A DNA stretch of 64,000 nt. Origin: a virus. Its lineage: Duplodnaviria > Caudoviricetes. Every line of letters starts with the position of its first letter. Positions within the stretch are counted from its first letter, which is position 1. This document shows, piece after piece, positions 1 to 64,000 of this stretch. Location: positions 2,429 to 66,428 of IMG/VR virus record IMGVR_UViG_2840851631_000003, one strand, 5' to 3'. The notes beneath the pieces are model-generated. The model was not told the origin of the DNA, searched no databases, and saw only the letters and a program-made list of their open reading frames with translations. Both the position numbers and the translations under genes were made by a program.

Positions 1-84
1 CCATCGCCCCGTCGCCCAATTGACACACAATCCGCGCATCACTCGCTGTAAATTTGCGTAATACGCGCATCGTTGCCATGCTGA

Positions 85-336
85 TTGCAAATTCAGGAGC
101 AATCCGCCATGCGCCTCTATCTCTCCCCTGACCGCTACTACGCTATCGCTATCCAGCTGGACCTGTTCGACAGACCGGTGATCGTGCGCGCCTGGGGTGG
201 TCGCGGGAGCCGGCGCGGCGGCATGGCGACGGAACCATTCAGCACAGCGCGGCTCAAGGACATTGATCGCCTCCGGCGGCTGCATGGCTATGTCGCCACA
301 GTCATGCACACCAGAAACATGCGACCAAGCTTTTAA
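85..336 (+). CDS. WGR-domain-like small protein
   Basis: RYYAIAIQLDLFD...VRAWGGRG resembles the WGR motif (DLFG...WGRIG). Confidence 0.65.
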   Translation: MQIQEQSAMRLYLSPDRYYAIAIQLDLFDRPVIVRAWGGRGSRRGGMATEPFSTARLKDIDRLRRLHGYVATVMHTRNMRPSF

Positions 337-1145
337 GCCAATATTGCAGTGATCAAGGCTAGGTCATCTACACGAATAAAGATTTTCCCACCCACTGACT
401 GTGCAAGCTCACCAATCACTAAAACATACGCTCCGGATAGGGCTTCATTATCTTCCACGCGAAATCGGCGGAAAAATTCGTTTTGCAATTCGTACGGAAG
501 GCAGACACTTACATCTCCTCTTCCGCCGCTGTTAATCCATACAGCCCCCCGACCGTCATTTGCATCGGAGACCATTCCCCAGAATCCACGGTACTGTCCT
601 AGCCTATCTTCGCGAGCCTGATCGAACGGCACAAAAAAATCCCGGACACGCGTCACCCCCCTCGGCATCTCCAGTTCTTGTTCTGACTGACTAAATCCGG
701 GATTATGAATCAAATTACGCAACAGCCCGCTCAGCCGCCTTACCATGCGCGCTTCGGGCCTCCCCCCTACTCCGAGGAATCGACCTCCCCGGCCTCCTCT
801 TCCGCCCTCGTCGACGGGATCGATATGTGGCGCCGGGGGCGCGGCACCATAATCCAGGTCGAGGACAATTCGGCCTCCGGGATTTACAAGCTCATCCTGA
901 TCAGGGCCCAGGTTCCCATTGAATCTAATAGCATCGGCAGCCGCGGCCCCACAACCAGGACCGTGCGGTCTGGCACCAAAGCAAGCAGCTTGCCCACTTC
1001 TAGACCTCTTTCTAAAGAAGCCAGGCCGGCGACATTCAACGCAAACCAGCCTCCTCCGCTTTTCTTCCAGCTCCGCCGCAGGAAGTCTTGCAAACTGAAC
1101 CGCTGTGTAGGTATTCCCATCAACCAAGCATATTGCATTGTCCAT
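333..1145 (-). CDS. Hypothetical protein with N-terminal Cys/His cluster
   Basis: 270-aa ORF with CVEC...C...H...C; no family recognised. Confidence 0.7.
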   Translation of the reverse strand: MDNAICLVDGNTYTAVQFARLPAAELEEKRRRLVCVECRRPGFFRKRSRSGQAACFGARPHGPGCGAAAADAIRFNGNLGPDQDELVNPGGRIVLDLDYGAAPPAPHIDPVDEGGRGGRGGRFLGVGGRPEARMVRRLSGLLRNLIHNPGFSQSEQELEMPRGVTRVRDFFVPFDQAREDRLGQYRGFWGMVSDANDGRGAVWINSGGRGDVSVCLPYELQNEFFRRFRVEDNEALSGAYVLVIGELAQSVGGKIFIRVDDLALITAILA

Positions 1146-1252
1146 AGCACATTTACCATTTTATCAATGTGGTGAATGTCATATGCATCCAATGGTTGGT
1201 TTTTCAATCCATAAACAAAAAACTTTTCCAACTTCTACGGGATATAGTAATT

Positions 1253-1270
1253 TGAATTTGTACAAATTCA
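1253..1270. promoter_or_regulatory. Perfect 18-bp palindrome upstream of umuD (putative operator)
   Basis: TGAATTTGTACAAATTCA is its own reverse complement and ends 11 nt before the umuD ATG. Confidence 0.65.
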
Positions 1271-1281
1271 TGTAGACGGCT

Positions 1282-1707
1282 ATGTTACCCATCCCATCAC
1301 TAATTCCCAAGCCTGGCGGCCAGCCGCTGCCGCTCGTGTTGTCGCCTGTGCGGGCCGGCTTCCCCTCGCCCGCCGACGACTACCTCGACGACAGCATCAA
1401 CCTGCACGACTACCTCGTGACCGACCCGCCGGCGACGTTCATCGTCCGTGTGCGCGGCGACTCCATGATCGGCGCCGGCATTGCCGCCGGCGACCTGCTG
1501 GTCGTGGATAAGGGGCTGACGGCAAACCATGGGGACATAGTGATCGCTGTGCTCGACGGCGAGTTCACCGTCAAGCGTCTGCACCGCATGCGCGGTCGCT
1601 GCGCGCTGATCGCCGAGAACCCGGCCTACCCTCCTATCCAGCTGGCCGATGGCCAGGAACTGGAGATATGGGGCGTGGTGCGCGGCTGCGTGAAACGGTT
1701 CCGCTGA
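1282..1707 (+). CDS. umuD: UmuD/ImpA-family S24 peptidase, DNA polymerase V subunit
   Basis: [12 protein letters not shown] cleavage-site region, GDSM catalytic Ser, FTVKRL catalytic Lys. Confidence 0.95.
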
Positions 1708-2963
1708 TGTTCGCCCTGGTCGACGGCAACACCTTCTATGCGTCCTGTGAGCGGGTGTTCCGGCCCGACCTCGCCGGCAGGCCCATCGTGGTGCTGAGCA
1801 ACAACGACGGCTGCGTGGTGGCCGCCAGCGCCGAGGCCAAGGCTTTGGGCCTGAAAATGTTCGGGCCATTCTTCGAGATCGCCGGGCTCTGCCGGCGGCA
1901 CAAGGTGGCGGTATTCAGTTCGAACTACGCGCTCTACGGTGATATGAGCAACCGCATGATGCGCGTGCTGTCCGAGTTCGCCGCGGGCCAAGAGGTCTAT
2001 TCCATCGACGAATGCTTCCTGGCGATGGATGGCATGTCGGATCTGGACAGCCACGGTCATCGCATCCGGCAAGCTGTGCTGCAGCGGGTCGGCATCCCGA
2101 CATGCGTCGGGTTCGGCACATCGAAAACCCTGGCAAAGCTCGCCAACCGAGTGGCGAAGAAGCGGCCAGAATGGGGCGGCGTGTTCGCATGGGACTGGCT
2201 GAGTGAGGCCGAGGCTGACACGCTGATGGAGCAAATGCCTGTTGGCGACATCTGGGGCATCGGCGGCCGGCTGACTGAAAAACTCGGTGCGATGGGCATC
2301 ACCACCGCACTGGACCTGAAGCGGGCTGATCCGCGGCGGATCAAGCGGCAGTTTTCGGTCGTGGTGGAGCGAACGGTGCAGGAACTGAACGGCGTGTCAT
2401 GTCTGGTGCTGGAGGACGTGGCGCCGACGAAGCAACAGATCATCGCATCGCGCTCGTTCAGCGAAAAAGTCACCGACCTGGCCACCCTGGCTGCTTCTGT
2501 TGCTCACCATGCCGCCCGCGGCGCTGAGAAGCTTCGCCAGCAGCGCAGCGTGGCCAAGCTGGTAGCAGTACAGATCATGACCAGCCCGTTTGCCGACACG
2601 CCACAATACCGGCCCTATATCGTCGTGCCACTTGTTCAGCCCAGCAACGACACGCTGCTGATCACCAGGGCGGCGCTGGCCGGCCTGCGCCACGTCTACC
2701 GACCGGGCTTCCGCTATCACAAAGCCGGCATCATGTTGATGGAAATCGGCGACGAAAGAGTGCAGCAGTCGGATCTGTTCGCCGCACCGCCAGACCCGCG
2801 CCGCGAGCGGTTGATGGCCACCATGGACAAGATCAACAGAGACTGGGGGCGCGGCACGCTGCGCACCGCCGCCGAGCAACTGACTGCGGACTGGCACATG
2901 CGACAAGATCTGCGCTCGTCGTGCTATACAACGCGGCTGGATGAGTTGCTGACTGTAGGATAA
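1707..2963 (+). CDS. umuC: Y-family DNA polymerase V catalytic subunit
   Basis: [35 protein letters not shown]; TGATG overlap with umuD places the start at 1707. Confidence 0.95.
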
Positions 2964-2964
2964 A

Positions 2965-3351
2965 TTACACCAATACTTGAAAGGCACACACGGCTGCAAT
3001 TGAGCCAATTAAAAAACAAAACAAACTGAAAAGACAAGAATATATTGCCCAATTTAGATATTTTGAATGCTTCCCGCCCCGGCCCATCGATTCATTGAAA
3101 AGTCTTAACTGGGTAAGGTAGCTTAGTACAAAGCAAACACCATATAAAAACAATCCAACAACATAAGCCGCCATGGCAAAACGCAAGTCTGGCACTTTAC
3201 CTATTTTTGAAGAAATATTGCCCAAAAAAGCCAAAATAGAGACAGCCGCCCCTCCATTCAAAAGGCCAAGGACTTTTATTCCTTCGGTCGAAATTGATAT
3301 TAATGACTTGTACGTTTCTACTGCGTGCTCTTTCTCAATGCCTGGAATCAT
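2965..3351 (-). CDS. AT-rich membrane protein (moron)
   Basis: 128 aa with 3-4 hydrophobic segments; visibly AT-richer than its flanks. Confidence 0.7.
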   Translation of the reverse strand: MIPGIEKEHAVETYKSLISISTEGIKVLGLLNGGAAVSILAFLGNISSKIGKVPDLRFAMAAYVVGLFLYGVCFVLSYLTQLRLFNESMGRGGKHSKYLNWAIYSCLFSLFCFLIGSIAAVCAFQVLV

Positions 3352-3965
3352 TATTTCACCCCAGAAGTTGCAACGAACGCATCATCAGAAAAGGGAATTA
3401 TAATACGTCTGGCAAACTCAGGGTCACGAAAGCTAAGCCATTCATCATAGTCGGATCGCGAAATTACAACCAAGCTACGCTTTTCATCGCCGGGCTTGTG
3501 CATGCGCTTCATTAGCGGGTGCTCGTCTGCGTTGATTGTGATCTGCGTAAATGCGTAGCTGGTCGAGCCCTCCGGCTCCTGCCACTCACGCCACATGCCT
3601 GCCACGGCAAACGGCTCGCCGCCGGCCATTCCGATCCGCATGCGCACCGCCTTGCCCGTCTCGTAGCAAGGCTCGAAAAAGGCTTGCATCGGAACCAGAC
3701 AAAGCTGGCACTTGCGCCAAGCCGCCTTGTACGTCGGCTTCTCCCCGATTGTCTCGGCGCGAGCGTTCATGGTTGTGAGACGGACGCCGGGCGGTAGGTG
3801 GCGCTTAGGAACGAAACCATAAGACGCTAGCCGCAACCCATCGCGGGTGATGATCGGCGCAGCGTAGTCCTGCCAACATTCTGGCCGCCAAAGATCGTCG
3901 CCGACCTCATAGCCAAAGTACTGACGGATCTGCTGCGCCGTGGGTGGGGTGAAGTTTACGCACAT
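3351..3965 (-). CDS. SOS response-associated peptidase (SRAP/YedK/HMCES family)
   Basis: Start re-set to MCVNF (catalytic Cys2); NARAET, FFEP and HPLMKRMHKPGDEKR motifs. Confidence 0.9.
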   Translation of the reverse strand: MCVNFTPPTAQQIRQYFGYEVGDDLWRPECWQDYAAPIITRDGLRLASYGFVPKRHLPPGVRLTTMNARAETIGEKPTYKAAWRKCQLCLVPMQAFFEPCYETGKAVRMRIGMAGGEPFAVAGMWREWQEPEGSTSYAFTQITINADEHPLMKRMHKPGDEKRSLVVISRSDYDEWLSFRDPEFARRIIIPFSDDAFVATSGVK

Positions 3966-3981
3966 GCACAAAGCATAGCAG

Positions 3982-4461
3982 CTACTGCGCGGCGCGATCA
4001 CTTCCCACTATTGCTTGGCAGGCAGCGAGCTGCCGGACAACGTCGTCGGCTTCTGCGGCAAGTCGGAGAGCATCGTCTCCATGCGCCGCAGAAAAGTCGG
4101 CTGGCGCGGTACCATCACGCTGGCCGGCGCCGGCGGTAACTGCGGGCAGATCGCCGCGCCCGGCGGCGGGTTGTTGCTGGCGCAGCCGGAGAGCAGCAGC
4201 ATGGCGAGCCAGGGCAGCCTGAAGTTCCAATTTCCCATCTTCCAAATCCTTTTCGTAGGCGGCCGCCGTGGCCGCGTCATCTGCTGCCGCTTGATGCTCA
4301 CGCGCCCGGGCGGCCTGGGTGGCAGCGGCCAGCTGCTGGGCCTGACTGGCGCGCGCCACCGCAGCGTCGCGCTGGGCGATCACGGCCCGCATCTCCCAGC
4401 CCAGAAAAGCCAAGGCCGCCAGCGCCGAGGCCAGCACAATCCCCTTCCACGACATGATCAT
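3982..4461 (-). CDS. Rz-like inner-membrane spanin
   Basis: N-terminal TM plus Ala-rich coiled coil, last gene of the lysis cassette. Confidence 0.8.
   Translation of the reverse strand: MIMSWKGIVLASALAALAFLGWEMRAVIAQRDAAVARASQAQQLAAATQAARAREHQAAADDAATAAAYEKDLEDGKLELQAALARHAAALRLRQQQPAAGRGDLPAVTAGAGQRDGTAPADFSAAHGDDALRLAAEADDVVRQLAACQAIVGSDRAAQ
4008..4238 (-). CDS. Rz1-like outer-membrane lipoprotein spanin embedded in Rz
   Basis: Alternate frame inside Rz: MGNWNFRLPWLAMLLLSGC lipobox followed by a Pro-rich stretch. Confidence 0.75.
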   Translation of the reverse strand: MGNWNFRLPWLAMLLLSGCASNNPPPGAAICPQLPPAPASVMVPRQPTFLRRMETMLSDLPQKPTTLSGSSLPAKQ

Positions 4462-4712
4462 CCCCCTCCCTTGGCTTTGGCCAGGACGGAGACGCCCGCC
4501 CAGATAGCCGCCAGCAGTCCGACCACGATGCCGCCGGCCAGCGCCTTCAGGATGGCGTCGCTGATCCCATCCACTCTCTTCGCCAGCCGGACAGCGTCGT
4601 CAACGCCAGCCTCGTCCAGCGCCTGGCGCGCGCCCTGCTTTGCCGCCGCTTCCAGCAGCTCCCGGAACTCCTCGCGCGGCAGCACAACTTCATCACCCAT
4701 TTCATTCTCCAA
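4458..4712 (-). CDS. Small single-TM lysis-region protein (possible holin/antiholin)
   Basis: 84 aa with a C-terminal TM, between endolysin and Rz. Confidence 0.6.
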   Translation of the reverse strand: MENEMGDEVVLPREEFRELLEAAAKQGARQALDEAGVDDAVRLAKRVDGISDAILKALAGGIVVGLLAAIWAGVSVLAKAKGGG

Positions 4713-5316
4713 AATAGGCCCGGTACTTCGGGCGCCGAACGATCATCACGTTGCGAACATGTGTGTTGGTGATATCGGCGAAGGACTGGCCGTAGCCGGT
4801 CTGCCGGCGCGCGGACTGCCCGCTGGTCCGCTCCAGCCCGCCGAACCAGCTGCCGGGGGCGCAGCCATCGGTGTTGGCGCAGCGCCGACGTCGCTGCAGC
4901 ACAGACCCAAGGCCGGAATTGTAGGCGGCATCCATCATCGCCAACCTGTCCTCGCCTTCGGCCCAGCGTATCAGCCGATAGTTGTCGCGGTTCTTCAGCA
5001 CCATCGCCGTCAGCTGGTAGCGCGGATCGAAAGCATTCTGCCAGCCCCATCCGCGCAGCTCCGGATGGCGGGCTGCCATTTCCCGGATCGCGTCGAAGCG
5101 CACGCTGCCGTCCGCCCGATACGCCTTGGTGAACTGGCCCAGCCCAGCGCCGTATTCGCGGGAGGTCTTCAGCACCGCCCGCTCGCGCCAGCCGCTTTCC
5201 TGCTCCACCTGCGCCGCCAGCACCGAGCGAGACGGCATGTCCGGCCAGTGCTGAGCCACCGCCACGCTCAGCAGCGGCAGCAGGGCCAGCGCGCCGGCGC
5301 TCAGCCCCGCAGCCAT
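4702..5316 (-). CDS. Endolysin, lytic transglycosylase (SLT-like), hydrophobic N-terminus
   Basis: AQVEQESGW catalytic Glu, GLGQF, AAYNSGLG. Confidence 0.85.
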   Translation of the reverse strand: MAAGLSAGALALLPLLSVAVAQHWPDMPSRSVLAAQVEQESGWRERAVLKTSREYGAGLGQFTKAYRADGSVRFDAIREMAARHPELRGWGWQNAFDPRYQLTAMVLKNRDNYRLIRWAEGEDRLAMMDAAYNSGLGSVLQRRRRCANTDGCAPGSWFGGLERTSGQSARRQTGYGQSFADITNTHVRNVMIVRRPKYRAYFGE

Positions 5317-5591
5317 AGCACACCGCCAATCACCACAGCAGCCATGAACAGTCGGTCGGCCAGTACCACCAGAGCGGCGCCGGTGGGCGCATGTAGCGCG
5401 ATGTCGGCGGCCTCCGACACATCGACATGGAACAGCGCTTTGCGGAGCAGCAGCGCCACGCCCACCAGCACCGGCAGAGCCAGGCCCAACTGCAGCCAGG
5501 TCTGCGCGATGACGGAGTCGATCCAGTACAGCGCCAGCGTTGCCGGCAGGATGAGGAAGTAGATTCGGTAGTCGTGCAGTTTTTTCAGCAT
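5301..5591 (-). CDS. Putative holin
   Basis: 96 aa starting MLKKLHDY, three hydrophobic segments, directly upstream of the endolysin. Confidence 0.65.
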   Translation of the reverse strand: MLKKLHDYRIYFLILPATLALYWIDSVIAQTWLQLGLALPVLVGVALLLRKALFHVDVSEAADIALHAPTGAALVVLADRLFMAAVVIGGVLWLRG

Positions 5592-5608
5592 GATTGCTCC
5601 TGAATGAA

Positions 5609-5899
5609 TCAGGGCCGGATTTGCCGGCCCTGGTAGATCGCTCTCGCGTTGTTGATCAGCACCGCGGTGTATGTCACCACGAGAATCGCGTATGCCGGCC
5701 ATGGTGGTCGCAGCCACCAGCACGCGGCCAGCAGCGCGAACTTGGTCAGCAGCAGCGCGGGCAACACGCCGACGCGGCCCATCGCGCGCGCCAGCCAGCC
5801 GTTTGCCTCGTGGCCGATGCCGGTGCGCAGGGCATAGCAGGTGCTGGCGATGTCCAGCAGCTGCTGGATGGCGACGATGATCATCAGCATGCGCATCAC
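5609..5899 (-). CDS. Membrane protein (DUF5658-like)
   Basis: LLDIAST...G..GHEAN pattern with several TM segments. Confidence 0.55.
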   Translation of the reverse strand: MMRMLMIIVAIQQLLDIASTCYALRTGIGHEANGWLARAMGRVGVLPALLLTKFALLAACWWLRPPWPAYAILVVTYTAVLINNARAIYQGRQIRP

Positions 5900-6213
5900 G
5901 ACGCATTCCCCGCCGAGGCAGTCGCGAGTTGCGCGCGCAGGTCAGCGATTTCCACGTCGCGCGCCTGCAGCTGCTGCCTCAGCGCCTCGACCTCGGCCAG
6001 GGCGTTGATATTGAGTGCGGTGGCGATGTTGCCCAGCTGCTGTCCGGCGGCGCCGGCCAGCAGTGCCACCGGCTGGGCCATACCGGTCTCCGTTCGACTC
6101 TCGCCAGTCAATGCGTTTTTCGCCTCGGCGGCATAGATCACATGCGCGCCGGCGATGCCGGTAGGCGTGCCGCGCACCAGGAATTCATACAGATACAGAT
6201 CGGGGTTGCTCAT
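5896..6213 (-). CDS. Hypothetical phage protein
   Basis: 105-aa ORF in operon context with a C-terminal coiled coil. Confidence 0.7.
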   Translation of the reverse strand: MSNPDLYLYEFLVRGTPTGIAGAHVIYAAEAKNALTGESRTETGMAQPVALLAGAAGQQLGNIATALNINALAEVEALRQQLQARDVEIADLRAQLATASAGNAS

Positions 6214-6221
6214 ATGGCCCT

Positions 6222-6995
6222 CTAGAGATCAGTTAGCGTAGGAACGCGCCAGGACTGGCCGTTGCTGAAAACGTGTGTTGGTCCGCTCGGGCTGTCGGTA
6301 ATGTATGCAATTCCTGCTGGCCACAAACTGGCGGCTGGCAACGTCGCCCGCGTATATGAGCCTAGAGCGACGAGCCCGCGCGCCAGGACGTGGCCGTCGC
6401 GGTGCAGCGTCACATTCGGAGCGCCAGTCGGACTCGCAACTGCGAACGTGCCATCCCCCAGCATTTCGAACACGGCGTCGCCCTGAGATGCCGTTGCGCC
6501 ATTTGCCACACGAAACTGCACTGTCGCTGATGAGCCGTCATAATTGCGGGCATGAACCATGCAGTTTGCCAGGTAGCGGGCTGGCGAATCAGCTCGCCAC
6601 AGGGTGTAGGCTGAATCGTTACGCGGGCAGAATAGTGACAGAAACGACCCCGCGGAGCGCCACTGCGCGAAACCCGACCCAATATCCGCCGTCTGCCGCA
6701 GACTGCCATTGTTGCTGCCAGTAAATGAGAACTGGCCCGACACAACGCCGCCGATGGGCGTCAGTGCATCGGTGATGCCGTAACCTGCCAGCGTGGTGGC
6801 CTTGTCCACCTTGCTCGCCAGCGCGCCGGAAATAGCCCGCCAGCTCGGCACCTGCCGTGTGCTGCCGTCCTCCGCCATGATGGTCGCCGTGTCCGAGGCC
6901 GGGTCGAACACGTTCCAGTAGCTACGCTGGGTGACATACCAGATTTGCTGCATTTTCCCCAGCTGGGCCGCTAGGCCCGCCCAATCGTCAGCCAT
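6222..6995 (-). CDS. Putative tail fibre / receptor-binding protein
   Basis: KATTLAGYGITDA fibre repeat; position downstream of J. Confidence 0.7.
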   Translation of the reverse strand: MADDWAGLAAQLGKMQQIWYVTQRSYWNVFDPASDTATIMAEDGSTRQVPSWRAISGALASKVDKATTLAGYGITDALTPIGGVVSGQFSFTGSNNGSLRQTADIGSGFAQWRSAGSFLSLFCPRNDSAYTLWRADSPARYLANCMVHARNYDGSSATVQFRVANGATASQGDAVFEMLGDGTFAVASPTGAPNVTLHRDGHVLARGLVALGSYTRATLPAASLWPAGIAYITDSPSGPTHVFSNGQSWRVPTLTDL

Positions 6996-7224
6996 TTTCC
7001 ACGTCCTCCAATGAATCAGCCCCGCCGGATGGTATCTGGCGGGGCTTCGGGAAATTTGTTTTTACTGCCCTGATGCGGTCCAGCATCTGCCGCATCTCGT
7101 CGTTGAGCAGCTCCGGCGGCAGGCTGGCAACCCAACGCCACAACACGTCCCATTGATCACCCAGCGGCGGGTACTGCGATTTGCGCGCGGCGCGGTGGTC
7201 TCCGCAGTGATGGATCTGCATCAT
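6988..7224 (-). CDS. Hypothetical tail-associated protein
   Basis: Start re-set to MMQIHH; R...YPPLGDQWDVLW motif typical of fibre-associated small genes. Confidence 0.6.
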   Translation of the reverse strand: MMQIHHCGDHRAARKSQYPPLGDQWDVLWRWVASLPPELLNDEMRQMLDRIRAVKTNFPKPRQIPSGGADSLEDVENG

Positions 7225-7583
7225 GTCGCAACCTCGAACAGAGTTGATTGCATCGGCCATGCGTCGACCTGAACGTGGTGCAGCCCCGGCAGCGAAAACG
7301 ACAGCTCGCACTCGGTGTCGTCGCAGTCGTACAGCGCGCCATCCAGCATCAGCACGCATGGGGCCGGCAAGTCGCGCAGCACCATGCCGTCCAGCCGCGC
7401 AGGGTTCGACGGCCGCAGTGCGACATCACCGTCTACGATGTACTGCGTCAGCGGGTCCGCCTCGCCCTGCAGCAGCGGTTTGCCCAGCGCAAACTCAACC
7501 TCGACGTTCTCGCGCGGCGCGACGCCGGTCTGCAGAATGCGGCCGGTCCCATCCTCGTACTCGATAATGCTGATTTTCTCCAT
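7221..7583 (-). CDS. Hypothetical tail-associated protein
   Basis: 120-aa ORF translationally coupled to its neighbours. Confidence 0.7.
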   Translation of the reverse strand: MEKISIIEYEDGTGRILQTGVAPRENVEVEFALGKPLLQGEADPLTQYIVDGDVALRPSNPARLDGMVLRDLPAPCVLMLDGALYDCDDTECELSFSLPGLHHVQVDAWPMQSTLFEVAT

Positions 7584-7591
7584 GCCTCCCC

Positions 7592-10500
7592 CTATCGTCG
7601 ATACAGCACCGCACCGTAACGAACCTGGCCATTCGCGCTGTAACCGCCGATGCTATCTACGCCGACAGTAACGGTCTCGCCAGCAGACACATCAAGCACC
7701 AGCACGCCGCTACCATTGCCGATCCCTACGGCTCTCCCTCGAGCCCGCAGCGTAATACTCGGGAATGGCGCATCACCAAACACGAGCAATGTGCCTCGAT
7801 CACTGCAGTAAAACGAGAATGCATAATTCCAACCAGCCGCCTGCCAACCGCTCATCGTCACCGTCCGGGTATCGTTTTTGCTAACCGCCTCGCCCTTGAT
7901 TTGCAGGGTGTCAACCTGCAGGTTACGGATGTACGATGCGTCCATGCCGTTCATGCTGACGATGACGCTACCGAGCGAGTCGCGGATGGTCATGCCGCGA
8001 GTGTCGATCTGCCCGACCGTCAACAGCCCCTTGATGTACCCGGCGCCCATGCCCGTCATGTCGACCACGACATTGCCGGCCATGTCCCTGATCGTCAGGC
8101 CTCGACTGTTGATCTGCCCGGCATCCACCGAGCCGTCTACCAGTACGCGCCGACCGACCAGCGAGCCGTCGGCAATCAGGTCGCCAGCCAGGCCCAACGC
8201 CGGCCGCCCGTTGATGCTGGCGACGATGAACACCTGACGCGTTCCGTTACCATCCGGCTGAGACACAACAAACCGGTCAGCCAGAAAATCGACCGCGCTG
8301 CCATTCGGATCAGTCCGCAAGCCGATGCCGGCGACCTTCCCCGAAGAGTTCAACTTGATGATTTTCTCGGCCACCACGCCGTCTACCGTCCGGCTGATCT
8401 CCTGTAGGCTGGCCGTGTGGTTGCCGACCGTGGTCTGCATCGTCCCGACTCGCTCTGTCAGCGCCGAGTAAGCCGCGGCGCGCGCTGCGGACTCCTCCAC
8501 GATTCCGGCGGCGGCGGCATCCACCCGGGCGGCCAACAGCAGCCGCTCGGTGGCCTCCTGCCGCAGGCTGTCGCCCAGCGTGCTGAGCTGGCGCTTGGCG
8601 AACGCGTAGTGGTTGCCCTGCGTGCTGCGGATCTCCTCCGCCGTCAGCATCTGCTGCATCTGCGCCTGGATCAGCGAGTTCACGCTCCCCTGGACGCCCA
8701 CGGCCTGCTCGATGGGCGTGCGCAGCGACTCCTGCAGCTGAGCCGATGTGATGCTGTCCTTGAGCTGATCCAGCAGCACCCCAGGGTCTTTAACTGTTTG
8801 CGCCTGAGCCTGAACAAAGGCGCTGGGATTCCCCCAGGTGTCGTACACGCGCAGCCAGAAGTAATAGGTCACCCCGAGCGGAAGTCCCTGCCAACTGAAC
8901 GCAGAAGTTGGATAAGCAAAGTCGAGCTTGGGCGGATTGGAATCACCTGCCGTGGTGCTGTAGAAAAGCTCCGCCCTTGAGATGTCCGGCCGCCCTGCTG
9001 GATACGTCCACGAGAGGTCGATCTTCATCGCCCCGCCCACCGCCGTCAGCGTTGGAGCCGGAGGCGCAGTCACCTGCCCTCGCGTCTGCTGGTTGCCAGT
9101 TACAGGGATGCTGACGACACCGGTCACCGATACCGTCGACACCCGGACATCGTAATTGCCCGGCACCACGTCCACGATTTCAGCGTGGTTGCTGACTTGG
9201 TCCGGCAGAGTAATCCAGTTCCCGCCATTCTGCCGGTAGGTCACCCGGTAGCTACGCAAATACGGGTGAACGACCGCCGGCCAGTCCACCAGCAGCTTGA
9301 CCTTCCTGCCGCCCTCTGGCGTCAGGTGTGGCTGCTCCTGCAGTTGAACAGCCAGGACTGGCGGCATCGCGCCGGGGTCTGGCAGATTGCTCGTCGGCGC
9401 CGGGTCGAAGCGAAGGCCGGTCTCGATGGCCGCCCACTTGTTCGGATCGTACTGCAGGCCCGAGATTTCGAACTCGCCATTGTCCACCGACTTGATGGAA
9501 ACGCAGGTCCACAGGTCCGGCTGCAGATTGGTCGCGATCAGCACCCAGGCGGCACCGGCAACCGGCTGGGCCGGGTACGGCGAAACGATGCTAAGGGTGT
9601 CGGTCGTGCCCGGCGGCGCGACTACGCCGCGACGAACCGGCACGCCGTCAGGCCCTGTAACCTCCAGCGTGTAGGTCACACCCGATTGCAGCGTAACCGG
9701 CGCATCCAATTTGACTGCCGTGCCGGCGACCGACACCACTCGGCCGCCCATCCGCGCACCGGCAACGTGGAAGTCGGACGTCGAGAACAGGTCGCCAGGC
9801 TGCAGGTCAGCGCCGTAGGCTGCTGCTTTGAACGTCACCATCTCGGTGCAGCGCTGCGCAGTTTCCAGAATGTATCGACCGCAGCGGCGCGCCTGGCCGC
9901 GCGTAACCGCGCCCATCGCCACTGCGGAGGTCTGCTGCAGCCCGTAGGTCAGCAGCCCCTGGCCGTGTTCGGCGTACTCCACCGCGCGCCGATAGCGGTC
10001 GCTCGGATCAGTCCACGCCACGGCCGCCGCAGTGAAGCGCCCATTCTTCGGCGTGGAAGAATAGGTGAATTTGCCATCAATGACGTTGGTCGCGTTGAAG
10101 TGCTTGACCAGCTGCTTGCCAGGCATGTCTGCCACAATCCGAATGCCGCCGGCGGACCAGTAGGCCTGGCCGCAGAATGAAGACACGATGTCGGACACGA
10201 CCTTCCAGGCATCCTGCGTGTCCTGCTGGAAGTTGTGGAACTGGAACCGCGGCTCGAACCCGCCGTACCCGTCTGGGACCAACTGGTCGCACCACTGCGC
10301 AATGGCGTACATCCCCCACCGATCCATGTTAGCCGCCGGAATGTTGATGCCGAATCGGTTGTCCGTGCAGTAGGTCCACAGATACCAGACAGGATTACTG
10401 GTCACTGCCGGCTTGAAGTTGCCATCCCATGGGCCGGTATACGTGCGCGCGACCGAGTCGTAATTGCTGGGCACTTGGCACTTCAGCTGCTGCCACAACA

Positions 10501-11248
10501 CCGACACCGTAGGCATCCGGCTGAACTGGCGCGCGTCGAACTTCAGCGCGAGCACCGACAGGTTCGGGTAGCGCAGCTGCGCGTCGATGATGCTGGTGAA
10601 GGATGTGAAGACGGTCTGATTGGCAAGATACTGCGTCGTGCTGTCGGGCGTGATCCGGCGAACGCGGACCAGCCACGGGCCGGCGCCGGTCAGCGGCAAC
10701 CGAGTGCTGCGCTGGTAGTTGGCGGCGGTCTTGTCGGAAATGGTGACAATGGCAGCTTGGGCAAATTTGCCATTCGTCGGCGCCAGATCGATGGCGTACT
10801 GCACCGACGCGCCGGAGGTATCGCCGGTTTTCGGATCAGTGGAGCGCAGGCCGGCGGGCAGCGATACCGTCACACGGATGGCGGTGGCGTTCACATCAGC
10901 CACAGTTTGGGTGATCGGGTTCGCCGCCTTCACCTCCAGCCCCACGCCGTTCTCGGTCTCGACCGCGGGGAACCCTGAAATCGCTGGCTGTGTTTGGGTG
11001 CCCGTGCGATACGAAACCTGCATGTTCTGGAAGTTGAACGAGCCGTCAGGGTTCTGAATCGGCGTGTCGTCCAGGTAAATGCTCTTCAGCGGATTGGCCG
11101 AATCGGCCGGCCCGCCGGTTTCGCCATGACCCAGCAGCACCATCATGCGGCCGTAGCTGATCGACTGCGCGGTATCAGGCGACTCTACCGGGGTATGCTG
11201 GCTGCCACCGCCACCACCCTTGGCACCAAAGATTGCATCGTCGGACAT
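7592..11248 (-). CDS. Tail tip / host-specificity protein J
   Basis: 1218 aa; GAKGGGG start, TSNPVW, FN3-like region, FLADRFVV (DUF1983-like) region. Confidence 0.93.
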   Translation of the reverse strand: MSDDAIFGAKGGGGGSQHTPVESPDTAQSISYGRMMVLLGHGETGGPADSANPLKSIYLDDTPIQNPDGSFNFQNMQVSYRTGTQTQPAISGFPAVETENGVGLEVKAANPITQTVADVNATAIRVTVSLPAGLRSTDPKTGDTSGASVQYAIDLAPTNGKFAQAAIVTISDKTAANYQRSTRLPLTGAGPWLVRVRRITPDSTTQYLANQTVFTSFTSIIDAQLRYPNLSVLALKFDARQFSRMPTVSVLWQQLKCQVPSNYDSVARTYTGPWDGNFKPAVTSNPVWYLWTYCTDNRFGINIPAANMDRWGMYAIAQWCDQLVPDGYGGFEPRFQFHNFQQDTQDAWKVVSDIVSSFCGQAYWSAGGIRIVADMPGKQLVKHFNATNVIDGKFTYSSTPKNGRFTAAAVAWTDPSDRYRRAVEYAEHGQGLLTYGLQQTSAVAMGAVTRGQARRCGRYILETAQRCTEMVTFKAAAYGADLQPGDLFSTSDFHVAGARMGGRVVSVAGTAVKLDAPVTLQSGVTYTLEVTGPDGVPVRRGVVAPPGTTDTLSIVSPYPAQPVAGAAWVLIATNLQPDLWTCVSIKSVDNGEFEISGLQYDPNKWAAIETGLRFDPAPTSNLPDPGAMPPVLAVQLQEQPHLTPEGGRKVKLLVDWPAVVHPYLRSYRVTYRQNGGNWITLPDQVSNHAEIVDVVPGNYDVRVSTVSVTGVVSIPVTGNQQTRGQVTAPPAPTLTAVGGAMKIDLSWTYPAGRPDISRAELFYSTTAGDSNPPKLDFAYPTSAFSWQGLPLGVTYYFWLRVYDTWGNPSAFVQAQAQTVKDPGVLLDQLKDSITSAQLQESLRTPIEQAVGVQGSVNSLIQAQMQQMLTAEEIRSTQGNHYAFAKRQLSTLGDSLRQEATERLLLAARVDAAAAGIVEESAARAAAYSALTERVGTMQTTVGNHTASLQEISRTVDGVVAEKIIKLNSSGKVAGIGLRTDPNGSAVDFLADRFVVSQPDGNGTRQVFIVASINGRPALGLAGDLIADGSLVGRRVLVDGSVDAGQINSRGLTIRDMAGNVVVDMTGMGAGYIKGLLTVGQIDTRGMTIRDSLGSVIVSMNGMDASYIRNLQVDTLQIKGEAVSKNDTRTVTMSGWQAAGWNYAFSFYCSDRGTLLVFGDAPFPSITLRARGRAVGIGNGSGVLVLDVSAGETVTVGVDSIGGYSANGQVRYGAVLYRR

Positions 11249-11285
11249 TCATGCTCCAAAAACAGAAGCGCCCGCGTGCGGCGGG

Positions 11286-11918
11286 CTATACGAGTACGGG
11301 GGAATTGGTGGGTAGCGATCCGGTGCCGATGTCCTCGACGCTGACGCCGGCGGAAATCACCGTGCCGCCTATCAGCATGGTGCCGGTGCCGATCGGAATC
11401 GGCAGGCCCTGTGCGCTGGTCTGCTGAGCGCCGTTGAACCAGTAGTTCGGCTTGCCGTCCTTGGCTTGCCAGTCGGGCTGCTTGGGGATTGGGGTTAGGA
11501 GCTCGATGGCGCCACCAATCATCAAACCCACGCCGACATTCATCATCACGCTGGCAGCGCCTTCGCTCAGAAACGCTGAAGTACCTAGCATTCCTATCCC
11601 GCCCCAGACTGAAAATGCCACCAGTGCTGCGCCTGCAAGAATGCGGGCTCCGGCTTTGGCGCCCACGATCACCGGCATGATGAGGATGTCGCCCTTGCTC
11701 ACCAGCACGATCTCATCTTCAGCGACATCCCGATCTGCCACCGTTACCCGATATCCGACCTTCTCCGGATCGCTCTCCCGTAAGTGCTGGATGAAGCCGG
11801 GCCAGTTAGCATCGAGCATCCGGATAGCCTCCGCCACGCTGTCGACGTAGGCGGCAAACTCCTTCACGAACTTCTCGCCCAGCTCACCGCCCAGGCGGAC
11901 GGTTCTTTTTTCACTCAT
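11286..11918 (-). CDS. Tail assembly protein I
   Basis: LGGELGEKF, SVAEAIRML, YWFNG...QGLPIPIGTG. Confidence 0.9.
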   Translation of the reverse strand: MSEKRTVRLGGELGEKFVKEFAAYVDSVAEAIRMLDANWPGFIQHLRESDPEKVGYRVTVADRDVAEDEIVLVSKGDILIMPVIVGAKAGARILAGAALVAFSVWGGIGMLGTSAFLSEGAASVMMNVGVGLMIGGAIELLTPIPKQPDWQAKDGKPNYWFNGAQQTSAQGLPIPIGTGTMLIGGTVISAGVSVEDIGTGSLPTNSPVLV

Positions 11919-12594
11919 GGCGCGGCCTCACAACGGTTACGGTGCAGCGCTGCCACCATCCGCCGTATATGCTGACCTGGCTGGGCTGGTTGTAGAGCTG
12001 ATGAAGGATTCGGCTGTCGCCGACATAGACCGCAACGTGGTTGATCACGTCGGCCTCGCACATCATGAAAATCAGGTCGCCGCGCTGGATCTCGTCGGTC
12101 ACGACGTCGGCCGGCGCCGAAGCCAGCCAGGCTGCAAAAGGATTCTCGCCGTGTCGCCAGAAGTCCTCACGGGCTGCGGCGCGCGGCAGCAGGATGCCGG
12201 TCTCGCGCCGATGCCAGTCCTGAGCCAGGCTGAAGCAGTCGAGCATTCCCCAGCAGAATGGCCGGCCTTCGTATGGAGCCTGCCAGCCGCCGGGATCGGT
12301 CAGCGTGTGCTCACCGTTCGGCCAACTGACGATGTGCCAGGGCAGTCCGGTTCGCTCGCACATCACACGATCCAGCATAGATGGCTCGGCGGTGTCGTCG
12401 GGGTGGCTGTGCCAGATGCCGACAACCCGGCCCAGCCGCTCCGCGGCGGCATAGTCCACCGGGTCGAGCTCGAACTGCGCGCGCGGGTTTCTGGCGATGT
12501 TCCGGCACGGATAGACGCGTCCGGTGTCCAGCAGCACGCCGCACGCCTCCTGCGGATGAGCCAGCTCCGCTAGGTAAAGCATTTCGTTGATCAT
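11911..12594 (-). CDS. Tail tip assembly protein K (JAB plus NlpC/P60)
   Basis: PQEACG, WHSHPD, DCFSL, HVAVY; start re-set to MINEML. Confidence 0.9.
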   Translation of the reverse strand: MINEMLYLAELAHPQEACGVLLDTGRVYPCRNIARNPRAQFELDPVDYAAAERLGRVVGIWHSHPDDTAEPSMLDRVMCERTGLPWHIVSWPNGEHTLTDPGGWQAPYEGRPFCWGMLDCFSLAQDWHRRETGILLPRAAAREDFWRHGENPFAAWLASAPADVVTDEIQRGDLIFMMCEADVINHVAVYVGDSRILHQLYNQPSQVSIYGGWWQRCTVTVVRPRHE

Positions 12595-12691
12595 GGTGCA
12601 GTCCAGAAACGAGAAAACCCGCCGAAGCGGGTTAGATATTAGACAATAGAGCCTTTGTTTTACTTTAATGCACAATTCCGTGTAAATTGCA

Positions 12692-13018
12692 TTGGCATAT
12701 CAACACCAATGGAGTTTACAAATGGATGCCTTAGAAGAAAGATTGCAGAGAATTGAAAAAGAAATACAGATTACCCTTGGGAGATTGAACGCAGTCCAAG
12801 CCACAATCTCTGTAGTAAACGGCACATTCCCTCCCGACTGGGCCAGCACTTGCTTGAAAGAAATGAGGGAAGCTTTTGTAAGGATTGAGGCTGACTTGAT
12901 TGCTTCAAATTTACCTCAAGAAGTTGTAAATGAGATGATCCGGGTAATGAATGAACAGATTCAAATTTTTTCCTGCATCTCCTCATCCCCTCGACACGGA
13001 ATGCAGGCTGAGTGCTAA
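12692..13018 (+). CDS. AT-rich antisense moron, hypothetical
   Basis: 108-aa helical ORF on the opposite strand between K and L. Confidence 0.55.
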   Translation: MAYQHQWSLQMDALEERLQRIEKEIQITLGRLNAVQATISVVNGTFPPDWASTCLKEMREAFVRIEADLIASNLPQEVVNEMIRVMNEQIQIFSCISSSPRHGMQAEC

Positions 13019-13133
13019 TAACCAATTGATATTCTGCATTCAAGGAGACTGAGTATTCGCTTAATTTCATCGCATCTTCCTTGGCAGGAATAAATTATCC
13101 TGCCCTAGAGAACAAAACTGTAACTTGCTTGCA

Positions 13134-13832
13134 TCAGCCGTAGCGCCGCAAACCGAGCAGACCAGGGTAGTTCGTCTGATTCCCTCGGCACTGGCAGTCG
13201 CTGTAACGCTTGCCGCACGCATCCTTGTTTGGATCGCTCGTCGGCTTGCCGTCGACGTCGAACATGGCGGCGCCAGCGTAGCCGCACGCTGCGCTCCGGT
13301 ACTGCGTCTGAGCCGGGCAGTAGACGCTGGCCATGGTGTTCGGCACGGTCTTGCCCTCCAGGTCCAGCGCGCTCACTAGCTCAAACTGCAGTACCGTGCC
13401 GTCATCCTGCGTGCGCCGGTTCACGAACCAGATTTCCTGCTGGTGGAACTCGGGCGAGTTCGACAGCGCGCCGCCGTCCAGGAACTTGGCGTAGGTGACC
13501 ATGCGCGTCACCCTCCAGCCGGCCAGGCCTTTGAACTGGCGTACCAGTTGCGTGAAGATGCCGTAGATAGGGCCATTGGCGCCCATCACCGCGTTCGCGA
13601 TGGACAGTGTGGGCCGCGGCGCGCTGCCCTGAACAGACTTTTCAAATCCCTCAGCCTGGATTGCCCAGGGCTGATACTGCTGACCCATGAAGTTGATCGG
13701 GTTGGTATTGGCGTCTGTGCCGGCCGGCGTGAAGTACTGCACCGGATATTGGGTGCCCGGCGGCGGGGCCAATTGAAAAAGCTCCACCCTTGCATCAAGG
13801 GTGAAGCCTTGGACATCCTTTTCGATCTGCAT
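13134..13832 (-). CDS. Minor tail protein L
   Basis: YQPWAIQAEGFE, PRPTLSIAN, C-terminal Cys cluster. Confidence 0.92.
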   Translation of the reverse strand: MQIEKDVQGFTLDARVELFQLAPPPGTQYPVQYFTPAGTDANTNPINFMGQQYQPWAIQAEGFEKSVQGSAPRPTLSIANAVMGANGPIYGIFTQLVRQFKGLAGWRVTRMVTYAKFLDGGALSNSPEFHQQEIWFVNRRTQDDGTVLQFELVSALDLEGKTVPNTMASVYCPAQTQYRSAACGYAGAAMFDVDGKPTSDPNKDACGKRYSDCQCRGNQTNYPGLLGLRRYG

Positions 13833-13833
13833 C

Positions 13834-14178
13834 TCAGTTGCCTATATCAAATACCTGTTCAAAGCTGCAAGTGATGGAATCTGCATCTCGATCCTGGTTG
13901 ATCCGCTGCCACTCGCTACAAATGAACTTTGCCGCAGGCCGGCCTGCGTGCGAATACCAGAACCAGCGCACGCCAGCGTGCCGGGCCAAAAACGACTCAA
14001 GGGCATCCGCAGATGCCCTTGAAAGGTTGTTGAACGGAAGCGAGAGCTTCACCGGCATGGTGTTGATCCCGCTCGGAACACGCTGGGCGTAGCCATCGCC
14101 GAAGCGTGAAGTTGTCACGGCCGGATGGACGCTCGCGCTTGCGCCAAAGGCCGGCCGCCAGGTGAATGTTTCTGCCAT
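13834..14178 (-). CDS. Minor tail protein M
   Basis: MAETFTW, RFGDGYAQR..GIN, FLARHAG..WF. Confidence 0.92.
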   Translation of the reverse strand: MAETFTWRPAFGASASVHPAVTTSRFGDGYAQRVPSGINTMPVKLSLPFNNLSRASADALESFLARHAGVRWFWYSHAGRPAAKFICSEWQRINQDRDADSITCSFEQVFDIGN

Positions 14179-14191
14179 TAAATCTCCCTCA

Positions 14192-17100
14192 TCAACCTCG
14201 TCCCATCCCCCTGTAAATATCCCCACCAGGGCGCATTTCAGCTTGAATCACCTGCTTCGCAACCGCGCGCATGGGCTGAACCAGGCCGGCCATCATTCGC
14301 TCGAACGATGCCGCCCCATTTCCGCTTTGGCTTTCCTGCTTGTCGCCATTGAAGATGTTGGTTTGCTCGATCGTCACGCCCCCTTCCGCCGGCCGGCCGC
14401 TTCCACCAGTCGCCGGCATCAGCGGCATCACGTGCCCGCCCTGCCCCGGCATCATCAAGAACTGATTCCCGCCGTACATCAGCAACTCAGGCATGCCGCG
14501 CTCGTTCACCGGGTGCAAGGTATTCGGGTAGACGGGGCCGCCGAATGCGCGGCCGGGGCCTATGGTGCCATCAACAATCGGCGCCGCGGCCTGCGTTGCT
14601 CCGCCGCCAATCATCCCGGCCGCGAAGTTCATCAAGCCGCCGGCACCAGATGAGAACCAGCCTCCCGCAGAGCTCAACAGTCCAGCAGCAGCCTTCGCCG
14701 CCATGATCTTGTTGATCTCGCGCAGCACGCTGACCGTGAACTCCTTCCAGCCCAGCTTGCCGGTCTCGAAAAACTGAATGAGCCCGGCCTCCATGCTGGA
14801 AGTCATTGCGTTGAAGATCGCGCCGGCGGCCCTGGCGTTGTTGGACGTGGAGTCGAGATAGTCGGCCATGGCTGCATCCCAGCCGGTCACGAAGTCGCGG
14901 CTCTTGGCGACTTGCTTGTCGTACAGGGCCATCAGCTGCTCATACTCTGCAGAAAGCGCCTCTACCCCCTTTTTCTCAAGGCTTTGCGAATAGAGGTAAC
15001 GCTCGCGGGCAGTCGTGCCCAAGCCCATAACCGCTATCTGACGCTGGATTTCCTCAGTTTCCAGACGCACAGTAAGTCCACGCCTTCCTGCAGCTTCCAA
15101 ATCAACCTGCTTCTGCTTGTAGTCGATCTGGCTGCCAAGGGCTTCTATCCGCTTTCGCCTGGCGCTGACTTCATCCTTATCCGCCGGCTCAGGAGCAGAC
15201 TTCAACGTCTCGCGCTCGGCACGCAAATCGAGCAGGTCTTTCTCGGCCTCGGTCAGCTTTTCCACCTTGATACCGATCTGATCCAGCCGCTTTAGGTATG
15301 CATCTGCTGCACGGATGCCGGATTGCGACTTCTCCATGTCGGAGTAGTAGTTTTCCAATCCGCGGACTGACTTCTCCAGGCTGACTTTCTTTTGTGCCAG
15401 CTGGATCTGCTTGTCGAGGTCGGCCAGCTCCTTGCCTCGGTCTGCGAGACCCTTTTCCGTCAGACCGGCCTTCGATTTGTTGGCGATCTCTACGCGCTGC
15501 GCGCGCAGCTTATTCAGTTGCTTCTCGCCCTCCGTCAGCTTCTGCGCGGCGCTACCCAGCTGGCTGTACTGGTCGATCATCTGCGATAGACTGCGGATAT
15601 CAGCCTCCAGGCCCGCAATGCCGCTCTCTCCGCGCGACAACCCGCCCCTGGGATGCTTTCCTTCCCCGCGCTCTTTATACATTATCTCGATTTGAGCGAT
15701 GTTGGCCTGATGCTTTGCCAGGGCTTTAGCTTTGTCCTCCGTGGTTTTCGCTTGAGCTAAAGCGCGATCATAGGCTTGCTGCTCTTTGCCCAGCGCAATA
15801 GCCTTTTTCTCGGCTCTGGATGCGAATGTTTCATCTCCGAGGAATTTGCTTAATGCGTTTTTACTACCTTGGCTACGCCTCCAATTCATCCCCCCTTCGC
15901 CATCCTCCTCATACCAAGGGTCTAAAGCATTTTTTGCCTGATTTACGAGTGCAACCTGATACGCCTTCTTTGCGTCGTTTCTGCGGGCCAAGGCGTCATC
16001 GTAGTTCTTGGCCGCTTCAGCTGGATCGGCATTTACCTGATAGTCCTCGATCTTTCCAGGGATGCCCTTTACCATAACTTTTCCAGACTTCCGGATCGCA
16101 TCCATCTTCGCCAGATGCTCCTCAGCCAGTTTGAGCTCTTCTCGCAGCCCTTTCGTATCACCATTCGCCTGGGCTTTCGATATGCGCTTGCTTGCAAGTT
16201 CATTTTGAGCCGCTGCGTTACCCGCAGCTGCGGCAAGATCGTCCCAGTAATAGATCAGCGTTCCGATAGCCAGGAACGCGACACCCCACCCACCGCCCAC
16301 CAGCGCAATGGCGCCATTCGCCAGGCTGGTTGCGGCAGCCATCGCCCGCGCCGAAATGCTTGCCCGATCTTTGGCAACTGCCAGCGTGTTTGTCGCAACC
16401 GTCTCCGCGGCAGCCGCCTCCGCTGCGCGACCGGCGGCAGCAGTCTGGACACCTGCAGCTTCGGCAGCAGTAAGCTCAGCCTTCGCCAAACGCTCATCAG
16501 CCATCGTCAGGGCATTTGCCATCGCGGCGGCCCGCCCGTTTGCCTCTGCCAAGCGCTGCTGCTCTACAACCACCGCCTGACTTTCCGCAGCGACCTCGGC
16601 AGACGTAGAAGCCACTGCAGCCTCAGCGCGCGCCAGCCTTTCAAATGATGCAGTGGTCTTTATCAGCTCGCCCTGCCTTGCAGCCTCCGCAGCAGAATGC
16701 TCTCTCGACGCAAGGTTGGCGGCCTCCTCTGCCGCAGCCAACTTTGCCTTGGCTGCCGCCAGCGCGCCGGACTGCTCAACCTGGCGAGCCTCGCCAGCAG
16801 TCAGCGAGGCCATCAGCGCTATACGCTCCCGATCTGCTGCTGCGGACGCCAAGCTGGAAGATGCCTTTTCCTTTCCGGCCCTCGCCGCATCCAGCTGAAA
16901 CATCGCCGCGGTTTTCTCAGCCTGAGCGCGCCTCAGTGCAGCCTGGCCTGCCTCAGTGTCGCCCCTGGCAGACTGCATTGATGCCAGGAAACGATCGACA
17001 CTCGCCTGGGCCGCTACAGCGGCCCCTGACGCGTACTTCACGCCAATGACCGTGGCCACGAGCTCGCCGGCAGTCACCACTTGATCTAGGTTATCTGCAA

Positions 17101-17920
17101 GCTGCTTTGCGGCGCTGCCGAGAGCTGCCGATGCACTTGTTGCTCGGTTTTGCTCATCGATGAATTTGCCGAAGGAATTGGTCAGGTACTGCATACCGCG
17201 GGATGCCGTTTGCGGAATTTTTTCGGCATCCTTGGATATCTGATCAGATGCCTTCAGCAGCGCGTTGGCGACGACTTCAGAGGTCAATTTCCCTTCGCTG
17301 GACAGCTTCTTCAGCTCCCCCTTCGGGACGCCTATGGCGTCGGCCAGCTTCTGCATCAGGTACGGGGCGTTCTCCATCATCGAGCGGAATTCATCGCCCT
17401 GCAGCACGCCCGATCCCAGCGCCTGGGACAGCTGAAGCATGGTGGCAGAGGATTCTTGAGTACTGGCGCCGCCAATCGCCAAGCCCTGACCCACTGCCTG
17501 GGTCAACTTGACCGTGTCCAAGTAGCTCTTGCCCATTTCGGACATGGACTGACTTGTTCGGGCAAACATCGCCGCATTTGTCTGGAGGTCAGTCTGTGTC
17601 CGTTGAGACATTTCGAATAGCTCGCGCTGCGCGGCAATCGCGCGGCGAGTCGAGCCGGTTACCACCTCCAGACGTGCTGAAATCATCGTCCACGCATCCG
17701 CCAAGCGAATCAGCTCCGTTGCAGAGTTGATACTGGCGTAGGCGGTGACCATGGACAGCGCGGCGGATCTGGCTTGAGAAAAGCTCTTTGTCGCAGAGTC
17801 CGCAAAGCTGAGAATGGAGCGCTCCACACGCTCCCCCTTTTGCTGGAAGCTGTCGAGCGCGCGCTCCCCGTCATGAAGCCGTGTTGCGTCAACGTGAAGA
17901 ACAAGGGTAGCTACGTCCAT
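14192..17920 (-). CDS. Tail tape measure protein
   Basis: ~1240 aa; N-terminal tape-measure domain (QLSQALGSGVLQGDEFRS), Ala-rich middle, lambda-type C-terminus (GRAFGGPV...VNERGMPEL). Confidence 0.95.
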   Translation of the reverse strand: MDVATLVLHVDATRLHDGERALDSFQQKGERVERSILSFADSATKSFSQARSAALSMVTAYASINSATELIRLADAWTMISARLEVVTGSTRRAIAAQRELFEMSQRTQTDLQTNAAMFARTSQSMSEMGKSYLDTVKLTQAVGQGLAIGGASTQESSATMLQLSQALGSGVLQGDEFRSMMENAPYLMQKLADAIGVPKGELKKLSSEGKLTSEVVANALLKASDQISKDAEKIPQTASRGMQYLTNSFGKFIDEQNRATSASAALGSAAKQLADNLDQVVTAGELVATVIGVKYASGAAVAAQASVDRFLASMQSARGDTEAGQAALRRAQAEKTAAMFQLDAARAGKEKASSSLASAAADRERIALMASLTAGEARQVEQSGALAAAKAKLAAAEEAANLASREHSAAEAARQGELIKTTASFERLARAEAAVASTSAEVAAESQAVVVEQQRLAEANGRAAAMANALTMADERLAKAELTAAEAAGVQTAAAGRAAEAAAAETVATNTLAVAKDRASISARAMAAATSLANGAIALVGGGWGVAFLAIGTLIYYWDDLAAAAGNAAAQNELASKRISKAQANGDTKGLREELKLAEEHLAKMDAIRKSGKVMVKGIPGKIEDYQVNADPAEAAKNYDDALARRNDAKKAYQVALVNQAKNALDPWYEEDGEGGMNWRRSQGSKNALSKFLGDETFASRAEKKAIALGKEQQAYDRALAQAKTTEDKAKALAKHQANIAQIEIMYKERGEGKHPRGGLSRGESGIAGLEADIRSLSQMIDQYSQLGSAAQKLTEGEKQLNKLRAQRVEIANKSKAGLTEKGLADRGKELADLDKQIQLAQKKVSLEKSVRGLENYYSDMEKSQSGIRAADAYLKRLDQIGIKVEKLTEAEKDLLDLRAERETLKSAPEPADKDEVSARRKRIEALGSQIDYKQKQVDLEAAGRRGLTVRLETEEIQRQIAVMGLGTTARERYLYSQSLEKKGVEALSAEYEQLMALYDKQVAKSRDFVTGWDAAMADYLDSTSNNARAAGAIFNAMTSSMEAGLIQFFETGKLGWKEFTVSVLREINKIMAAKAAAGLLSSAGGWFSSGAGGLMNFAAGMIGGGATQAAAPIVDGTIGPGRAFGGPVYPNTLHPVNERGMPELLMYGGNQFLMMPGQGGHVMPLMPATGGSGRPAEGGVTIEQTNIFNGDKQESQSGNGAASFERMMAGLVQPMRAVAKQVIQAEMRPGGDIYRGMGRG

Positions 17921-17931
17921 TGCGGCACTCC

Positions 17932-17959
17932 AATGAAAAAGCCCCGCAGTTGCGGGGCT
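17932..17959 (-). terminator. Intrinsic terminator closing the PAAR moron
   Basis: AGCCCCGCA-GT-TGCGGGGCT hairpin followed by TTTTTCATT on the minus strand. Confidence 0.8.
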
Positions 17960-17995
17960 GGAAGACATCAGTCACGTTGCAGACGTGAAGCATTT

Positions 17996-18454
17996 TTACT
18001 GCATGGAGAGTGATAGGAATTTTCGTGGCTTAAGGAAGTTAGTCAGCGACCTTTGCTTAATCTCATCCACCCGATATCCAACACGACCTGCGGGATCTAT
18101 CGTCAGCTTATATTTCTTGCCATTTTTCTCAAAAAGAAACGAATTATCGACGAGCCGCGGATTTTCCATAAAGGAAAACTCTTCTTCATCATCGTAATGG
18201 AGATACATACAATCGACTACTTCCTGATTTTTCCCAAGCAAGTAGAATTTATAGCTAACACCTTCATATGGAGCATTCTCCAAAACGACGAGATACAAAC
18301 CAACATCGCTTAGGAAATATTGGCATGCTATCTTTTCGTACAAATCCTCGATGCCAAGGCTTTTTCTTTGAAAATGCAGTGCGTAGCATGAGCCGCCTGT
18401 TTCAGGCTTTCTATCAACCTCAACCAAGCTAAAATAATCTACTGAATTTTCCAC
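17996..18454 (-). CDS. Putative immunity protein
   Basis: AT-rich 152 aa overlapping the end of the putative effector gene. Confidence 0.55.
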   Translation of the reverse strand: MENSVDYFSLVEVDRKPETGGSCYALHFQRKSLGIEDLYEKIACQYFLSDVGLYLVVLENAPYEGVSYKFYLLGKNQEVVDCMYLHYDDEEEFSFMENPRLVDNSFLFEKNGKKYKLTIDPAGRVGYRVDEIKQRSLTNFLKPRKFLSLSMQ

Positions 18455-19281
18455 TTCGAAAACTCCTCAAGCTCATCATCAAAGGCATCTGCAACGCTCT
18501 CCGCAGCCAAACCACCGGCCGCACTACCTGCCAGCATAACAGCAATTGCACATACTGGGGCACCTGGGCCGCAAATCGTGGAAACCAACAAGCCTGCTGC
18601 AGCACCTCCGAGCATGCCGCCACCGATGACAGCGCCTTGCCGAATAGTTTCCTTCTCTTTATTGCTTGCTTGGGAAATAGAATAGGCTGCAAGTGTTGCT
18701 GTAACTATCCAGCCAACCTTCCCAATAACTTTCAATCTCTTCGCTTTTATATCAAACTTATCATTCGATTTCGCTGATGATTCAATGATCGAATAGTAAA
18801 CCTTATTCTTCTCTGCTGGACTTAATGCTTTGAAATCTTTGCCGAACAGCCTTTTGGCGTATTTATCCAGTAGGTCAGTGGAAGTCTTGCCAGTTTTTTT
18901 ATGCTGCTCCGCAGAGGCGAGTCCGTGAGCAGATGTTACTGCTCGATGCTCCATCATAATCTTATTCCGCATCTTGGATGAAAATTCCATCCCTTCTTTC
19001 GCGGTCATAGTTCCTGCACTTACTTCTTCAAGGACAGTCCTCGCCATCCTTGTAATATTATTTTGGTATGAGGTCCGGACGTTTGAGTCATTGATTGCAT
19101 CCGTTGCGAATCGTGCTGCAGCGGCTTCAAGCGCATCCAAGCTCTTCTTTAATGGCGACTCAATCTCATGCTTTTGATTTACTTGATAAGAGCCGAGGTA
19201 CTCAATTTTGTGTTCCGGGATTGGCTGAGCGCCGGTGGCCGAAGAGCCGCCCTTAGTGCTTCCATAACGAACATCCGACAT
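18439..19281 (-). CDS. Putative T6SS effector, C-terminal glycine-zipper hydrophobic helices
   Basis: Follows PAAR; GAVIGGGMLGGAAAGLLV...AIAVMLAGSAAGGLAA. Confidence 0.6.
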   Translation of the reverse strand: MSDVRYGSTKGGSSATGAQPIPEHKIEYLGSYQVNQKHEIESPLKKSLDALEAAAARFATDAINDSNVRTSYQNNITRMARTVLEEVSAGTMTAKEGMEFSSKMRNKIMMEHRAVTSAHGLASAEQHKKTGKTSTDLLDKYAKRLFGKDFKALSPAEKNKVYYSIIESSAKSNDKFDIKAKRLKVIGKVGWIVTATLAAYSISQASNKEKETIRQGAVIGGGMLGGAAAGLLVSTICGPGAPVCAIAVMLAGSAAGGLAAESVADAFDDELEEFSKWKIQ

Positions 19282-19283
19282 TA

Positions 19284-19853
19284 TTACGCCCCTATCCCTT
19301 TCAATATCGCAGCCGTCAAGCTCTCACCGCCTTCATCTTCTACACTGTCAAATTCCAGCTTTACGCCGGTTATTTTCGCGATCGAGTCAATTCGAGCGCA
19401 GCTATTTTTGTCGAATGTAATTGCCTTGGAGCTTCCATCGTCAAAGTTCACTGTGCACGACATCCCTGCGTAGTTTTCCTGGGCCGGCAAAGCGAATTCT
19501 ATCCAATGTCTACCTGCTGCCAGGGCGCCAGCCGCAGCCGCTACAGCCGCCACGGTTCCGGCACCCACAGTAGCCGCGCCACTTCCTATATAGTCGCGCG
19601 ACACTTGCCCCAGGGTACTGATCAGCGTGGCGCCACAACTTACTTTGTGGCCTTCAAGCGCAACGGCCTTCCCGCCGATGCTCCATGATGGGTCGCCCTC
19701 AACGATTACACAGTTCACGTGACCTTGTTGGGGGCAGCTTACCGAGTCCCCCACTACGGCAACATTCTTGCCAAAGAAACTGGTTGTCGAAGTGGCGCTT
19801 GTAACGCTACCTCCATGGTCAGTCGGATCGCCAATGCGAATGACCTTTTTCAT
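19284..19853 (-). CDS. PAAR domain protein with C-terminal extension
   Basis: IRIGDPTDHGGSV, VGDSVSCPQQG, ALEGHKVSCGATLI. Confidence 0.9.
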   Translation of the reverse strand: MKKVIRIGDPTDHGGSVTSATSTTSFFGKNVAVVGDSVSCPQQGHVNCVIVEGDPSWSIGGKAVALEGHKVSCGATLISTLGQVSRDYIGSGAATVGAGTVAAVAAAAGALAAGRHWIEFALPAQENYAGMSCTVNFDDGSSKAITFDKNSCARIDSIAKITGVKLEFDSVEDEGGESLTAAILKGIGA

Positions 19854-19975
19854 TGCTATGACACCTGATAGAAGATCAACCAGATACCTTATACTATCTT
19901 TAACAAATAGGTCAGCTGTCCATTTGGACAAATCAGTTTCCCCGATGCAGCCTTTACGGTTCCAACTGAAGCAAT

Positions 19976-19999
19976 AAGGCCCCGCGGTTGCGGGGCCTT
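19976..19999. terminator. Intrinsic terminator
   Basis: AAGGCCCCGC-GGTT-GCGGGGCCTT perfect hairpin. Confidence 0.75.
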
Positions 20000-20018
20000 T
20001 CGTGCGCTCCGACTTGGA

Positions 20019-20186
20019 TCAATGCCGCTTGCGGTAGTGATCGTTCGTCGACTTGTTCTTGTAGTGGCCACCCTTGTGTGAGGAGCCTTTGCCGCCGGCG
20101 TAGTGTCCACCGCCGTGCTTGCCGGCGAAGGAGACAGCAGGAACGGAAAGCGCCAGGGCAGCGATCAGCAAGAGAGCTTTTTTCAT
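20019..20186 (-). CDS. 55-aa secreted Gly/His/Lys-rich peptide (not in the ORF track)
   Basis: Hand translation: MKKALLLIAALALSVPAVSFA-GKHGGGHYAGGKGSSHKGGHYKNKSTNDHYRKRH. Confidence 0.75.
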   Translation of the reverse strand: MKKALLLIAALALSVPAVSFAGKHGGGHYAGGKGSSHKGGHYKNKSTNDHYRKRH

Positions 20187-20284
20187 CTTTATTGTCCTGT
20201 TGGGTCAAGGAGTCGTCATTATGACATTGACAATGACATCCATCCAGCATATAGCTTGGGAACCTTGCTCAACAGGACAACAAC

Positions 20285-20572
20285 ATGCTCAGGCCAATCG
20301 CTCTCGCCCTCTCCGCCCTCTTACTCGCCGCCGGTTCGGCCAGCGCCAAGCCGATGTCGGATCAGCAGATCAAGCGCGCGATCATCAAGGAGTCCATCGA
20401 GTCCTACTACGGCAACTGCCCGTGCCCGTACAACACCGCGCGCAATGGCAGCTCATGTGGGCGCCGCAGCGCGTACAGCCGGCCCGGTGGCGAGGCTCCC
20501 ATCTGTTACGAGAAGGATGTGACGAAGGAGATGGTGAGGGAGTACAGGGAAAGAGTTAAATCATCTGATTAA
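20285..20572 (+). CDS. Small secreted Cys-rich protein
   Basis: Signal peptide plus CPCPY...CGRRSAYSRPGG..PICY. Confidence 0.8.
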   Translation: MLRPIALALSALLLAAGSASAKPMSDQQIKRAIIKESIESYYGNCPCPYNTARNGSSCGRRSAYSRPGGEAPICYEKDVTKEMVREYRERVKSSD

Positions 20573-20605
20573 CTTGAACAGTAACACTTAACAACAGAGA
20601 ATAAT

Positions 20606-21091
20606 ATGTACTGGTTTTCGCTTGCCCTAATTCCCATCGTATTGGTATATCAAGCAGCAGGATTCAACTCCCTTTCCAAGCCAATTTGGCTACTCATCAT
20701 TGGCGTATTAACTTGCATCACCTCTGTCATGATCACGTCAGTATTGGAAATTATTTATCCACTCGCTCAGAACACTGACAAGCCAAGCATCAAAGCAGCA
20801 ATTAACGTCTGCACGATATCAATCGGAGCAATGGGCGGCGGCATTTTATCGTGCGCTTTCATACAGCGCGCAAGAATTCTTCACTTCAGAGGAATTGACC
20901 ACGACAAAACAATGCTGAAATTCAACTTATCAGAGATATCTCAAATTGACTCACTGATTGAGTCATATCGTAACGAGAATAATGAAGACCACAAAGATAA
21001 AATTCTCCGCCTCATCATAGATAAAATTGAACTTAGAAGAGAAATTTCCAAATTGGAGAAAAGCATACTCAGGAAAGAGCCCGCTGCTTAA
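20606..21091 (+). CDS. AT-rich membrane protein (moron)
   Basis: Three hydrophobic N-terminal segments and a charged C-terminal helix. Confidence 0.7.
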   Translation: MYWFSLALIPIVLVYQAAGFNSLSKPIWLLIIGVLTCITSVMITSVLEIIYPLAQNTDKPSIKAAINVCTISIGAMGGGILSCAFIQRARILHFRGIDHDKTMLKFNLSEISQIDSLIESYRNENNEDHKDKILRLIIDKIELRREISKLEKSILRKEPAA

Positions 21092-21100
21092 GTCATAGAC

Positions 21101-21502
21101 TTATGCCCCCACCAACAACGCTATAATCGCCCGCGACCGCGCCTCATCATCCTGCATCTGCTCAGCCAACAGCGCGCCATCATCCATGGCTTGGACCTCC
21201 AGATAGTCGAGGTCCAACTGCTTGAGCAGCATCACCTCCCAGACGCGGGGCCGGCGCGCGAGAAGCCTCTCCCACGCGCCAATGTCACCGTAGCTCAGCG
21301 GCTGCGGGCCGTAGCCCGACGACTGGCGGCCGGCGGACAACTCGCAGAACCAGCCCCACAGGTAGGACACCTCCGGGGCCAACTGCAGCGGGTTGCCGTG
21401 GCCGCGGCGCCTCAGCGACTCGCCATCCTTCAGCCGCTTGTCGAGCCGGAACTCTCGCCCGGCGTAGGCTCGGACGGCGTCGGCAGCGGCTTGATGAAAT
21501 TT
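21101..21502 (-). CDS. Tail assembly chaperone gpT part, reached by -1 frameshift
   Basis: The -1 frame from the slippery site is open: ...AYAGREFRLDKRLKDGESLRR...PEVSYLWGWF. Confidence 0.75.
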   Translation of the reverse strand, partial: KFHQAAADAVRAYAGREFRLDKRLKDGESLRRRGHGNPLQLAPEVSYLWGWFCELSAGRQSSGYGPQPLSYGDIGAWERLLARRPRVWEVMLLKQLDLDYLEVQAMDDGALLAEQMQDDEARSRAIIALLVGA

Positions 21503-21897
21503 GCGAGCTCTCCGCTCTCGGCGAGGATGGCATCCCGAATCCAGGGTGCCTTCTGCAGCAGCGCGCGCGCCTCGCTGGCGCTGAACTGCAAGGGCTCACC
21601 GCCACGCACCAGGCCTTCCCAGCCGGCCAGCCGCGCCACGGCCAGGTCCAGCAGCAGCGCCTCGCGTTCGTCGTAGAGCAGCGGCTCCGGAGCTTCCTTG
21701 CCGGCGGCCTTGGCCTCGGCGAAGCGCTTCACGTCGTTGTCGTGCATCTTGCGTCGCAGCGCCTTCACGATTTCCGCTTCGTCCGACAGGACGCCCAGCC
21801 GCGCACCAGTCGGGGCGCCGGTGACGTAGTGCTTCAGATCAAACCAGTGGATCTTGTCGCCGACGACCAGGTCGTCGTCCAGTACATCGAGAGCCAT
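21430..21897 (-). CDS. Tail assembly chaperone (gpG-like)
   Basis: Lies after the tail tube gene; ends with a slippery heptamer. Confidence 0.8.
   Translation of the reverse strand: MALDVLDDDLVVGDKIHWFDLKHYVTGAPTGARLGVLSDEAEIVKALRRKMHDNDVKRFAEAKAAGKEAPEPLLYDEREALLLDLAVARLAGWEGLVRGGEPLQFSASEARALLQKAPWIRDAILAESGELANFIKPLPTPSEPTPGESSGSTSG
21496..21502 (-). other. Programmed -1 ribosomal frameshift site A-AAT-TTC
   Basis: XXXYYYZ heptamer in the correct codon phase at ELANF. Confidence 0.8.
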
Positions 21898-21906
21898 GCT
21901 TTCCCC

Positions 21907-22320
21907 TTATGCCCAGGTCACTGCGCCGGAAATGCTCAACGTGGCAGAGCCCTTCAGAACCGCATCCACCCCGCCCTTCAGGTCGAAGGACATGACTAGT
22001 GCGGAAAAGGTGGCCGATTTGCCGTTGGGCAGCTCCAGCTTGAAGCGCCGAGGTTGATCTTCGTTCTGGGCCGCATCGAGCAGCAGTTGGCCCGGGTCAT
22101 CCAGAACCCGGTTCAGTTCGAACTGGAAGCCGCCATTGTCCTTCAGGCCCTTGCGCTTCTCTTTCGCAGTGGAATCCAACGTGGTGACGTCCAATTCAGA
22201 CGCCTTGCCATCGAAACCACTGTAGGACTGGATTTCCTTGATCTGGACAAAGCTAGGCTTGTCGCCGGCGCTCTCGATGCTCAGCTTGGAGCCTTGGGCG
22301 GAAATTGCATTGGATGGCAT
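21907..22320 (-). CDS. Major tail tube protein
   Basis: AISAQGSKL, ELDVTTLDSTAKE..KGLKDNG. Confidence 0.9.
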   Translation of the reverse strand: MPSNAISAQGSKLSIESAGDKPSFVQIKEIQSYSGFDGKASELDVTTLDSTAKEKRKGLKDNGGFQFELNRVLDDPGQLLLDAAQNEDQPRRFKLELPNGKSATFSALVMSFDLKGGVDAVLKGSATLSISGAVTWA

Positions 22321-22358
22321 GTCGCCTCCTCAAAATGATAAAGCCCGCTCGAGGCGGA

Positions 22359-22751
22359 CTAAATGGTGGAATATCGAATGGTGACAGGGACGATCCGGCT
22401 CACTCCGTCTGGTATCGGCGGGCCAATGGCTGGCTGGCGTACCAAGCGCGCGCCGCCCAGCACATCGCCAGCTGGATACAGCGCCTGCAAGGCCTCAGCC
22501 AGCTTCTCGGCCTGCCGCGGCCCCTTTCCTTGAGGAGCGCAGACGTTGATCTGGTACAGCCCGATCTCACATGCGCCGTACTCCAGGTTCACCGTCTCAC
22601 CGTCGGCAGGCAGCAGGAAGGCGCGCAGGTAGAGGCCATCCGCCGGCGGCGTGAACTCGACGTTCTCCCATGCCACAGGCAGCGCCTGGCCCTTTGCCCA
22701 ATCGGCAAGACGCCTCTCGAACGCCGCACGAATTGTGGTCAGAGACACCAT
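22359..22751 (-). CDS. Tail terminator protein (DUF4128-like)
   Basis: VAWENVEFTPP, GLYQINV, VPVTIRY; gene order. Confidence 0.8.
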   Translation of the reverse strand: MVSLTTIRAAFERRLADWAKGQALPVAWENVEFTPPADGLYLRAFLLPADGETVNLEYGACEIGLYQINVCAPQGKGPRQAEKLAEALQALYPAGDVLGGARLVRQPAIGPPIPDGVSRIVPVTIRYSTI

Positions 22752-23131
22752 TACCTCCCATAGTGCGATGAGATTTCAGCGAGCGTCAGGCGAACCATGC
22801 CGGCCGGTGCCTGCTTGGACCAGCCGTACTCCAGCTTGACCGCGTACGGCATTGGGTTCACCAGCCACGCATTCACGCCGACGATCTTCGTGCTCAACAC
22901 ACGCGCCACGTCCGCATAGGCGTCAATGCCGGATTGGGTCGGCGCCCGTGGTATCGCCGCCGGCAGCGCGCCGAAGCCAACCGTCCAGCTGTTACGGAAT
23001 GCGCCAGTATCGACAGGCGACTTCAGCACCACCTTGTTGAAGGCTTCAAACACGATCTTGCGCGCCACCACGTCCATGTTGCCCTTGGCCTTGGCTACGA
23101 TGCGGGTCAGGTCTACGGAGAACTGCCCCAT
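22751..23131 (-). CDS. HK97 gp10-like neck protein
   Basis: SPVDTGAFRNSW, LEYGWSKQAPAGMVR. Confidence 0.85.
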   Translation of the reverse strand: MGQFSVDLTRIVAKAKGNMDVVARKIVFEAFNKVVLKSPVDTGAFRNSWTVGFGALPAAIPRAPTQSGIDAYADVARVLSTKIVGVNAWLVNPMPYAVKLEYGWSKQAPAGMVRLTLAEISSHYGR

Positions 23132-23490
23132 CAGCGCCTCACGTGCAGGTCGTAGAGAATCGGCACGCCGTCAGGACCGACCTCCTTCACGCCTTCGATG
23201 CGGTATCGCCGGTCGCGCGCCAGTGTGATGAACTGTCCTGGCTCAGGGGGGAACTTGGGGACAGAGAGCAGCACACGCTTGTCTCCGGCCTTCACCAGGC
23301 CTGCGGCGAAGAGCTGGCCTGAGGACTGCAGATCAAATTCCAACTCCGCGCCTGGTACCGTATCGGTCTCCACGGTCTCGGCTTCGCCGCCCTGCTCCGG
23401 GTCGTACCCGCCAGCGACGCGGCGCTCGATCTTCACGTCCTGGCCGTCTTCGCGCAGATCCGCGGCGATCTCTTCCGCCTCAGTCATCAC
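23131..23490 (-). CDS. Head-closure / head-tail joining protein
   Basis: Gene order; GDKRVLL motif. Confidence 0.7.
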   Translation of the reverse strand: MMTEAEEIAADLREDGQDVKIERRVAGGYDPEQGGEAETVETDTVPGAELEFDLQSSGQLFAAGLVKAGDKRVLLSVPKFPPEPGQFITLARDRRYRIEGVKEVGPDGVPILYDLHVRR

Positions 23491-23945
23491 CCTCTCCTAA
23501 GTCGAACTTGACCGCCGCCGGCCAGCAGGGGCCGCAGCAGCGCATCAACGACCGGGAAGCGGCTTCCGCCGGCCTGAGCGTATTCCTTCTTGATCGGCCC
23601 GATGGTTTTGGAAACCAGCACCCGGCCATCCGAGTCCGCAAATAGCTCACCCTTCAGCGCACGCAGCGCCAGCTCTGCCTGTGCGTCTTTGAGTGCCTTC
23701 GGCACACCAAGCGGCTGCCGCGGCCATTCCAGCACCTGGGTCGCCGTCAGCCTGCAACCGGCGAACCGGTAACGCCCGTCGAGATACTGCACCGCACGCC
23801 GGAGCGCCGCCGACTTGGCCACCTCGTCACCAGACCAGCCAGCATTGCCGATGGCGGCGTGGTAATCGTCGGCCTCGGTCACGGAGATATAGCTCTGCGC
23901 GTCCGGTTGTCCCGTGCCGTTTTCTACGATCAGCGCCATGCTCAC
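23487..23945 (-). CDS. Head-tail connector (DnaT-like domain)
   Basis: LIVENGTG..DAQSYISV, QVLEWPR. Confidence 0.8.
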   Translation of the reverse strand: MSMALIVENGTGQPDAQSYISVTEADDYHAAIGNAGWSGDEVAKSAALRRAVQYLDGRYRFAGCRLTATQVLEWPRQPLGVPKALKDAQAELALRALKGELFADSDGRVLVSKTIGPIKKEYAQAGGSRFPVVDALLRPLLAGGGQVRLRRG

Positions 23946-23957
23946 CTCCCAGCTCGG

Positions 23958-24266
23958 TTACACGCCCTCGCCCACGGCATCAGCGAGCTCAGTGGCGGCA
24001 GCATCACCAGCAGCTTGATCAGCAGCAGCATTCTCGACACCTTTCTTCTTGCCCTTGGCAGGCTTGGCATCAAGTGCCGTCTCCAGAACCTCGAAGCGCT
24101 CGGCATAAGCCGCCGGCACGTCGCCAGCGACGGCATCGCACAGCTCGATGGCATCGCCCGGCCAGTAGGCCAAGGAATCGCGGATGGTCAGCCGCTCTTT
24201 CGCGGCAATCTCACGCTGCTCCTTCGTCGCCGGGCCGGCGATAAACCAGAGGATTTTCTTGCTCAT
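23958..24266 (-). CDS. Hypothetical head-associated protein
   Basis: 102-aa ORF directly after the major capsid gene. Confidence 0.7.
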   Translation of the reverse strand: MSKKILWFIAGPATKEQREIAAKERLTIRDSLAYWPGDAIELCDAVAGDVPAAYAERFEVLETALDAKPAKGKKKGVENAAADQAAGDAAATELADAVGEGV

Positions 24267-24299
24267 GTAAACTCCCTGAAGGGCCGAAGCCCCTCGCAG

Positions 24300-25262
24300 T
24301 TACTTGGTGGTCAAGATGACACCCGCGGTGTCCTTGTGGCTGGTAGCGGTCTGATCCCAGTTCGAGCCGGTGCCGATGGCGGTATTGGTCGGCGACTTGC
24401 CGCCGTTAGCCATGTCCCAGGTGTAACCGGCAATGCCCAGGTTGTAGGACCACTCGGCCTGATAGGTCGCGCCAATGTTCTCGGTGCCAACCTTCGGCAC
24501 GATGACGCTGTTGAAGTCATCGTTGCCGCTGACCACGACGCCGTTGCCAACCAGGCCGAGCGTACGGAACTTCGGATCGGCGTTGGCAGCACCCGGCACG
24601 ACCAGCGCTTCCGAGTCGGTCACCACGAACAGGCGACCGAACGGGTCGCGCAGGACATTCACGCCGTCGTAGGAGAAGAGGCGTTCGGTGTTGGCCAGCG
24701 CGTTGTCGTACAGCTTGCTCAGCGTGGACGAATGCAGCACCCACGCCAGGATGGCGCTGGAGCGATCGCCAAACTTGAACGACGCCTTGTTGAGCAGGCG
24801 GAACGAAGGATCTTCGGTGCCGTCGCCGGTCGAGACGGCCGCATTACCCGACAGCGCCGCCACGGCGCCGCGGATGCCGGTATCCAGCATGTCAGCCACG
24901 CGGGCCTTGGCCAGCTGCTCGCCGATCTTCAGCGCGGCAAGCTCGGGGTTCTGCAGCACCCACTGGTATTGGGCCGGCTCGTAGTCGATCGGCGGCGTGC
25001 CAGCGGCGACCTTCACCGAGGCGTTCAGCAGCTGTTGCAGACGCTTGGACTCCACCGCTGCGTTGCTGTAGACGTTCCGGCGACGCACCAAGCCGGAAAT
25101 GGCCTTGAAGCTGGCGGTGATGTCGAAATCACCGGACACCGGGGCGTTCTGCAGCACGATGGTGCCTTGGGACGCTTCGTTGAACTTGTTGACCTCGTTG
25201 GCGACCGTCTCGGTGATGGTCAGGTAGGTCTGCTTGTTGAAAACCTGCAGGTCAAATGCCAT
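24300..25262 (-). CDS. Major capsid protein
   Basis: 320 aa after the scaffold; FNEASQGTI, GYTWDMANGGKSPT. Confidence 0.85.
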   Translation of the reverse strand: MAFDLQVFNKQTYLTITETVANEVNKFNEASQGTIVLQNAPVSGDFDITASFKAISGLVRRRNVYSNAAVESKRLQQLLNASVKVAAGTPPIDYEPAQYQWVLQNPELAALKIGEQLAKARVADMLDTGIRGAVAALSGNAAVSTGDGTEDPSFRLLNKASFKFGDRSSAILAWVLHSSTLSKLYDNALANTERLFSYDGVNVLRDPFGRLFVVTDSEALVVPGAANADPKFRTLGLVGNGVVVSGNDDFNSVIVPKVGTENIGATYQAEWSYNLGIAGYTWDMANGGKSPTNTAIGTGSNWDQTATSHKDTAGVILTTK

Positions 25263-25271
25263 GTTGGTTCC

Positions 25272-26012
25272 TTATTTTGCGTGTGCTTGGAGGTACGCGA
25301 CGCGCTCGGCATCGGTCTTGCAGTCGGCCAGGCTCTTGGCGCCGCTGGAGCTGCCGCCGCCGGCATTGCCGCCCGATCCACTGCCGGACGAGCCGGTGCT
25401 TTTCAGGATGCTGTCCTTGTGCGGGTAGCTGTCGATCAGCGTTTCCAGCGCCTCGTCGAACCCGGCCAACTCGCCCGGCTTGACTCGGCTGTACAGCTTG
25501 CTGCCGTTGGAGTCGTAGGCGACGACCTTGCCGTCCTCGACCTTGAAGCGCTGGCCGAAGAAGGACTGCGCGATATCGGCCGGAATGGCCAGCTTCTCGG
25601 CGACGGTCTTGGAGCGGGCGAAGGAGCCGCCGATCAGCTCGTTGTACAGCTGGCCTTGCAGCTTGGTCAGCTCATCTTCCTTGCCCTTCAGCCTGCCTTC
25701 GTAGGCTGCAGCCAGTTCGGCCTTGACCTTCTCCGCCTCGCCGGCATCGATCAGCTTCTTGTCGTCCAGGTTCTTGATGGTCTGGAGCGCTTTCAGCGCT
25801 GCCGCCGGGTCTTCGATGCCTTCGAACTTCTTGGCCAGCGCCTCGGCGGCCTCGCGCGCCTCGCGATGCGATTTGGCCTCACCGTTCAGCTGGGCGATTT
25901 TCTGCATCGCTGCACCCGCGTCGAACGGGATTTCCTTCCCGTCGTCGTGGATGTAGACCGGTTTGCCATCGGCCAGCACAACGTTGCCGTTCTCGTCGAG
26001 TTTCAGTTTCAT
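25272..26012 (-). CDS. Capsid scaffolding protein (DUF6651-like)
   Basis: MKLKLDENG..VLADGKPVY, coiled coil, Gly/Ser-rich C-terminus. Confidence 0.85.
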   Translation of the reverse strand: MKLKLDENGNVVLADGKPVYIHDDGKEIPFDAGAAMQKIAQLNGEAKSHREAREAAEALAKKFEGIEDPAAALKALQTIKNLDDKKLIDAGEAEKVKAELAAAYEGRLKGKEDELTKLQGQLYNELIGGSFARSKTVAEKLAIPADIAQSFFGQRFKVEDGKVVAYDSNGSKLYSRVKPGELAGFDEALETLIDSYPHKDSILKSTGSSGSGSGGNAGGGSSSGAKSLADCKTDAERVAYLQAHAK

Positions 26013-26083
26013 GCGTGGATTTCCATCCTGTGAGTTGCGGCTTTCCAGCCAAGAGCACCGCGTCACATCCGTTCAGCGGCAGA

Positions 26084-26144
26084 AATGAAAAAGCCCCAGC
26101 GATTGCTGGGGCCAGGAAGCAGAAAACCCGCCATGTGGCGGGTT
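26084..26144 (-). terminator. Two tandem hairpins after the moron, upstream of the scaffold gene
   Basis: GCCCCAGC/GCTGGGGC and AACCCGCCA/TGGCGGGTT stems with A-tracts. Confidence 0.65.
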
Positions 26145-26167
26145 CTTGGTTCAGTGTCTAAACGTAG

Positions 26168-26452
26168 TTAGCCTTGTTTGGTTTTCTTCGTAGCCAAGAT
26201 AGCTCGATTGACAATGTAGGCCAGGCCAAAAATAAAAACAGCCCAGAATAACAAGTTAAAAGTTAATCTAATTCCCTGATCAATTAACTCCTCTTGGGAA
26301 AAAGAGCTGACCCTGAAGATCAGACGACTTAAAAGCAGCAATACTACAATTGGATATGTGAACTTCAATATCCTCTTTGAAACATGTTTTGCGACAGTGT
26401 GGTTTGACATTGATGCGCTCGCCAAAAAATTTACATGGCATTTTATTGCCAT
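26168..26452 (-). CDS. AT-rich 2-TM moron protein
   Basis: Two hydrophobic segments; AT-rich. Confidence 0.5.
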   Translation of the reverse strand: MAIKCHVNFLASASMSNHTVAKHVSKRILKFTYPIVVLLLLSRLIFRVSSFSQEELIDQGIRLTFNLLFWAVFIFGLAYIVNRAILATKKTKQG

Positions 26453-26487
26453 TCGCTCGGGCTTTCCAGCCCAAGCTGTAAATCAAC

Positions 26488-26766
26488 TCAGTAGGTCGTC
26501 ATCTTGCCGTTGGCCAAGCAGGCCACGCACACCTTCACTCGTGTCGTACCTTTGACGCCTCGACTGGCCGGTCCTTGCTGGGCGTAGAACCATGTCGAGC
26601 CCGAACAGGCCGGACAGTAGTCGTCGCAAAGCGGCCGGCGCCGCGGATCGGATGGTGAGTTCTCGGCTATCTGGCGCGCGGCATCCGCCTCGAAAAGCGC
26701 TTCGGGCGTTTCCGGGGGCTGAGGCGGGCCGGGCAAGATGCCCAGCTGTTTGAGGAGCTCGTTCAC
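26488..26766 (-). CDS. Hypothetical zinc-ribbon protein
   Basis: CPAC and CVAC motifs; GTG start inferred. Confidence 0.55.
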   Translation of the reverse strand: MNELLKQLGILPGPPQPPETPEALFEADAARQIAENSPSDPRRRPLCDDYCPACSGSTWFYAQQGPASRGVKGTTRVKVCVACLANGKMTTY

Positions 26767-26773
26767 CCCACAA

Positions 26774-27847
26774 TTATACCAACCCAGCCGCCTCAAATGC
26801 CGCCTTGTTGCGCTTTCTCAGCTCGTCGAGCGTGTACTCGTGGCCACTGGCGTCCGTGAATCGATCCAGGCTCACGCCGCCGGCGCGGTAGAGCTGCCCC
26901 TTGGTCTTCCCCAGCACTTCGTCTTGCATCGTCGCCGGCTGCTGCCGTAGCCAATCGCTGTAGCTCAGCTCTTCCGGCACCTGTCCGTTGAGGCTGGCGC
27001 GCGTTGATACCGGCAGTTCGGCCATGTCTATGCCCAGCTCTTGCCAGGACTTCAGCACGAACACAACAGCTGACCGGCAGTTCATGTGCGCCGGCGGGCG
27101 CGGGCCAGAGTCGATCGGGTAGATCTTTCCGTCGCGGCTGCGGCAGATACTGGACGTCCGCATGTCCAGTGTCGAAACCCACTTCACGCCGGCGATCAGA
27201 TCGGCGTTGGCATTGGCCACGTGCTGACGGCTGAAATTTGCGTAGTGATTGACGGCAGTCCGGGCGATGGCTTCCGCTGCGCGCCGATCAGTTTCGATCA
27301 GTCCATCCGCGTAGCCCATAGCGCGCGTGCCGCGGATGCGCTGAACGATCTTGGCGACTGGCTCGCCCTCAAGAAAGCCCATTCGCAGCGCGTCGCGCAG
27401 TCGGGCGGCCTTGCCCTCCTCCAGTCCCTCGAACCACTCGCGCAGCAACCTGCCCTGCATCGGCCTAGCCATCGCGGCGGCATAGGCCGTCTCCGGCGCG
27501 ACGCTGGCGACGCTGACCTGTACCGGCAGCAGGCCGCGGAACAGATCGTGCTGCCATTGCATCTCGGACGCCACCAGGCCGGTCAAATCACCCTCCAGCG
27601 TGATCCTCGCCTGTTCGTAAGCAGCGCGGTTCAGCTGACGGACGGAACGCAATATCGCGTCCAGCCGCTGGACTGTGAACGTGTCCGCGTCCAGATCGGC
27701 CAACGCCAGTTGCAGCCGGGCGAACAAGTCAGCATCCGCCCGGTTGAGCAGCGCCATGATCTTGCGGACGACGTGCGAGCTGTAGCGGCCCAGGTCGATC
27801 TGATGCGCGATCAGCTGCAGCAGCTGCAGCTCATTGGCCGTCGCCAT
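26774..27847 (-). CDS. Minor head protein (SPP1 gp7 / MuF-like)
   Basis: AIARTAVNH, WVSTLDMRTSSIC, PPAHMNCRS. Confidence 0.9.
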   Translation of the reverse strand: MATANELQLLQLIAHQIDLGRYSSHVVRKIMALLNRADADLFARLQLALADLDADTFTVQRLDAILRSVRQLNRAAYEQARITLEGDLTGLVASEMQWQHDLFRGLLPVQVSVASVAPETAYAAAMARPMQGRLLREWFEGLEEGKAARLRDALRMGFLEGEPVAKIVQRIRGTRAMGYADGLIETDRRAAEAIARTAVNHYANFSRQHVANANADLIAGVKWVSTLDMRTSSICRSRDGKIYPIDSGPRPPAHMNCRSAVVFVLKSWQELGIDMAELPVSTRASLNGQVPEELSYSDWLRQQPATMQDEVLGKTKGQLYRAGGVSLDRFTDASGHEYTLDELRKRNKAAFEAAGLV

Positions 27848-29223
27848 TACATCGCCCCCAGCGGCGGCTGGCCGGCGCGGCGCTCCAGCTCATCCGCCCA
27901 GGTCAGCGACTCGGAAATCAACCCGCGGCGCTTGGCCTCGCTGAACATGGTTTCCGGAGACAGGCCCATCTTGACCAGCACGTCCATTGACGCGGACGGG
28001 TCGAAGTCGGCGTCGATGTTGCCACTAATTTCCACCTCGCCGCCATTGTCGCCCAGGCCCATCCACATGGCGGTGTAGTCGAGCGCCTTGGCTATCGAGT
28101 CCTCCAGCGCGTTGGCCATGGCTCGCAGCTGGCTGATCTCCTTCAGCGACTCGCCGCGTGCCTGGCTGTCGGTCATCGCCAGCACCGAGCGGGTGAGCAA
28201 CTTGGCGCCGGCAACCTTCATCTGCTCCTCAAGGTCCGCCAACGACTCCTTGCCGGCGACGATGGCCGCGCCGGTATGCTCGACGTACTTCATGTCGCCG
28301 TTCAGCGGCAGGTCGATCAGGCTCTTTCCGATCTGCATGTCGTCGCGCTTGCGGCCCTCATGGTCGTACTGCGGCTCCGCGCCAATGCGCGCCAGGATCG
28401 GAACGCGCGCCGTGTGCAGGATCGTGTCTTGGTCGGACTGCGACTGCCAGTGCTTGACGTTCAGATGCGCCAGCTCCAGCAGCGGCGGCTTGCCGGTCAG
28501 AAAGCCTGTGCGCTTGGTGTACAGCGGGATCAGCGGGATATCCTTCAGCGGCCCGCTGCCGGCGGTCATCTCGAACTCATCGCATAATGACCAGTCAGCG
28601 CCAGCCTCTCGATACAGCCGGCAGCGTCCAGGTTCCAGAACCACGATCTGCTTGATGACCTTTACCCCGAACTCGCCGTCCGGTTCCTCGATCTGCTCGA
28701 GGTAGCGAAACTGGACAAGTCGCTCGCTGCCTCCGGATTTATCCGTCTTCCAGCCCAGCACGGACTTGGGCGAGATGTGGCACCAGTACGGACGCGCGCC
28801 GGCTGCCTTCTCGTCCGCCATCGTGCGGGCGCCCTCGACTCGAGGGTAGTTGACCAGCAAGTAGGACACGCCGCGCTGCAGCGCCTCGCCGAACCAGGCG
28901 GCGGCGAACACGTCGAGGCTGCGGCCTTCGCGATCCACATTCAGCAGTACCTCATCCTCGATCCGCTGCGGCACGTCCTTGCGACTGATCTGGTCCCCGA
29001 AAACGCGGCCAATCATCTGCTCCACCGTCTCCGACAGCGCCGGGTAGAGCGTGGCGGTTTTCAGGCGCGCGTCGTACTCCTGCCGGTCCTCCAGCGGCCA
29101 GCGCGGCATGAACATCTCGCCCGCGGCACGCATGGCTTTAGTGCCGCCCATCAGCGCGTCGATGATCGGCCAGTCCTCGGCCATGGCTTTGATGGCCGGC
29201 GATTGAGTGCTGACGTCTGACAT
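27847..29223 (-). CDS. Portal protein (DUF4055)
   Basis: 458 aa after TerL; PPLLELAHLNVKHWQSQSD. Confidence 0.88.
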   Translation of the reverse strand: MSDVSTQSPAIKAMAEDWPIIDALMGGTKAMRAAGEMFMPRWPLEDRQEYDARLKTATLYPALSETVEQMIGRVFGDQISRKDVPQRIEDEVLLNVDREGRSLDVFAAAWFGEALQRGVSYLLVNYPRVEGARTMADEKAAGARPYWCHISPKSVLGWKTDKSGGSERLVQFRYLEQIEEPDGEFGVKVIKQIVVLEPGRCRLYREAGADWSLCDEFEMTAGSGPLKDIPLIPLYTKRTGFLTGKPPLLELAHLNVKHWQSQSDQDTILHTARVPILARIGAEPQYDHEGRKRDDMQIGKSLIDLPLNGDMKYVEHTGAAIVAGKESLADLEEQMKVAGAKLLTRSVLAMTDSQARGESLKEISQLRAMANALEDSIAKALDYTAMWMGLGDNGGEVEISGNIDADFDPSASMDVLVKMGLSPETMFSEAKRRGLISESLTWADELERRAGQPPLGAM

Positions 29224-29265
29224 GCTGCCTCCTGCGGGGTAGTAGAAAGCCCGCTCAGCGGCGGG

Positions 29266-30540
29266 CTACATGTTGAGTTTGGATTGGGTGGCAGTGCGCT
29301 TAGCGATCGGCCACAGCCTGACGATGGGATAAGTCCCGGCGTCGTTCACGTGGTCGACACCGCTCTTCTTGTCCGGCTCGCCGTTGGCGTCATACGCCTG
29401 CTGCTCTAGCCCCTCGGTAAATTTCGGACAGCGGCGAGTATTGACCTTCAGGCGCCGCTCGCCGTTCGCATTCAGCAGCATGGCGTTCGTCGACAACACG
29501 CGGTCTTTCACGGCAGGGTTGGCGGATCCGACGCTGATGGTGAAGCCGGCCTGGCGCAGGATCGACAGATCCGACTCGCTGGCGCTCTTGCTGCTCGTGT
29601 TCTGGCCGCTGGCGTCAGGGTAGACGGTGATCGCGTGGCCGGTTCGTTTCCAGCGCTCGCTGATCATGCGCGCCATTTCCGGCGTGTCCCGCACATCCAC
29701 CAGCTCATCCACGGCAATTGGGTTCCCGTCGCGGATCACATAGATCACCGCCGCCATCCTCAGCACGTTGAAGTCCATGCCGACGTGCAGCGGCTCATAA
29801 GGCTGCATCTCGGCGTCGGAATGGTTCAGCTTGCGGTCGAAGCACGGGTAGACGCTGCCACTGGCGAGGTTGCAGAACTGCCCTTTCAGGTAGGCGTCAA
29901 TCAGCTGCGGCGGGTAGGTCAGGAACAGCGAATCGATGTAGTCGTCCGGCAGGTTCGCCTCGTTGTCGTAGGTCGATGCCTGGATCAGTCCGTAGAGCGC
30001 GGCCAACTCTGGCTTGGCGGCAACCTGCTTCACGAACTGCTCGTAGACGAACTTGAAGCCCTCCGGCGTCGTGGTTACATCCACGCCGTTCTTGAGGTTG
30101 TCCACCTTGTAGCGCATCCGGGCGATGATCTTGCGCCAGGCCGCGCGCGCCTTCTCCGCCTTCATCACGTCCAGCTCATCGCAGAGCGCCTTGCCGATCT
30201 TGAAGCCGACGATAGTCTCGGGCTTCTCCATCGACCTGCAGATGGTCGTGCCGCGGTACTTGCGGCCCTCGTAGACGTGGACTTCCTTGTTCGACTCGTT
30301 GATTTTGACCTTCAAGCCCCAATCGAAAGCCACCTTCTCCACGGTCGGGTAGAAGATGTCACGGATCTGGGCGTAGGTCGGGGCGAAGTACCCGGCGTTG
30401 ATCAGCGGGTACTGCCAGAAATGCTGCATCAGGCCGCCGCAGCCTACCCAGGTCTTGCCGGAGCCGAAGCCTGCGACATAGGCACGGAACTTGTGATCCA
30501 TCGCCAGAAACTGCGATTGCGGGACATTAAGGCTTGGCAT
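29266..30540 (-). CDS. Terminase large subunit
   Basis: AGFGSGKT Walker A, LCDELD Walker B, GMDFN and DHVNDA nuclease motifs. Confidence 0.95.
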   Translation of the reverse strand: MPSLNVPQSQFLAMDHKFRAYVAGFGSGKTWVGCGGLMQHFWQYPLINAGYFAPTYAQIRDIFYPTVEKVAFDWGLKVKINESNKEVHVYEGRKYRGTTICRSMEKPETIVGFKIGKALCDELDVMKAEKARAAWRKIIARMRYKVDNLKNGVDVTTTPEGFKFVYEQFVKQVAAKPELAALYGLIQASTYDNEANLPDDYIDSLFLTYPPQLIDAYLKGQFCNLASGSVYPCFDRKLNHSDAEMQPYEPLHVGMDFNVLRMAAVIYVIRDGNPIAVDELVDVRDTPEMARMISERWKRTGHAITVYPDASGQNTSSKSASESDLSILRQAGFTISVGSANPAVKDRVLSTNAMLLNANGERRLKVNTRRCPKFTEGLEQQAYDANGEPDKKSGVDHVNDAGTYPIVRLWPIAKRTATQSKLNM

Positions 30541-31315
30541 CGTCGCCCCGCTTCCTGGCATCCTTTACCTCGACCACGATCTGAACCGGGGTCGGCTTAT
30601 CGCCATCGCCATCGTCAAGGTCACGGCGGAGCTTGTCGGTCGCAGCATGCTTGGCCGCCAGCTCGGCCTTGTGCATCTCCTCAGCCCGGCGCATCGCAGC
30701 AGCGTCCCGGAACAGGCCAATGTGCTCAGCCACCTTGTTCAGCGCCGCGAGCTGGTCGTGCATCTTCAGCTCCAGCCCTTCCTTGCCCTGCTTCACGCCG
30801 GCATAGAGCAGCCTGGCGGCGCCCTTCACACGTCGAGTGTCGCTGACGAATATCTTGCCGCGGCCTTCTCCGGCGCATTCAGGGCATTCCGGATTCGGAT
30901 CGCGGCTGGCGATGAAACCAAAGCCGCCGCCGGCATCGGGCGGTTCGTCACCCTTCTCTGCCGCCTCACGTTGAGCCCGCTCGAACTCTGCCTCGGTCCA
31001 TTGGTACTGGTGGCCGGCGCCCCAGCAGTGCCGGCAGTTGTCGCGGCGGTACTGCACCAGGTCGTTCGGGTCCGCGGTGGCAATCTGCCAATACCGAGCG
31101 AGAACTTTCTCGGGAGTGATGTCTAGCGTCCGCGCCAGCTCCTTTCTGCGCTCGCGCAGATACGCTTGAAAGTTAACGTTTGCTAACAGCCTGGCGGCAG
31201 CGGATCGGGCAACATTTTCGGCGACGCGGTAGACCTTCATGTAGGCCTCCGTCGCGTTCAAATCCTCGCTAGACAGGTATGCTTCCGCGAATTCAATTTG
31301 CTTCTTCGTCGCCAT
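30527..31315 (-). CDS. Terminase small subunit
   Basis: KQIEFAEAYL..LNATEAY N-terminus, internal Cys motifs, LKMHDQLAAL. Confidence 0.9.
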   Translation of the reverse strand: MATKKQIEFAEAYLSSEDLNATEAYMKVYRVAENVARSAAARLLANVNFQAYLRERRKELARTLDITPEKVLARYWQIATADPNDLVQYRRDNCRHCWGAGHQYQWTEAEFERAQREAAEKGDEPPDAGGGFGFIASRDPNPECPECAGEGRGKIFVSDTRRVKGAARLLYAGVKQGKEGLELKMHDQLAALNKVAEHIGLFRDAAAMRRAEEMHKAELAAKHAATDKLRRDLDDGDGDKPTPVQIVVEVKDARKRGDDAKP

Positions 31316-31455
31316 GAGGCTCTCGCCTCCTCGGCGTTGTTGTTGCCCGGATCACCTTTTGTTGAGGCGGCCGGGCCGGGATTGGTCTGTCCTGATGGAC
31401 GGCGGCGGCGTTCTGCGCCTGGTGCTAGGCTCTCGCCATCGACTGGGAGATCGCT

Positions 31456-31683
31456 ATGCAAATCGACGTCATGCCGTTCATGTTCCCGATCATTCGTGTC
31501 GGCGCATTGCTGCTGATGGCGCTGATCGTCGGAATGTTCGCTGCTGCCTACGTCAACCACCGAATGCTGCTGATGGACTACCCGGATCAGCAGCGGAGGA
31601 AGTGGCGCACGCTGGCGTTCGAGCTGAGCACTGTTTTCATCGTGGCGCTGGGATCGCTGGTGATGCTCCTGCCTACACCCTGA
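31456..31683 (+). CDS. Small 2-TM antisense protein
   Basis: 75 aa with two hydrophobic segments; GGGAGA precedes the start region. Confidence 0.5.
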   Translation: MQIDVMPFMFPIIRVGALLLMALIVGMFAAAYVNHRMLLMDYPDQQRRKWRTLAFELSTVFIVALGSLVMLLPTP

Positions 31684-31811
31684 CCATCACCGGCGCGCGG
31701 CGCCGGGGGTCTCTACGAAGTCGTCCGCATCCATAGCTAACGTCACTTGTTTCTGTTGCAGAAATGAAAAAGGCCGCGGTTGCGGCCTCTGCAATGCTTT
31801 AGGGTGACCCC

Positions 31812-32309
31812 TTAGGAAATCACCATGAACCCCTTCGGCTGCGGCTTCCCTATGCCAACCTGCATCACCGGGCTTTCGTATAAGCCCAAGGCCGCCATTT
31901 GCATCAGGATCTCAATAGAAGACGGTGCTTCAAATTTATGGCGAGCGAAGGAGCCGTGGAAATCATTCAGCCAGCCATTTTTATTGATCCATGCCTTGTA
32001 AACAGACACATCCTGATCATCGCCAGCGTAGACAAAATCAAGCAGAAGGGCGAGCTCTCCGAACTCCTCACTGGACGCAACGGCCTTTGCCCGCAGCTCA
32101 ATTGGCCATCCGAAAATCTCGAGCCCAAGTCCACTTTCGGAAACCCCTACACTCTTTACGATACCTGTGATGCCCGAGCCAGCCATGGCCGAAAACCATG
32201 CTGGCAATGAATTTTCGAAGGTTTCCTTATAGCCAAGCAGTCGTTCACAGATTTCCGCTGAATCGAACTGAAGCTGGACAGCTTTTCTCAGTCTCTCTTG
32301 CATATTCAC
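31812..32309 (-). CDS. Hypothetical moron protein
   Basis: 165-aa AT-richer ORF followed by a terminator hairpin at ~31762-31788. Confidence 0.65.
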   Translation of the reverse strand: MNMQERLRKAVQLQFDSAEICERLLGYKETFENSLPAWFSAMAGSGITGIVKSVGVSESGLGLEIFGWPIELRAKAVASSEEFGELALLLDFVYAGDDQDVSVYKAWINKNGWLNDFHGSFARHKFEAPSSIEILMQMAALGLYESPVMQVGIGKPQPKGFMVIS

Positions 32310-32360
32310 ATTACTCCATAGTCATGGAGCAACATTATGCCACCCGGAAGGCGCATACAG

Positions 32361-32795
32361 CTACAAGACAACTGTTCGTATGCATCCGCCGCTGTACACA
32401 TCCATGGTTATCGCCACCTCCACGGCGCGAGGAGCATTTGCCCCAGCGCGCATAGCCGCCAGCGCTGGGATCTTGCCGGAGCCGATGGCCATGGGTGCGG
32501 GCCAGGACTCTGGCGTGAGGCACTCATCGCTCACCATGATCAGGCGCTCTCCATCCCAAACCAGGGCGGCAAAGTCGGCGTTTTCGCCAGGTTGCTCAGC
32601 GAGGCCTTCAATCCATGCCAGCGCGCCAGGTACGCTGCGAGTGACCCCTGCCATTCCGATGATGACCGGGCGCCCACTCCAGCGGTTGGTTTCCAGTCGG
32701 TGCAATTTCTGCAGGTCGTCAGCCAGGATGACGTCCTCGGCCGTAGCGCGGCCGTCCGCGGCCATAGTGATGCCGTCGAATGCGATGGTAGTCAT
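32361..32795 (-). CDS. HslV/proteasome-like Ntn-hydrolase-fold protein
   Basis: M-TTIAF..., AADGRAT and AIGSG resemble HslV TTI..AGDGQAT..AIGSG. Confidence 0.65.
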   Translation of the reverse strand: MTTIAFDGITMAADGRATAEDVILADDLQKLHRLETNRWSGRPVIIGMAGVTRSVPGALAWIEGLAEQPGENADFAALVWDGERLIMVSDECLTPESWPAPMAIGSGKIPALAAMRAGANAPRAVEVAITMDVYSGGCIRTVVL

Positions 32796-32905
32796 GTGCT
32801 ATCTCGGAGGGGGTCGTTAATACCACTTGGCCGTTTTGATGCGTTTTTGCCGGGGGAATACCCGACCCTGTTAATACCAGTTGCGTTTTCGGGCTGCGCA
32901 TGGGG

Positions 32906-33103
32906 TTAATGCAGCGGCTCCGGCTCCCTGCCGGGGAAATGGATGGTCATGCACTCCATCGCAATCGCCACCGCGCGCCGTTGGATCACCTCCATCCGGT
33001 GCGGACTGATCGACTGGCCGGCGTACTCGGCCACAAGGGCGGCGATCCGCTCCTCGGCGGTCGCGCTGTCGAACTGGACGCGGGCGGTGATGGGCTGGGT
33101 CAT
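32906..33103 (-). CDS. Hypothetical protein
   Basis: 65-aa ORF with a GGAGG RBS. Confidence 0.6.
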   Translation of the reverse strand: MTQPITARVQFDSATAEERIAALVAEYAGQSISPHRMEVIQRRAVAIAMECMTIHFPGREPEPLH

Positions 33104-33105
33104 GG

Positions 33106-33339
33106 CTACCTCCGTACCAGTTTGATGAGTGCGCGGCGGGTGAACGTGGCGTGCTGCCGGTTACGGTGGAATCGCACCGTGATTTCGTCGCCGTCGCGGG
33201 CGATGACTCGGCAGCGCGTGCCGGTGATTAGCACCAGCTCGGCGCCACGTCCCCAGGGCGCAGCCTCGTAAACGATGGTTGTGTGACGTAGCCGCATTCG
33301 GGCCTCGGTAATGAAAAAGCCCCGCGATGTGCGGGGCAT
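33106..33339 (-). CDS. Hypothetical basic protein
   Basis: 77-aa ORF; the true start is probably at MRLRH because the 5-prime part overlaps a terminator. Confidence 0.45.
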   Translation of the reverse strand: MPRTSRGFFITEARMRLRHTTIVYEAAPWGRGAELVLITGTRCRVIARDGDEITVRFHRNRQHATFTRRALIKLVRR

Positions 33340-33505
33340 GGTGGAAGGTGCCGGTTTTGCGGGTTGCTCACGACGGGAGAGCCGGCGTCCGTGTTGCCAG
33401 GTTTAGCCGCTACTGGTGGTTACGGTGTCGGCGGCGATGGCCTAGCGATTCTTAATTTATGACAAACATGCGATAATTTAGCCTCACAAACATGGAGTCA
33501 TACTA

Positions 33506-33703
33506 ATGAAACTTGACGACAAGCAGATTTTGGCGCTCCAGCTGGCTGCCAACTATCTTTCGGGGAGCACTGAAAATGGTCCTAGCAAAAGCGAAGCCGT
33601 ACAAATTTTCAACATGGCCGAATTGATTCTGGAAGAGCTGCAGAAAAGACAAGAGATGCCCAATAGTAGGTTCTGTGAGAAGGAGGACTTCTTCACTTCC
33701 TAA
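33506..33703 (+). CDS. Hypothetical antisense moron
   Basis: 65 aa with a GGAG RBS, followed by a hairpin at ~33706-33735. Confidence 0.6.
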   Translation: MKLDDKQILALQLAANYLSGSTENGPSKSEAVQIFNMAELILEELQKRQEMPNSRFCEKEDFFTS

Positions 33704-33841
33704 AAGGAAAGCCCCGCGGCGAAACCGTGGGGCTTATGCATTTCCGTCGGACGTGACAAACCACCCGCAAGGGTGGCATCTCAAACCGTTCGACGGTCAA
33801 TCAAATTGTTAGTGTAATGTTATATCGTCTCATATTTCACG

Positions 33842-34357
33842 TCAAGCTCTCATGTTCCGCTTGGCACGATTCCATACCTCTTGTGTCAGCTTGGCCACAA
33901 TCGCGTCGTACTGCGCGGCGTGCATGCCCAGCCGGTCGCGCCTGAATCGGAGATCAGGCAGCTTGAACGTGCCGGCGGCGTCGACCTTGCCGCGGTAATG
34001 GTTCAGCAGTATGTCGCGCTCGTTCACGCTGCAGCCATTCGTCACGCGGGCCCGGCCGCCGCCCATCGACACCCGCATCGTGCCGTAGCTGATGGCGCGC
34101 TCCACGGCCAGCACCAGGCGCAGGTCCAGCACCTCGCCGGTGCCCTTGAGATATCGGCAGGCCTCGCACGGATCGTCATCCTCGAAACAGGTTGGGCAGC
34201 GGTTCGTGCGGAACTTGCCCTCCAGCCCTGGCGAGCGATCCTTGCCGTTTCCCTGCCGCTGCCACTTCCCCCACTGCTCCAGCGCGAGGATCGCCTTCAA
34301 CTTGTCGTCGTGTTCCAGTTCGTTCATCACCATTGCACTGCCCCTTTCACATTCCAA
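33842..34357 (-). CDS. Putative late antiterminator (Q-like)
   Basis: Last gene of the nin region; LEQWGKW start, Cys motif, HTH-like C-terminus. Called mainly from position. Confidence 0.5.
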   Translation of the reverse strand: MECERGSAMVMNELEHDDKLKAILALEQWGKWQRQGNGKDRSPGLEGKFRTNRCPTCFEDDDPCEACRYLKGTGEVLDLRLVLAVERAISYGTMRVSMGGGRARVTNGCSVNERDILLNHYRGKVDAAGTFKLPDLRFRRDRLGMHAAQYDAIVAKLTQEVWNRAKRNMRA

Positions 34358-34802
34358 ACCGACCGATCAGCGCGGCCTCGGCGCGGCCGTCGTCTTTCAC
34401 CCTGGCGAACAGGCCGGCCTGGGCCGGGAACAGCTCCGCGGCGCGCGCCCGGCTGCCGTCTTTGCCATCTTTGCGGCCTGCCCGCTTCTGCCACTGCTGA
34501 GGTGTGACGAACGATACCGGCAGACCCAGGCCAGCGCAGACGCCCTCTACGATGCCGGCGCTCTTGCCGAAGTTGAACATGCTGGTGACGCCTTGGCCGC
34601 TCATTGCGCCGACCTTTTCGATCACCACATGTGCGCCGGCATGCTGCCTGAGTAAGCTGGCTAGCAGCGCCGGCGACACGCTCCGCTTGGTGGTCTTGCC
34701 GCTCTTCAGCTCCACAACCGGCATGTCGTAGACGGCCAGCAGCTGGTCTCCGTCCAGCACCGCGATGGCGCCGTTGATGCCCGGGTCGATTCCCAACCTC
34801 AC
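34347..34802 (-). CDS. RuvC-like Holliday junction resolvase
   Basis: GTG start; LGIDPG..GAI, VIEKV, DGRAEAALI. Confidence 0.88.
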   Translation of the reverse strand: MRLGIDPGINGAIAVLDGDQLLAVYDMPVVELKSGKTTKRSVSPALLASLLRQHAGAHVVIEKVGAMSGQGVTSMFNFGKSAGIVEGVCAGLGLPVSFVTPQQWQKRAGRKDGKDGSRARAAELFPAQAGLFARVKDDGRAEAALIGRFGM

Positions 34803-36295
34803 GCTGCCGCCCTCCACTTCCCGTTTACGATGTGGATCAGCGTCCTCTTGCCGCTCGCGTACTGAACGCAATGCGTGTGCCGCCAACCGGACAGCCCGGT
34901 GTTGTAGCCCATGGCCATCTGCGAGGACGTGCCGACCTGGTAGACGCCATCGGCGATGCCTGGCGTGTGGCTGTGGCCGATCACCAGCTTGGCGCCTGCC
35001 TTGGTCATGCCATGCAAGCTGCCGCGCGCGCCGTTGATCCCCTTGTCTCCGTGCTGGCCGTACTCCACGCCGTCGACGATAAATGACTCGTCGCGGCGCA
35101 GGAAACGGATATTGCCGCTATCCGGCAGCAGCTTCCGCACCCAGTATTCCAGCGGATCCAGCTCGCGGCCGGCGGCCAGCGCCTTCAGCATTTCCAGCTT
35201 GGTCTCGTGGTACACGATGGCGTTTTGCACGTCCTGGGCGTTCTGGTGGTTTTCCAGCCAGCGGTAGATGTGCTCGTTGTGGTTGCTGCCGGCCAGCACC
35301 ACCTCGGCGCCGGTGGCTGCGATTCGGCCCAGCAGATCAGCCGTTGCGCACAGCTCGCCATAGACGTCATCGTTGCCGGCGCGGCGCAGCTTGAACCGCT
35401 CGAAATAGTCGTTGTGATGGCTGGCGCTTTGGAAATCCAGCACGTCATGCAGGACGATGGTTTCCGGCTGCAGCGCGTTGACCATACTGTCGACGCCGAA
35501 CACGGCAGCCTCCAGCACCTCCGGATCGTGGCGGACACCGTGCAGGTCGCCCAGAGCCAACACGCGGGCGCGGTGGCTCGCGCGCTTGGCGTTGCTGGCG
35601 CTGTATTTCTGGTCCAGGTCGTAGAAAGAGCCGTCTTTGCCGGCGTTCAGGTGGCGGAAATGGGCGGCGCGGCCGTCCCACTCCACCACAACAGCGCCCT
35701 GCACCTGGTGGAACTCGCCCTTCTTGCCGGCTTTGCTCTTGCTGTATACCGGTTCGGTGACGGCGCCCGTGGTCATCACCAGCTTGGCGGCGTGGCCGAT
35801 GGCGACCGGCACGCTCTCCAGCGCGATCTTGGGATGCGCAAAAATGCCGTGGCTGTCGCCGCTCATCGTGTGCAGGCCGGACAGCGGGCGCACCGCGGTC
35901 GGCTGCGTCGGCACGTCGGCCAGCAGCAGTACGCCCGGGCACAGCTCCAGCCGGTCGGCGGCCATGTACCGGGCCAGCTCCGGCGCGAACCACTCGTGCG
36001 GTTTTTCGAGGTTGCTCGTCGGGTTGCGGTAGGCCACCGGCACGACGATCAGCCTGGCGCCGTTCTCACGGCAGTATTGCTGCAGGCTCTTGAGGAACGG
36101 GGCATGCACCGGCGAGCCCGACACGGCGCAGGTGATGACGAATCTGTTGCCGTCCGCCGGCTTGGCCACTGTCGCAGCCTGGGCGGCACGGGCGCGGAAC
36201 GTCCGTCCGCAGGCTTTGCACATGTAGCGCTGCGCCGCGGCGGAGTGAACGCCATGCGGGCCGGCGTCGTTGCAATTCGGGCAATTAAGCTGCAT
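34799..36295 (-). CDS. Zinc ribbon plus metallophosphoesterase-fold protein (T5 A1-like)
   Basis: CPNC..CKAC N-terminus; GDLH, HDVLD, GSNH, HGDKG, GHSH. Confidence 0.7.
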   Translation of the reverse strand: MQLNCPNCNDAGPHGVHSAAAQRYMCKACGRTFRARAAQAATVAKPADGNRFVITCAVSGSPVHAPFLKSLQQYCRENGARLIVVPVAYRNPTSNLEKPHEWFAPELARYMAADRLELCPGVLLLADVPTQPTAVRPLSGLHTMSGDSHGIFAHPKIALESVPVAIGHAAKLVMTTGAVTEPVYSKSKAGKKGEFHQVQGAVVVEWDGRAAHFRHLNAGKDGSFYDLDQKYSASNAKRASHRARVLALGDLHGVRHDPEVLEAAVFGVDSMVNALQPETIVLHDVLDFQSASHHNDYFERFKLRRAGNDDVYGELCATADLLGRIAATGAEVVLAGSNHNEHIYRWLENHQNAQDVQNAIVYHETKLEMLKALAAGRELDPLEYWVRKLLPDSGNIRFLRRDESFIVDGVEYGQHGDKGINGARGSLHGMTKAGAKLVIGHSHTPGIADGVYQVGTSSQMAMGYNTGLSGWRHTHCVQYASGKRTLIHIVNGKWRAAA

Positions 36296-36473
36296 TCAAT
36301 TCCCTTTCGTTCATCAATCGCTCCGCTTCCGTCTTCGCTGCGCCGGCCGTGGTGTAGCGGCCCAGGAACTGCGGCCACTCCCAAAGCTCGTAATACGGCA
36401 CTGCGGCCAGGGCGTAGCGGAATATCCGCCAGTCGCCGCATGCCAGGCATTCGCCCTGCTGAGTCCATTTCAT
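36285..36473 (-). CDS. Hypothetical nin-region protein
   Basis: MKWTQQGE..., coupled to its neighbours. Confidence 0.55.
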   Translation of the reverse strand: MKWTQQGECLACGDWRIFRYALAAVPYYELWEWPQFLGRYTTAGAAKTEAERLMNERELNAA

Positions 36474-36571
36474 TCGTCGCCGCCGCTGTCTTTGTGCTTG
36501 AGGTAAACAAGCCACGCCAAGAACCCAAAGAAGATGCCCATCTGCAAGACATTCGCTACGTTGTCGCTCAT
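36470..36571 (-). CDS. 33-aa single-TM peptide
   Basis: Hand translation MSDNVANVLQMGIFFGFLAWLVYLKHKDSGGDE; ATGA overlaps on both sides. Confidence 0.5.
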   Translation of the reverse strand: MSDNVANVLQMGIFFGFLAWLVYLKHKDSGGDE

Positions 36572-36954
36572 GCAGCCCCCTTTATCGTGATCAGCCCCTT
36601 GGCCAGCAGCCGGCGCCAGGTGCGCACCATCCCGCGGCGCATGTAGAAATCCTTCTCGCCCGGCTGCCAGGCGTGCGGCGCGCGGCCGTCGATGGCGTCA
36701 TGGCAGGCGCTGCAGCCATAGCAGCTGGAAACATCGTCCGCCTTGCGCGCCATGCCGTGGCTCTCATCAGGCAGATGGCACAGGACCGTGGTGTCGGTGC
36801 GGCCATTGCAGATGCCGGCGATCTGCAGTGTGCAGACCTCGCCGGCGGCGCTGTCGCGGATGGCCTTGCTGGTGATGCGCCCAGTCTCGCGCCGGCCAGT
36901 GCCAGGCGTGGAGCCGGGGCGCGGGACGATCTTGGATGGTGTTGCAGTGCTCAT
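36568..36954 (-). CDS. DUF1364/YbcO-like HNH-fold protein
   Basis: SAAGEVCTLQIAGIC..TTVLCH, CSACHDAIDGR. Confidence 0.85.
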   Translation of the reverse strand: MSTATPSKIVPRPGSTPGTGRRETGRITSKAIRDSAAGEVCTLQIAGICNGRTDTTVLCHLPDESHGMARKADDVSSCYGCSACHDAIDGRAPHAWQPGEKDFYMRRGMVRTWRRLLAKGLITIKGAA

Positions 36955-37048
36955 AGACCGCTCCCGCGTGCGAGGCCCAGCGCCCAGGCGCCGGCCAGGG
37001 TTATGGCCGCGGTCAGCAGCACTACGGCCATCGCCTTCTGAAGCTCTG

Positions 37049-37486
37049 TCATGCTGCCTTCCTCCCATACGCTGAGCCCAACCCGAATTTCACACCCTTC
37101 TCAGCGCCGAACGCATGGATCAACTCCAGCAGCTCTCCCATCTCGCGGATGCTCATGTCGCTGGTGCGCTGTCCGAGGATCACGAACCCGCTGCCGTCGA
37201 TGTTCGGCACCGCCTTCGTCCGGCGCAGGCTGGCGGTCAGCAAATCCTTCCACTCCTCCGGAGTCAGCTTGTTGCCGTACCAGTCCAGCTGTTCGCTGAT
37301 GTCGGTCAGCGCGGCCCACATGGCAGCGTTCTGGCTCAGGTTGCGGATGCTGGCGGTTTGGATCGTGACCTTCAGACCCCTGCCATCGGCGGCCTCATTC
37401 AGCATCTGGCACGCCAGCTGATATGCGCGGGCCATGCGCGGCCGGAGATCGGCTCCGGTCTGGATGGTGAGCGTTTCCCGGCTCAT
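37049..37486 (-). CDS. ninB: NinB-family recombination protein
   Basis: RNLSQNAAMWAALTDISEQ, LGQRTSDMS..EM.ELLELIHAFG. Confidence 0.88.
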   Translation of the reverse strand: MSRETLTIQTGADLRPRMARAYQLACQMLNEAADGRGLKVTIQTASIRNLSQNAAMWAALTDISEQLDWYGNKLTPEEWKDLLTASLRRTKAVPNIDGSGFVILGQRTSDMSIREMGELLELIHAFGAEKGVKFGLGSAYGRKAA

Positions 37487-38151
37487 GCAGCCTCCCGCGG
37501 CACCGCCGAGCGCTGGTCGACGAGCCTCAGGATTTTGTTCGCTTGCTCCGCCCCCATCTCGTTCCGCTCCAGCAGCGGTCGCGAGGAGCCAGCCAGCATG
37601 ACGGTCTTGGCAATTGCGGGATTGCCCAGCAGCATGGGCGGCTCGCAGCGCAACCCAGCCTTGCGGTTATCGGCTTCGAACTGGCCGATCATCACCGGCG
37701 GATACTCCGGCACCTCTTGCCGGCCAGCGAATGCGCGGTAACGGCTTTCGAAATCGCGAGCTACGAATGGCCATTCGTCCTCGGTTTTCGTGCCTAGGGC
37801 GATCCAGCCGCCCATTTCCGCCAGCGCGCGGTGGATCAGCGGGTCGTCGAACACTACGCTGCGGTAGGTGCCGACGTGGCGCAGTGCCTTGTCGACCTTG
37901 TGCCAGGCCTGCAGGGCCTTGTCCTGGCTCGACCCGGCAGTCATGCGAATCAGGTCGGCCGGCTTGGGCATGAACTGGCCGTTGTCGGGGCTGGTGACGT
38001 GGCGGTTCATGGCCTCGCGGAACACGGCCAGGTCCAGATGCTTCAGGGCGTTCCAGTAGATCGTGATCGCGGGCGTCGTCAGCGGCTTGCCGTAAAGCTC
38101 GGCGACCGCCTGGAGCAGGCTGACGAATGTGTCGTAGTCGTTCTGTTGCAT
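37483..38151 (-). CDS. Replication accessory protein (DUF6475-like)
   Basis: FMPKPADL, SVVFDDPLIH; directly after the replication initiator. Confidence 0.75.
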   Translation of the reverse strand: MQQNDYDTFVSLLQAVAELYGKPLTTPAITIYWNALKHLDLAVFREAMNRHVTSPDNGQFMPKPADLIRMTAGSSQDKALQAWHKVDKALRHVGTYRSVVFDDPLIHRALAEMGGWIALGTKTEDEWPFVARDFESRYRAFAGRQEVPEYPPVMIGQFEADNRKAGLRCEPPMLLGNPAIAKTVMLAGSSRPLLERNEMGAEQANKILRLVDQRSAVPREAA

Positions 38152-38153
38152 GG

Positions 38154-38960
38154 TCAGGCATCCGTAGGTTGGTCGCCGAAGAGCACCCGCTTAGCCTCTT
38201 CGGCAGCGGCACGGTTCTGTTCGGCAAGAGTTGGTTTGCCGCTGGCCGGGCGGCTGGATTGAGGGGTGTCGCGCTGCAGCCATTCGGCCTTGAAGCCCCG
38301 CCACCCGCGCTCGGCTGCAATCTGGATGGCCTGGGCCAATGTCAGCCGCGCCTTGGCAGCCTCTCGCTCAATGCCTTCAAGGGCTGTGGCAGTCAGCGGG
38401 GCGCGCTGAGCCTTGCGGACGGCCAGGAAGTCGGCGGCGTGCTGGGGGGCGACACCCTTCGCCTTCAGGTCTTTAGCCGTGATGGTCTTGGACTCAACGT
38501 CGCTGGCGTCAGCCGGCGGCGTATTGGTTTTACTACTATCTGCGTAACTATCTGGTAAGCCATCTGGTATAGGTTCGCCCTTCTGGGCGTTTCGTTTTGC
38601 CCTTTTGGGCGCTTCCATTTGCCCATTTGGGCAGATGATATGCCCGTTTAGGAAAATGGATTCGTCCACGAAGGCATACCACAAAGTCCGGTCATAGCCC
38701 TGGTCGTTGTAGTTGCCCTTCATGATCACGCCATGACGCACGAGGCTGTCCAAAACCCGGCGGATTTGCTTCTCAGACAGGTATGGGAACAGCTCGCCAA
38801 ATGCCTTGATGCTGTTGTATGTCCAAGTCCGTCCGTCGTAGAGGTGGCGCGCGTTTGCCTTGTTCTTGGCGATCCAGAACGCCATGTTGTTGATGAACAC
38901 TGCCTCCTCTACGCCATACATGGCGGCATGGGCGATATCGAACGAGTGGACTACGCTCAT
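38154..38960 (-). CDS. Replication initiator (O-like, winged HTH)
   Basis: WTYNSIKAF..LFPYLSEKQIRR, RTLWY; C-terminal A.RGWRGFKAEW. Confidence 0.8.
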   Translation of the reverse strand: MSVVHSFDIAHAAMYGVEEAVFINNMAFWIAKNKANARHLYDGRTWTYNSIKAFGELFPYLSEKQIRRVLDSLVRHGVIMKGNYNDQGYDRTLWYAFVDESIFLNGHIICPNGQMEAPKRAKRNAQKGEPIPDGLPDSYADSSKTNTPPADASDVESKTITAKDLKAKGVAPQHAADFLAVRKAQRAPLTATALEGIEREAAKARLTLAQAIQIAAERGWRGFKAEWLQRDTPQSSRPASGKPTLAEQNRAAAEEAKRVLFGDQPTDA

Positions 38961-39122
38961 TCCCGCTTGCCTCCATCGGTATTCGTTGCCATAATTTCTC
39001 CTGAATCTGATTAACCCCCGCGAGGCCCGGCCAGGCCGTTGACCGGGGGTTTTTCTTTTCCTGCAAGACTGCGAGACCTGCCCTCTGATATGCTTAAATC
39101 CCATTTGCATACAGGAGGCTGT

Positions 39123-39350
39123 ATGAAGACCTTCATCAACAAAATCAGATACGACCACTCGAACGGATATGCCGCAGTGGAGTTAATGATTCCTGCTGAT
39201 AACGACGAGCTCGGATCGGTGGTCACCATTGATGTAGAAATCCCCATCAACAAGGCCTATGAGTCGAGCTACGGCGTCCTCATGGAAGTGGCTATCCGCG
39301 AGGCTTGTCGCCGCCACACTTGGCTCGATAAAGCACTCCGCCCGGCCTGA
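39123..39350 (+). CDS. Hypothetical antisense moron
   Basis: GGAGG RBS before MKTFINK. Confidence 0.6.
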   Translation: MKTFINKIRYDHSNGYAAVELMIPADNDELGSVVTIDVEIPINKAYESSYGVLMEVAIREACRRHTWLDKALRPA

Positions 39351-39498
39351 GCTCATCCGCAATCGCGGCCTTGATCGCTTGCGGCAGCTGCGCGCTCTGT
39401 TCGCAAAGCTGCTGCTGTATCACCCCCTGGTCCGCCCGCAGTCCAGCCACCACGCCATTCAGCTCATTGATCTGCTGCTGCAACTGTTCGATGCTCAT
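39292..39498 (-). CDS. Hypothetical coiled-coil protein
   Basis: MSIEQLQQQ...IADELRPGGVL; follows the methylase gene. Confidence 0.5.
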   Translation of the reverse strand: MSIEQLQQQINELNGVVAGLRADQGVIQQQLCEQSAQLPQAIKAAIADELRPGGVLYRAKCGGDKPRG

Positions 39499-40010
39499 CA
39501 CTCCCCTCCCTTGATCTCGTGCGCCCGGCCGCCAGCGCCCGGCACCTTGTACGCGCTCAACTTGCACTGCCCGTTCTCGCCCGGCTTGTAGACCACTAGC
39601 ACGGCTGGGAACGGAGCCTTCGCCTTCGCCCCATCGAACCGCAGCCGCTTGTCCAGCGCGCGGATCTCCGCGGCTTTCAGCGCGTGGCGGTGGAACCAGC
39701 GGGTGTCTGTCCGCGCCGGCACCAGGCAGACCACCAGCGCGCCGTCGATGCTGGAGCGGTAGGCCTTGGCCATCCACAGCTTGATCTGGTGGCCGAACGG
39801 CGGGTTCATCCAGACGACGTCCTGGCTCCAGTCCTGGGCCAGGCCATCCTGCTCGCGCGTGAAGAACCGTTCGCACTTTGCGTTCTCCGCCGTCGCGCAG
39901 ACGTCCAACGTGAAACCGAATTCCTCGTGCAGCTGGTCGAACAGCGCCTGCGGCGTCGGCCACTCGTCCGTCTTGCTGCTGAAGTGGACCTGCTCGCTCA
40001 GATCCGCCAT
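39498..40010 (-). CDS. Phage N6-adenine DNA methyltransferase (Dam-like)
   Basis: DEWPTPQ, FTLDVCA, WMNPPFG, LVPARTDTRWF. Confidence 0.9.
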   Translation of the reverse strand: MADLSEQVHFSSKTDEWPTPQALFDQLHEEFGFTLDVCATAENAKCERFFTREQDGLAQDWSQDVVWMNPPFGHQIKLWMAKAYRSSIDGALVVCLVPARTDTRWFHRHALKAAEIRALDKRLRFDGAKAKAPFPAVLVVYKPGENGQCKLSAYKVPGAGGRAHEIKGGE

Positions 40011-40291
40011 CAGGCGGCCTCCGCGATCTTGGCTACCTGGCTCAGATGTCTGTCGCACTCGGCGTTGATGAAACGCAGGACGCGGCAATCGCCGGTGATC
40101 TTGATCAGCCGGATAAGCTCTTGCGGGGTGAAATGCTGCGGATGGGGGGAGGCCTTGTCCCGATTCACCTTGCGGCGAAACGAGTTGTAATTGATCCCCA
40201 TGTCCTCCGACAGCTGGCGCATGTTGCGGCCGGTACGGTTCAGGTACTCATCCACGGTGGCGAAAATCGCCAAGTCGATCTCTGCGAACAT
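40010..40291 (-). CDS. CII-like regulatory protein
   Basis: HTH-like, FRRKVN, FTPQEL; first gene downstream of pR. Confidence 0.65.
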   Translation of the reverse strand: MFAEIDLAIFATVDEYLNRTGRNMRQLSEDMGINYNSFRRKVNRDKASPHPQHFTPQELIRLIKITGDCRVLRFINAECDRHLSQVAKIAEAA

Positions 40292-40477
40292 GTGTTTGCC
40301 TTACAGAAACTCGAAAAATGATCATTCTCAATGGGTTAGCCCTTTGCCATACTTCACTCAGCACCAAGCCAGACCCGCTGCAGCGCCTCGCCCGGCTGCC
40401 ACCTTGGAGCGCGATGCGGGTGTTCTTTGACAACTGGGTACTTCGAAACGGAGATGATGTATGCAATCCCCCGCTCA

Positions 40478-40556
40478 AAACTTTAACTCTGTGCAAAACT
40501 TTTCGCAAGGCCATGCGCACTTGTTTCGCACTGCGTTTATTTCACGTGGTGCGAAA
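40478..40556 (-). promoter_or_regulatory. pR promoter with operator half-sites (OR)
   Basis: Minus strand TTGCGA-N17-TAAAGT (40508-40480); TTTCGCAC (40524) and GTGCGAAA (40549) inverted half-sites. Confidence 0.7.
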
Positions 40557-40574
40557 AATTCCTATTATTCGGGC

Positions 40575-40961
40575 ATGGGAATCGATGTTTTTGATATACG
40601 GCGTGCGAATCTTGCGCGGCTTTTGGAGCCGAGGGGATCTGCTGCGCGCATAGCCGAAAAGGTGGGCTCCTCAGCCTCCTACCTCTCTACGCTGAAGACT
40701 CTGGACAAGAAGAATCCCAATTCGCGCCGGATGGGGGACGATATGGCGCGGCGGATTGAAGAGGCGGAAGGCCTGGAATACGGCTGGATGGACAGGAGCC
40801 ACGATACTGAACAAGCGCCGGCGCCGGTGCCAGAGCAGGTCGTGATTACCGCTCAGTCTGAAGATGAGCTCGTGAAGCTCCTGCGCGAAAAGGGCGAAGC
40901 CTACGCGTTCGAACTGCTCCGCAAGGCCTTCATGGAGCAGGAAAACAAAAAGGGCGACTGA
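40575..40961 (+). CDS. CI-like HTH repressor lacking the S24 autopeptidase domain
   Basis: IRRANLARLL..AARIAEKVG...MARRIEEAEGLEYGWMD; only 128 aa; divergent from CII across OR. Confidence 0.8.
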   Translation: MGIDVFDIRRANLARLLEPRGSAARIAEKVGSSASYLSTLKTLDKKNPNSRRMGDDMARRIEEAEGLEYGWMDRSHDTEQAPAPVPEQVVITAQSEDELVKLLREKGEAYAFELLRKAFMEQENKKGD

Positions 40962-40996
40962 TGTCGCCCTGCTCTACTGTCGCCCTACACTACTCC

Positions 40997-41194
40997 TTAG
41001 GCCGCAAATCTGGCCTGTGTCAAATCTAAACTACTCACATCCCCAAACCGCACGAACTCCAGCGTCCCGTCCTTGTAACGCCTGAGCGCCACTTCAGCGA
41101 CAACCGGCCCGCGCGCGTCGAAACCAGCTCTGTGGTGATGACAGTTTGCCGCATGCACGCATGGCGCATGAGCGATATTGCAATTGCTCTGCAT
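40997..41194 (-). CDS. 65-aa small ORF, candidate antirepressor
   Basis: GGAG/AGGA RBS before the ATG; convergent with cI; lies downstream of the lux-box-like palindrome. Confidence 0.55.
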   Translation of the reverse strand: MQSNCNIAHAPCVHAANCHHHRAGFDARGPVVAEVALRRYKDGTLEFVRFGDVSSLDLTQARFAA

Positions 41195-41279
41195 TCCTAA
41201 CTCCGTTTCAGGTGCTCAATCATAGCCGTCTGTCATATGTCACTACTGACATCTTCTTGTTTTGTGGCCACATTGTCCC

Positions 41280-41297
41280 ACCTGACATCTGTCAGGT
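41280..41297. promoter_or_regulatory. Lux-box-like inverted repeat
   Basis: ACCTGACA-TC-TGTCAGGT; ACCTG/CAGGT ends as in lux/las boxes, 18 bp like the tra box. Confidence 0.6.
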
Positions 41298-41373
41298 CAT
41301 TACGAGAAATAGTAAGAAAATTTGTACACAGTAAAAATACGTATTCTTCAACACGTGATTTAAAGTTCATGCG

Positions 41374-42126
41374 CTATTCGCATGCCCCGATCTTGTACAT
41401 GAGCTGCTCAACGGTAGCCGCTTCATACGTCTCCATAAGCCGCCCAACATGGTAATCAATGGTAAAGACGCTCTTGCCAAGGGCGGCTGCCACCTCGAAC
41501 CGTTTAAAGCCTTTCTTACAATACAGTTCGATTACAGACTGTTGAATCTTGCTTGTTTTCGCAATCCGAGCGTTTGAAGCAAAAACCCTATGCGCGACCT
41601 CAGCCAGGTCGGGGAGCAGCATTTCGAGCAGATCGCGCAGCGCGCGGTCGTCTTCCACCTGGCGGCCAATCATAGACAGCACGTATCGAACGCCGGCGCC
41701 TTTGTCCGCGATATACGTCAGGCCGTGCGTCAGCCCGTGATGCTCGCAGTCCACGACGAACTTGCGTTGAGCCGGCGTCAGGCCCGGCGCATACAGCCGC
41801 TCGGACCAAACAACCGGCGCGCCGGCGAGCCCTCTTACCACGGGGTCAACTTTCACGTACCCGTGCTCTACATATCGCTGCAACCAATCCTCAGACCAGC
41901 CGTGGTTGATGTACAGCGATGGCACCTTGGTGCCGTAGAATGTCGCCAGCAGCGTCGGCGCCCCGCCAGCGATCGTGCAGATCAGCGCCAGGGCCGCATC
42001 AAGGTCATCACGCGTCCTGGCGCGCACCAACATACTGCGCAGCGCTGCAGCGGCGCAGATCGCCGCATTGATTCTGTTGTTGGAAATTGCCGCCACTTCC
42101 GGCAGCTGATCGATAGCTGTCGCCAT
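41374..42126 (-). CDS. LuxR-family regulator with AHL autoinducer-binding domain (LuxR solo)
   Basis: W81-xxx-Y85...D94-P95...W107...G135 match the spacing of the TraR AHL-pocket residues; C-terminal LuxR-type HTH. Confidence 0.85.
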   Translation of the reverse strand: MATAIDQLPEVAAISNNRINAAICAAAALRSMLVRARTRDDLDAALALICTIAGGAPTLLATFYGTKVPSLYINHGWSEDWLQRYVEHGYVKVDPVVRGLAGAPVVWSERLYAPGLTPAQRKFVVDCEHHGLTHGLTYIADKGAGVRYVLSMIGRQVEDDRALRDLLEMLLPDLAEVAHRVFASNARIAKTSKIQQSVIELYCKKGFKRFEVAAALGKSVFTIDYHVGRLMETYEAATVEQLMYKIGACE

Positions 42127-42189
42127 GAGTCCCCCTGTCTATTCAAGGTAGGACATTTTCACGACGCAGAAAACCGCGCCGCCGATTTC

Positions 42190-42525
42190 TCAGCGTGCGG
42201 TGGTCAGCAGCAGCTGAACAAGTCGCCAGACCTCATCCGGCCCTTTGCTCAGCATCTGCTCAGCTACATCCTCCAGCGAGTCCGCAGAGACGTAAGGGGC
42301 CTCCGTGTTCGCCAGCGGCGTCTTGCGCCCCTTCCCCGTCTCCAGCCACGTCAGCGACACCCCCAGCGCCCGCGCGATGCTCGGCAACTTCGTGGACTCG
42401 CGATTGCGGCCATTCTCCAGGTCGGCGACTATCGACCGACTACAGCCGGCCCGTCGGCCAAGATCTTCCTGCCGCCAGCCGCGGCGCCGGCGCTCGGCCC
42501 TGATTCGATCACCTCTTACATTCAT
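42190..42525 (-). CDS. XRE-family HTH regulator
   Basis: GDRIRAERRRRGWRQEDLGRRAG.SRS.VADLENGR...IARALGVSLTWLETGKG. Confidence 0.9.
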   Translation of the reverse strand: MNVRGDRIRAERRRRGWRQEDLGRRAGCSRSIVADLENGRNRESTKLPSIARALGVSLTWLETGKGRKTPLANTEAPYVSADSLEDVAEQMLSKGPDEVWRLVQLLLTTAR

Positions 42526-42559
42526 GCCGCATTGTCGATTACGGCAGGGATGTCATGGC

Positions 42560-42587
42560 ATCATACAAAGATGGTATTACGTCACAA
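42560..42587 (-). promoter_or_regulatory. Putative promoter of the XRE-luxR operon
   Basis: Minus strand TTGTGA-N16-TATGAT, just downstream of a terminator at ~42596-42620. Confidence 0.45.
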
Positions 42588-42796
42588 TCGGACGCAAAAA
42601 AAGCCCGCGTGTGCGGGCTGGTCTGCGGGCGCCAGGTGTTTTTATCTGAACGGGTGGGCTCAGCCTAGCGCTTGGGGTGAGTCTGCCGGTAGTGGCCGGC
42701 GTGGTCAAGGCGAAGAAGTAATGGCGAGAATGGGGTGGGGAGAGGCGGGTGGGGGGGGCTGCTGTACTTTAAATACTAATCAAGACAAAATACTAA

Positions 42797-43297
42797 CTAT
42801 TTGAATGCATCAATAAATGACTGATGCAACGCATCCATTAACTTGCTCCCAGCCAAACACTGCTTATGCCATAACTTTGCAGCCTCATATTCTTTGAATG
42901 ATTCTTCATACTCTTCAGTGCACAAGTTAAAGAAAATCGTTGACTTTCCTATCACATCATTCAAATTCAACAGCTTTTCGTCATCCCAATCACTAAGTTC
43001 ATTTCTGTATCTACGATCAAGGCGAGCAATTGCAGCATCAATCTGCATAAATATCGCCACATTTTCCAGTGTTACAATTTTTGACTTAACCGAATCACTG
43101 CCATCTAAATCCAATATTTTTTTCTGGCATATGAGTACTTCATCAATTTTCTTGCCAATTTCGGAAATCTCATCCCGAACCTCTTTCCTCCTCTCCCGCT
43201 GATTAGCTTGTCTATTTGCAACAAACCAGCCGGTCAATGGGATCAGCCAAGCAATCACCGGCCCATAATCTTTAATTACTGTCGAAGCAAATGACAC
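42797..43297 (-). CDS. N-terminally membrane-anchored protein, third gene of the AT-rich triad
   Basis: Hydrophobic IAWLIPLTGWFVA followed by a helical soluble domain. Confidence 0.7.
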   Translation of the reverse strand: MSFASTVIKDYGPVIAWLIPLTGWFVANRQANQRERRKEVRDEISEIGKKIDEVLICQKKILDLDGSDSVKSKIVTLENVAIFMQIDAAIARLDRRYRNELSDWDDEKLLNLNDVIGKSTIFFNLCTEEYEESFKEYEAAKLWHKQCLAGSKLMDALHQSFIDAFK

Positions 43298-43609
43298 TTA
43301 CGCACGCCTCCTACGCTCCGCATCAGAAATATACTGCCAAATCCTTGAGGTATACACACTAAGGCCACCAGTTATCTTTAAAGATTTTTTCAGCTCATCC
43401 TCAGTAAACCCTCCTCGAATCAACCCGCCGAATGCTTCCTCCAAAAAAGATGACCCAAACCCAATAACGTCTGACAAATCAACGGTTACTGTGTCATTAT
43501 CCTGCAAGGCTGGTATTAATAGAGAGTCTCTGAACTTACTTCCAGAATAATCACCAAACCGCCCAGCAGGCGTATCAGTAAAATCTTTAGCAATAGAAAT
43601 CATTTTCAT
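43298..43609 (-). CDS. STAS-like (DUF4325) protein
   Basis: G..FRDSLL, VTVDLSDV.GFGSSFLEEAFGGL. Confidence 0.85.
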   Translation of the reverse strand: MKMISIAKDFTDTPAGRFGDYSGSKFRDSLLIPALQDNDTVTVDLSDVIGFGSSFLEEAFGGLIRGGFTEDELKKSLKITGGLSVYTSRIWQYISDAERRRRA

Positions 43610-43620
43610 ATCCTACTTAC

Positions 43621-44634
43621 TCAAATGGATTGACCACTAACAGAAGGAATACTCCATATCACCAGCGTCCCCGGAAGCTTGGTGCTATATTTCCGTCGTT
43701 TAAAACTCTTATAACGAGCCTTGTACTCTAGGCCGCCTTTACGGCTAAGAATTATCAACCCACCATCTTTCATTTCTTTTGAAAACTCCAACATTTCCGG
43801 AAGCCCCTTCCCGCGATGCTCTAATCGTGTCCGAGTCCTCGGACTTCTGAGAGCCGTTTCAATGAGGCGGCTATCCTTCTTGTGGATCATTCTAACTATA
43901 TCAGCCCATTGCGCCGATGTTTCTAAGGACGCTGGAACGCTCATTCCGTGATCATATATGGCAACAAAAAATCTACCATCTTTGTGCTGCGAGAACATCC
44001 ACCATTTTCGCAGCTCCTCTGGCATATTTTTGCCTTCATTTCCAATATATGCATGATCCAAAACGTTAGAAACTGCCTCATTTAGGCAGCCTCCGAACAA
44101 TTCTTTTGATGGATGGTCAAGATCATTCATCAATGATAAAGTTAATGGCTTATAGATTGAAGCTTGAATACTATCGCCGCTATGATAGTGCCAGTACTTA
44201 ACCATATCATGAGTAGCTTCCAAACTTGAGTGCAAAGAAAGCTTATCAAGTATTCCTATATGCTTGAATAGTTGTGTTACAACATCATCTTTCGGCAATG
44301 CATTGCCAACGACTTTGCCGGGGTAGCAAGTGAGCCAAGTGTCAAGTTTTGACGCGAACACAAGTGTCCCGCAAGGATGCAGCCTTTCGGTATGCTTAAA
44401 GCATAACCTGATGGACCCACCTTCCCTTAGCTCCTGCTCAACCTTGTTAAAAAACTCAATTAAATCAACACGATAAGTCCCGACTGACACATCGAAACAC
44501 TTAGGAGCATTGACAATCTTACCAGAACTTGGTCTCTTTACAGACCTCTTTTGAGGGACTCGACAAAGATCCTCTTGCCCCCAAAGCGAACGCCGTATCT
44601 GACGCTCCCTATCTTTCTTAGATAGCCTTTTCAT
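43621..44634 (-). CDS. GHKL-fold ATPase / histidine-kinase-like protein
   Basis: EAVSNVLDHA (N box), IYDHGMSV (G1), RGKGL (G2), LPGT; possible N-terminal STAS-like region. Confidence 0.8.
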   Translation of the reverse strand: MKRLSKKDRERQIRRSLWGQEDLCRVPQKRSVKRPSSGKIVNAPKCFDVSVGTYRVDLIEFFNKVEQELREGGSIRLCFKHTERLHPCGTLVFASKLDTWLTCYPGKVVGNALPKDDVVTQLFKHIGILDKLSLHSSLEATHDMVKYWHYHSGDSIQASIYKPLTLSLMNDLDHPSKELFGGCLNEAVSNVLDHAYIGNEGKNMPEELRKWWMFSQHKDGRFFVAIYDHGMSVPASLETSAQWADIVRMIHKKDSRLIETALRSPRTRTRLEHRGKGLPEMLEFSKEMKDGGLIILSRKGGLEYKARYKSFKRRKYSTKLPGTLVIWSIPSVSGQSI

Positions 44635-44788
44635 AGCACTTAAACACTAAATTATTGTGAAGTTACGTGATTATGCTATGCCAGCAGGATTGTGAACAGC
44701 TTTGGACAATGTCAAAGACGCATATTTGATCTGACCGATTACGTTTAGTTCGATCTACACGAGCTATCCCAGTGCGGAGCTGATAGAG

Positions 44789-45060
44789 CTAACAGCCTGC
44801 ATCACCTAGCCGATACGACAGCAGCCAGCCGGCGGGCAGGTTCTTGGCGCATAGGAAATGCTGGTAGTTGCACGCCTTCCCGTTCAACGCCTGCCAGTCT
44901 GTTGTAACAAGTTTCTCGTTTATAACATATGCCAGCCACGGCGCAGACGTTCCTGCCCTACCAGTTGTGTACGCTGTCAGCCCTTGAGGTAACCGAGGAG
45001 ATGAAGTAGAGCCGCTGATTCTTAGAGTCACCGTTCAGGCGGACCAGAATGGCGTCCCGG
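44789..45060 (-). pseudogene. Frameshifted remnant paralogous to the 46315-46893 gene
   Basis: INEKLVTTDWQALNGK..QHFLC versus INQKLTTSDWVALNGK..QHFLC; the upstream FISS motif is in another frame. Confidence 0.7.
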
Positions 45061-45220
45061 GCCGTGCCGTGTGCCGCGCCGCTGATCGTCTTCAGCGCCT
45101 CCTCTTTCTTCGTCATCGAATCGGCGCACGGCGGACGACACCAGGGCAAGGCCGCAAGACCAGCTTCCACAAGAAAATCCAGTATCGAAATCATCAACCT
45201 CATCCAGCATCAGCATTAGG

Positions 45221-45361
45221 TCCATCAGCCCCACCATTGCGGGGAACATGCGTCCGGTAGGAATCGGACATGTATCTGCCGTGGTTCATCCCCACGCATG
45301 TGGGGAACAAGCTGCTGCGTCAGGCCCCGGCCGGTTCATCACCACCCAAGTGGTGGAGCAG
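45221..45361 (-). CRISPR. Orphan type I-E-like CRISPR mini-array (3 repeats, 2 spacers), no cas genes
   Basis: Repeat 45282-45310 (minus strand TTGTTCCCCACATGCGTGGGGATGAACCA); degenerate repeats at 45221-45249 (61-nt period, 32-nt spacer) and ~45332-45361 (21-nt spacer). Confidence 0.75.
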
Positions 45362-45381
45362 AGACTGGATTTCGACGTCAA

Positions 45382-45576
45382 CTAGATGGACACATACCGC
45401 CAGGTCTTGAGCCCCATCTTGAGCGCGGCGGACTTGGCGGATTCCTTGTTGCCCCATAGCGGGGTTGCACTCAGGTCCAAAGAATCGGCCAGTGTGTGGC
45501 CGGCCTCGGGCTTGTCACGCTGGTACACATACCACTTCACCTTGTCACCTGTTGTTGCCAGTACGTAAGTAGCCAA
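45382..45576 (-). CDS. 64-aa hypothetical protein upstream of the mini-array
   Basis: TTG start with an AAGGA RBS; ends ~20 nt before the first repeat. Confidence 0.6.
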   Translation of the reverse strand: MATYVLATTGDKVKWYVYQRDKPEAGHTLADSLDLSATPLWGNKESAKSAALKMGLKTWRYVSI

Positions 45577-45692
45577 TGGCCATTCCTTTCTTGTCGGTAG
45601 CCCAACGCCGGCGAGGTGTCAGGCTTGGTCTTTGTGTCGATGACGGCTCTCTGTGAGAGTGAAGCGAGCAGGCGCTGCTTCATGTACGCCCC

Positions 45693-46034
45693 CTAGACCG
45701 CACTCCAAAGCCACTTCATCCCGCCCCAGATCACCCAGCCGACCACAGCGACTACCATCGCGAGCACGATGTACATGCTCAGGAAGTAGAGCGCGCCGCC
45801 GCTCACCGCGGCCCCGACCAGGGTGAACAGCAGGCGCAGGAACTTCGGCCACTCGGCGCCGCCATGCGACATGATCGCCGACCAGGTCAGCCAGCCACCG
45901 CCGACCAGGCCCACCAGCAGCCCAAAGCCGCGCACCTTTGATTCGAACTCGCGATCATTGGCCCTCTGCAGCTCCTCGGCGGAGTTGTAGTGGGCGGTGA
46001 CGCCGTCACCTACGCGCTTGCTATAGCGTGTCAT
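45693..46034 (-). CDS. Membrane protein
   Basis: 113 aa with three hydrophobic segments. Confidence 0.7.
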   Translation of the reverse strand: MTRYSKRVGDGVTAHYNSAEELQRANDREFESKVRGFGLLVGLVGGGWLTWSAIMSHGGAEWPKFLRLLFTLVGAAVSGGALYFLSMYIVLAMVVAVVGWVIWGGMKWLWSAV

Positions 46035-46071
46035 TCCATCCCCTTTTCAATTTCGGCTGCGTAGATCGGCA

Positions 46072-46266
46072 CTATTTTCGAGTTGCAGGCCAGGGCACCA
46101 TCGCGAACACCCACAAGGCCAGCAGGTTCAGTACCGGCACCCACATGACAATGCTCAACACGCCAGGGAAGCCAGCTTTCCGGACGATCAACCATGCAGG
46201 CACCTGGAAGATGACCAGCATCACAAGGAACATCAGCCAATGCCAAATAGAGAAAGAGCCCATCAT
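46072..46266 (-). CDS. Small membrane protein
   Basis: MMGSFSIWHWL...KAGFPG..S....VPVLNL. Confidence 0.75.
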   Translation of the reverse strand: MMGSFSIWHWLMFLVMLVIFQVPAWLIVRKAGFPGVLSIVMWVPVLNLLALWVFAMVPWPATRK

Positions 46267-46314
46267 CCATCTTCCTTCCTGTGATATTTCCGCCTCATCA
46301 GCAGGCCAGCAGCC

Positions 46315-46893
46315 TCAGTTCGCCGGCAGCTCGTAAACGTTGATCGCCTTCAACGCCTCCGGGTTCACCGACTCGATCTTCCCAGTGTTGTAGTCGACGA
46401 TCACCGGATGCTTTGCTGGATCGCAAGGCCCGACTTCTATCCCGCCGGACTGTGCGGTCGATGAGTGAACGATCCCCGGAACTTTAAAAATGGAGCCGGT
46501 GCTCTTGGTCGCCTGGCCAATATCGCCTGCGATTTGCCAACCCGCAACGCCAGAAGGCATGTTTCTGATGCATAAGAAGTGCTGGAAGTACCTTACCTTT
46601 CCGTTCAGGGCAACCCAATCGCTAGTGGTCAGCTTCTGGTTAATGGTAAAGGCCTTGCCTTGTACTGACTGTCCAGCCCCACTCGCAGATGAAATGACGA
46701 ATTGCTGTCCTACCTTGAGACAACCGAGCCGGTGATCCATCCAAAGGTCATCGACAGTCTTCGATTCGCACTTGAGCGGGCCATCGTAGGTAGGAACCGC
46801 GGAGACCGCAAATGCAGCCCGCGCCGCTATGGCAAACACTGTGATTACTACTCCATACTTCAGCATTGCTTCACTCCAGCTTCTTTTTTTCAT
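46315..46893 (-). CDS. Exported hypothetical protein
   Basis: Signal-like N-terminus and four Cys. Confidence 0.75.
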   Translation of the reverse strand: MKKRSWSEAMLKYGVVITVFAIAARAAFAVSAVPTYDGPLKCESKTVDDLWMDHRLGCLKVGQQFVISSASGAGQSVQGKAFTINQKLTTSDWVALNGKVRYFQHFLCIRNMPSGVAGWQIAGDIGQATKSTGSIFKVPGIVHSSTAQSGGIEVGPCDPAKHPVIVDYNTGKIESVNPEALKAINVYELPAN

Positions 46894-47543
46894 TTCAACA
46901 ACTCTCGAATCTTTATGCCTTCCAGTGTTTCATCAGCGTATTCGATAGCTAATTTTTCTTTGTAATCCGCTAGGTCTTTCCTTGCGTGCCTTTCAATCAA
47001 AGCCTTTACGGCCTCATAGTTCTGCCTCGCAGCCGCATGATGTAAAAGTGTCATGCCACCATCATCAGTTGAATCCAGATGGAGATCTGGCCTCCGCAAT
47101 GCGGCCAAGAAACCCGCCGTATCGTTCGCCTTGATACAACTAACGGCTAGAGTAAATGGTGTTTGTACCTGCGCGCCTGTCTTTGCCTCTTCCAGTTGGG
47201 CGAAGCCAAACATGATCAAGCTGCCCAGAAACGCAACCCCTGCGCCACCTAGTATCAAAGATTGGTTGTGCATTAAGCCGTAGTTGTTCACGGCATCGCC
47301 GCTGGGAGCATATACAAACGTCTGGTAAGACAAACCATACCCTGCCACGCACAGCGAGATCACCAACAAAACCAGCCCTACAACTCTCATACGCTTCGCT
47401 CCAGTAGTAGTACTTCCAAGCGCAATTATCTTTGCACGGAATAGCCGGACAAAACCCACCCCATCTTGTGACATTGGCATTTTACGCCCCATCCCCACAC
47501 GAAACGATTCGCCATCTGTTGCACTTTCACCCACAAATTTCAC
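46890..47543 (-). CDS. Membrane-anchored ankyrin-repeat protein
   Basis: Two TM segments, then DDGGMTLLHHAA...AVKALI; the start may be further downstream. Confidence 0.75.
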   Translation of the reverse strand: MKFVGESATDGESFRVGMGRKMPMSQDGVGFVRLFRAKIIALGSTTTGAKRMRVVGLVLLVISLCVAGYGLSYQTFVYAPSGDAVNNYGLMHNQSLILGGAGVAFLGSLIMFGFAQLEEAKTGAQVQTPFTLAVSCIKANDTAGFLAALRRPDLHLDSTDDGGMTLLHHAAARQNYEAVKALIERHARKDLADYKEKLAIEYADETLEGIKIRELLK

Positions 47544-47561
47544 ATCAAGCGAAATAAACCC

Positions 47562-47619
47562 TTGTGCAACATTTCGCTGAGAGTTAAAGTTTGTTCAACA
47601 CGCAGCGAAACTTTCGCAC
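47562..47619 (+). promoter_or_regulatory. pL promoter with operator (OL)
   Basis: TTGTGC-N17-TAAAGT; AGAGTTAAAGTTT (47580-47592) is the exact reverse complement of 40478-40490; TTTCGCAC at 47612. Confidence 0.7.
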
Positions 47620-47998
47620 CGATCTCTAACAACCAGCAGCGATACGGCACAGCCCAGGGCGCGCAGCACGGCACCCCCTGTCAGGTCTCAGACCTGAGGA
47701 AGCGATGGCCAAGTCATGCAGAAGCACCTGCATGCCGCGCAAGAGGTTCGCAAGGAGCGGACCAATGACAGCGCAAGCGCCCACCCCACCGTGGCGAGTA
47801 ACGGGGGAGTGAAGTAGAAGGCCGCTTCTCACGAGGCGGCACACTGGATCGGCGGCGTTGAAGGAAACGCGGGATAGCACCATAGACACTTTCCTGTAGC
47901 CGGTATCAAGCCCGGCCCGATCCAGTGTGAGCAGCAAACAGGCAATGCGGCGGGCCTGACCAAATCGCTGATTCGACTGGCCCGGTCGTTGAATGGGC

Positions 47999-48095
47999 AC
48001 CTACACGTATGGCGGTTTCGCTTGGTGGGAGTGCGCATAAGGATTGCGCGGATAGTCTCACAAGAAGCCAGGCTCAAGCCGCCAGCCGTGTAGGT
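47999..48095 (+). ncRNA. Candidate structured RNA in the pL leader
   Basis: ACCTACACG/CGTGTAGGT outer stem with nested TGGCGG/CCGCCA. Confidence 0.35.
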
Positions 48096-48314
48096 CAACG
48101 CCAGGAGAAGCATGGATATATTTTTGCTCTGGCTTTGGATTCTGATTGGTTGGCGCCCGCGAGAACGATTCTCCTCGCACGGCACGGAAGTCAGATCCAC
48201 TACGGCAGCAATATCGCCGCCGCCTCAGATGACCTGCGCGAAGGGCGTGCAGTAGCCATCGACAACCTGAGAAACGGGCCGCTTCGGCGGCCGAAACAAC
48301 TGAAAGGACATCGC

Positions 48315-48494
48315 ATGAGCGAGCAGGTATTCAAGAAGGGCCAGTCGGTCAGCTTCACCACCATCCATGGCCGTGAAGGCAAAGGCAAGATCGTCGACAT
48401 CACCAAGGGTGCCAAGGGCGACTTCATCAAGGTGCAGGAAGACGGCAGCGACAAGGTGACTTCCTGCCGCCCGAAGCAGCTGAAGGCCGCCTAA
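48315..48494 (+). CDS. 59-aa SH3/KOW-like basic protein, first pL gene
   Basis: AAGGA RBS; FKKGQSVSF..GKGKIVDI. Confidence 0.65.
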   Translation: MSEQVFKKGQSVSFTTIHGREGKGKIVDITKGAKGDFIKVQEDGSDKVTSCRPKQLKAA

Positions 48495-48515
48495 GCCGCC
48501 GCCGGCGAACGCCGG

Positions 48516-48610
48516 CTGCATTGCTGAACGCCTTGTGCGAGCAAGTGTAGCGCTGGCCGCGCTTACCGGGCGCCACCCGGGCAGGAGCCGCAAGACGTTC
48601 AGCAATGCAG
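48516..48610 (+). ncRNA. Candidate multibranch structured RNA
   Basis: Perfect 15-bp stem CTGCATTGCTGAACG/CGTTCAGCAATGCAG enclosing two small hairpins. Confidence 0.45.
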
Positions 48611-48919
48611 TGAGTAGACCCCTGTACTGCGCCGGGGCCGCGAAAGCGGGACAACTTCCGGTTGCGCACCCCAACCGATATGCGCAGATGGGTGGGCCAC
48701 AGATCACCGTTGGCCCCTGCAACAGCGCCGGCAGCCTTCGCGGGTAGTCTGATGCCGGTAGGACCGCTGATTTCAGCGGTGGGGCCGAGGGCCACGCCCT
48801 CCCCGGCTGGATGATGGATCATGCCAGTCGCCCCACCCCTGCGATTCGCTCGTAACAATAACAAACATTAAATTTCAACTGAAATTAAGTGCATTTAAAA
48901 GAGTATGACCTCCTCCCAA

Positions 48920-49774
48920 CTAACCGAGCGGTCTAAGTTGGAGATTTCCGGCTTCAAGATGGGCTAGCCGAAACTCGCTGGGAGTCCGGTCGCCCAGCGA
49001 ACTGTGCGGCCTGAATTCGTTGTAATCCTGCCGCCAACGCTCGACCTTTTCGCGTGCGTCGTCCAGCGATAGAAACCAATGCACATTCAGGCACTCATCG
49101 CGCAGACTGCCGTTAAATGACTCGATAAAGGCATTATCCGTGGGTTTTCCTGGTCGTGAGAAGTCCAGTGTGACGCCTTGCTCATAGGCCCACTGGTCCA
49201 GTGCCAGGGAAATAAACTCGCTGCCGTTGTCGACCTGAATCCGTTGCGGCGTCCCGCGCAAGGCTTGCACATGCTGCATCGTAGCAACCACGTCCGCGGC
49301 TTTCAGCGCGAAATCCACCGTGATCGCCAAGCTCTCCCGGCTAAAATTATCCACCACAGTTAAGGCCCGGATTTTCTGGCCGTTGAACAGCTGATCGGCG
49401 ACGAAATCCATGCTCCAGCACGCATTCAAATTGGAGACGGCCGGCCGAGCGTGGCGATGCGCCGCTGCCACTCGCCGTTTGGGCCGCTTGCGCCGCAGAT
49501 TCAAGCCTTCCTCGCAATAGATCCGGTAGGTCTTCTTGTGATTGATCCGCCAGCCTTCGCGCCGCAGTAGGACGTGGATGCGGCGCGCGCCATAACGAAT
49601 GCGGGTGGCGGCGATCTCGCGGATTCGCTGCCGCTCCGCACGATCGTCTCGAGGGTGAGGGCGGTAAAAATAGGTAGCTTGCCGCAGCTGAATGACCGCG
49701 GTGGCGCGACGGATGCTGACGCGGTACGCGTCGATCAGGAAGTTGGCCAACTCGCGTTTGCGGGCCGGCCTCAC
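48920..49774 (-). CDS. IS3 transposase OrfB (DDE integrase core)
   Basis: WSMDF, QVDNGSEF, GKPTDNAFIESFNGSLRDE. Confidence 0.95.
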   Translation of the reverse strand: MRPARKRELANFLIDAYRVSIRRATAVIQLRQATYFYRPHPRDDRAERQRIREIAATRIRYGARRIHVLLRREGWRINHKKTYRIYCEEGLNLRRKRPKRRVAAAHRHARPAVSNLNACWSMDFVADQLFNGQKIRALTVVDNFSRESLAITVDFALKAADVVATMQHVQALRGTPQRIQVDNGSEFISLALDQWAYEQGVTLDFSRPGKPTDNAFIESFNGSLRDECLNVHWFLSLDDAREKVERWRQDYNEFRPHSSLGDRTPSEFRLAHLEAGNLQLRPLG

Positions 49775-50037
49775 AGCTTTTTTTGGATGACTTCCTGCAG
49801 CATCTGCTTGTCCAGGCTCAGGTCGGCGACCATGCGCTTGAGACGGGCGTTCTCTTCTTCCAGTTGTTTCAGGCGGCGCAACTCGCTGACGCCCAGGCCG
49901 CCGTATTTCTTCTTCCAGTTGTAGAAGGTGGCTTCGGAGACGCCCATCTTGCGGCAGACCTCGGCGACGGTGGTGCCGGACTCCGCCTGGCGCAAGGCGA
50001 AGGCAATCTGTTCTTCGGTGAACTTCGATTTTTTCAT
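49771..50037 (-). CDS. IS3 transposase OrfA (HTH)
   Basis: MKKSKFTEEQI, ELRRLKQLEEENARLK. Confidence 0.95.
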   Translation of the reverse strand: MKKSKFTEEQIAFALRQAESGTTVAEVCRKMGVSEATFYNWKKKYGGLGVSELRRLKQLEEENARLKRMVADLSLDKQMLQEVIQKKL

Positions 50038-50248
50038 GACAAACCTCCTGCCCGGATGGGCTTAAATTTGCCAGAAATCTCTACTTTTCGTCGCTACGTT
50101 TTTGCGGGAGGAGGTCAAGTACATGCTTAATTTTCGCAGAGTCAAAATCATTCCAATCAACACCAAGCGTGTTGTCATTTATTTGAATAATAGAATCAAA
50201 TGCTAGGATAAAACTCCAACCTCTTACTTAGGAATTGGAGAAACTAAA

Positions 50249-51277
50249 ATGATGTCCTTATTCAATCCAGCCAAAACCGCCGGATCACTAGGAATGGCGT
50301 CAAGCAACACTATTACCGACACAACAATGTGGACAAAGTCTGCAAAAAACACAACAGCGACCACAGTAACAAACGCATCGAAAACTTCCACCACAAGTGT
50401 GAATGAAGCGGACTACATTTTAGCGTACGTGACTCCAGCCGATTACGGCCATGGCTCCGTTCCAAACAATTCAGTCCGCCCAATATCTCAAGCTCTTGAT
50501 TCATTACTAAGCAGTGGGTCAAATTTCTTTGTCGCCGGCCATATGCTCAACCATCATTTAGGTGGTAGCGGCAAAAAGCAAGACAACATCACAGCCTTCA
50601 CAAAAAGCGACAACTCAAAACACAACGACATGGAAGAGTTAGCAAAGAATGAGGTAAAGGCAAACGGAAACAATATTCTTTACGAGACAGCCGTCACGGA
50701 ACGTGCTGATATAAACATGTCCAATGGCGCAAGCATTAAAAATCTTGCAAGCCACCTTGAAGTCACATTCTGGATTGTTGATAACAACGGAGATCAAGTC
50801 AGCGGAACCTCAGCACAAACGGATGATTTCGACATAAACATAAAAGGAGCTGGAAAACCATGGGTCGCGCATAAGACTAATGGAACCGCAACACTTGCGA
50901 AATCGACTCCAACTGGCGCTCCAATTTTGAAAAACATATCCAAAAAAAGGCACTTCCCAGGATTCTACTCGGAACTAATACGCTCAATTTGTAATACACA
51001 TGGTTTAGATGAGGGGGAAGTTTCAAACGCCATGGATGATGCAGGCGTGACAACTCAATCGCAATCTGGCGGGGGTGAATCATGGACGAGCTACGCAAAT
51101 TATAAAATTGAAATGAATAAGCATAATCTTAGCGACCCCAAGTATGGGAAGCTTGTCACCACCGCATTTATTGCTCTTGAGAATACCGCCACTCACTATA
51201 ACGCCGGTACAGGCGGAATAAATGCATCAAACGTTGTTGACGACGCCAGACAGCTTATCAAAGCTTGGTTCAAATAA
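50249..51277 (+). CDS. His-Me DNA/RNA non-specific endonuclease-domain protein (moron)
   Basis: AGHMLNHHLGGSG...NI.AFT...N; AT-rich; terminator at ~51308-51332. Confidence 0.7.
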   Translation: MMSLFNPAKTAGSLGMASSNTITDTTMWTKSAKNTTATTVTNASKTSTTSVNEADYILAYVTPADYGHGSVPNNSVRPISQALDSLLSSGSNFFVAGHMLNHHLGGSGKKQDNITAFTKSDNSKHNDMEELAKNEVKANGNNILYETAVTERADINMSNGASIKNLASHLEVTFWIVDNNGDQVSGTSAQTDDFDINIKGAGKPWVAHKTNGTATLAKSTPTGAPILKNISKKRHFPGFYSELIRSICNTHGLDEGEVSNAMDDAGVTTQSQSGGGESWTSYANYKIEMNKHNLSDPKYGKLVTTAFIALENTATHYNAGTGGINASNVVDDARQLIKAWFK

Positions 51278-51343
51278 AACAATCGATCATTAACAGAAAT
51301 GATTCTGCCCGGCCTCGCGCCGGGTTTCTTTTTGGAGTTCGCC

Positions 51344-51523
51344 ATGCACACCTTCACCGTCGAATTCGTGCCGCGCGCCAAGACGAAGGGCCCCGCCCTC
51401 ATCATCGCGGGTGTGCAGGCATCCGACAAGAACGCCGCCATCATCCGCGCCGCCAGCCAGGAGCGAATCAACGCTGCCAACTATAAGCCGCGCGCTACCC
51501 TTCAGCGAAAGGAAGCAGCATGA
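51344..51523 (+). CDS. Hypothetical early protein
   Basis: GGAG RBS; ends in KEAA overlapping the next start. Confidence 0.6.
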   Translation: MHTFTVEFVPRAKTKGPALIIAGVQASDKNAAIIRAASQERINAANYKPRATLQRKEAA

Positions 51524-51987
51524 GCTGGATCAAATACAGCGAGCATCGCCCGGCCACCGCTGGCGAATACCTTTGGCGCATGCCTAGCAAGGTCTGCGAT
51601 GGGATGTTTGTGATTGCCAAACGTAAATTTCGGTGGCGTGGCGCTGGCTACGAGAATGTTCTCTCCCCTGACTTTGATGACTGGGACGGTTACAGGGTAT
51701 CGGTTCCGGCGGATGTGGAATGGATGGATGTTCCGCCCGAGCTTGCCGCGGCAAAAGAGGTCGTGATACCGGAAGGTGTTGCTCTCGTGCCCTGCCCGTT
51801 CTGCGGCAAGACGCCTCATTTCCATGCAATGAGATACAGCGGCGGCGGGTTCTCTATTCGCCCTTCGCCCGACATCCTGAATACGTGGTGGACGGAGTGC
51901 TGCGAATGGGCTGGCAAGGTCAGATATAACGACCCCAGAAAGCTTGCCGCAGCCCGTAGCGCGCTATTAGGAAAGGAACCAGCATGA
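51520..51987 (+). CDS. Lar-like (CPFCG) restriction-alleviation-family protein
   Basis: LVPCPFCGKTP...ECC. Confidence 0.55.
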   Translation: MSWIKYSEHRPATAGEYLWRMPSKVCDGMFVIAKRKFRWRGAGYENVLSPDFDDWDGYRVSVPADVEWMDVPPELAAAKEVVIPEGVALVPCPFCGKTPHFHAMRYSGGGFSIRPSPDILNTWWTECCEWAGKVRYNDPRKLAAARSALLGKEPA

Positions 51988-52232
51988 TCGCCAACGCCAT
52001 CCCTGCGCCAGCTGCCGCGCAGATCAACGTCAACTGCCGCAAGCTGCAGGCGGCCAACTCCGGCTGCTACGCCGTGCACGCGCTGTCCGGATTTCGCGTC
52101 CACTTCCAATATCCACGCGCCCGCCGCCGCATCGACAACCTAATCGTGCTGGCGCGCAGCAAAGGCGAGGCCCTGGACCGCGCCAACGTCATGCTGCCGG
52201 ATTACCTCCCCACCGGGATGTCGCGGCTATGA
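51984..52232 (+). CDS. Hypothetical early protein
   Basis: 82 aa, ATGA coupling. Confidence 0.6.
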   Translation: MIANAIPAPAAAQINVNCRKLQAANSGCYAVHALSGFRVHFQYPRARRRIDNLIVLARSKGEALDRANVMLPDYLPTGMSRL

Positions 52233-52327
52233 AGGCGCGGATCAAGCATGTCATTGGGGGCTTCGTTGCCACCATCCTCTTCTTCGCCGCAGTCACTTTG
52301 GCTCAGGCCGTGGAGCAACTGAAATGA
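52229..52327 (+). CDS. 32-aa single-TM peptide
   Basis: Hand translation MKARIKHVIGGFVATILFFAAVTLAQAVEQLK, coupled on both sides. Confidence 0.5.
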   Translation: MKARIKHVIGGFVATILFFAAVTLAQAVEQLK

Positions 52328-52596
52328 ATGCTCGTCTTTTCTGCCCTGTTCAGAGCGCTATTGCACACCACATTCACGGCGAAACGCTCGCCGCCGCTGC
52401 TCTGCAACTCGACCTGCCGCCGGCGAAGAGCGAATGGTCCGAAGCAGATAGTTGCGAGGCCACCATGGCGATGGCCGCCCAAGTGCTGTCGCTTGTCAAC
52501 GCCATGCCGGATGGGCCGGCGCGGCGCCAAACGGTTCGATTGCTGGAGTCGGCTCGTCAGAGCTACGCCCAAGCGGCGACAAGGGAGGCCGCGTGA
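52324..52596 (+). CDS. Hypothetical early protein
   Basis: 90 aa ending in REAA, overlapping the next GTG. Confidence 0.6.
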   Translation: MNARLFCPVQSAIAHHIHGETLAAAALQLDLPPAKSEWSEADSCEATMAMAAQVLSLVNAMPDGPARRQTVRLLESARQSYAQAATREAA

Positions 52597-52820
52597 TCCG
52601 CACCATCCCTCTTGATCGGATGCACAACGCCTTGAAGTCACGCCTGATCCAGCAAGGCGGATCGTTGAAAGACACCCCGCCACACGCCAGGCGCGCCGCC
52701 AAAAAGCAACGTGAACGCCACGTAATCGAAGACATCCTCTTCCAGCTCAATACACCGGCCGGCTCAAGGGGAACGAACAGGAGCAACAAGGATGATCGCA
52801 AACCTTTCGGGCGCGTCTGA
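52593..52820 (+). CDS. Hypothetical basic protein
   Basis: GTG start VIRTIPLDR with a GGAGG RBS. Confidence 0.5.
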   Translation: MIRTIPLDRMHNALKSRLIQQGGSLKDTPPHARRAAKKQRERHVIEDILFQLNTPAGSRGTNRSNKDDRKPFGRV

Positions 52821-53202
52821 ACTGATCAGCGCCGCCAACCTGCTGGCCGACTTTGTAGCCAAGGTGAACAGCTACTTCGATCAGATCAAGCCGCGGCCAG
52901 CCTTCGCCATCAAGGTGAAGGGGCAAGCGCTGATTGGCGAGGTCGCCATTCCATGGGAGGCACATCCGGGCTTCGCGTTTACCATCCGGGAGCTATCTGG
53001 CGCTGAAGCCGATGCCCTGGGCAGCCGGCTGCGTCGATCACTCGAAGCCTCCATCGACCGTCTCGGAACAAGCCAACCGCTGGCGCCGAATGTCGTGCCG
53101 ATTGACGCGGCTCGCAAGGCAGAAGCCGAGCAGAAGCCCATTCCATCCAGCAGCAACGATGATCGCGAAGGCTTCTTTGGCACTCGCAGCGTATGGGGAT
53201 GA
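52792..53202 (+). CDS. Hypothetical early protein
   Basis: 136 aa with a GGAG RBS. Confidence 0.6.
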   Translation: MIANLSGASELISAANLLADFVAKVNSYFDQIKPRPAFAIKVKGQALIGEVAIPWEAHPGFAFTIRELSGAEADALGSRLRRSLEASIDRLGTSQPLAPNVVPIDAARKAEAEQKPIPSSSNDDREGFFGTRSVWG

Positions 53203-53204
53203 CC

Positions 53205-53375
53205 ATGAAACGAAACGAATGGAAGCGCGCCTGGCGCTTCGTCCGCGCCATGTGGCCGCAGATCAACCAGGGCGATGGCTGGAAACACCTCACCGCCCAG
53301 CAGCACCAAGCAGCTCAATCACTCGACCAACGCAACACCACAGCGCCAGCCCACAAGCTGGCGCTTCCGTTTTAA
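53205..53375 (+). CDS. Hypothetical early protein
   Basis: MKRNEWKRAWRF...; operon context. Confidence 0.5.
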   Translation: MKRNEWKRAWRFVRAMWPQINQGDGWKHLTAQQHQAAQSLDQRNTTAPAHKLALPF

Positions 53376-53390
53376 GAACCGGAGAAAAAC

Positions 53391-54263
53391 ATGCAATTCC
53401 ATAAGGCGCAGCGCAAAAAGGCCAAGCTACGGCTGGCACTGACTGGCCCCAGCGGAGCAGGCAAAACCTACGGCGCACTCGTGGTTGCCAAGGGCCTGGG
53501 CGGCAAGATCGCCGTCATCGACACCGAGCGCGGCAGCGCCTCGCTGTATTCCGACATCGCCGACTTCGATGTCTTGGAGCTGGATCCCCCCTATACACCG
53601 GAACGCTTCATCGAGGCGATGAAAGCGGCTGAAGCCGCCGGCTATAGCACGGTAATCATCGACAGCATCACGCACGAGTGGAGTGGCGTAGGCGGCTGCC
53701 TGGAGATAAACGACGCGCTGGCCAAGGCCAAGTTCAAGGGGAACACCTGGTCGGCCTGGAACGAAACCACCCCGCGCCATCGCGCCTTCATCGACGCCAT
53801 CCTGCGCTCGCCCATGCACGTCATCGCCACGATGCGGAGCAAGACCGAGACGACCCAGGTTGAAGAAAACGGTAAGAAGAAGGTCGCAAAGCTGGGCATG
53901 AAGTCTGAGCAGCGCGATGGGCTGGAGTACGAATTCACCGTGGTTCTGGACATCTCGCATGAAGGCAACCTGGCGATGGCCAGCAAAGACCGGACTCGCC
54001 TGTTCGTCGACCCGGTGCGCTTGAGCAATGAAACTGGCCAGCTGCTGCTGGAGTGGCTGGAAAGTGGTAAAGACCCGGCGCAAATGATGGCCGAAGAAGT
54101 CGACATGGCCATCGATGCGATGCGCGGCTGCGACAACCTGGGCTCTCTGCAGGGCATCTTCGCCGGCGCCTGGAAGCGCTGCGACGAAGTAAACAAGGCC
54201 CGGCTGAAAGCCGAATACGACCAACTGAAGTCGGCACTGGAAACCAAGGAGCAAGCCGCATGA
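53391..54263 (+). CDS. Sak4-like AAA ATPase recombinase
   Basis: GPSGAGKT, IDTERGS, IIDSITHEW. Confidence 0.88.
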   Translation: MQFHKAQRKKAKLRLALTGPSGAGKTYGALVVAKGLGGKIAVIDTERGSASLYSDIADFDVLELDPPYTPERFIEAMKAAEAAGYSTVIIDSITHEWSGVGGCLEINDALAKAKFKGNTWSAWNETTPRHRAFIDAILRSPMHVIATMRSKTETTQVEENGKKKVAKLGMKSEQRDGLEYEFTVVLDISHEGNLAMASKDRTRLFVDPVRLSNETGQLLLEWLESGKDPAQMMAEEVDMAIDAMRGCDNLGSLQGIFAGAWKRCDEVNKARLKAEYDQLKSALETKEQAA

Positions 54264-54937
54264 CCGCCATTATCTTTGACTGCGAACATACCGGTCTGAA
54301 TGGCCCCGAACTAATCGAGGCCGCCTGGGTGCAGTTGAGCGGCTTCTCCCTGGCCATGGGCGAGCAGTTCTGCCGGCGCTACCGTCCGAGCAAGCCCATT
54401 CAACTGGGCGCCATGGCAGTTCACCACATCCACGACGACGACCTTATGGACTGCGCGCCGCACACCGATTTCCAGTTGCCGCCCGGCACCGCCTACATGA
54501 TCGGCCACTTCATCGAAAGTGACTGGAAGGTAATCGGGCGGCCGGCAGTCAAGCTGATAGACACCTGCGCGCTGGCGAAGAAGGTATGGCCCGGCCTGGA
54601 CAGCTACAGCCAAAGCGCCCTGCTGTACCACCTGAAGGGCCGCGAAGCCAGGGAGTATCTGCGCGATGCACATAATGCGCTGGCGGACGTGCTGATATGC
54701 CATCGCATCCTGCGCGCCATCCTGCTCAGGCTGCATGAGCAAGGCTTTGTCGTGGACAGCTGGGAGCGACTGCACGAGCTGTCCGAAGAGGCCCTGGTAC
54801 CGACTGTAATGCCGTTCGGCAAGCACAAAGATACGCCACTGGTCGCCCTGCCACGGGATTACGTGTCATGGGCAATCAAGAACCTGGATCATTCGCAAAA
54901 CCCGCGCCTGGAAAAGGCGCTCAGGAGCCTTCAATGA
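54260..54937 (+). CDS. DEDDh 3-5 exonuclease (ExoX-like)
   Basis: FDCEHTG, HNALADV, C-terminal MPFGKHK. Confidence 0.88.
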   Translation: MTAIIFDCEHTGLNGPELIEAAWVQLSGFSLAMGEQFCRRYRPSKPIQLGAMAVHHIHDDDLMDCAPHTDFQLPPGTAYMIGHFIESDWKVIGRPAVKLIDTCALAKKVWPGLDSYSQSALLYHLKGREAREYLRDAHNALADVLICHRILRAILLRLHEQGFVVDSWERLHELSEEALVPTVMPFGKHKDTPLVALPRDYVSWAIKNLDHSQNPRLEKALRSLQ

Positions 54938-55353
54938 ACAGCATCACCTTTGACGGCCGCCTGGCTGCCGACGCTGAGCTTCGCTACACGCCGGCCGGCG
55001 AGCCCGTCCTGTCGTTCCGCGTGGCCAGCGACATCGGCTACGGCGAGCGCAAGTCCACCAACTGGTTCAGCTGCCAGATATGGGGCAAGCGCGGCGAGTC
55101 GCTGAAGAACTACCTGGCCAAGGGCCAGCAGGTGACCGTGTACGGCCAGCTGCTGCTGCGCGAATGGCAGGACAAGGACGGCAACAAGCGGCTGTCCCCG
55201 GACGTGCGCGTGAGCGAAATCAGCCTGCAGGGCGGCCGGCAGGAAGGCGGCGAGTCGCACGCACCGCGCCAGGAGCCGCCGGCCGCGCCACGCCGCCAGG
55301 AGCCGAAAGCGGCCCCGCGCATGGACGACATGGATGACGATATACCGTTCTGA
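54934..55353 (+). CDS. ssb: Single-stranded DNA-binding protein
   Basis: GRLAADAELRYT, acidic DDDIPF tail. Confidence 0.95.
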   Translation: MNSITFDGRLAADAELRYTPAGEPVLSFRVASDIGYGERKSTNWFSCQIWGKRGESLKNYLAKGQQVTVYGQLLLREWQDKDGNKRLSPDVRVSEISLQGGRQEGGESHAPRQEPPAAPRRQEPKAAPRMDDMDDDIPF

Positions 55354-55467
55354 CCGGAACCACCGATACGCAATGCCAGTAACAGCACACCGCCGGCGCA
55401 TGTGGATACGCGCCGCAATGATCAAACAAGCCCGCCTCGCGCGGGCTTCATCAATTCAGGAGTCACC

Positions 55468-55815
55468 ATGCAAAACGTCCGCGAGATCCGCCGCAAAACC
55501 GGCCTCAACCAGCAGCAATTCTGGAGCGCCCTTGGTGTCACCCAATCCGGCGGCAGCCGGTACGAAAACGAGCGCAACATCCCCAAGCCGGTCCAGACCC
55601 TGATGAACGTGGTCCACGTCCACGGCATCGACCTGTCCAAGATCACCGCCGAGAACGCCCAGGCCATCCGCGCGCTGCTGGCCGGGGAGCTGGATGTTTC
55701 CGCCCTGCTCAAGACCGCCGAGCAAATGCGCAAACTCTCGGCCGCCGCGGCCGGCATTGCAGCCGAAGCCGCGAACACTTCTCTGCTGGTTAATGGGCTG
55801 AAGGAGGCCGCATGA
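55468..55815 (+). CDS. RsaL-like HTH regulator
   Basis: NQQQFWSALGVTQSGGSRYENERNIP resembles the RsaL SQETFWSRFGISQSCGSRFENG..LP signature as recalled. Confidence 0.7.
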   Translation: MQNVREIRRKTGLNQQQFWSALGVTQSGGSRYENERNIPKPVQTLMNVVHVHGIDLSKITAENAQAIRALLAGELDVSALLKTAEQMRKLSAAAAGIAAEAANTSLLVNGLKEAA

Positions 55816-56381
55816 GCATCGACCTGCGGCCGTTCTGCGCCAGTGAGCACGATAGTCGCGCCTGGTTGCGCCACCCATTTACGCTCAACGGCAAAACATG
55901 TGCCTCTAATGGCCACATCCTGATCGAAATGGATATCGCCGGCGACTACCCCGAAGTTCCTTCAAAGAACGCTTCTAATGTTGCCGCGTCCCTTGGCCGC
56001 ATTCCTGCAGCTGGCTTTCAACCCTTGCCGACAATGCCTGAACCCGAGTTCGTGGCCTGCCCATCTTGCGAAGGTCGTGGCCATGGCAAGCGGTGCAAAT
56101 CCTGCGAAGGGGCCGGCGAGTTCCAACACCATGGTCATTCCTACAGCTGCAAAGCCTGCGATGGGGAAGGTTCGTTCAATGCCCCTTGCTACCAGTGCAA
56201 TGCAACAGGAAAAAAGGAAATATCGATTCCAATGCAAATCGGCGAAGCCGTCTTTGCCCTGCGATATCTTTCGCTGATCGCAACACTGCCTTGCGTTGAG
56301 TTCGCAACAACGCGCGCCAATGACATCGCCGGTTTCAAATTCCAAGGCGGACGCGGCGTGCTGATGCCTTTACGGTCTTAG
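55812..56381 (+). CDS. DnaJ-type zinc-finger protein with sliding-clamp-like flanks
   Basis: Four CxxCxG/AxG repeats; ASNGHIL and GVLMPLR. Confidence 0.6.
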   Translation: MSIDLRPFCASEHDSRAWLRHPFTLNGKTCASNGHILIEMDIAGDYPEVPSKNASNVAASLGRIPAAGFQPLPTMPEPEFVACPSCEGRGHGKRCKSCEGAGEFQHHGHSYSCKACDGEGSFNAPCYQCNATGKKEISIPMQIGEAVFALRYLSLIATLPCVEFATTRANDIAGFKFQGGRGVLMPLRS

Positions 56382-56389
56382 GAGAAAGC

Positions 56390-57304
56390 ATGACCTGGTT
56401 CAACAACGCAACTCTGTTCCGGCTCACCGGTGCCCCGGACGCGATCCGCCTGAGCGAGGCACTGGCCAAGCGCCCGTTTCAGCCCTGCGCCGGCCTCGAC
56501 TGGTTCAGCGAAGGTTGGGTTCCTCCGGCCGTCCACCTCGAAGAGCCGGTTTTCGTGACCCGCGGCCACATGCTGGTGAGCCTGCTGCGCGAGGACAAGG
56601 TTCTGCCGCCGGCAGTGATCCGCAAGGCCGTCGACGCCAAGGTGGCCGAGATCGAGGCCAAGGAGCTGCGCACGGTTGGTCGCAAGGAAAAGCTGGCGCT
56701 GAAAGAGCAGATCACCGACGACCTGCTGCCGCGTGCCTTCACGAAGCCGACCCGCGTGCCGGCACTCATCTCCGGCGGCTGGCTGATCGCAGATACCGGC
56801 AGCGCGCCGCGCGCTGAGGCCCTGGTCTCCAAGCTGCGCGAGGCGCTGCCCCCCTTCCCGGCCGCGCTGCCGCGCACCCTGATCGCGCCGCATACCGCGA
56901 TGACGGACTGGCTGGCCGCCGGCGAAGCGCCAGGCGGCTTCGAGCTGGACGCCGATGCGGTGCTGAAGGACGGCGGCGAGAACGGCGCCGAGGTCCGGGT
57001 GAGCCGCATCGACCTGACCAGCGACGAGATTCGCCAGCACATCGCCACCGGCAAGCAGGCCACCAAGCTGGGCCTGATCTGGAACGAGAAGATCCGCTTC
57101 CAGCTGACCGACACGCTGCAGCTGAAGCGCATCCAGTTTCTGGACATGCTGCAGGACGAGGCCAGCCAGGCCGGCGACGACCGCGAAAGCCTGTTCGAAG
57201 CCACCTTCCTCCTGATGAGCGAGGAGCTGGGCGAACTGGTGGAAGCGCTGGTTGAGGCGCTGGGCGGTCTGGAGGATAGCCAACGACACAAGGAGGCAGC
57301 GTGA
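56390..57304 (+). CDS. rdgC: Recombination-associated protein RdgC
   Basis: MTWFNNATLFRL, KVLPPAV, LLPRAF, KLGLIW. Confidence 0.92.
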   Translation: MTWFNNATLFRLTGAPDAIRLSEALAKRPFQPCAGLDWFSEGWVPPAVHLEEPVFVTRGHMLVSLLREDKVLPPAVIRKAVDAKVAEIEAKELRTVGRKEKLALKEQITDDLLPRAFTKPTRVPALISGGWLIADTGSAPRAEALVSKLREALPPFPAALPRTLIAPHTAMTDWLAAGEAPGGFELDADAVLKDGGENGAEVRVSRIDLTSDEIRQHIATGKQATKLGLIWNEKIRFQLTDTLQLKRIQFLDMLQDEASQAGDDRESLFEATFLLMSEELGELVEALVEALGGLEDSQRHKEAA

Positions 57305-57756
57305 TGGAACGCAAGACAGGCATCCATACTCCTGGCCCATGGCGCTGGGAGTTCAATAGAAAGAACAGGTCTATTCAACTGGTTGGCGGTCGCCCGCAGT
57401 TCGACAAAACCGTGATGGATTTCGAACGCTGGGGCATGGGTGGATCGTGCCCGAGGTTCAACGAAAAGATCTCTGGAAACGAGCTCAACATCATGACTCG
57501 CGTTTCTGACCGGAAAGACTGGATCGCGCCGTTTGAAGGCCGTGCCCATCATGTCGAATGGTGCGCCGATGTTGTCCACCCGGACGCACGCCTTATAGCC
57601 GCCGCGCCTTCTTTGCTGGCCGCGCTGGAGGCAATAGAACCATTCCTGCCGGTCACCACCGCAGCAGATGGCGGAGCAGCTGCATATAGTACGCACGTCC
57701 GTGCCGCTGATCTTGTACGCGCAGCCATCGCTGCGGCGAAGGGCTCGGCAGCATGA
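57301..57756 (+). CDS. Hypothetical phage protein
   Basis: HTPGPW ... DARLIAAAPSLLAALE motifs common in lambdoid early genes. Confidence 0.75.
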   Translation: MMERKTGIHTPGPWRWEFNRKNRSIQLVGGRPQFDKTVMDFERWGMGGSCPRFNEKISGNELNIMTRVSDRKDWIAPFEGRAHHVEWCADVVHPDARLIAAAPSLLAALEAIEPFLPVTTAADGGAAAYSTHVRAADLVRAAIAAAKGSAA

Positions 57757-57827
57757 TCCGCCCCACCCCATAACAGCCCGCCCACCCGGCGGGTTTCGTT
57801 TTGGCGCAAGCGCGCCAGGAGATGAAC

Positions 57828-58079
57828 ATGAATACCCACATCACCACCATGCGCTACGCGCTGGAAATCGCCACATTGTCCCGGCTGCTCGAAGAAAAGG
57901 AGCGCCACATCCAGATGCTGCAGGACACCATCGCCATCAAGGACGAGCAGCTGGCCACCCAGAATAGCGCGGCAATGGAATATGTCGCACGCTGCAACGA
58001 GTTGGAAGCCCGCAATAGCGAACTGGCACGCCAGCGCGACTTGCTGGCGCTAGAGACGCAAGAACGGAGGGCGGCGTGA
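57828..58079 (+). CDS. Hypothetical coiled-coil protein
   Basis: AGGAG RBS; heptad pattern. Confidence 0.6.
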   Translation: MNTHITTMRYALEIATLSRLLEEKERHIQMLQDTIAIKDEQLATQNSAAMEYVARCNELEARNSELARQRDLLALETQERRAA

Positions 58080-58174
58080 CTAAAATGCTGATTTTTCCCA
58101 CGGGATGGTAATGTTATTTCTAATCAAAACCACACTCTTTTCAGTCTTGATGAATTAATGAATGATTCTGGGAA

Positions 58175-58828
58175 TTAAATTGGACTATTTAATGCACGGA
58201 CCATGCTCGTCGTGAGGGTTGCTACGTGTTGATCAAGTCCATCGACAAGCTCAATGAGGCTTTCCTTCTTTATCGGGACTCCCGGGCCATTCCTATGGAT
58301 TATTTCATTTCTTACGGAGATGACATCATCCCAGTATGCTTCACTCTTCAGCATCGGCGGGAGTAGTATATTGTAAAACTCTTCAAAGCTGGTTTGAGCT
58401 GAAAAAGGATTGGAAACAGTTCTGCGACTATACCAGTCCTTAATTTTTTCTTTTGTTGCACGGTTTTTCCTGCTAAACCCATGCATGTTATCATTCGTAA
58501 ATCGATCACATCTAGCCATGATTATTTCTTGGAATTCACAAACATCCAGAGAGCTTAAATATAGCTTGTGCATATATCCTTCATATGCCGAGATGGCGGC
58601 CACCCATAATGATTCAGGCAAGAAATTCTCACTGACAATGCTGTAATCAATTTCAAGAGCCATTTTTTTTATTGCAAATACTCTATCATGGAAATGCTCT
58701 AACAGACCTCTGGCCTCCACAAGAAAGCCATAATGCTCAAATAGGGTATCTACCTGACTCATTATCTTGTTAAACTCATCCCCCATTTCATTTAAATCGT
58801 GAAGATCGATATCAAATTCGTCGTCCAT
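58175..58828 (-). CDS. Putative HEPN-domain protein
   Basis: ISAYEGY..., VRNEIIHRNG (RxxxxH); AT-rich, antisense. Confidence 0.65.
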   Translation of the reverse strand: MDDEFDIDLHDLNEMGDEFNKIMSQVDTLFEHYGFLVEARGLLEHFHDRVFAIKKMALEIDYSIVSENFLPESLWVAAISAYEGYMHKLYLSSLDVCEFQEIIMARCDRFTNDNMHGFSRKNRATKEKIKDWYSRRTVSNPFSAQTSFEEFYNILLPPMLKSEAYWDDVISVRNEIIHRNGPGVPIKKESLIELVDGLDQHVATLTTSMVRALNSPI

Positions 58829-58905
58829 TGATGCAATTTCTTTTTAGCTATTAAAAAATGGTGCGTCGCACATTGATGAGTGGAGTGGCATCAGTCAAAT
58901 ATCGT

Positions 58906-59808
58906 TTAGGAGATGAAATAATCCTCACGATGTTTTTTTAGGTACTCAAGATGCTCTGTAGTAATCTTCCTCAGAGACATTCCAAGTTGCAGACCAAATA
59001 CGTTTCGCTCCAAATTACTTAGCCTGGAGCTAATCAGCATCCCTCCTGCCTTGTCAAATGAGATCAGGCCCTTATCAAACAACCGGTCTATATGAGCAGC
59101 TAGTAAAAGCCCATTCTTGGGGTCAAGTCGAGCTTTATTATCGCACTGGCTCCACGGAACAATATGAGAGGCAATAATTAGATCTGGATTGGCTACGCCT
59201 GTTAGAGCACACCTTCCGCCCCACCAGTCAATTAAATCCTGACGAAATCGGCCCTGGCCAATGCGTGCCTGAATTAGGGTTTCACGTGCAGTGTTACTAA
59301 CAACGCTCTTGGCGGATTCATTATCAATCAGTTGATCTTGGTATTTTTCAGTCTGCCCAGTCGCCTCAAGCAAATACAAGCCGGCCCGGCGTGATAGTTT
59401 GGCCATATATATTTGAGAGAGCGTTCCATTTTTTGTAAAAAGGGCTGGAGAGGTATCTTTTTCGAAATGGGTGGTGAACATCTGTGCCGCAAAGTCGCGA
59501 TGCACAGGAGAACAAATTTTTCTCAGTATGACATCAACTCTACAACCGTCCTGCTCCCACTCTTGAAAAGAACGGCTGAGAGGTCGTGGCGAGTAATAAG
59601 CATTACTTTTTGCTTCCGCTATGTAGTGAATATTTTTCTCGTAACAGCAAAATACAATATCGCCTTTCTTAACTTCCCCAACATTCGACCAGTGCTCTGG
59701 CGTGACTTCATTGCCATGTCCATCCACGGTATTTAATGGGGCCCAAAGAAATTCACCATCCCGCACCTCTTTCTTTGTCATGCCGATATTTACCCAAAAG
59801 AAATTCAT
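58906..59808 (-). CDS. EVE/PUA-like plus HNH endonuclease (putative type IV restriction)
   Basis: FFWVN..LWAP..VKKGDIVF N-terminus; RIGQGRFR..CALTG..ASHIVPW..NGLLL..HIDRLFDKGLISF. Confidence 0.8.
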   Translation of the reverse strand: MNFFWVNIGMTKKEVRDGEFLWAPLNTVDGHGNEVTPEHWSNVGEVKKGDIVFCCYEKNIHYIAEAKSNAYYSPRPLSRSFQEWEQDGCRVDVILRKICSPVHRDFAAQMFTTHFEKDTSPALFTKNGTLSQIYMAKLSRRAGLYLLEATGQTEKYQDQLIDNESAKSVVSNTARETLIQARIGQGRFRQDLIDWWGGRCALTGVANPDLIIASHIVPWSQCDNKARLDPKNGLLLAAHIDRLFDKGLISFDKAGGMLISSRLSNLERNVFGLQLGMSLRKITTEHLEYLKKHREDYFIS

Positions 59809-59912
59809 TCTTACTAGCCCTTCATCGGTATGCTCATTCGGAACAAGCATTCTCTCATGAGTAATGACGTATGAGAATGGCTGCATAGCGAACTTTATTT
59901 TACGCTCGCACA

Positions 59913-60233
59913 TTGGAACCAGCCAGATCATGGCCAGAGCTACGGAAAATCGTTCGCCGGTTCCCGGAGCACATTGAGCGCATCACACGATGGGAAGCCT
60001 TGGTAAACGAGGTCAGCCGATCACCGCGCCCCTCCTTCTTGTTTTCCGGATGCTGGGAGCCGATCCACCGGCGGGTTGAGTGGGCCTGCACCAGCTGCGA
60101 CGGCACGCAGTACGACCCGCTGGCCGACATCGACGAACCAACTTCCTGCGCTTCGGCGTATGGTCTATGTGAGTACGCCAAACCACTTATGAGCATCAGC
60201 AAAAGCAAGGCAAGCAGCACCAGCGGTAGCTAG
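59913..60233 (+). pseudogene. C-terminal remnant of a phage PAPS-reductase-like protein
   Basis: RRFPEHIERITRWEALV..VEWA.T..G.QYD..CAS.YGLCE matches the recalled C-terminus of that family; the N-terminus is replaced by the HNH cassette. Confidence 0.5.
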
Positions 60234-60651
60234 TGCTGCGATCATAGTCCAGCGAGCAGAACTTCTTGCATGCTGCGCGGACTCTTTCGCTGCCGCTATT
60301 GCCTCGGCTGCCTCTTTCTTTCGTTATCTTCTGCGCACTGGAATTCCCACAACACTTCTTGGGCGAAATCAATCCTTTCGTAGTTTCGATTCCTGGTAAT
60401 CCAGTCCCTTAAACCTTCAGGCCCCTGTTTTTTTTCAGCAAGTCTCTAAATGGCTCACGCTCGTCCATAGCACTCTCAATGCAATTCAAAGAGAGGAAAT
60501 TTATCAGATGAGCATGATGTCGGGAGGCTGAAATCCACTTCAAGGAAACCACATGCACCACCTGGAACTGATACCCGACACCGGCGCGGCGTTGGCCGCA
60601 GTCAACGCCGCCCACGCGGCCTGCACCATCAACATGAGCGAGGAAACCTCC

Positions 60652-60930
60652 ATGACCAACCACATCAACGGCGTCCACGTATTCGAAATGAACGACTGCG
60701 ATTGGGTCGCGGCGCGCAACAAAGAGGATGCGATCCAGTTCTATGGCGACATCGCCATGCCGGAGGACTTCGAAAACGTGCAAGAGCTGAACGCCCAGGA
60801 GTTGGACGCCAAGCAATTCCACATCGACGACGACCACCGCAGCCCGACCATCAGCTTCCGCCAGCGTCTGCAGCAGCTGGTCGATGCCGACGAGACGTTC
60901 CCCCAACTGTTCGCCTCGACGGAGTTTTGA
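60652..60930 (+). CDS. Hypothetical acidic phage protein
   Basis: GAGGA RBS; VFEMNDCDWVAA. Confidence 0.65.
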   Translation: MTNHINGVHVFEMNDCDWVAARNKEDAIQFYGDIAMPEDFENVQELNAQELDAKQFHIDDDHRSPTISFRQRLQQLVDADETFPQLFASTEF

Positions 60931-60932
60931 GC

Positions 60933-61970
60933 GTGGAGTCGCGATTTCAGCTCTATCACGGCGACTGCCTGGACATCATGCGGGCCATACCGGACTGCTG
61001 CATCGACAGTATCGTAACCGATCCGCCATATGGCCTGAACTTCATGGGAAAGCGCTGGGACACCGACGTTCCCAGCGTCGAAGTGTGGCGCGAGTGCCAT
61101 CGCGTGCTGAAGCCTGGCGGCCACCTGCTAGCGTTCGCTGGCACGCGCACTCAGCACCGCATGGCCGTTCGTATCGAAGACGCCGGCTTCGAGATCCGCG
61201 ACATGATCGCGTGGGTCTACGGCTCCGGATTTCCGAAGTCGCGCAATCTGGATGGCGAGTGGGAGGGCTGGGGCACGGCGCTCAAGCCGGCGTTGGAGCC
61301 GATCACCGTCGCGCGCAAGCCGCTGATCGGGACCGTGGCAGCGAACATGTCGGTGCATGGAACTGGTGCAATAAACATCTCGGCTACCAGAGTGGGCGAA
61401 GCGCCTGGTCGCTGGCCGGCGAACTTGATCCACGACGGTAGTGATGAAGTTGTTGCGGCGTTCCCTGCCCAGGCCGGCGCCGCGGCGCCGGTACTTGGCA
61501 ACGAATCCAGCACAGCAAGCATTGGCCGTGTAACTGGACGGCGCGCTCGAGTGCCCGGAGCGTTCCATGGAGATGGCGGCAGCGCGGCCCGCTTTTTTTA
61601 CTGCGCCAAGGCCTGCCGCCGCGACCGCAATGAAGGTTGCGAGCACCTGGAGAAACGCCCGTTGCATTGGTCGAGCGGCAGTGCCAACCCCGGCAGCTTC
61701 CAATCCGCCGGGACTGACAAGTCAAGCCAAAACAACCACCCAACGGTAAAGCCGACAGACCTCATGGCCTACTTGTGCCGACTTGTGACGCCGCCAGGAG
61801 GCGTGGTGCTGGACCCTTTCACGGGTTCGGCCAGCACCGGCAAGGCCGCGCTACGCGAGGGGTTTCGATTCATTGGCATCGAAATTGATGCGGACCACTT
61901 CGCAATTGCGAACGCCAGGCTGCTGGCAGTTCTTCCGCCGCATAACGACCTATTCAAGGAGACAGCATGA
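60933..61970 (+). CDS. Beta-class N4-C/N6-A DNA methyltransferase
   Basis: GTG start; LYHGDC, VTDPPYG, HPTVKP, VLDPFTGSASTG. Confidence 0.92.
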   Translation: MESRFQLYHGDCLDIMRAIPDCCIDSIVTDPPYGLNFMGKRWDTDVPSVEVWRECHRVLKPGGHLLAFAGTRTQHRMAVRIEDAGFEIRDMIAWVYGSGFPKSRNLDGEWEGWGTALKPALEPITVARKPLIGTVAANMSVHGTGAINISATRVGEAPGRWPANLIHDGSDEVVAAFPAQAGAAAPVLGNESSTASIGRVTGRRARVPGAFHGDGGSAARFFYCAKACRRDRNEGCEHLEKRPLHWSSGSANPGSFQSAGTDKSSQNNHPTVKPTDLMAYLCRLVTPPGGVVLDPFTGSASTGKAALREGFRFIGIEIDADHFAIANARLLAVLPPHNDLFKETA

Positions 61971-62551
61971 CTTTGCAAACCCTGACCCAACTTGCAGCCC
62001 TGAGAGCGGCGGCCGAGGCTGCAACGCCTGGGCCGTGGGAGCATCAGACTAGCAACGGCTGGCACCGCGTCGGGACAACCCCTGCAAACCGGGGCCGCGT
62101 TGACGGCGATGTCGTAGCCAACGGCGCCTCCACGCCGGTGAACATGACCTATATCGCCGCCGCTAACCCGACAGCCGTTGTTGCCCTGCTCGATCACATC
62201 GACGCCCAGGCCGCTGAGCTGGAGCAAGCTCACGAAGCGCGCCGAGAAGCTCAACTAGCCGCCCAGTATGCTCAGGCAGCGCGCGACGGGGCAATCACAC
62301 AGATTCGTCGAGAGTTGGGTGCGCGCATCGCCTACCTGCAGCGGGACGCGGCGCGGTATCGCGCTATGCGTGACGGACTGGTATCTGGCGAGCTGGAAAA
62401 CAACCCGATCGGTAATGCAATGGAAGCGCTGGGTGATCGTATTTGCGATGAGCGCGGACCGGATGAGATACCGACCTCCGCGGAGTTCGACGCTGCCATC
62501 GATGCCGCGATGGAGCAGAATCAGCTGATTAGCAGGGGGTGGAGCGACTGA
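61967..62551 (+). CDS. Ead/Ea22-like protein
   Basis: AAEAATPGPW, YIAAANP.AVVALLD, DAARYR, DAAIDAAM. Confidence 0.75.
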   Translation: MTLQTLTQLAALRAAAEAATPGPWEHQTSNGWHRVGTTPANRGRVDGDVVANGASTPVNMTYIAAANPTAVVALLDHIDAQAAELEQAHEARREAQLAAQYAQAARDGAITQIRRELGARIAYLQRDAARYRAMRDGLVSGELENNPIGNAMEALGDRICDERGPDEIPTSAEFDAAIDAAMEQNQLISRGWSD

Positions 62552-62940
62552 ATGCGAATCAAGCATTCGCCCGTTGAGCGCGCATTCTTGATCAGATTTA
62601 TTGTCAGCCCATGCGCCGCAAATTCCTTATCTGGCCAAGGGTGAGTAACGATACGACAAAAGTCGCTCACATCCCTGCCATTGCGAAGTGAGCCTGGCGG
62701 CTCTTCATCGCCAAAATCCGTTCGACCTTCAAGAAGATAAAAAAGCTGCTCATATCTAAAGTCGAGCACAAGCTTCCCCTGCTCATCCCGAACGGGGCTT
62801 CGCATTTCCTTCAGTTCTTCCAGCAATTCAGCATCTCTCGCAGCCAGCAGCCGGGCAAACTCCCCCTTGAAATATGCTGCAACACGGGCGAGGTATTTTG
62901 TCTTTGTCACGGCGCGCTCCGCAGAAGAAACATTCATCAT
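62521..62940 (-). CDS. Hypothetical antisense moron
   Basis: AT-richer 139-aa ORF opposite to the operon. Confidence 0.45.
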   Translation of the reverse strand: MMNVSSAERAVTKTKYLARVAAYFKGEFARLLAARDAELLEELKEMRSPVRDEQGKLVLDFRYEQLFYLLEGRTDFGDEEPPGSLRNGRDVSDFCRIVTHPWPDKEFAAHGLTINLIKNARSTGECLIRIQSLHPLLIS

Positions 62941-62980
62941 ATCGCAGGCTCTCTCTAACGTGCTTGCGCAGGAGAACCAC

Positions 62981-63616
62981 ATGCAATTAATTGGCCTGGC
63001 CGGGCCGCTGAAGTCCGGCAAAGACACCATCGCCGACCATCTCGTCGCCAAGCACGGCTTCGTTAAGGTCGGTTTCGCGGACAAGATCAGGGAGGAGCTG
63101 CAGACCATTGCATTCCCCTCTGCTTGGCATGACTTCACGAACCAAGACTTCAAGGAGAATTTCGATCCCGCTTTGGCGATTATGTTTTGCGCTGATAATG
63201 CATTTGTCGCCTGGCTTGTGCATCGGAAAATAATCGAACACTCAGCAAGCGACTATCGCTATGCCCGATCCCCACGCTGGCTTCAGCAGCAATGGGGCGA
63301 CTACCGGCGCGCGACGGCAGGCTGGGATTATTTCATCTGCGCTGTGCGCGAAAGGATAGAGGCTACCGCGGCGCCAGTCGTCGTGTCCGGCCTGCGCTAC
63401 GCCGCCAGCGCGCCGATCCCGACCGCCGAGGCCGATCTGATCCGGCAGCTGGGCGGCTGGGTCTGGCACATCGACCGGCCAGGCTTCGAGCCGTCGGCGG
63501 AGCACACGACAGAAATAGCCCTGCCGCGCCACCCGCGCGACCTGTCCATCGATAACGACGGCGACGTCGAGGAACTGCTCGAAGTCGTCAACCTGACCAT
63601 CGGGGCTCTCGCATGA
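62981..63616 (+). CDS. Deoxynucleoside monophosphate kinase
   Basis: LIGLAGPLKSGKDT, FADKIRE, SPRWLQQQWG, IDNDG. Confidence 0.85.
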   Translation: MQLIGLAGPLKSGKDTIADHLVAKHGFVKVGFADKIREELQTIAFPSAWHDFTNQDFKENFDPALAIMFCADNAFVAWLVHRKIIEHSASDYRYARSPRWLQQQWGDYRRATAGWDYFICAVRERIEATAAPVVVSGLRYAASAPIPTAEADLIRQLGGWVWHIDRPGFEPSAEHTTEIALPRHPRDLSIDNDGDVEELLEVVNLTIGALA

Positions 63617-63805
63617 AGCAGAACACCCCGACCACGAAAAGGCCGCCCACGTTGGCGGCCTTGTTGTTTCCGCAGACTGCGCCGGAGAGCATGCGCGCCC
63701 TACCCTCCACCCTCCATCCGGAGCGGCACAACAAGGGCCAGTCGTTCAGCCCGGCGCATTGGCCGCGGATGCGCTCGTCACAAGAATACATTTAAGAGGA
63801 TTGCC

Positions 63806-64000
63806 ATGGCCGATCTCGTCTCCATTAAAACCATAGCTGAGCGAACTCAGCTGTCCTCCTCCTACATCAGAAAGATGGTTAAAAATGGGAAATTCCCGAA
63901 GCCGTTGCGTATCGGCAACTCTACCAGGTGGCCAGTTAAAGAGGTTGACCGGTGGATCGAGTGCGTTACAACTGGTGTAGAATGGACGGATGCCGCTTAA
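63806..64000 (+). CDS. AlpA-family excisionase/regulator
   Basis: SSYIRKMVKNGKFPKPLRIG..TRWP..EVDRW. Confidence 0.9.
   Translation: MADLVSIKTIAERTQLSSSYIRKMVKNGKFPKPLRIGNSTRWPVKEVDRWIECVTTGVEWTDAA

Follow-up and report, generated by a model that had tools for sequence, protein, structure and literature searches.

A CviR-related LuxR solo beside a small open reading frame in the immunity region of a Chromobacterium prophage: a candidate quorum-sensing-controlled antirepressor module

The locus analysed here raises the question of how a prophage whose repressor carries no autocleavage domain might be induced, and whether a LuxR-type receptor encoded beside that repressor allows it to respond to the acyl-homoserine lactone (AHL) of its host. 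The locus lies in a 64,000-nucleotide stretch of DNA (hereafter the window) that belongs to a record classed as a provirus in IMG/VR and has Chromobacterium as its host. Its features are collected in Table 1. Taken together they were read as a quorum-sensing-controlled module of transcription factor and small open reading frame (TF-smORF), the smORF encoding an antirepressor. The module would be of the Apop/ARM81ld kind, but sits in an integrated lambdoid prophage and has a co-oriented smORF. We put the probability of this reading at roughly one half (0.5).

Table 1. Features of the candidate module and its flanks, with positions counted from the first nucleotide of the window.
Feature	Position	Strand	Basis or description
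CII (CP76)-family regulator, divergent from cI	40010..40291	-	Phage_CP76 E 6.8e-11; phrog_101 CII-like activator
OR-like operator region with PRM-like promoter TTCACG, 16 nt, TATTAT	40478..40568	+	promoter scan
CI-type repressor, 128 aa	40575..40961	+	HTH domain, linker, C-terminal helical hairpin; without S24 peptidase domain
Intrinsic terminator of smORF unit	40951..40970	-	8-pair stem then TTTTTGTTTT; overlaps 3' end of cI
smORF, 65 aa, candidate antirepressor	40997..41194	-	N-terminal C-x-H-x3-C-H-H motif, then beta-hairpin and short helix
Second TGWCA half-site cluster	41230..41251	.	minus strand TGTCAG-TAG-TGACA-TA-TGACAG; between promoter and RBS
Conserved GGGACAAT immediately after dyad	41272..41279	-	either -35 (GGGACA) or -10 (GACAAT) of smORF promoter
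18-bp dyad ACCTGACA-NN-TGTCAGGT, core CTGA-N6-TCAG	41280..41297	.	read directly; NN = TC here
LuxR-type AHL receptor solo, 250 aa, CviR-related, divergent C-terminal HTH	41374..42126	-	Autoind_bind E 8.4e-17
XRE-family protein, 111 aa	42190..42525	-	HTH_3 E 3.9e-11
Candidate sigma-70 promoter of xre(-luxR)	42560..42587	-	TTGTGA, 16 nt, TATGAT; 9/12 matches (promoter scan)
Intrinsic terminator	42602..42619	-	terminator scan: 7-pair stem then TTTTTTGCGT; divides module from variable upstream cargo genes

As had been proposed from the sequence alone, the setting is that of an integrated lambda-like prophage. The gene order around the module is lambdoid (RecT, cI, CII, Dam, NinB), with the CII-family gene as the first of a rightward early operon in which Dam and replication genes come after, and related modules are embedded in contigs of 4.9 Mb and 256 kb. 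Together with the provirus class of the record this speaks against linear plasmid-like carriage. The module occupies the immunity region, between an OR-like region containing an inverted repeat at 40524-40556 and an inverted, OL-like 33-nt copy at 47560-47592, and its expression in the lysogen is therefore possible. The repeats in OR are of the TTTCGCA type. As the -10 element of the PRM-like promoter ends 7 nt before the ATG of cI, the repressor gene is probably leaderless. On the far side of the module, the promoter assigned to xre(-luxR) is kept in the C. violaceum/piscinae group and is followed just downstream by a single TGACA half-site at 42551, while the terminator directly upstream of it is kept in relatives. 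The slot immediately upstream of xre holds variable cargo, including defence-like genes.

The CI-type protein matches the repressor families phrog_12107 and phrog_5736 (E ~1e-15), resembles cI of H-19B and of a Pseudomonas phage in its N-terminal part, and in a profile comparison matches the HTH of the 434 and P22 repressors. The earlier description of a 128-aa CI-like repressor lacking an S24 domain was borne out. Neither Peptidase_S24 nor any other Pfam domain matched the protein, from which it follows that the autocleavage domain of lambda-type CI is missing. The AlphaFold model (pLDDT 81) places helices at residues 5-65 and 96-126, separated by a disordered linker that is followed by only two helices. 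Control by LexA or the SOS response was rejected, as no suitable box was found: the LexA box CTGT-N8-ACAG occurs once in the 64 kb, inside an ORF at 529-544, and extended LexA boxes are at chance level with none before the smORF, where a LexA-controlled antirepressor gene of the Gifsy or 186 Tum type would carry one. A CI without S24 and a module without a LexA box together imply that induction needs an antirepressor route.

The candidate for this role is the smORF. Judged by its codons it is a real gene under purifying selection, with ratios of synonymous to non-synonymous differences of 15:6, 11:3 and 17:5 in three independent pairs. A GGAG RBS lies six nt before its ATG and is kept across promoter types, and the terminator of the unit has a fold energy of -18.9 kcal/mol (z -2.3). 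The smORF family comprises 10 clusters, the sole organism-named one being Chromobacterium. The gene was missed by gene callers in two of the related loci (L002 and L004). Searches of Pfam and PHROG gave no match and a protein atlas search no usable one, and in these three collections no similarity to any known antirepressor family was detectable. The structural model is moderately confident (pLDDT 66 overall), rising to 82-87 in a hairpin at residues 33-51. Throughout the loci the smORF follows luxR on the same strand at a distance of 180 nt. The layout, close to cI, pairs a transcription factor gene with a neighbouring small ORF that is unannotated and has a promoter of its own, the two genes being co-oriented throughout.

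Upstream of luxR, xre is encoded on the same strand at a distance of 63 nt, as the sequence-only reading had it; the co-transcription that it also claimed is plausible, since the spacer contains only a small hairpin and no terminator was found in it by scanning. XRE consists of an N-terminal HTH and a ~35-aa C-terminal domain that, by alignment, is common to CI-type repressors. It shares 38% identity over 87 aa with the CI of one related locus (L013; E 1e-14), and by this sequence relationship is a paralogue of CI-type repressors. In two further loci (L021 and L023) it is an XRE-type protein that faces the smORF as the convergent repressor. Beyond the window, L013, L019 and the C. violaceum/piscinae clade carry the xre-luxR operon. 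Near the LuxR of L010, L011 and L015 a homologue of XRE was not found, and the gene is displaced or disrupted in L012 and L014; on this comparison of loci XRE is not universal and appears dispensable in much of the family.

The smORF is preceded by the lux-box-like dyad on which the original proposal had been built. The dyad was recovered at exactly 41280-41297, together with the extra half-sites and the RBS-bearing 65-aa ORF downstream. As a lone perfect 8+8 palindrome it is not above chance in 64 kb. The TGWCA half-sites are: five fall within 80 bp (41231-41294), which is the densest cluster of the 64 kb and was reached in 0 of 200 shuffles, and TGACANNTGACAG-like sites are also enriched. 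Three of these half-sites make up the second cluster (41231, 41238 and 41247), whose TGACA-N2-TGACAG part is kept in all promoter types. No part of the locus is better conserved than this stretch, at 95-99% identity compared to 73-90% inside luxR. The core dyad, the GGGACAAT element, a NANNAT motif (GAAGAT, 41251-41256) and the RBS are all retained across five diverged promoter types. The GGGACAAT element is kept in 6/6 aligned promoters at LuxR identities down to 38%, with small changes (GGGAAAAT in L010, CGGACAAT in L015), and NANNAT follows it by 17-18 nt in every type.

The presence of the dyad is tied to that of LuxR. It is absent from L016, in which LuxR is replaced by another HTH protein and XRE is present, and it is present in the three loci L010, L011 and L015, from which XRE is absent. 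Across these loci the dyad co-varies with LuxR and not with XRE, and it is probably a LuxR box. The same distribution disfavours the dyad as an XRE operator. The TGWCA sites were also considered as CI operators; this was rejected because CI N-termini and OR differ among loci with identical TGWCA sites, and the TTTCGCA type of the OR repeats likewise argues against it.

The direction of the effect depends on how the promoter is read. With GGGACA as -35 element and NANNAT as -10 element, 17-18 nt apart, the centre of the dyad falls at about -44.5, which approximates the class-II activator position known for lux-type boxes. The promoter also has a reasonable sigma-70 reading as (A/G)TGACN, 17-18 nt and GACAAT. 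With GACAAT as -10 element the dyad fills the promoter spacer in all types (centre ~-23.5), which would point to repression rather than activation. The wiring would then be the same and its effect the opposite: LuxR, with or without AHL, would repress the smORF promoter from the spacer, or the smORF would stabilise lysogeny, and either lysogeny would be locked at high cell density or the switch would operate chiefly during infection. That XRE is a repressor paralogue fits such an arrangement, as does the existence of LuxR-family members, EsaR among them, that are repressors released by AHL. There is a precedent as well in the Phaeobacter prophages, in which xre-luxR modules drive lysogeny, not lysis (PMC13345283). 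The opposite effect is nonetheless rather unlikely in our judgement, as the GGGACA reading is equally conserved, CviR as the nearest relative is an AHL-dependent activator, and beside a non-cleavable CI with no LexA box the smORF is most simply explained as encoding an inducing small protein.

The association of the smORF with CI was followed through related prophages. The core, in which luxR is followed by the smORF and a short CI gene is convergent with them, is retained by ~20 Chromobacterium prophage loci, down to 33% LuxR identity, and at 33-35% identity it is found beside Cro/YdaT or CII/Dam genes and different cargo. Where both could be read, the smORF C-terminal half is concordant with the C-terminal domain of CI in six cassette types (A-F); a seventh smORF C-terminal type (L019), lacking a full CI read, stands outside this count. 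Four variants of the CI N-terminus occur within type A and two within type C; against type C, variation is also seen in the N-terminus of the smORF and in the upstream regulator. From xre to the C-terminal part of CI the locus holds together as a block, with both of its flanks exchanged. The co-inheritance of smORF and CI is confounded by adjacency, as the ends of the two genes are 20-35 bp apart. SinI-like mimicry, in which the smORF would copy the C-terminal domain of CI, was rejected since the two share no profile similarity (hhalign probability 0.2%).

These patterns bear on whether the genes belong to the switch at all. They could instead be lysogenic-conversion cargo, with the LuxR solo acting on the CviR regulon of the host or on superinfection, by retuning or interference, and the smORF serving a function unrelated to CI. 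The variable, defence-like content of the slot upstream of xre would agree with this, and so would a smORF that belongs to no known family. We consider it unlikely, given that the densest TGWCA cluster of the 64 kb lies before the smORF and no box like that of host CviR is found near the module, that the xre-to-CI block remains intact, that the gene order is retained in distant prophages with different cargo, and that the smORF C-terminal half changes in step with the C-terminal domain of CI.

The receptor itself scores 61.5 bits against PF03472 (Autoind_bind; cut-off 23) and 62.7 bits in a six-frame search. The AHL-pocket residues that had been noted in it (W81, Y85, D94, P95, W107 and G135) are present and, along with S151, invariant in an alignment of 15 subfamily sequences. 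They include the hallmark pocket residues defined in TraR (W57, Y61, D70, P71, W85, G113) and align pairwise to CviR W84, Y88, D97, P98, W111 and G138, with S151 aligning to S155. Invariance of these positions among members with only 25-44% identity indicates that the AHL pocket is under selection. Among solved relatives CviR is the nearest by a wide margin (profile E 1.7e-37), the pairwise match being weak (E 2e-14) and confined to residues 73-233. The Gln reported in place of the conserved Glu of the HTH is real (IQQSV, compared to SQREY in CviR). It was suggested at the time that this divergence may explain a need for XRE, which is not supported, as the LuxR proteins of L010 and L011 share the Gln-variant HTH and have no adjoining XRE. 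Taken alone, the HTH of the LuxR in the window gave no match to Pfam GerE; the subfamily profile aligns across the entire HTH of CviR, with matches to NarL and GerE at ~1e-9, and PF00196 is present in distant subfamily members.

No luxI (Autoind_synth) was found in the 66-kb provirus record, in agreement with the sequence-only reading. This negative is meaningful because the identical search detects luxI in two Chromobacterium genomes. Chromobacterium genomes with the phage-type LuxR carry cviI/cviR-like pairs in addition to the solo. The LuxR subfamily has ~15 representatives, all of them phage-linked, and every organism-named member is from Chromobacterium. Among 50,697 phage records neither the region (blastn) nor LuxR (tblastn) found a match; the LuxR result supports a module that is sequence-distinct from ARM81ld/Apop. 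We regard LuxR as related to CviR of the host, from which it has diverged, and as confined to prophages. A LuxR that no longer senses AHL and is an ordinary phage regulator of the smORF, ligand-independent or with another ligand, would suit the substitution of CviR Y80 by W77 in 14/15 aligned subfamily sequences, the divergent HTH without a GerE match and the small, wholly phage-linked family, but is quite improbable in view of the invariant pocket, the exclusively Chromobacterium named hosts and the luxI detected in both genomes searched.

We therefore return to the AHL-controlled antirepressor module, for which the following course of events is proposed. The xre-luxR genes would be expressed from their own promoter within the immunity region, between OL and OR. 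The prophage LuxR would bind host AHL and act at the TGWCA dyad cluster before the smORF, binding the dyad and presumably activating transcription, and XRE may help in this clade. The smORF protein would then inactivate the S24-less CI by contacting its C-terminal helical-hairpin domain, upon which pR and pL would be released and the prophage induced without RecA-mediated cleavage. With a CviR-related receptor apparently wired to a smORF that is inherited with the CI tail, the prophage probably reads host cell density and uses this signal to decide when to wake.

A more specific form of this is offered tentatively, as a possible rather than a probable account. Host AHL would be the principal, SOS-independent trigger, and the CviR-related receptor would switch on a small protein of two parts: a generic N-terminal Cys/His segment, and a C-terminal beta-hairpin and helix acting as a specificity cassette matched to the helical hairpin common to CI and XRE paralogues. 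If this is true, three modules can be exchanged independently: the CI N-terminus for immunity specificity, the C-termini of smORF and CI together for antirepressor specificity, and LuxR or a different HTH for sensory input. The natural mosaics, in which a given smORF C-terminus accompanies several CI N-termini, a given LuxR accompanies several smORF C-termini, or a different HTH protein takes the place of LuxR, would serve as ready-made swaps for mapping recognition between a small antirepressor and its repressor.

Experiments have shown phages to eavesdrop on the quorum sensing of their hosts in few systems, namely VP882, ARM81ld/Apop and the Phaeobacter prophages. The module would extend it to integrated lambdoid prophages and to a betaproteobacterium that is a classic quorum-sensing model, for which AHL biosensor strains and cviI mutants exist. 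As the repressor is not RecA-cleavable, quorum sensing might here be the main induction route and not a side route.

Several known systems resemble parts of this arrangement. The Gifsy-type and SPC32H Rep-Ant repressors are non-cleavable and are inactivated by antirepressors, and SinR-SinI is an architectural analogue. Like these repressors, the CI is short, lacks S24 and joins an HTH to a C-terminal domain that is small and helical; of the PDB entries, 5d50_A ('Repressor'), which we take to be SPC32H Rep of the Rep-Ant complex, matches its HTH profile best. Antirepressors of the Gifsy and SPC32H types are under LexA control, whereas no LexA box was seen at the module, and unlike in SinR-SinI the smORF lacks profile similarity to the repressor C-terminal domain. 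CviR of Chromobacterium violaceum (PDB 3QP1, 3QP5, 3QP6) is of the same two-domain fold family, with its contacts W84, Y88, D97, W111 and S155 conserved. The prophage protein differs from it in W77 for Y80, in Gln for the conserved HTH Glu and in being a prophage-borne solo, and its probable box, CTGACA-N2-TGTCAG (14-18 bp), differs from the 16-bp CviR box CTGNCCNNNNGGNCAG (PMC12114271).

The Phaeobacter hth / xre-luxR-luxI switches likewise have xre-luxR operons in prophage switch regions, with a dependence on XRE that varies by phage (PMC13345283). Those prophages, unlike the present one, have their own luxI and no separate cI, their autoinducer drives lysogeny, and the target is a counter-oriented hth gene and not a smORF (PMC13345283). 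In VP882, as here, the phage encodes a homologue of the quorum-sensing receptor of its own host, and VqmA-phage drives the small cI antirepressor Qtip, a role proposed here for LuxR and the smORF. The receptor and signal differ, being VqmA and DPO in VP882 in contrast to LuxR and AHL, and in VP882 qtip is counter-oriented and cI is also SOS-cleavable (PMC10432266).

The closest parallel is with the XRE-LuxR/smORF modules of the Aeromonas linear plasmid-like phages Apop and ARM81ld (Silpe & Bassler 2019, PMC6456758; Silpe et al. 2022, PMC9894119; Silpe et al. 2023, PMC10432266), in which XRE and AHL-bound LuxR switch on a smORF whose product inactivates cI and leaves it uncleaved (PMC10432266, PMC9894119). 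Common to both are a phage xre-luxR operon without luxI, an AHL-making host, and, near cI, an adjoining small ORF that is unannotated and has a regulated promoter of its own. The proposed logic, from AHL via LuxR (and XRE) to the smORF and to uncleaved but inactive cI, would also be shared. The claim of an equivalent module stands as regards its sequence-distinct nature, its integrated lambdoid carrier and its conserved core, and has to be amended in that the smORF is co-oriented with and downstream of xre-luxR, whereas it is counter-oriented in all characterised TF-smORF modules. Further differences are that sequence relation to Apop or ARM81ld is undetectable by LuxR tblastn, that the carrier is an integrated prophage of a betaproteobacterium and not a linear plasmid-like phage, and that CI lacks S24, so that a parallel SOS route is probably missing. 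Moreover, XRE is here a CI paralogue that appears dispensable in much of the family, and the smORF is a mosaic whose C-terminal half is matched to CI.

In the IMG/VR source record the window is part of a provirus of 66.4 kb. Chromobacterium violaceum and C. piscinae have annotated proteins near-identical to its LuxR (98% and 90%, respectively). Their genes are located inside large contigs (4.9 Mb and 256 kb) and neighbour RecT, CII (CP76), Dam and NinB genes, so the window is an integrated lambdoid prophage. The cI repressor gene is divergent from a CII-family gene that is followed by Dam and replication genes. Its ATG comes 7 nt after the end of a PRM-like promoter, so that a leaderless cI mRNA is likely. 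Within the OR region, 33 nt recur elsewhere as an inverted, 79% complementary copy, an arrangement shared with OL and OR of lambda. The two copies look like an OL/OR pair around a 7-kb immunity region that would hold cargo genes, xre, luxR, cI and the smORF, a small ORF considered a candidate antirepressor. This places xre-luxR-smORF inside the immunity region, where expression in the lysogen is possible. The OL-like site is closely followed, still within this region, by an ankyrin-repeat protein gene; the leftward early region of the prophage carries an inserted IS-type transposase gene, and umuD-like and umuC-like genes at the window start are preceded by the perfect palindrome AATTTGTACAAATT just upstream of the former.

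Features of the regulatory module and its surroundings (window positions)
Feature	Position	Strand	Remarks
umuD-like and umuC-like genes	1282-2963	+	umuD-like product of S24 peptidase type
OR-region stretch	40478-40510
cI	40575-40961	+	128 aa; opposite orientation to xre-luxR-smORF
Terminator	42619-42602	-	first module element in reading order
Candidate xre promoter	42587-42560	-	TTGTGA, 16 nt, TATGAT
xre	42525-42190	-	111 aa, HTH_3
xre-luxR spacer		-	63 nt; sole structure a small hairpin
luxR	42126-41374	-	250 aa; Autoind_bind E 8.4e-17
luxR-smORF interval		-	180 nt, non-coding
Palindrome AATACGTATT	41336-41345	-	just past luxR stop
Dyad	41280-41297		18 bp
smORF	41194-40997	-	65 aa; GGAG six nt ahead of ATG
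Strong terminator	40970-40951	-	overlaps cI end
Cargo block	42797-44634	-	three genes, low GC
Ankyrin-repeat protein	46890-47543	-	217 aa
Inverted copy of OR-region stretch	47560-47592
IS-type transposase	48920-49774	-	rve, rve_3, HTH_21

The cargo block adjoins the xre promoter directly upstream and encodes proteins of 337 aa (weak HATPase_c_2 match), 103 aa (DUF4325, STAS-like) and 166 aa, the last without any match. Relatives carry DUF6414, a 427-aa ParA-like protein and small membrane proteins in this slot, probably a hotspot for defence genes or morons.

An exhaustive search returned only about 15 close representatives of the LuxR, and every one bearing an organism name came from a Chromobacterium species; all matches in the viral collection (11/11) were proviruses. 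The AHL-pocket residues that the sequence-only reading had listed as retained (W81, Y85, D94, P95, W107 and G135) proved invariant in an alignment of the subfamily, in which identity falls as low as 25%, as did S151. The host receptor CviR was by far the closest solved structure (profile E 1.7e-37 versus 1.5e-16 for RhlR). In a pairwise alignment the invariant residues corresponded to CviR W84, Y88, D97, P98, W111, G138 and S155, whereas CviR Y80 is replaced by W77. The HTH is divergent with Gln in place of the conserved Glu, as had been observed, and gave no match to Pfam GerE; it nonetheless aligns across the CviR HTH, and remoter family members do score GerE. No luxI was found in the provirus by profile search. 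In two Chromobacterium genomes bearing a phage-type LuxR solo as well, the same search located luxI with a luxR convergent to it.

The dyad, a probable LuxR box, was an exact match at the position first assigned to it. A single such palindrome is unremarkable for 64 kb, while the five TGWCA half-sites within 80 bp form the densest cluster in the window, a density reached by 0 of 200 shuffles. This stretch is the best-conserved part of the locus, with 95-99% identity between relatives compared to 73-90% for luxR. Five diverged promoter types retain the order (A/G)TGAC, CTGA-N6-TCAG, GGGACAAT, roughly 17 nt, NANNAT, TGACA-N2-TGACAG and GGAG-N6-ATG. The sequence fits two promoter readings. With GACAAT as the -10 the dyad would lie in the spacer and LuxR would repress; with GGGACA as the -35 and GAAGAT as the -10 the dyad would be centred near -44.5, which would mean class-II activation. 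Among the related Chromobacterium prophage loci (L numbers), L016 has an unrelated 102-aa HTH gene in place of LuxR, still has the XRE homologue, and carries GCGACTTAA direct repeats instead of the TGWCA dyad. The dyad is present in L010, L011 and L015, which have no XRE homologue within reach, and it thus tracks LuxR. Its 14-bp core is similar to the 16-bp CviR box (PMC12114271) but 2 bp shorter, and no CviR-type box was found near the module. The palindrome past the luxR stop is conserved, reads AAATACGTATTT in relatives and is followed by CTGTGTACA; C-type promoters have ACAGAA-TAT-TTCTGT at the matching position. Lying upstream of the dyad, it may serve another regulator as a binding site.

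In three independent comparisons of smORF pairs, synonymous codon differences exceeded non-synonymous ones by 15:6, 11:3 and 17:5. The homologues of the smORF fall into 10 small, mostly unannotated clusters, the only organism-named one being from C. vaccinii. The close clade has an N-terminal C-x-H-x3-C-H-H motif in common; common to the whole family are a beta-hairpin and, after it, G-(D/N)-V and a short helix.

A Pfam search bore out that CI lacks an S24 domain. In its model an HTH domain (pLDDT ~90) is joined through a disordered linker to a pair of C-terminal helices; by profile the HTH matches chain 5d50_A 'Repressor' and the repressors of 434 and P22. XRE is built from the same two domains and shares 38% identity over 87 aa with the L013 CI (E 1e-14); L021 and L023 even have an XRE-type protein as the repressor that converges on the smORF. 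At L012:2302-2571 inserted cargo genes (NmrA-like, SnoaL-like) set the XRE homologue apart from luxR, and at L014:1078-1485 it is fused or interrupted by the gene of a small membrane protein; XRE has accordingly been uncoupled from LuxR repeatedly. Upstream of LuxR in L010 and L011, XRE is absent and rRNA/tmRNA-like structured sequence is found; both loci hold two tandem 121-aa CI-type genes convergent with the smORF (L010:6150-6922, L011:3864-4600), each with the C-terminal helical domain.

The conserved block extends from the xre promoter through the CI C-terminal part, and both flanks are exchanged, namely the upstream cargo genes and the downstream CI N-terminus with its operators. Classified by smORF and CI C-termini, cassette type A occurs with four CI N-termini (window/L006; L004/5/7/9; L002; L008) and type C with two (L012, L013). 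One LuxR and one smORF N-terminus are combined with three smORF C-termini (L012/13, L017, L019); CI differs too in two of these, that of L019 being unread. L016 (2610-4221) joins a type-C smORF C-terminal half and CI, the same as in L012, to another regulator and another smORF N-terminus. The constant unit is thus the smORF C-terminal half plus the CI C-terminal domain, a pattern taken as support rather than proof as adjacency alone could give part of this co-inheritance. In the wider family (33-35% LuxR identity) LuxR is still followed by the smORF and then by a short repressor in convergent orientation, beside Cro/YdaT or CII/Dam genes.

The sequence features first described were all borne out, and the proposed quorum-sensing switch was partly supported: the conserved layout and linkage speak for it. 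XRE is not universal in the family and is absent beside LuxRs with the same Gln-variant HTH (L010, L011), so the suggestion that the divergent HTH explains a need for XRE was not supported. We give roughly even odds (~0.5) to the full mechanism, in which an AHL-responsive LuxR would drive the smORF and thereby inactivate CI. The opposite effect, that LuxR represses the smORF promoter or the smORF stabilises lysogeny, appears unlikely; it is kept alive by analogy to Phaeobacter prophages, where xre-luxR modules drive lysogeny (PMC13345283). A literature search found no paper describing the Chromobacterium LuxR-smORF prophage family. Induction through the smORF would follow the same logic as the modules of the Aeromonas phages Apop and ARM81ld, in which XRE and AHL-bound LuxR jointly activate a smORF and cI is inactivated without cleavage (PMC10432266, PMC9894119). 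In contrast to these, a tblastn search of a phage collection with the Chromobacterium LuxR gave no detectable sequence relation, CI is without S24 and no LexA box was seen when looked for, XRE is a CI paralogue that is not universal, the smORF is downstream and co-oriented, and the host is a betaproteobacterium in which the phage resides as an integrated lambdoid prophage.

Follow-up and report, generated by a model that had tools for sequence, protein, structure and literature searches.

What does a prophage gain, if anything, from carrying a short row of CRISPR repeats? The question is raised by a locus in the window, the 64,000-nucleotide stretch of DNA analysed here, which comes from an IMG/VR provirus record (66 kb; CheckV completeness 85%). 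The original prediction had taken the locus for a Cas-less type I-E mini-array inside the prophage that acts as an RNA anti-CRISPR, as a regulator that hijacks host Cas proteins, or as a guide against competing elements. On the minus strand of 45221–45360 we found three type I-E repeat units separated by spacers of 21 nt (R3–R2 period 50 nt) and 32 nt (R2–S1–R1 period 61 nt), reproducing the predicted coordinates and spacing. Read along the minus strand, the locus has the following parts:

45382–45576, minus strand: conserved small ORF of 64 aa, immediately 5′ of the array and its probable co-transcribed partner
45361–45381, minus strand: gap of 21 nt between the stop codon of the 64-aa gene and the first repeat, with no promoter-like or terminator-like site
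45332–45360, minus strand: R3, the degenerate leader-side repeat (psi-R), its 5′ part diverged and its AUGAACCG handle intact
45311–45331, minus strand: 21-nt spacer-like segment (psi-S), conserved together with R3 across variants of the module
45282–45310, minus strand: R2, a near-canonical I-E repeat (27/29) whose final base is A, not G
45250–45281, minus strand: S1, a 32-nt spacer related to the 3′ half of the tRNA-Arg(CCU) gene
45221–45249, minus strand: R1, the terminal repeat, its hairpin retained with one G-U pair and its 3′ handle degenerated
45175–45220, minus strand: trailer of about 45 nt, which accompanies the array in variants A, C and E

R2 has the features by which a type I-E repeat is recognized, namely a length of 29 nt, a 6-bp G+C-rich stem (CCCCAC/GUGGGG), a 4-nt loop and a 3′ AUGAACCG handle. 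The usual I-E spacing, a 61-nt period and spacers of 32–33 nt, is shown by R2–S1–R1 and not by R3–R2. Its 26-nt core occurs once in the window and in none of 100 dinucleotide-preserving shuffles, and it is letter for letter the repeat of one of the three I-E arrays in Chromobacterium piscinae DSM 23278 as well as the array repeat of C. violaceum I-E systems; over the 29-nt host repeat, positions 1 and 29 differ and no others. R1, with the stem CCCCGC/GUGGGG and its one G-U pair, looks like a typical terminal repeat in that the hairpin is present and the 3′ handle is gone. R3 departs from the host repeat by 8 substitutions; the 5′ flank has four of these, the loop has two, and the others make up a compensating stem pair (C7A/G20U). 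Its 6-bp stem is preserved as CACCAC/GUGGUG. The ATGAACC handle (AUGAACC in the RNA) is present in R2 and R3 and lost in R1. Both this count and the retention of the stem in all three repeats, in R3 by way of a compensatory change, agree with the original prediction, and the repeats appear to retain the features that Cas6e processing requires (the stems, and the handle in R2 and R3). Also as predicted, the array is co-oriented with the 64-aa gene and just 3′ of it; what lies upstream is a protein gene, not an A+T-rich leader like that of L050. Rfam assigned no CRISPR repeat family at either gathering or relaxed thresholds. The idea that R3 is the repeat of another CRISPR system was rejected, as the IMG/VR copies of R3-type repeats occur only in this prophage family, apart from one chance match in a coding region.

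None of cas6e, cas7e and cas1 was found in the 66-kb provirus record, and the description of the array as Cas-less therefore stands. Proteins in the neighbourhood carry the source name Chromobacterium violaceum, and an identical copy of the region is present in assembly GCA_002081735.1. In its genes the provirus is lambdoid (SSB, AAA_24, a CP76-type regulator, Dam, NinB and YbcO); the slot that holds the array is adjoined by an XRE repressor and a LuxR-type protein, and the array lies in the immunity region. When the 3-kb neighbourhood was compared with plasmid and phage records by megablast, no match was returned. The flanks (roughly window 47616–48849 and 40728–42715) are common to related prophages and the genes between them differ: beyond the 64-aa gene, the cargo consists of a GHKL ATPase and a STAS-like protein in the window, and of HipA_2 with DUF3037, BstA, a ParA-like ATPase, or RelA_SpoT with NA37 in other prophages. 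Because shared flanks enclose differing cargo, we place the array inside the prophage, within a variable accessory slot. Between the window and the related prophage L060, the block of gene plus array is kept while the cargo differs on both sides of it. Two further features of the slot were observed. On the minus strand of window 44789–45203, directly 3′ of the array trailer, lies a frameshifted paralogue fragment of the 192-aa gene at 46315–46893 (42% identity, 69 residues). Window 48850–51307, which is missing from L008 and L009, carries an IS3-family transposase (rve) gene, identifying it as an insertion sequence within the cargo slot.

A decoy for Cascade presupposes hosts with type I-E systems. 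Cas6e is encoded by 11 of the 20 Chromobacterium species representatives, and several assemblies that bear the name C. violaceum have the complete operon (cas3-cse1-cse2-cas7-cas5-cas6e-cas1-cas2), flanked by arrays. G020, recognized as the C. violaceum species representative from its 97% identity to a flank from that species, has no Cas6e, and the C. violaceum strain ATCC 12472 has a type I-F system (PMC4913304); with full I-E operons in some strains and none in the representative, I-E is strain-variable in the species. The expectation of host I-E cas genes with matching repeats thus held for the genus and for strains of C. violaceum, where the repeats are identical, and failed for the species representative, which has I-F and no I-E. 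A single complete C. violaceum genome, CP069587.1, combines a full I-E operon and its 53 repeats (L057) with the related prophage L060, which carries an identical mini-array (state A below), so that an I-E system is indeed found in the host of a related prophage. The spacers of CP069587.1 gave no close match to its own prophage.

Among 482 spacers from the retrieved I-E arrays, at least 13 match the provirus at ≤5 mismatches, 10 of them with an AAG PAM, and the arrays of C. violaceum and C. phragmitis are among their sources; these matches fix the PAM as AAG. Spacers from two C. violaceum strains target window 4694–4725, 11797–11828 and 26094–26125, and C. phragmitis spacers target 28862–28893, 30158–30189 and 39733–39764, in each case with 1–2 mismatches and an AAG PAM. 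A protospacer at window 42338–42369 also has 1–2 mismatches to a C. violaceum/C. phragmitis array spacer, with CGG as its PAM. The phage family is under recurrent I-E attack, which provides a reason for an anti-CRISPR device to exist.

Related prophages show what is variable in the array and what is not. We scored the repeat states 3′ of the 64-aa gene across these relatives and distinguished six, in which the number of repeats is three, two, one solitary, five, or none:

State A: R3, 21 nt, R2, S1, R1 (the window, L012, L013, L025, L027, L028, L059 and L060)
State B: R3, 21 nt, R2 (L009 and L029)
State C: R3, 21 nt, terminal repeat (L026)
State D: R3 alone (L008 and L031)
State E: R3, three 32-nt spacers including an S1 variant, and, fused to the 64-aa gene at its 5′ end, an extra near-perfect repeat (L011)
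State F: no repeat (L010, L030, L032 and the C. haemolyticum copies L054–L056)

R3 and the first nucleotides after it occur in all repeat-bearing states, variants A to D all have R3 plus the 21-nt segment, and this degenerate repeat with its 21-nt guide is the most conserved unit. The window and L009 agree at 19/21 positions of the 21-nt segment, which can still be recognized in L008, where no second repeat follows it. Since it is shared across states, L008 included, we regard it as a stable and conserved part of the module, and its reading as a freshly acquired spacer has to be given up. R3 plus psi-S is no better conserved across variants than the DNA on either side, so that common descent could account for its conservation. 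At about the array trailer, the homology shared by the window, L011, L026 and L060 comes to an end. Within the trailer itself (window 45175–45215, minus strand), the variants differ mainly at the third codon positions of one frame (LDEVDD), a hint of past or present coding sequence.

The 64-aa protein is 95% identical to its L008 copy at 87% DNA identity, indicating that the gene is under purifying selection. Its family is limited to Chromobacterium prophages (five clusters among 5.8 billion proteins), and the gene always lies directly before the variable cargo. The protein had no match in Pfam, PHROGs, PDB (sequence search) or the ESM Atlas and was found in none of 185,579 species-representative genomes; its AlphaFold model is unreliable (pLDDT only 58.5). 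The original prediction had made it a candidate anti-CRISPR protein or toxin, which fared poorly: only its position favours this, as it resembles no known protein and the gene is found just as frequently in prophages that lack the repeats as in those that have them.

How the array may have come into the phage is suggested by L011. There, a near-perfect I-E repeat (L011:1954–1982) is fused to a 5′-truncated 64-aa gene (1983–2135), exactly at an AAG-flanked position. The intact 64-aa gene has AAG and then the sequence retained in L011, and a fusion at AAG is the junction expected from recombination of a host spacer with a phage protospacer. A C. phragmitis spacer differs at a single position from its match in the 64-aa gene of L008 and L031. 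In the CP069587.1 prophage (L060:5510–5535), AGA stands in place of this AAG and position 6 of the putative protospacer differs as well, which looks like the pattern of a CRISPR (PAM) escape mutant. The final repeat base, A in R2, varies with the spacer in host arrays too, so that the R2–S1 unit appears to be the product of real I-E adaptation. Taken together, the L011 junction, the AGA change in L060 and the host spacer against the 64-aa gene make spacer–protospacer recombination the likeliest route by which the array would have been captured from host arrays. We conclude that the element is real and is derived from the I-E arrays of the host genus and kept in a lysogeny-side cargo slot.

A genuine I-E fragment, repeats that appear competent for Cas6e, cognate I-E systems in the species and genus, and a phage that these systems target together make “the prophage borrows or jams host Cascade” the right frame, and we infer that this part of the original prediction was sound. 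Within that frame we tentatively favour an RNA anti-CRISPR of the Racr/Cracr kind, to which we assign a probability of about 40%. The array would probably be transcribed together with the 64-aa gene, and in an I-E-positive host Cas6e would cut at the three hairpins. In the first, conserved unit, a 21-nt guide lies between a degenerate repeat that still has its handle and a canonical hairpin; this unit would load Cas5e, Cas7e and Cas6e into short, useless or re-aimed complexes, and these would compete with the host crRNAs directed against this phage family. RNA anti-CRISPRs (Racr) act in this way, as do the viral crRNA-like regulators (Cracr). The second unit, with its 32-nt tRNA-Arg-like spacer, would be an ordinary crRNA unit that adds to the decoy load or is left over.

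The fit of R3 to such a role can be stated in numbers. With its 8 substitutions, R3 keeps 6/6 stem pairs and 8/8 handle bases (P about 6e-4); when eight random substitutions were placed on the 29-nt repeat in 400,000 simulated trials, full retention was seen in 0.064%. Over 16 distinct repeat copies from the module and the hosts, 93/96 stem cells (96.9%) are paired, a level that no shuffled or slid control reached. Canonical copies have CG at pair 7–20, where the five R3 forms all have AU or GU; as the R3 forms share ancestry, the double change arose a single time, perhaps before the phage captured the array. All three hairpins are present in the minimum-energy fold of the transcript, and the folding stability of the whole stretch is not above that of shuffles (z = −0.42). 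We found no promoter-like or terminator-like site between the 64-aa gene and the array, which makes their co-transcription plausible. What counts against an RNA anti-CRISPR is that the module is patchy, being absent in L010, L030, L032 and all C. haemolyticum copies, that the R3 substitution pattern could have arisen before capture, and that R3 plus psi-S is conserved no better than its flanks. The lack of I-E in the C. violaceum species representative and the failure to find a promoter target for the 21-nt guide (below) weigh on the same side.

Comparison with known RNA anti-CRISPRs gives a mixed picture. In the CracrIE array of a Salmonella enterica prophage, psi-S is 24 nt long, and matches to the guides lie in host CreR elements and in the casA promoter (Liu et al., bioRxiv 10.1101/2024.10.29.618823). 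The array described here is likewise prophage-borne, cas-less and of type I-E, has two to three repeat-like units, and carries a shortened guide (21 nt, against 24 nt in CracrIE) that follows a repeat whose 8-nt handle is intact. Unlike CracrIE, it has yielded neither a promoter target nor a similar host CreR guide, and its second unit is a canonical 32-nt crRNA unit. Racr elements are solitary repeat units that act as RNA anti-CRISPRs and include RacrIE1/2 and the acrIC5-racrIC1 operon (Camara-Wilpert et al. 2023, PMC10651486). These, too, are resembled by our array, which is a phage mimic of the repeat of the host subtype lying a few nucleotides behind a small ORF, as in an acr-racr operon, and which takes solitary form in the sister prophages L008 and L031. 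It differs in having, in the window, three repeats and spacers instead of a solitary unit, and in that its upstream 64-aa ORF has no Acr homology, unlike that of acrIC5-racrIC1. Moreover, the action of RacrIF1 depends on lacking the 5′ handle (PMC10651486), whereas R3 and R2 provide one.

Host elements of similar build came to light in the genus itself. We found a CreR-like two-repeat element in the cas3–cas8e spacer of four Chromobacterium I-E loci, those of G016, G004, G017 and G019; the coordinates of the four elements are L038:15423–15512, L043:9927–10005 (in G004), L042:6623–6712 (minus strand) and L044:6815–6904. They have a degenerate first repeat with an intact handle, a near-canonical second repeat and a shared terminator, and each of the four has an AAG-flanked partial guide match about 70–100 nt upstream; the guide is 32 nt in three loci and exactly 21 nt in G004. 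By these features they fit the description of the CreR autoregulator, and the literature that we searched contained no earlier report of CreR-like autoregulators in Chromobacterium. The first prophage unit shows the same architecture, with a degenerate psi-R, a short psi-S, a second psi-R and an intact 5′ handle. In contrast, the host elements lie inside cas loci and possess the shared terminator and the AAG-flanked upstream target, none of which the prophage unit has. The likeness of R3 to psi-R1 of L043 is confined to the 5′ part, and the 21-nt guide is unlike all four host CreR guides found.

The 21-nt segment occurs nowhere else in IMG/VR, and as a guide it had no promoter target in 16 I-E loci or 20 genomes; the proposed regulator of CreA type thus loses ground, with no host promoter target found for either spacer. 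In the form carried by L009, the guide has an AAG plus an 11-nt seed match inside the cas8e reading frame of four species (G016, G004, G017 and G019); it is mismatched there at 6 and 12, positions that Cascade leaves unread. The chance probability of this match is roughly 0.01–0.03 after multiple testing, near chance level, and the window's own form has a seed mismatch to the site at position 5. We treat the putative cas8e site as a lead only. Separately, a 17/21 match to the guide 2 kb upstream of cas3 in G013 was judged to be chance.

The same observations can be read as decay, which we find doubtful. The array would then be a relic, made of host-array pieces that entered by spacer–protospacer recombination and are now drifting, being lost and doing nothing for the phage. 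Stepwise loss is what the allelic series resembles (three repeats, two, one, none), and S1 has diverged between the window and L011 (3/32 positions) about as much as the flanking DNA. Also, no target was found for any prophage spacer, the fusion of repeat and 64-aa gene in L011 sits at an AAG-flanked position, host spacers against the 64-aa gene exist, and the frameshifted paralogue fragment beside the array gives the slot the appearance of a recombination scrapyard. Decay is opposed by the non-random substitutions in R3 (P = 6e-4), by stem pairing kept in nearly all copies, and by a block of gene plus array that is kept amid differing cargo in the window and L060.

A use for S1 is implied if the R2–S1–R1 crRNA arms host Cascade and Cas3 against competing mobile elements, a hijacked guide that we consider unlikely. 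The unit has the right form, in that the repeat is canonical, the spacer has its full 32 nt and the terminal hairpin is unbroken; R2 ends in a base that varies with the spacer, as in true acquisitions, and L011 contains two further 32-nt spacers. S1 is clearly related to the 3′ half of the tRNA-Arg(CCU) gene, so its targets could be elements with this att core. The tRNA match (25–27/32) was seen in four genomes, G006, G010, G013 and G014, and on three viral contigs from metagenomes, where it lies at the contig ends. The anticodon loop supplies AAG as the PAM and the next 11 nt are a perfect seed for S1, except in G014 (mismatch at position 9), with 26–27/32 to one isoform. The isoform of C. 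violaceum, C. piscinae and C. phragmitis reaches 24/32, with seed mismatches at positions 1 and 7. Different elements follow the tRNA in different species (in G014 an integrase fragment adjoining the I-E locus, in G006 and G013 HTH repressor genes, in G010 an SpvC-like gene), which marks tRNA-Arg(CCU) as an integration hot spot. In G014, where the I-E cas locus adjoins the tRNA-Arg(CCU) gene and an integrase arm-domain fragment (L045:13558–13632 / L066), the whole CRISPR locus may lie on an integrated island.

Against a guide in use, no S1 protospacer with ≤3 mismatches was found in 20 genus genomes, no match in IMG/VR or metagenomes, whether exact or with the five unread positions free, and none in 50,697 phage records (INPHARED). 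For the 21-nt guide and the two extra L011 spacers alike, no target turned up in the 20 Chromobacterium genomes, in IMG/VR, in a metagenome scan or in INPHARED, and a search of the window for targets of S1, the 21-nt guide and the extra L011 spacers returned none. The same method readily recovered host spacers against this phage and recovered nothing for the four prophage-borne spacers, none of which is shared with the 482 host-array spacers. A 19/32 match of S1 upstream of cas3 in a C. violaceum-type locus was judged to be chance. S1 is missing from variants B, C and D and has lost the T-arm pairing, which gives it the look of a spacer that was acquired from an att-bearing or tRNA-bearing element and has since drifted. 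The anti-competitor guide that had been proposed is therefore not borne out, as its spacers have no protospacer in phages and the locus has no plasmid match; with neither a protospacer nor a promoter target found, both the anti-competitor and the regulator readings are left without their key evidence. Viral CRISPR mini-arrays for inter-virus competition are represented by those of Saccharolobus SPV1/SPV2, the spacers of which match related viruses (Faure et al. 2019; PMC11656645). Our array shares with these the absence of cas genes, the one or two spacers and the host-identical repeats, and it differs in that none of the four prophage-borne spacers has a match.

The two functions might also be combined, which strikes us as quite improbable. 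In such a dual-purpose array, S1 would guide Cascade to the foreign tRNA-Arg(CCU) att core while the first unit blunts immunity against kin, and the C. violaceum tRNA-Arg(CCU) itself would be spared through the seed mismatches at positions 1 and 7. If this were true, the prophage could destroy rival islands or phages at the hot spot, or block their integration. Finally, chance similarity, or the remnant of a host chromosomal array outside the prophage, has nothing in its favour beyond the small size of the array and is refuted by the shuffles, by a repeat identical to those of hosts and by phage DNA on both flanks that is conserved in related prophages, leaving it practically no probability.

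Returning to the RNA anti-CRISPR that we favour, the locus is an example of a counter-defence class described in 2023–2026 (PMC10651486; bioRxiv 10.1101/2024.10.29.618823; PMC11656645), not a new principle. Its interest lies in being an unusually well-documented natural case, in which a phage family carries the repeats of the very I-E systems that target it heavily, and one genome contains both partners. The sister prophages amount to a natural deletion series, with three units, two, one solitary repeat and none, and thus allow a direct test of which parts of a CRISPR mimic matter, one that can separate decoys (Racr) from re-aimed regulators (Cracr). The repeat–gene fusion of L011 at a PAM-flanked site is a rare footprint of the pick-up of array pieces by a phage.

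Solitary exact copies of the same I-E repeat were also seen in unrelated metagenomic viral contigs (L002/L005, L006/L007 and L003), and in L006/L007 the solitary repeat lies just 5′ of sequence encoding a tyrosine-recombinase motif (HDLRHT).
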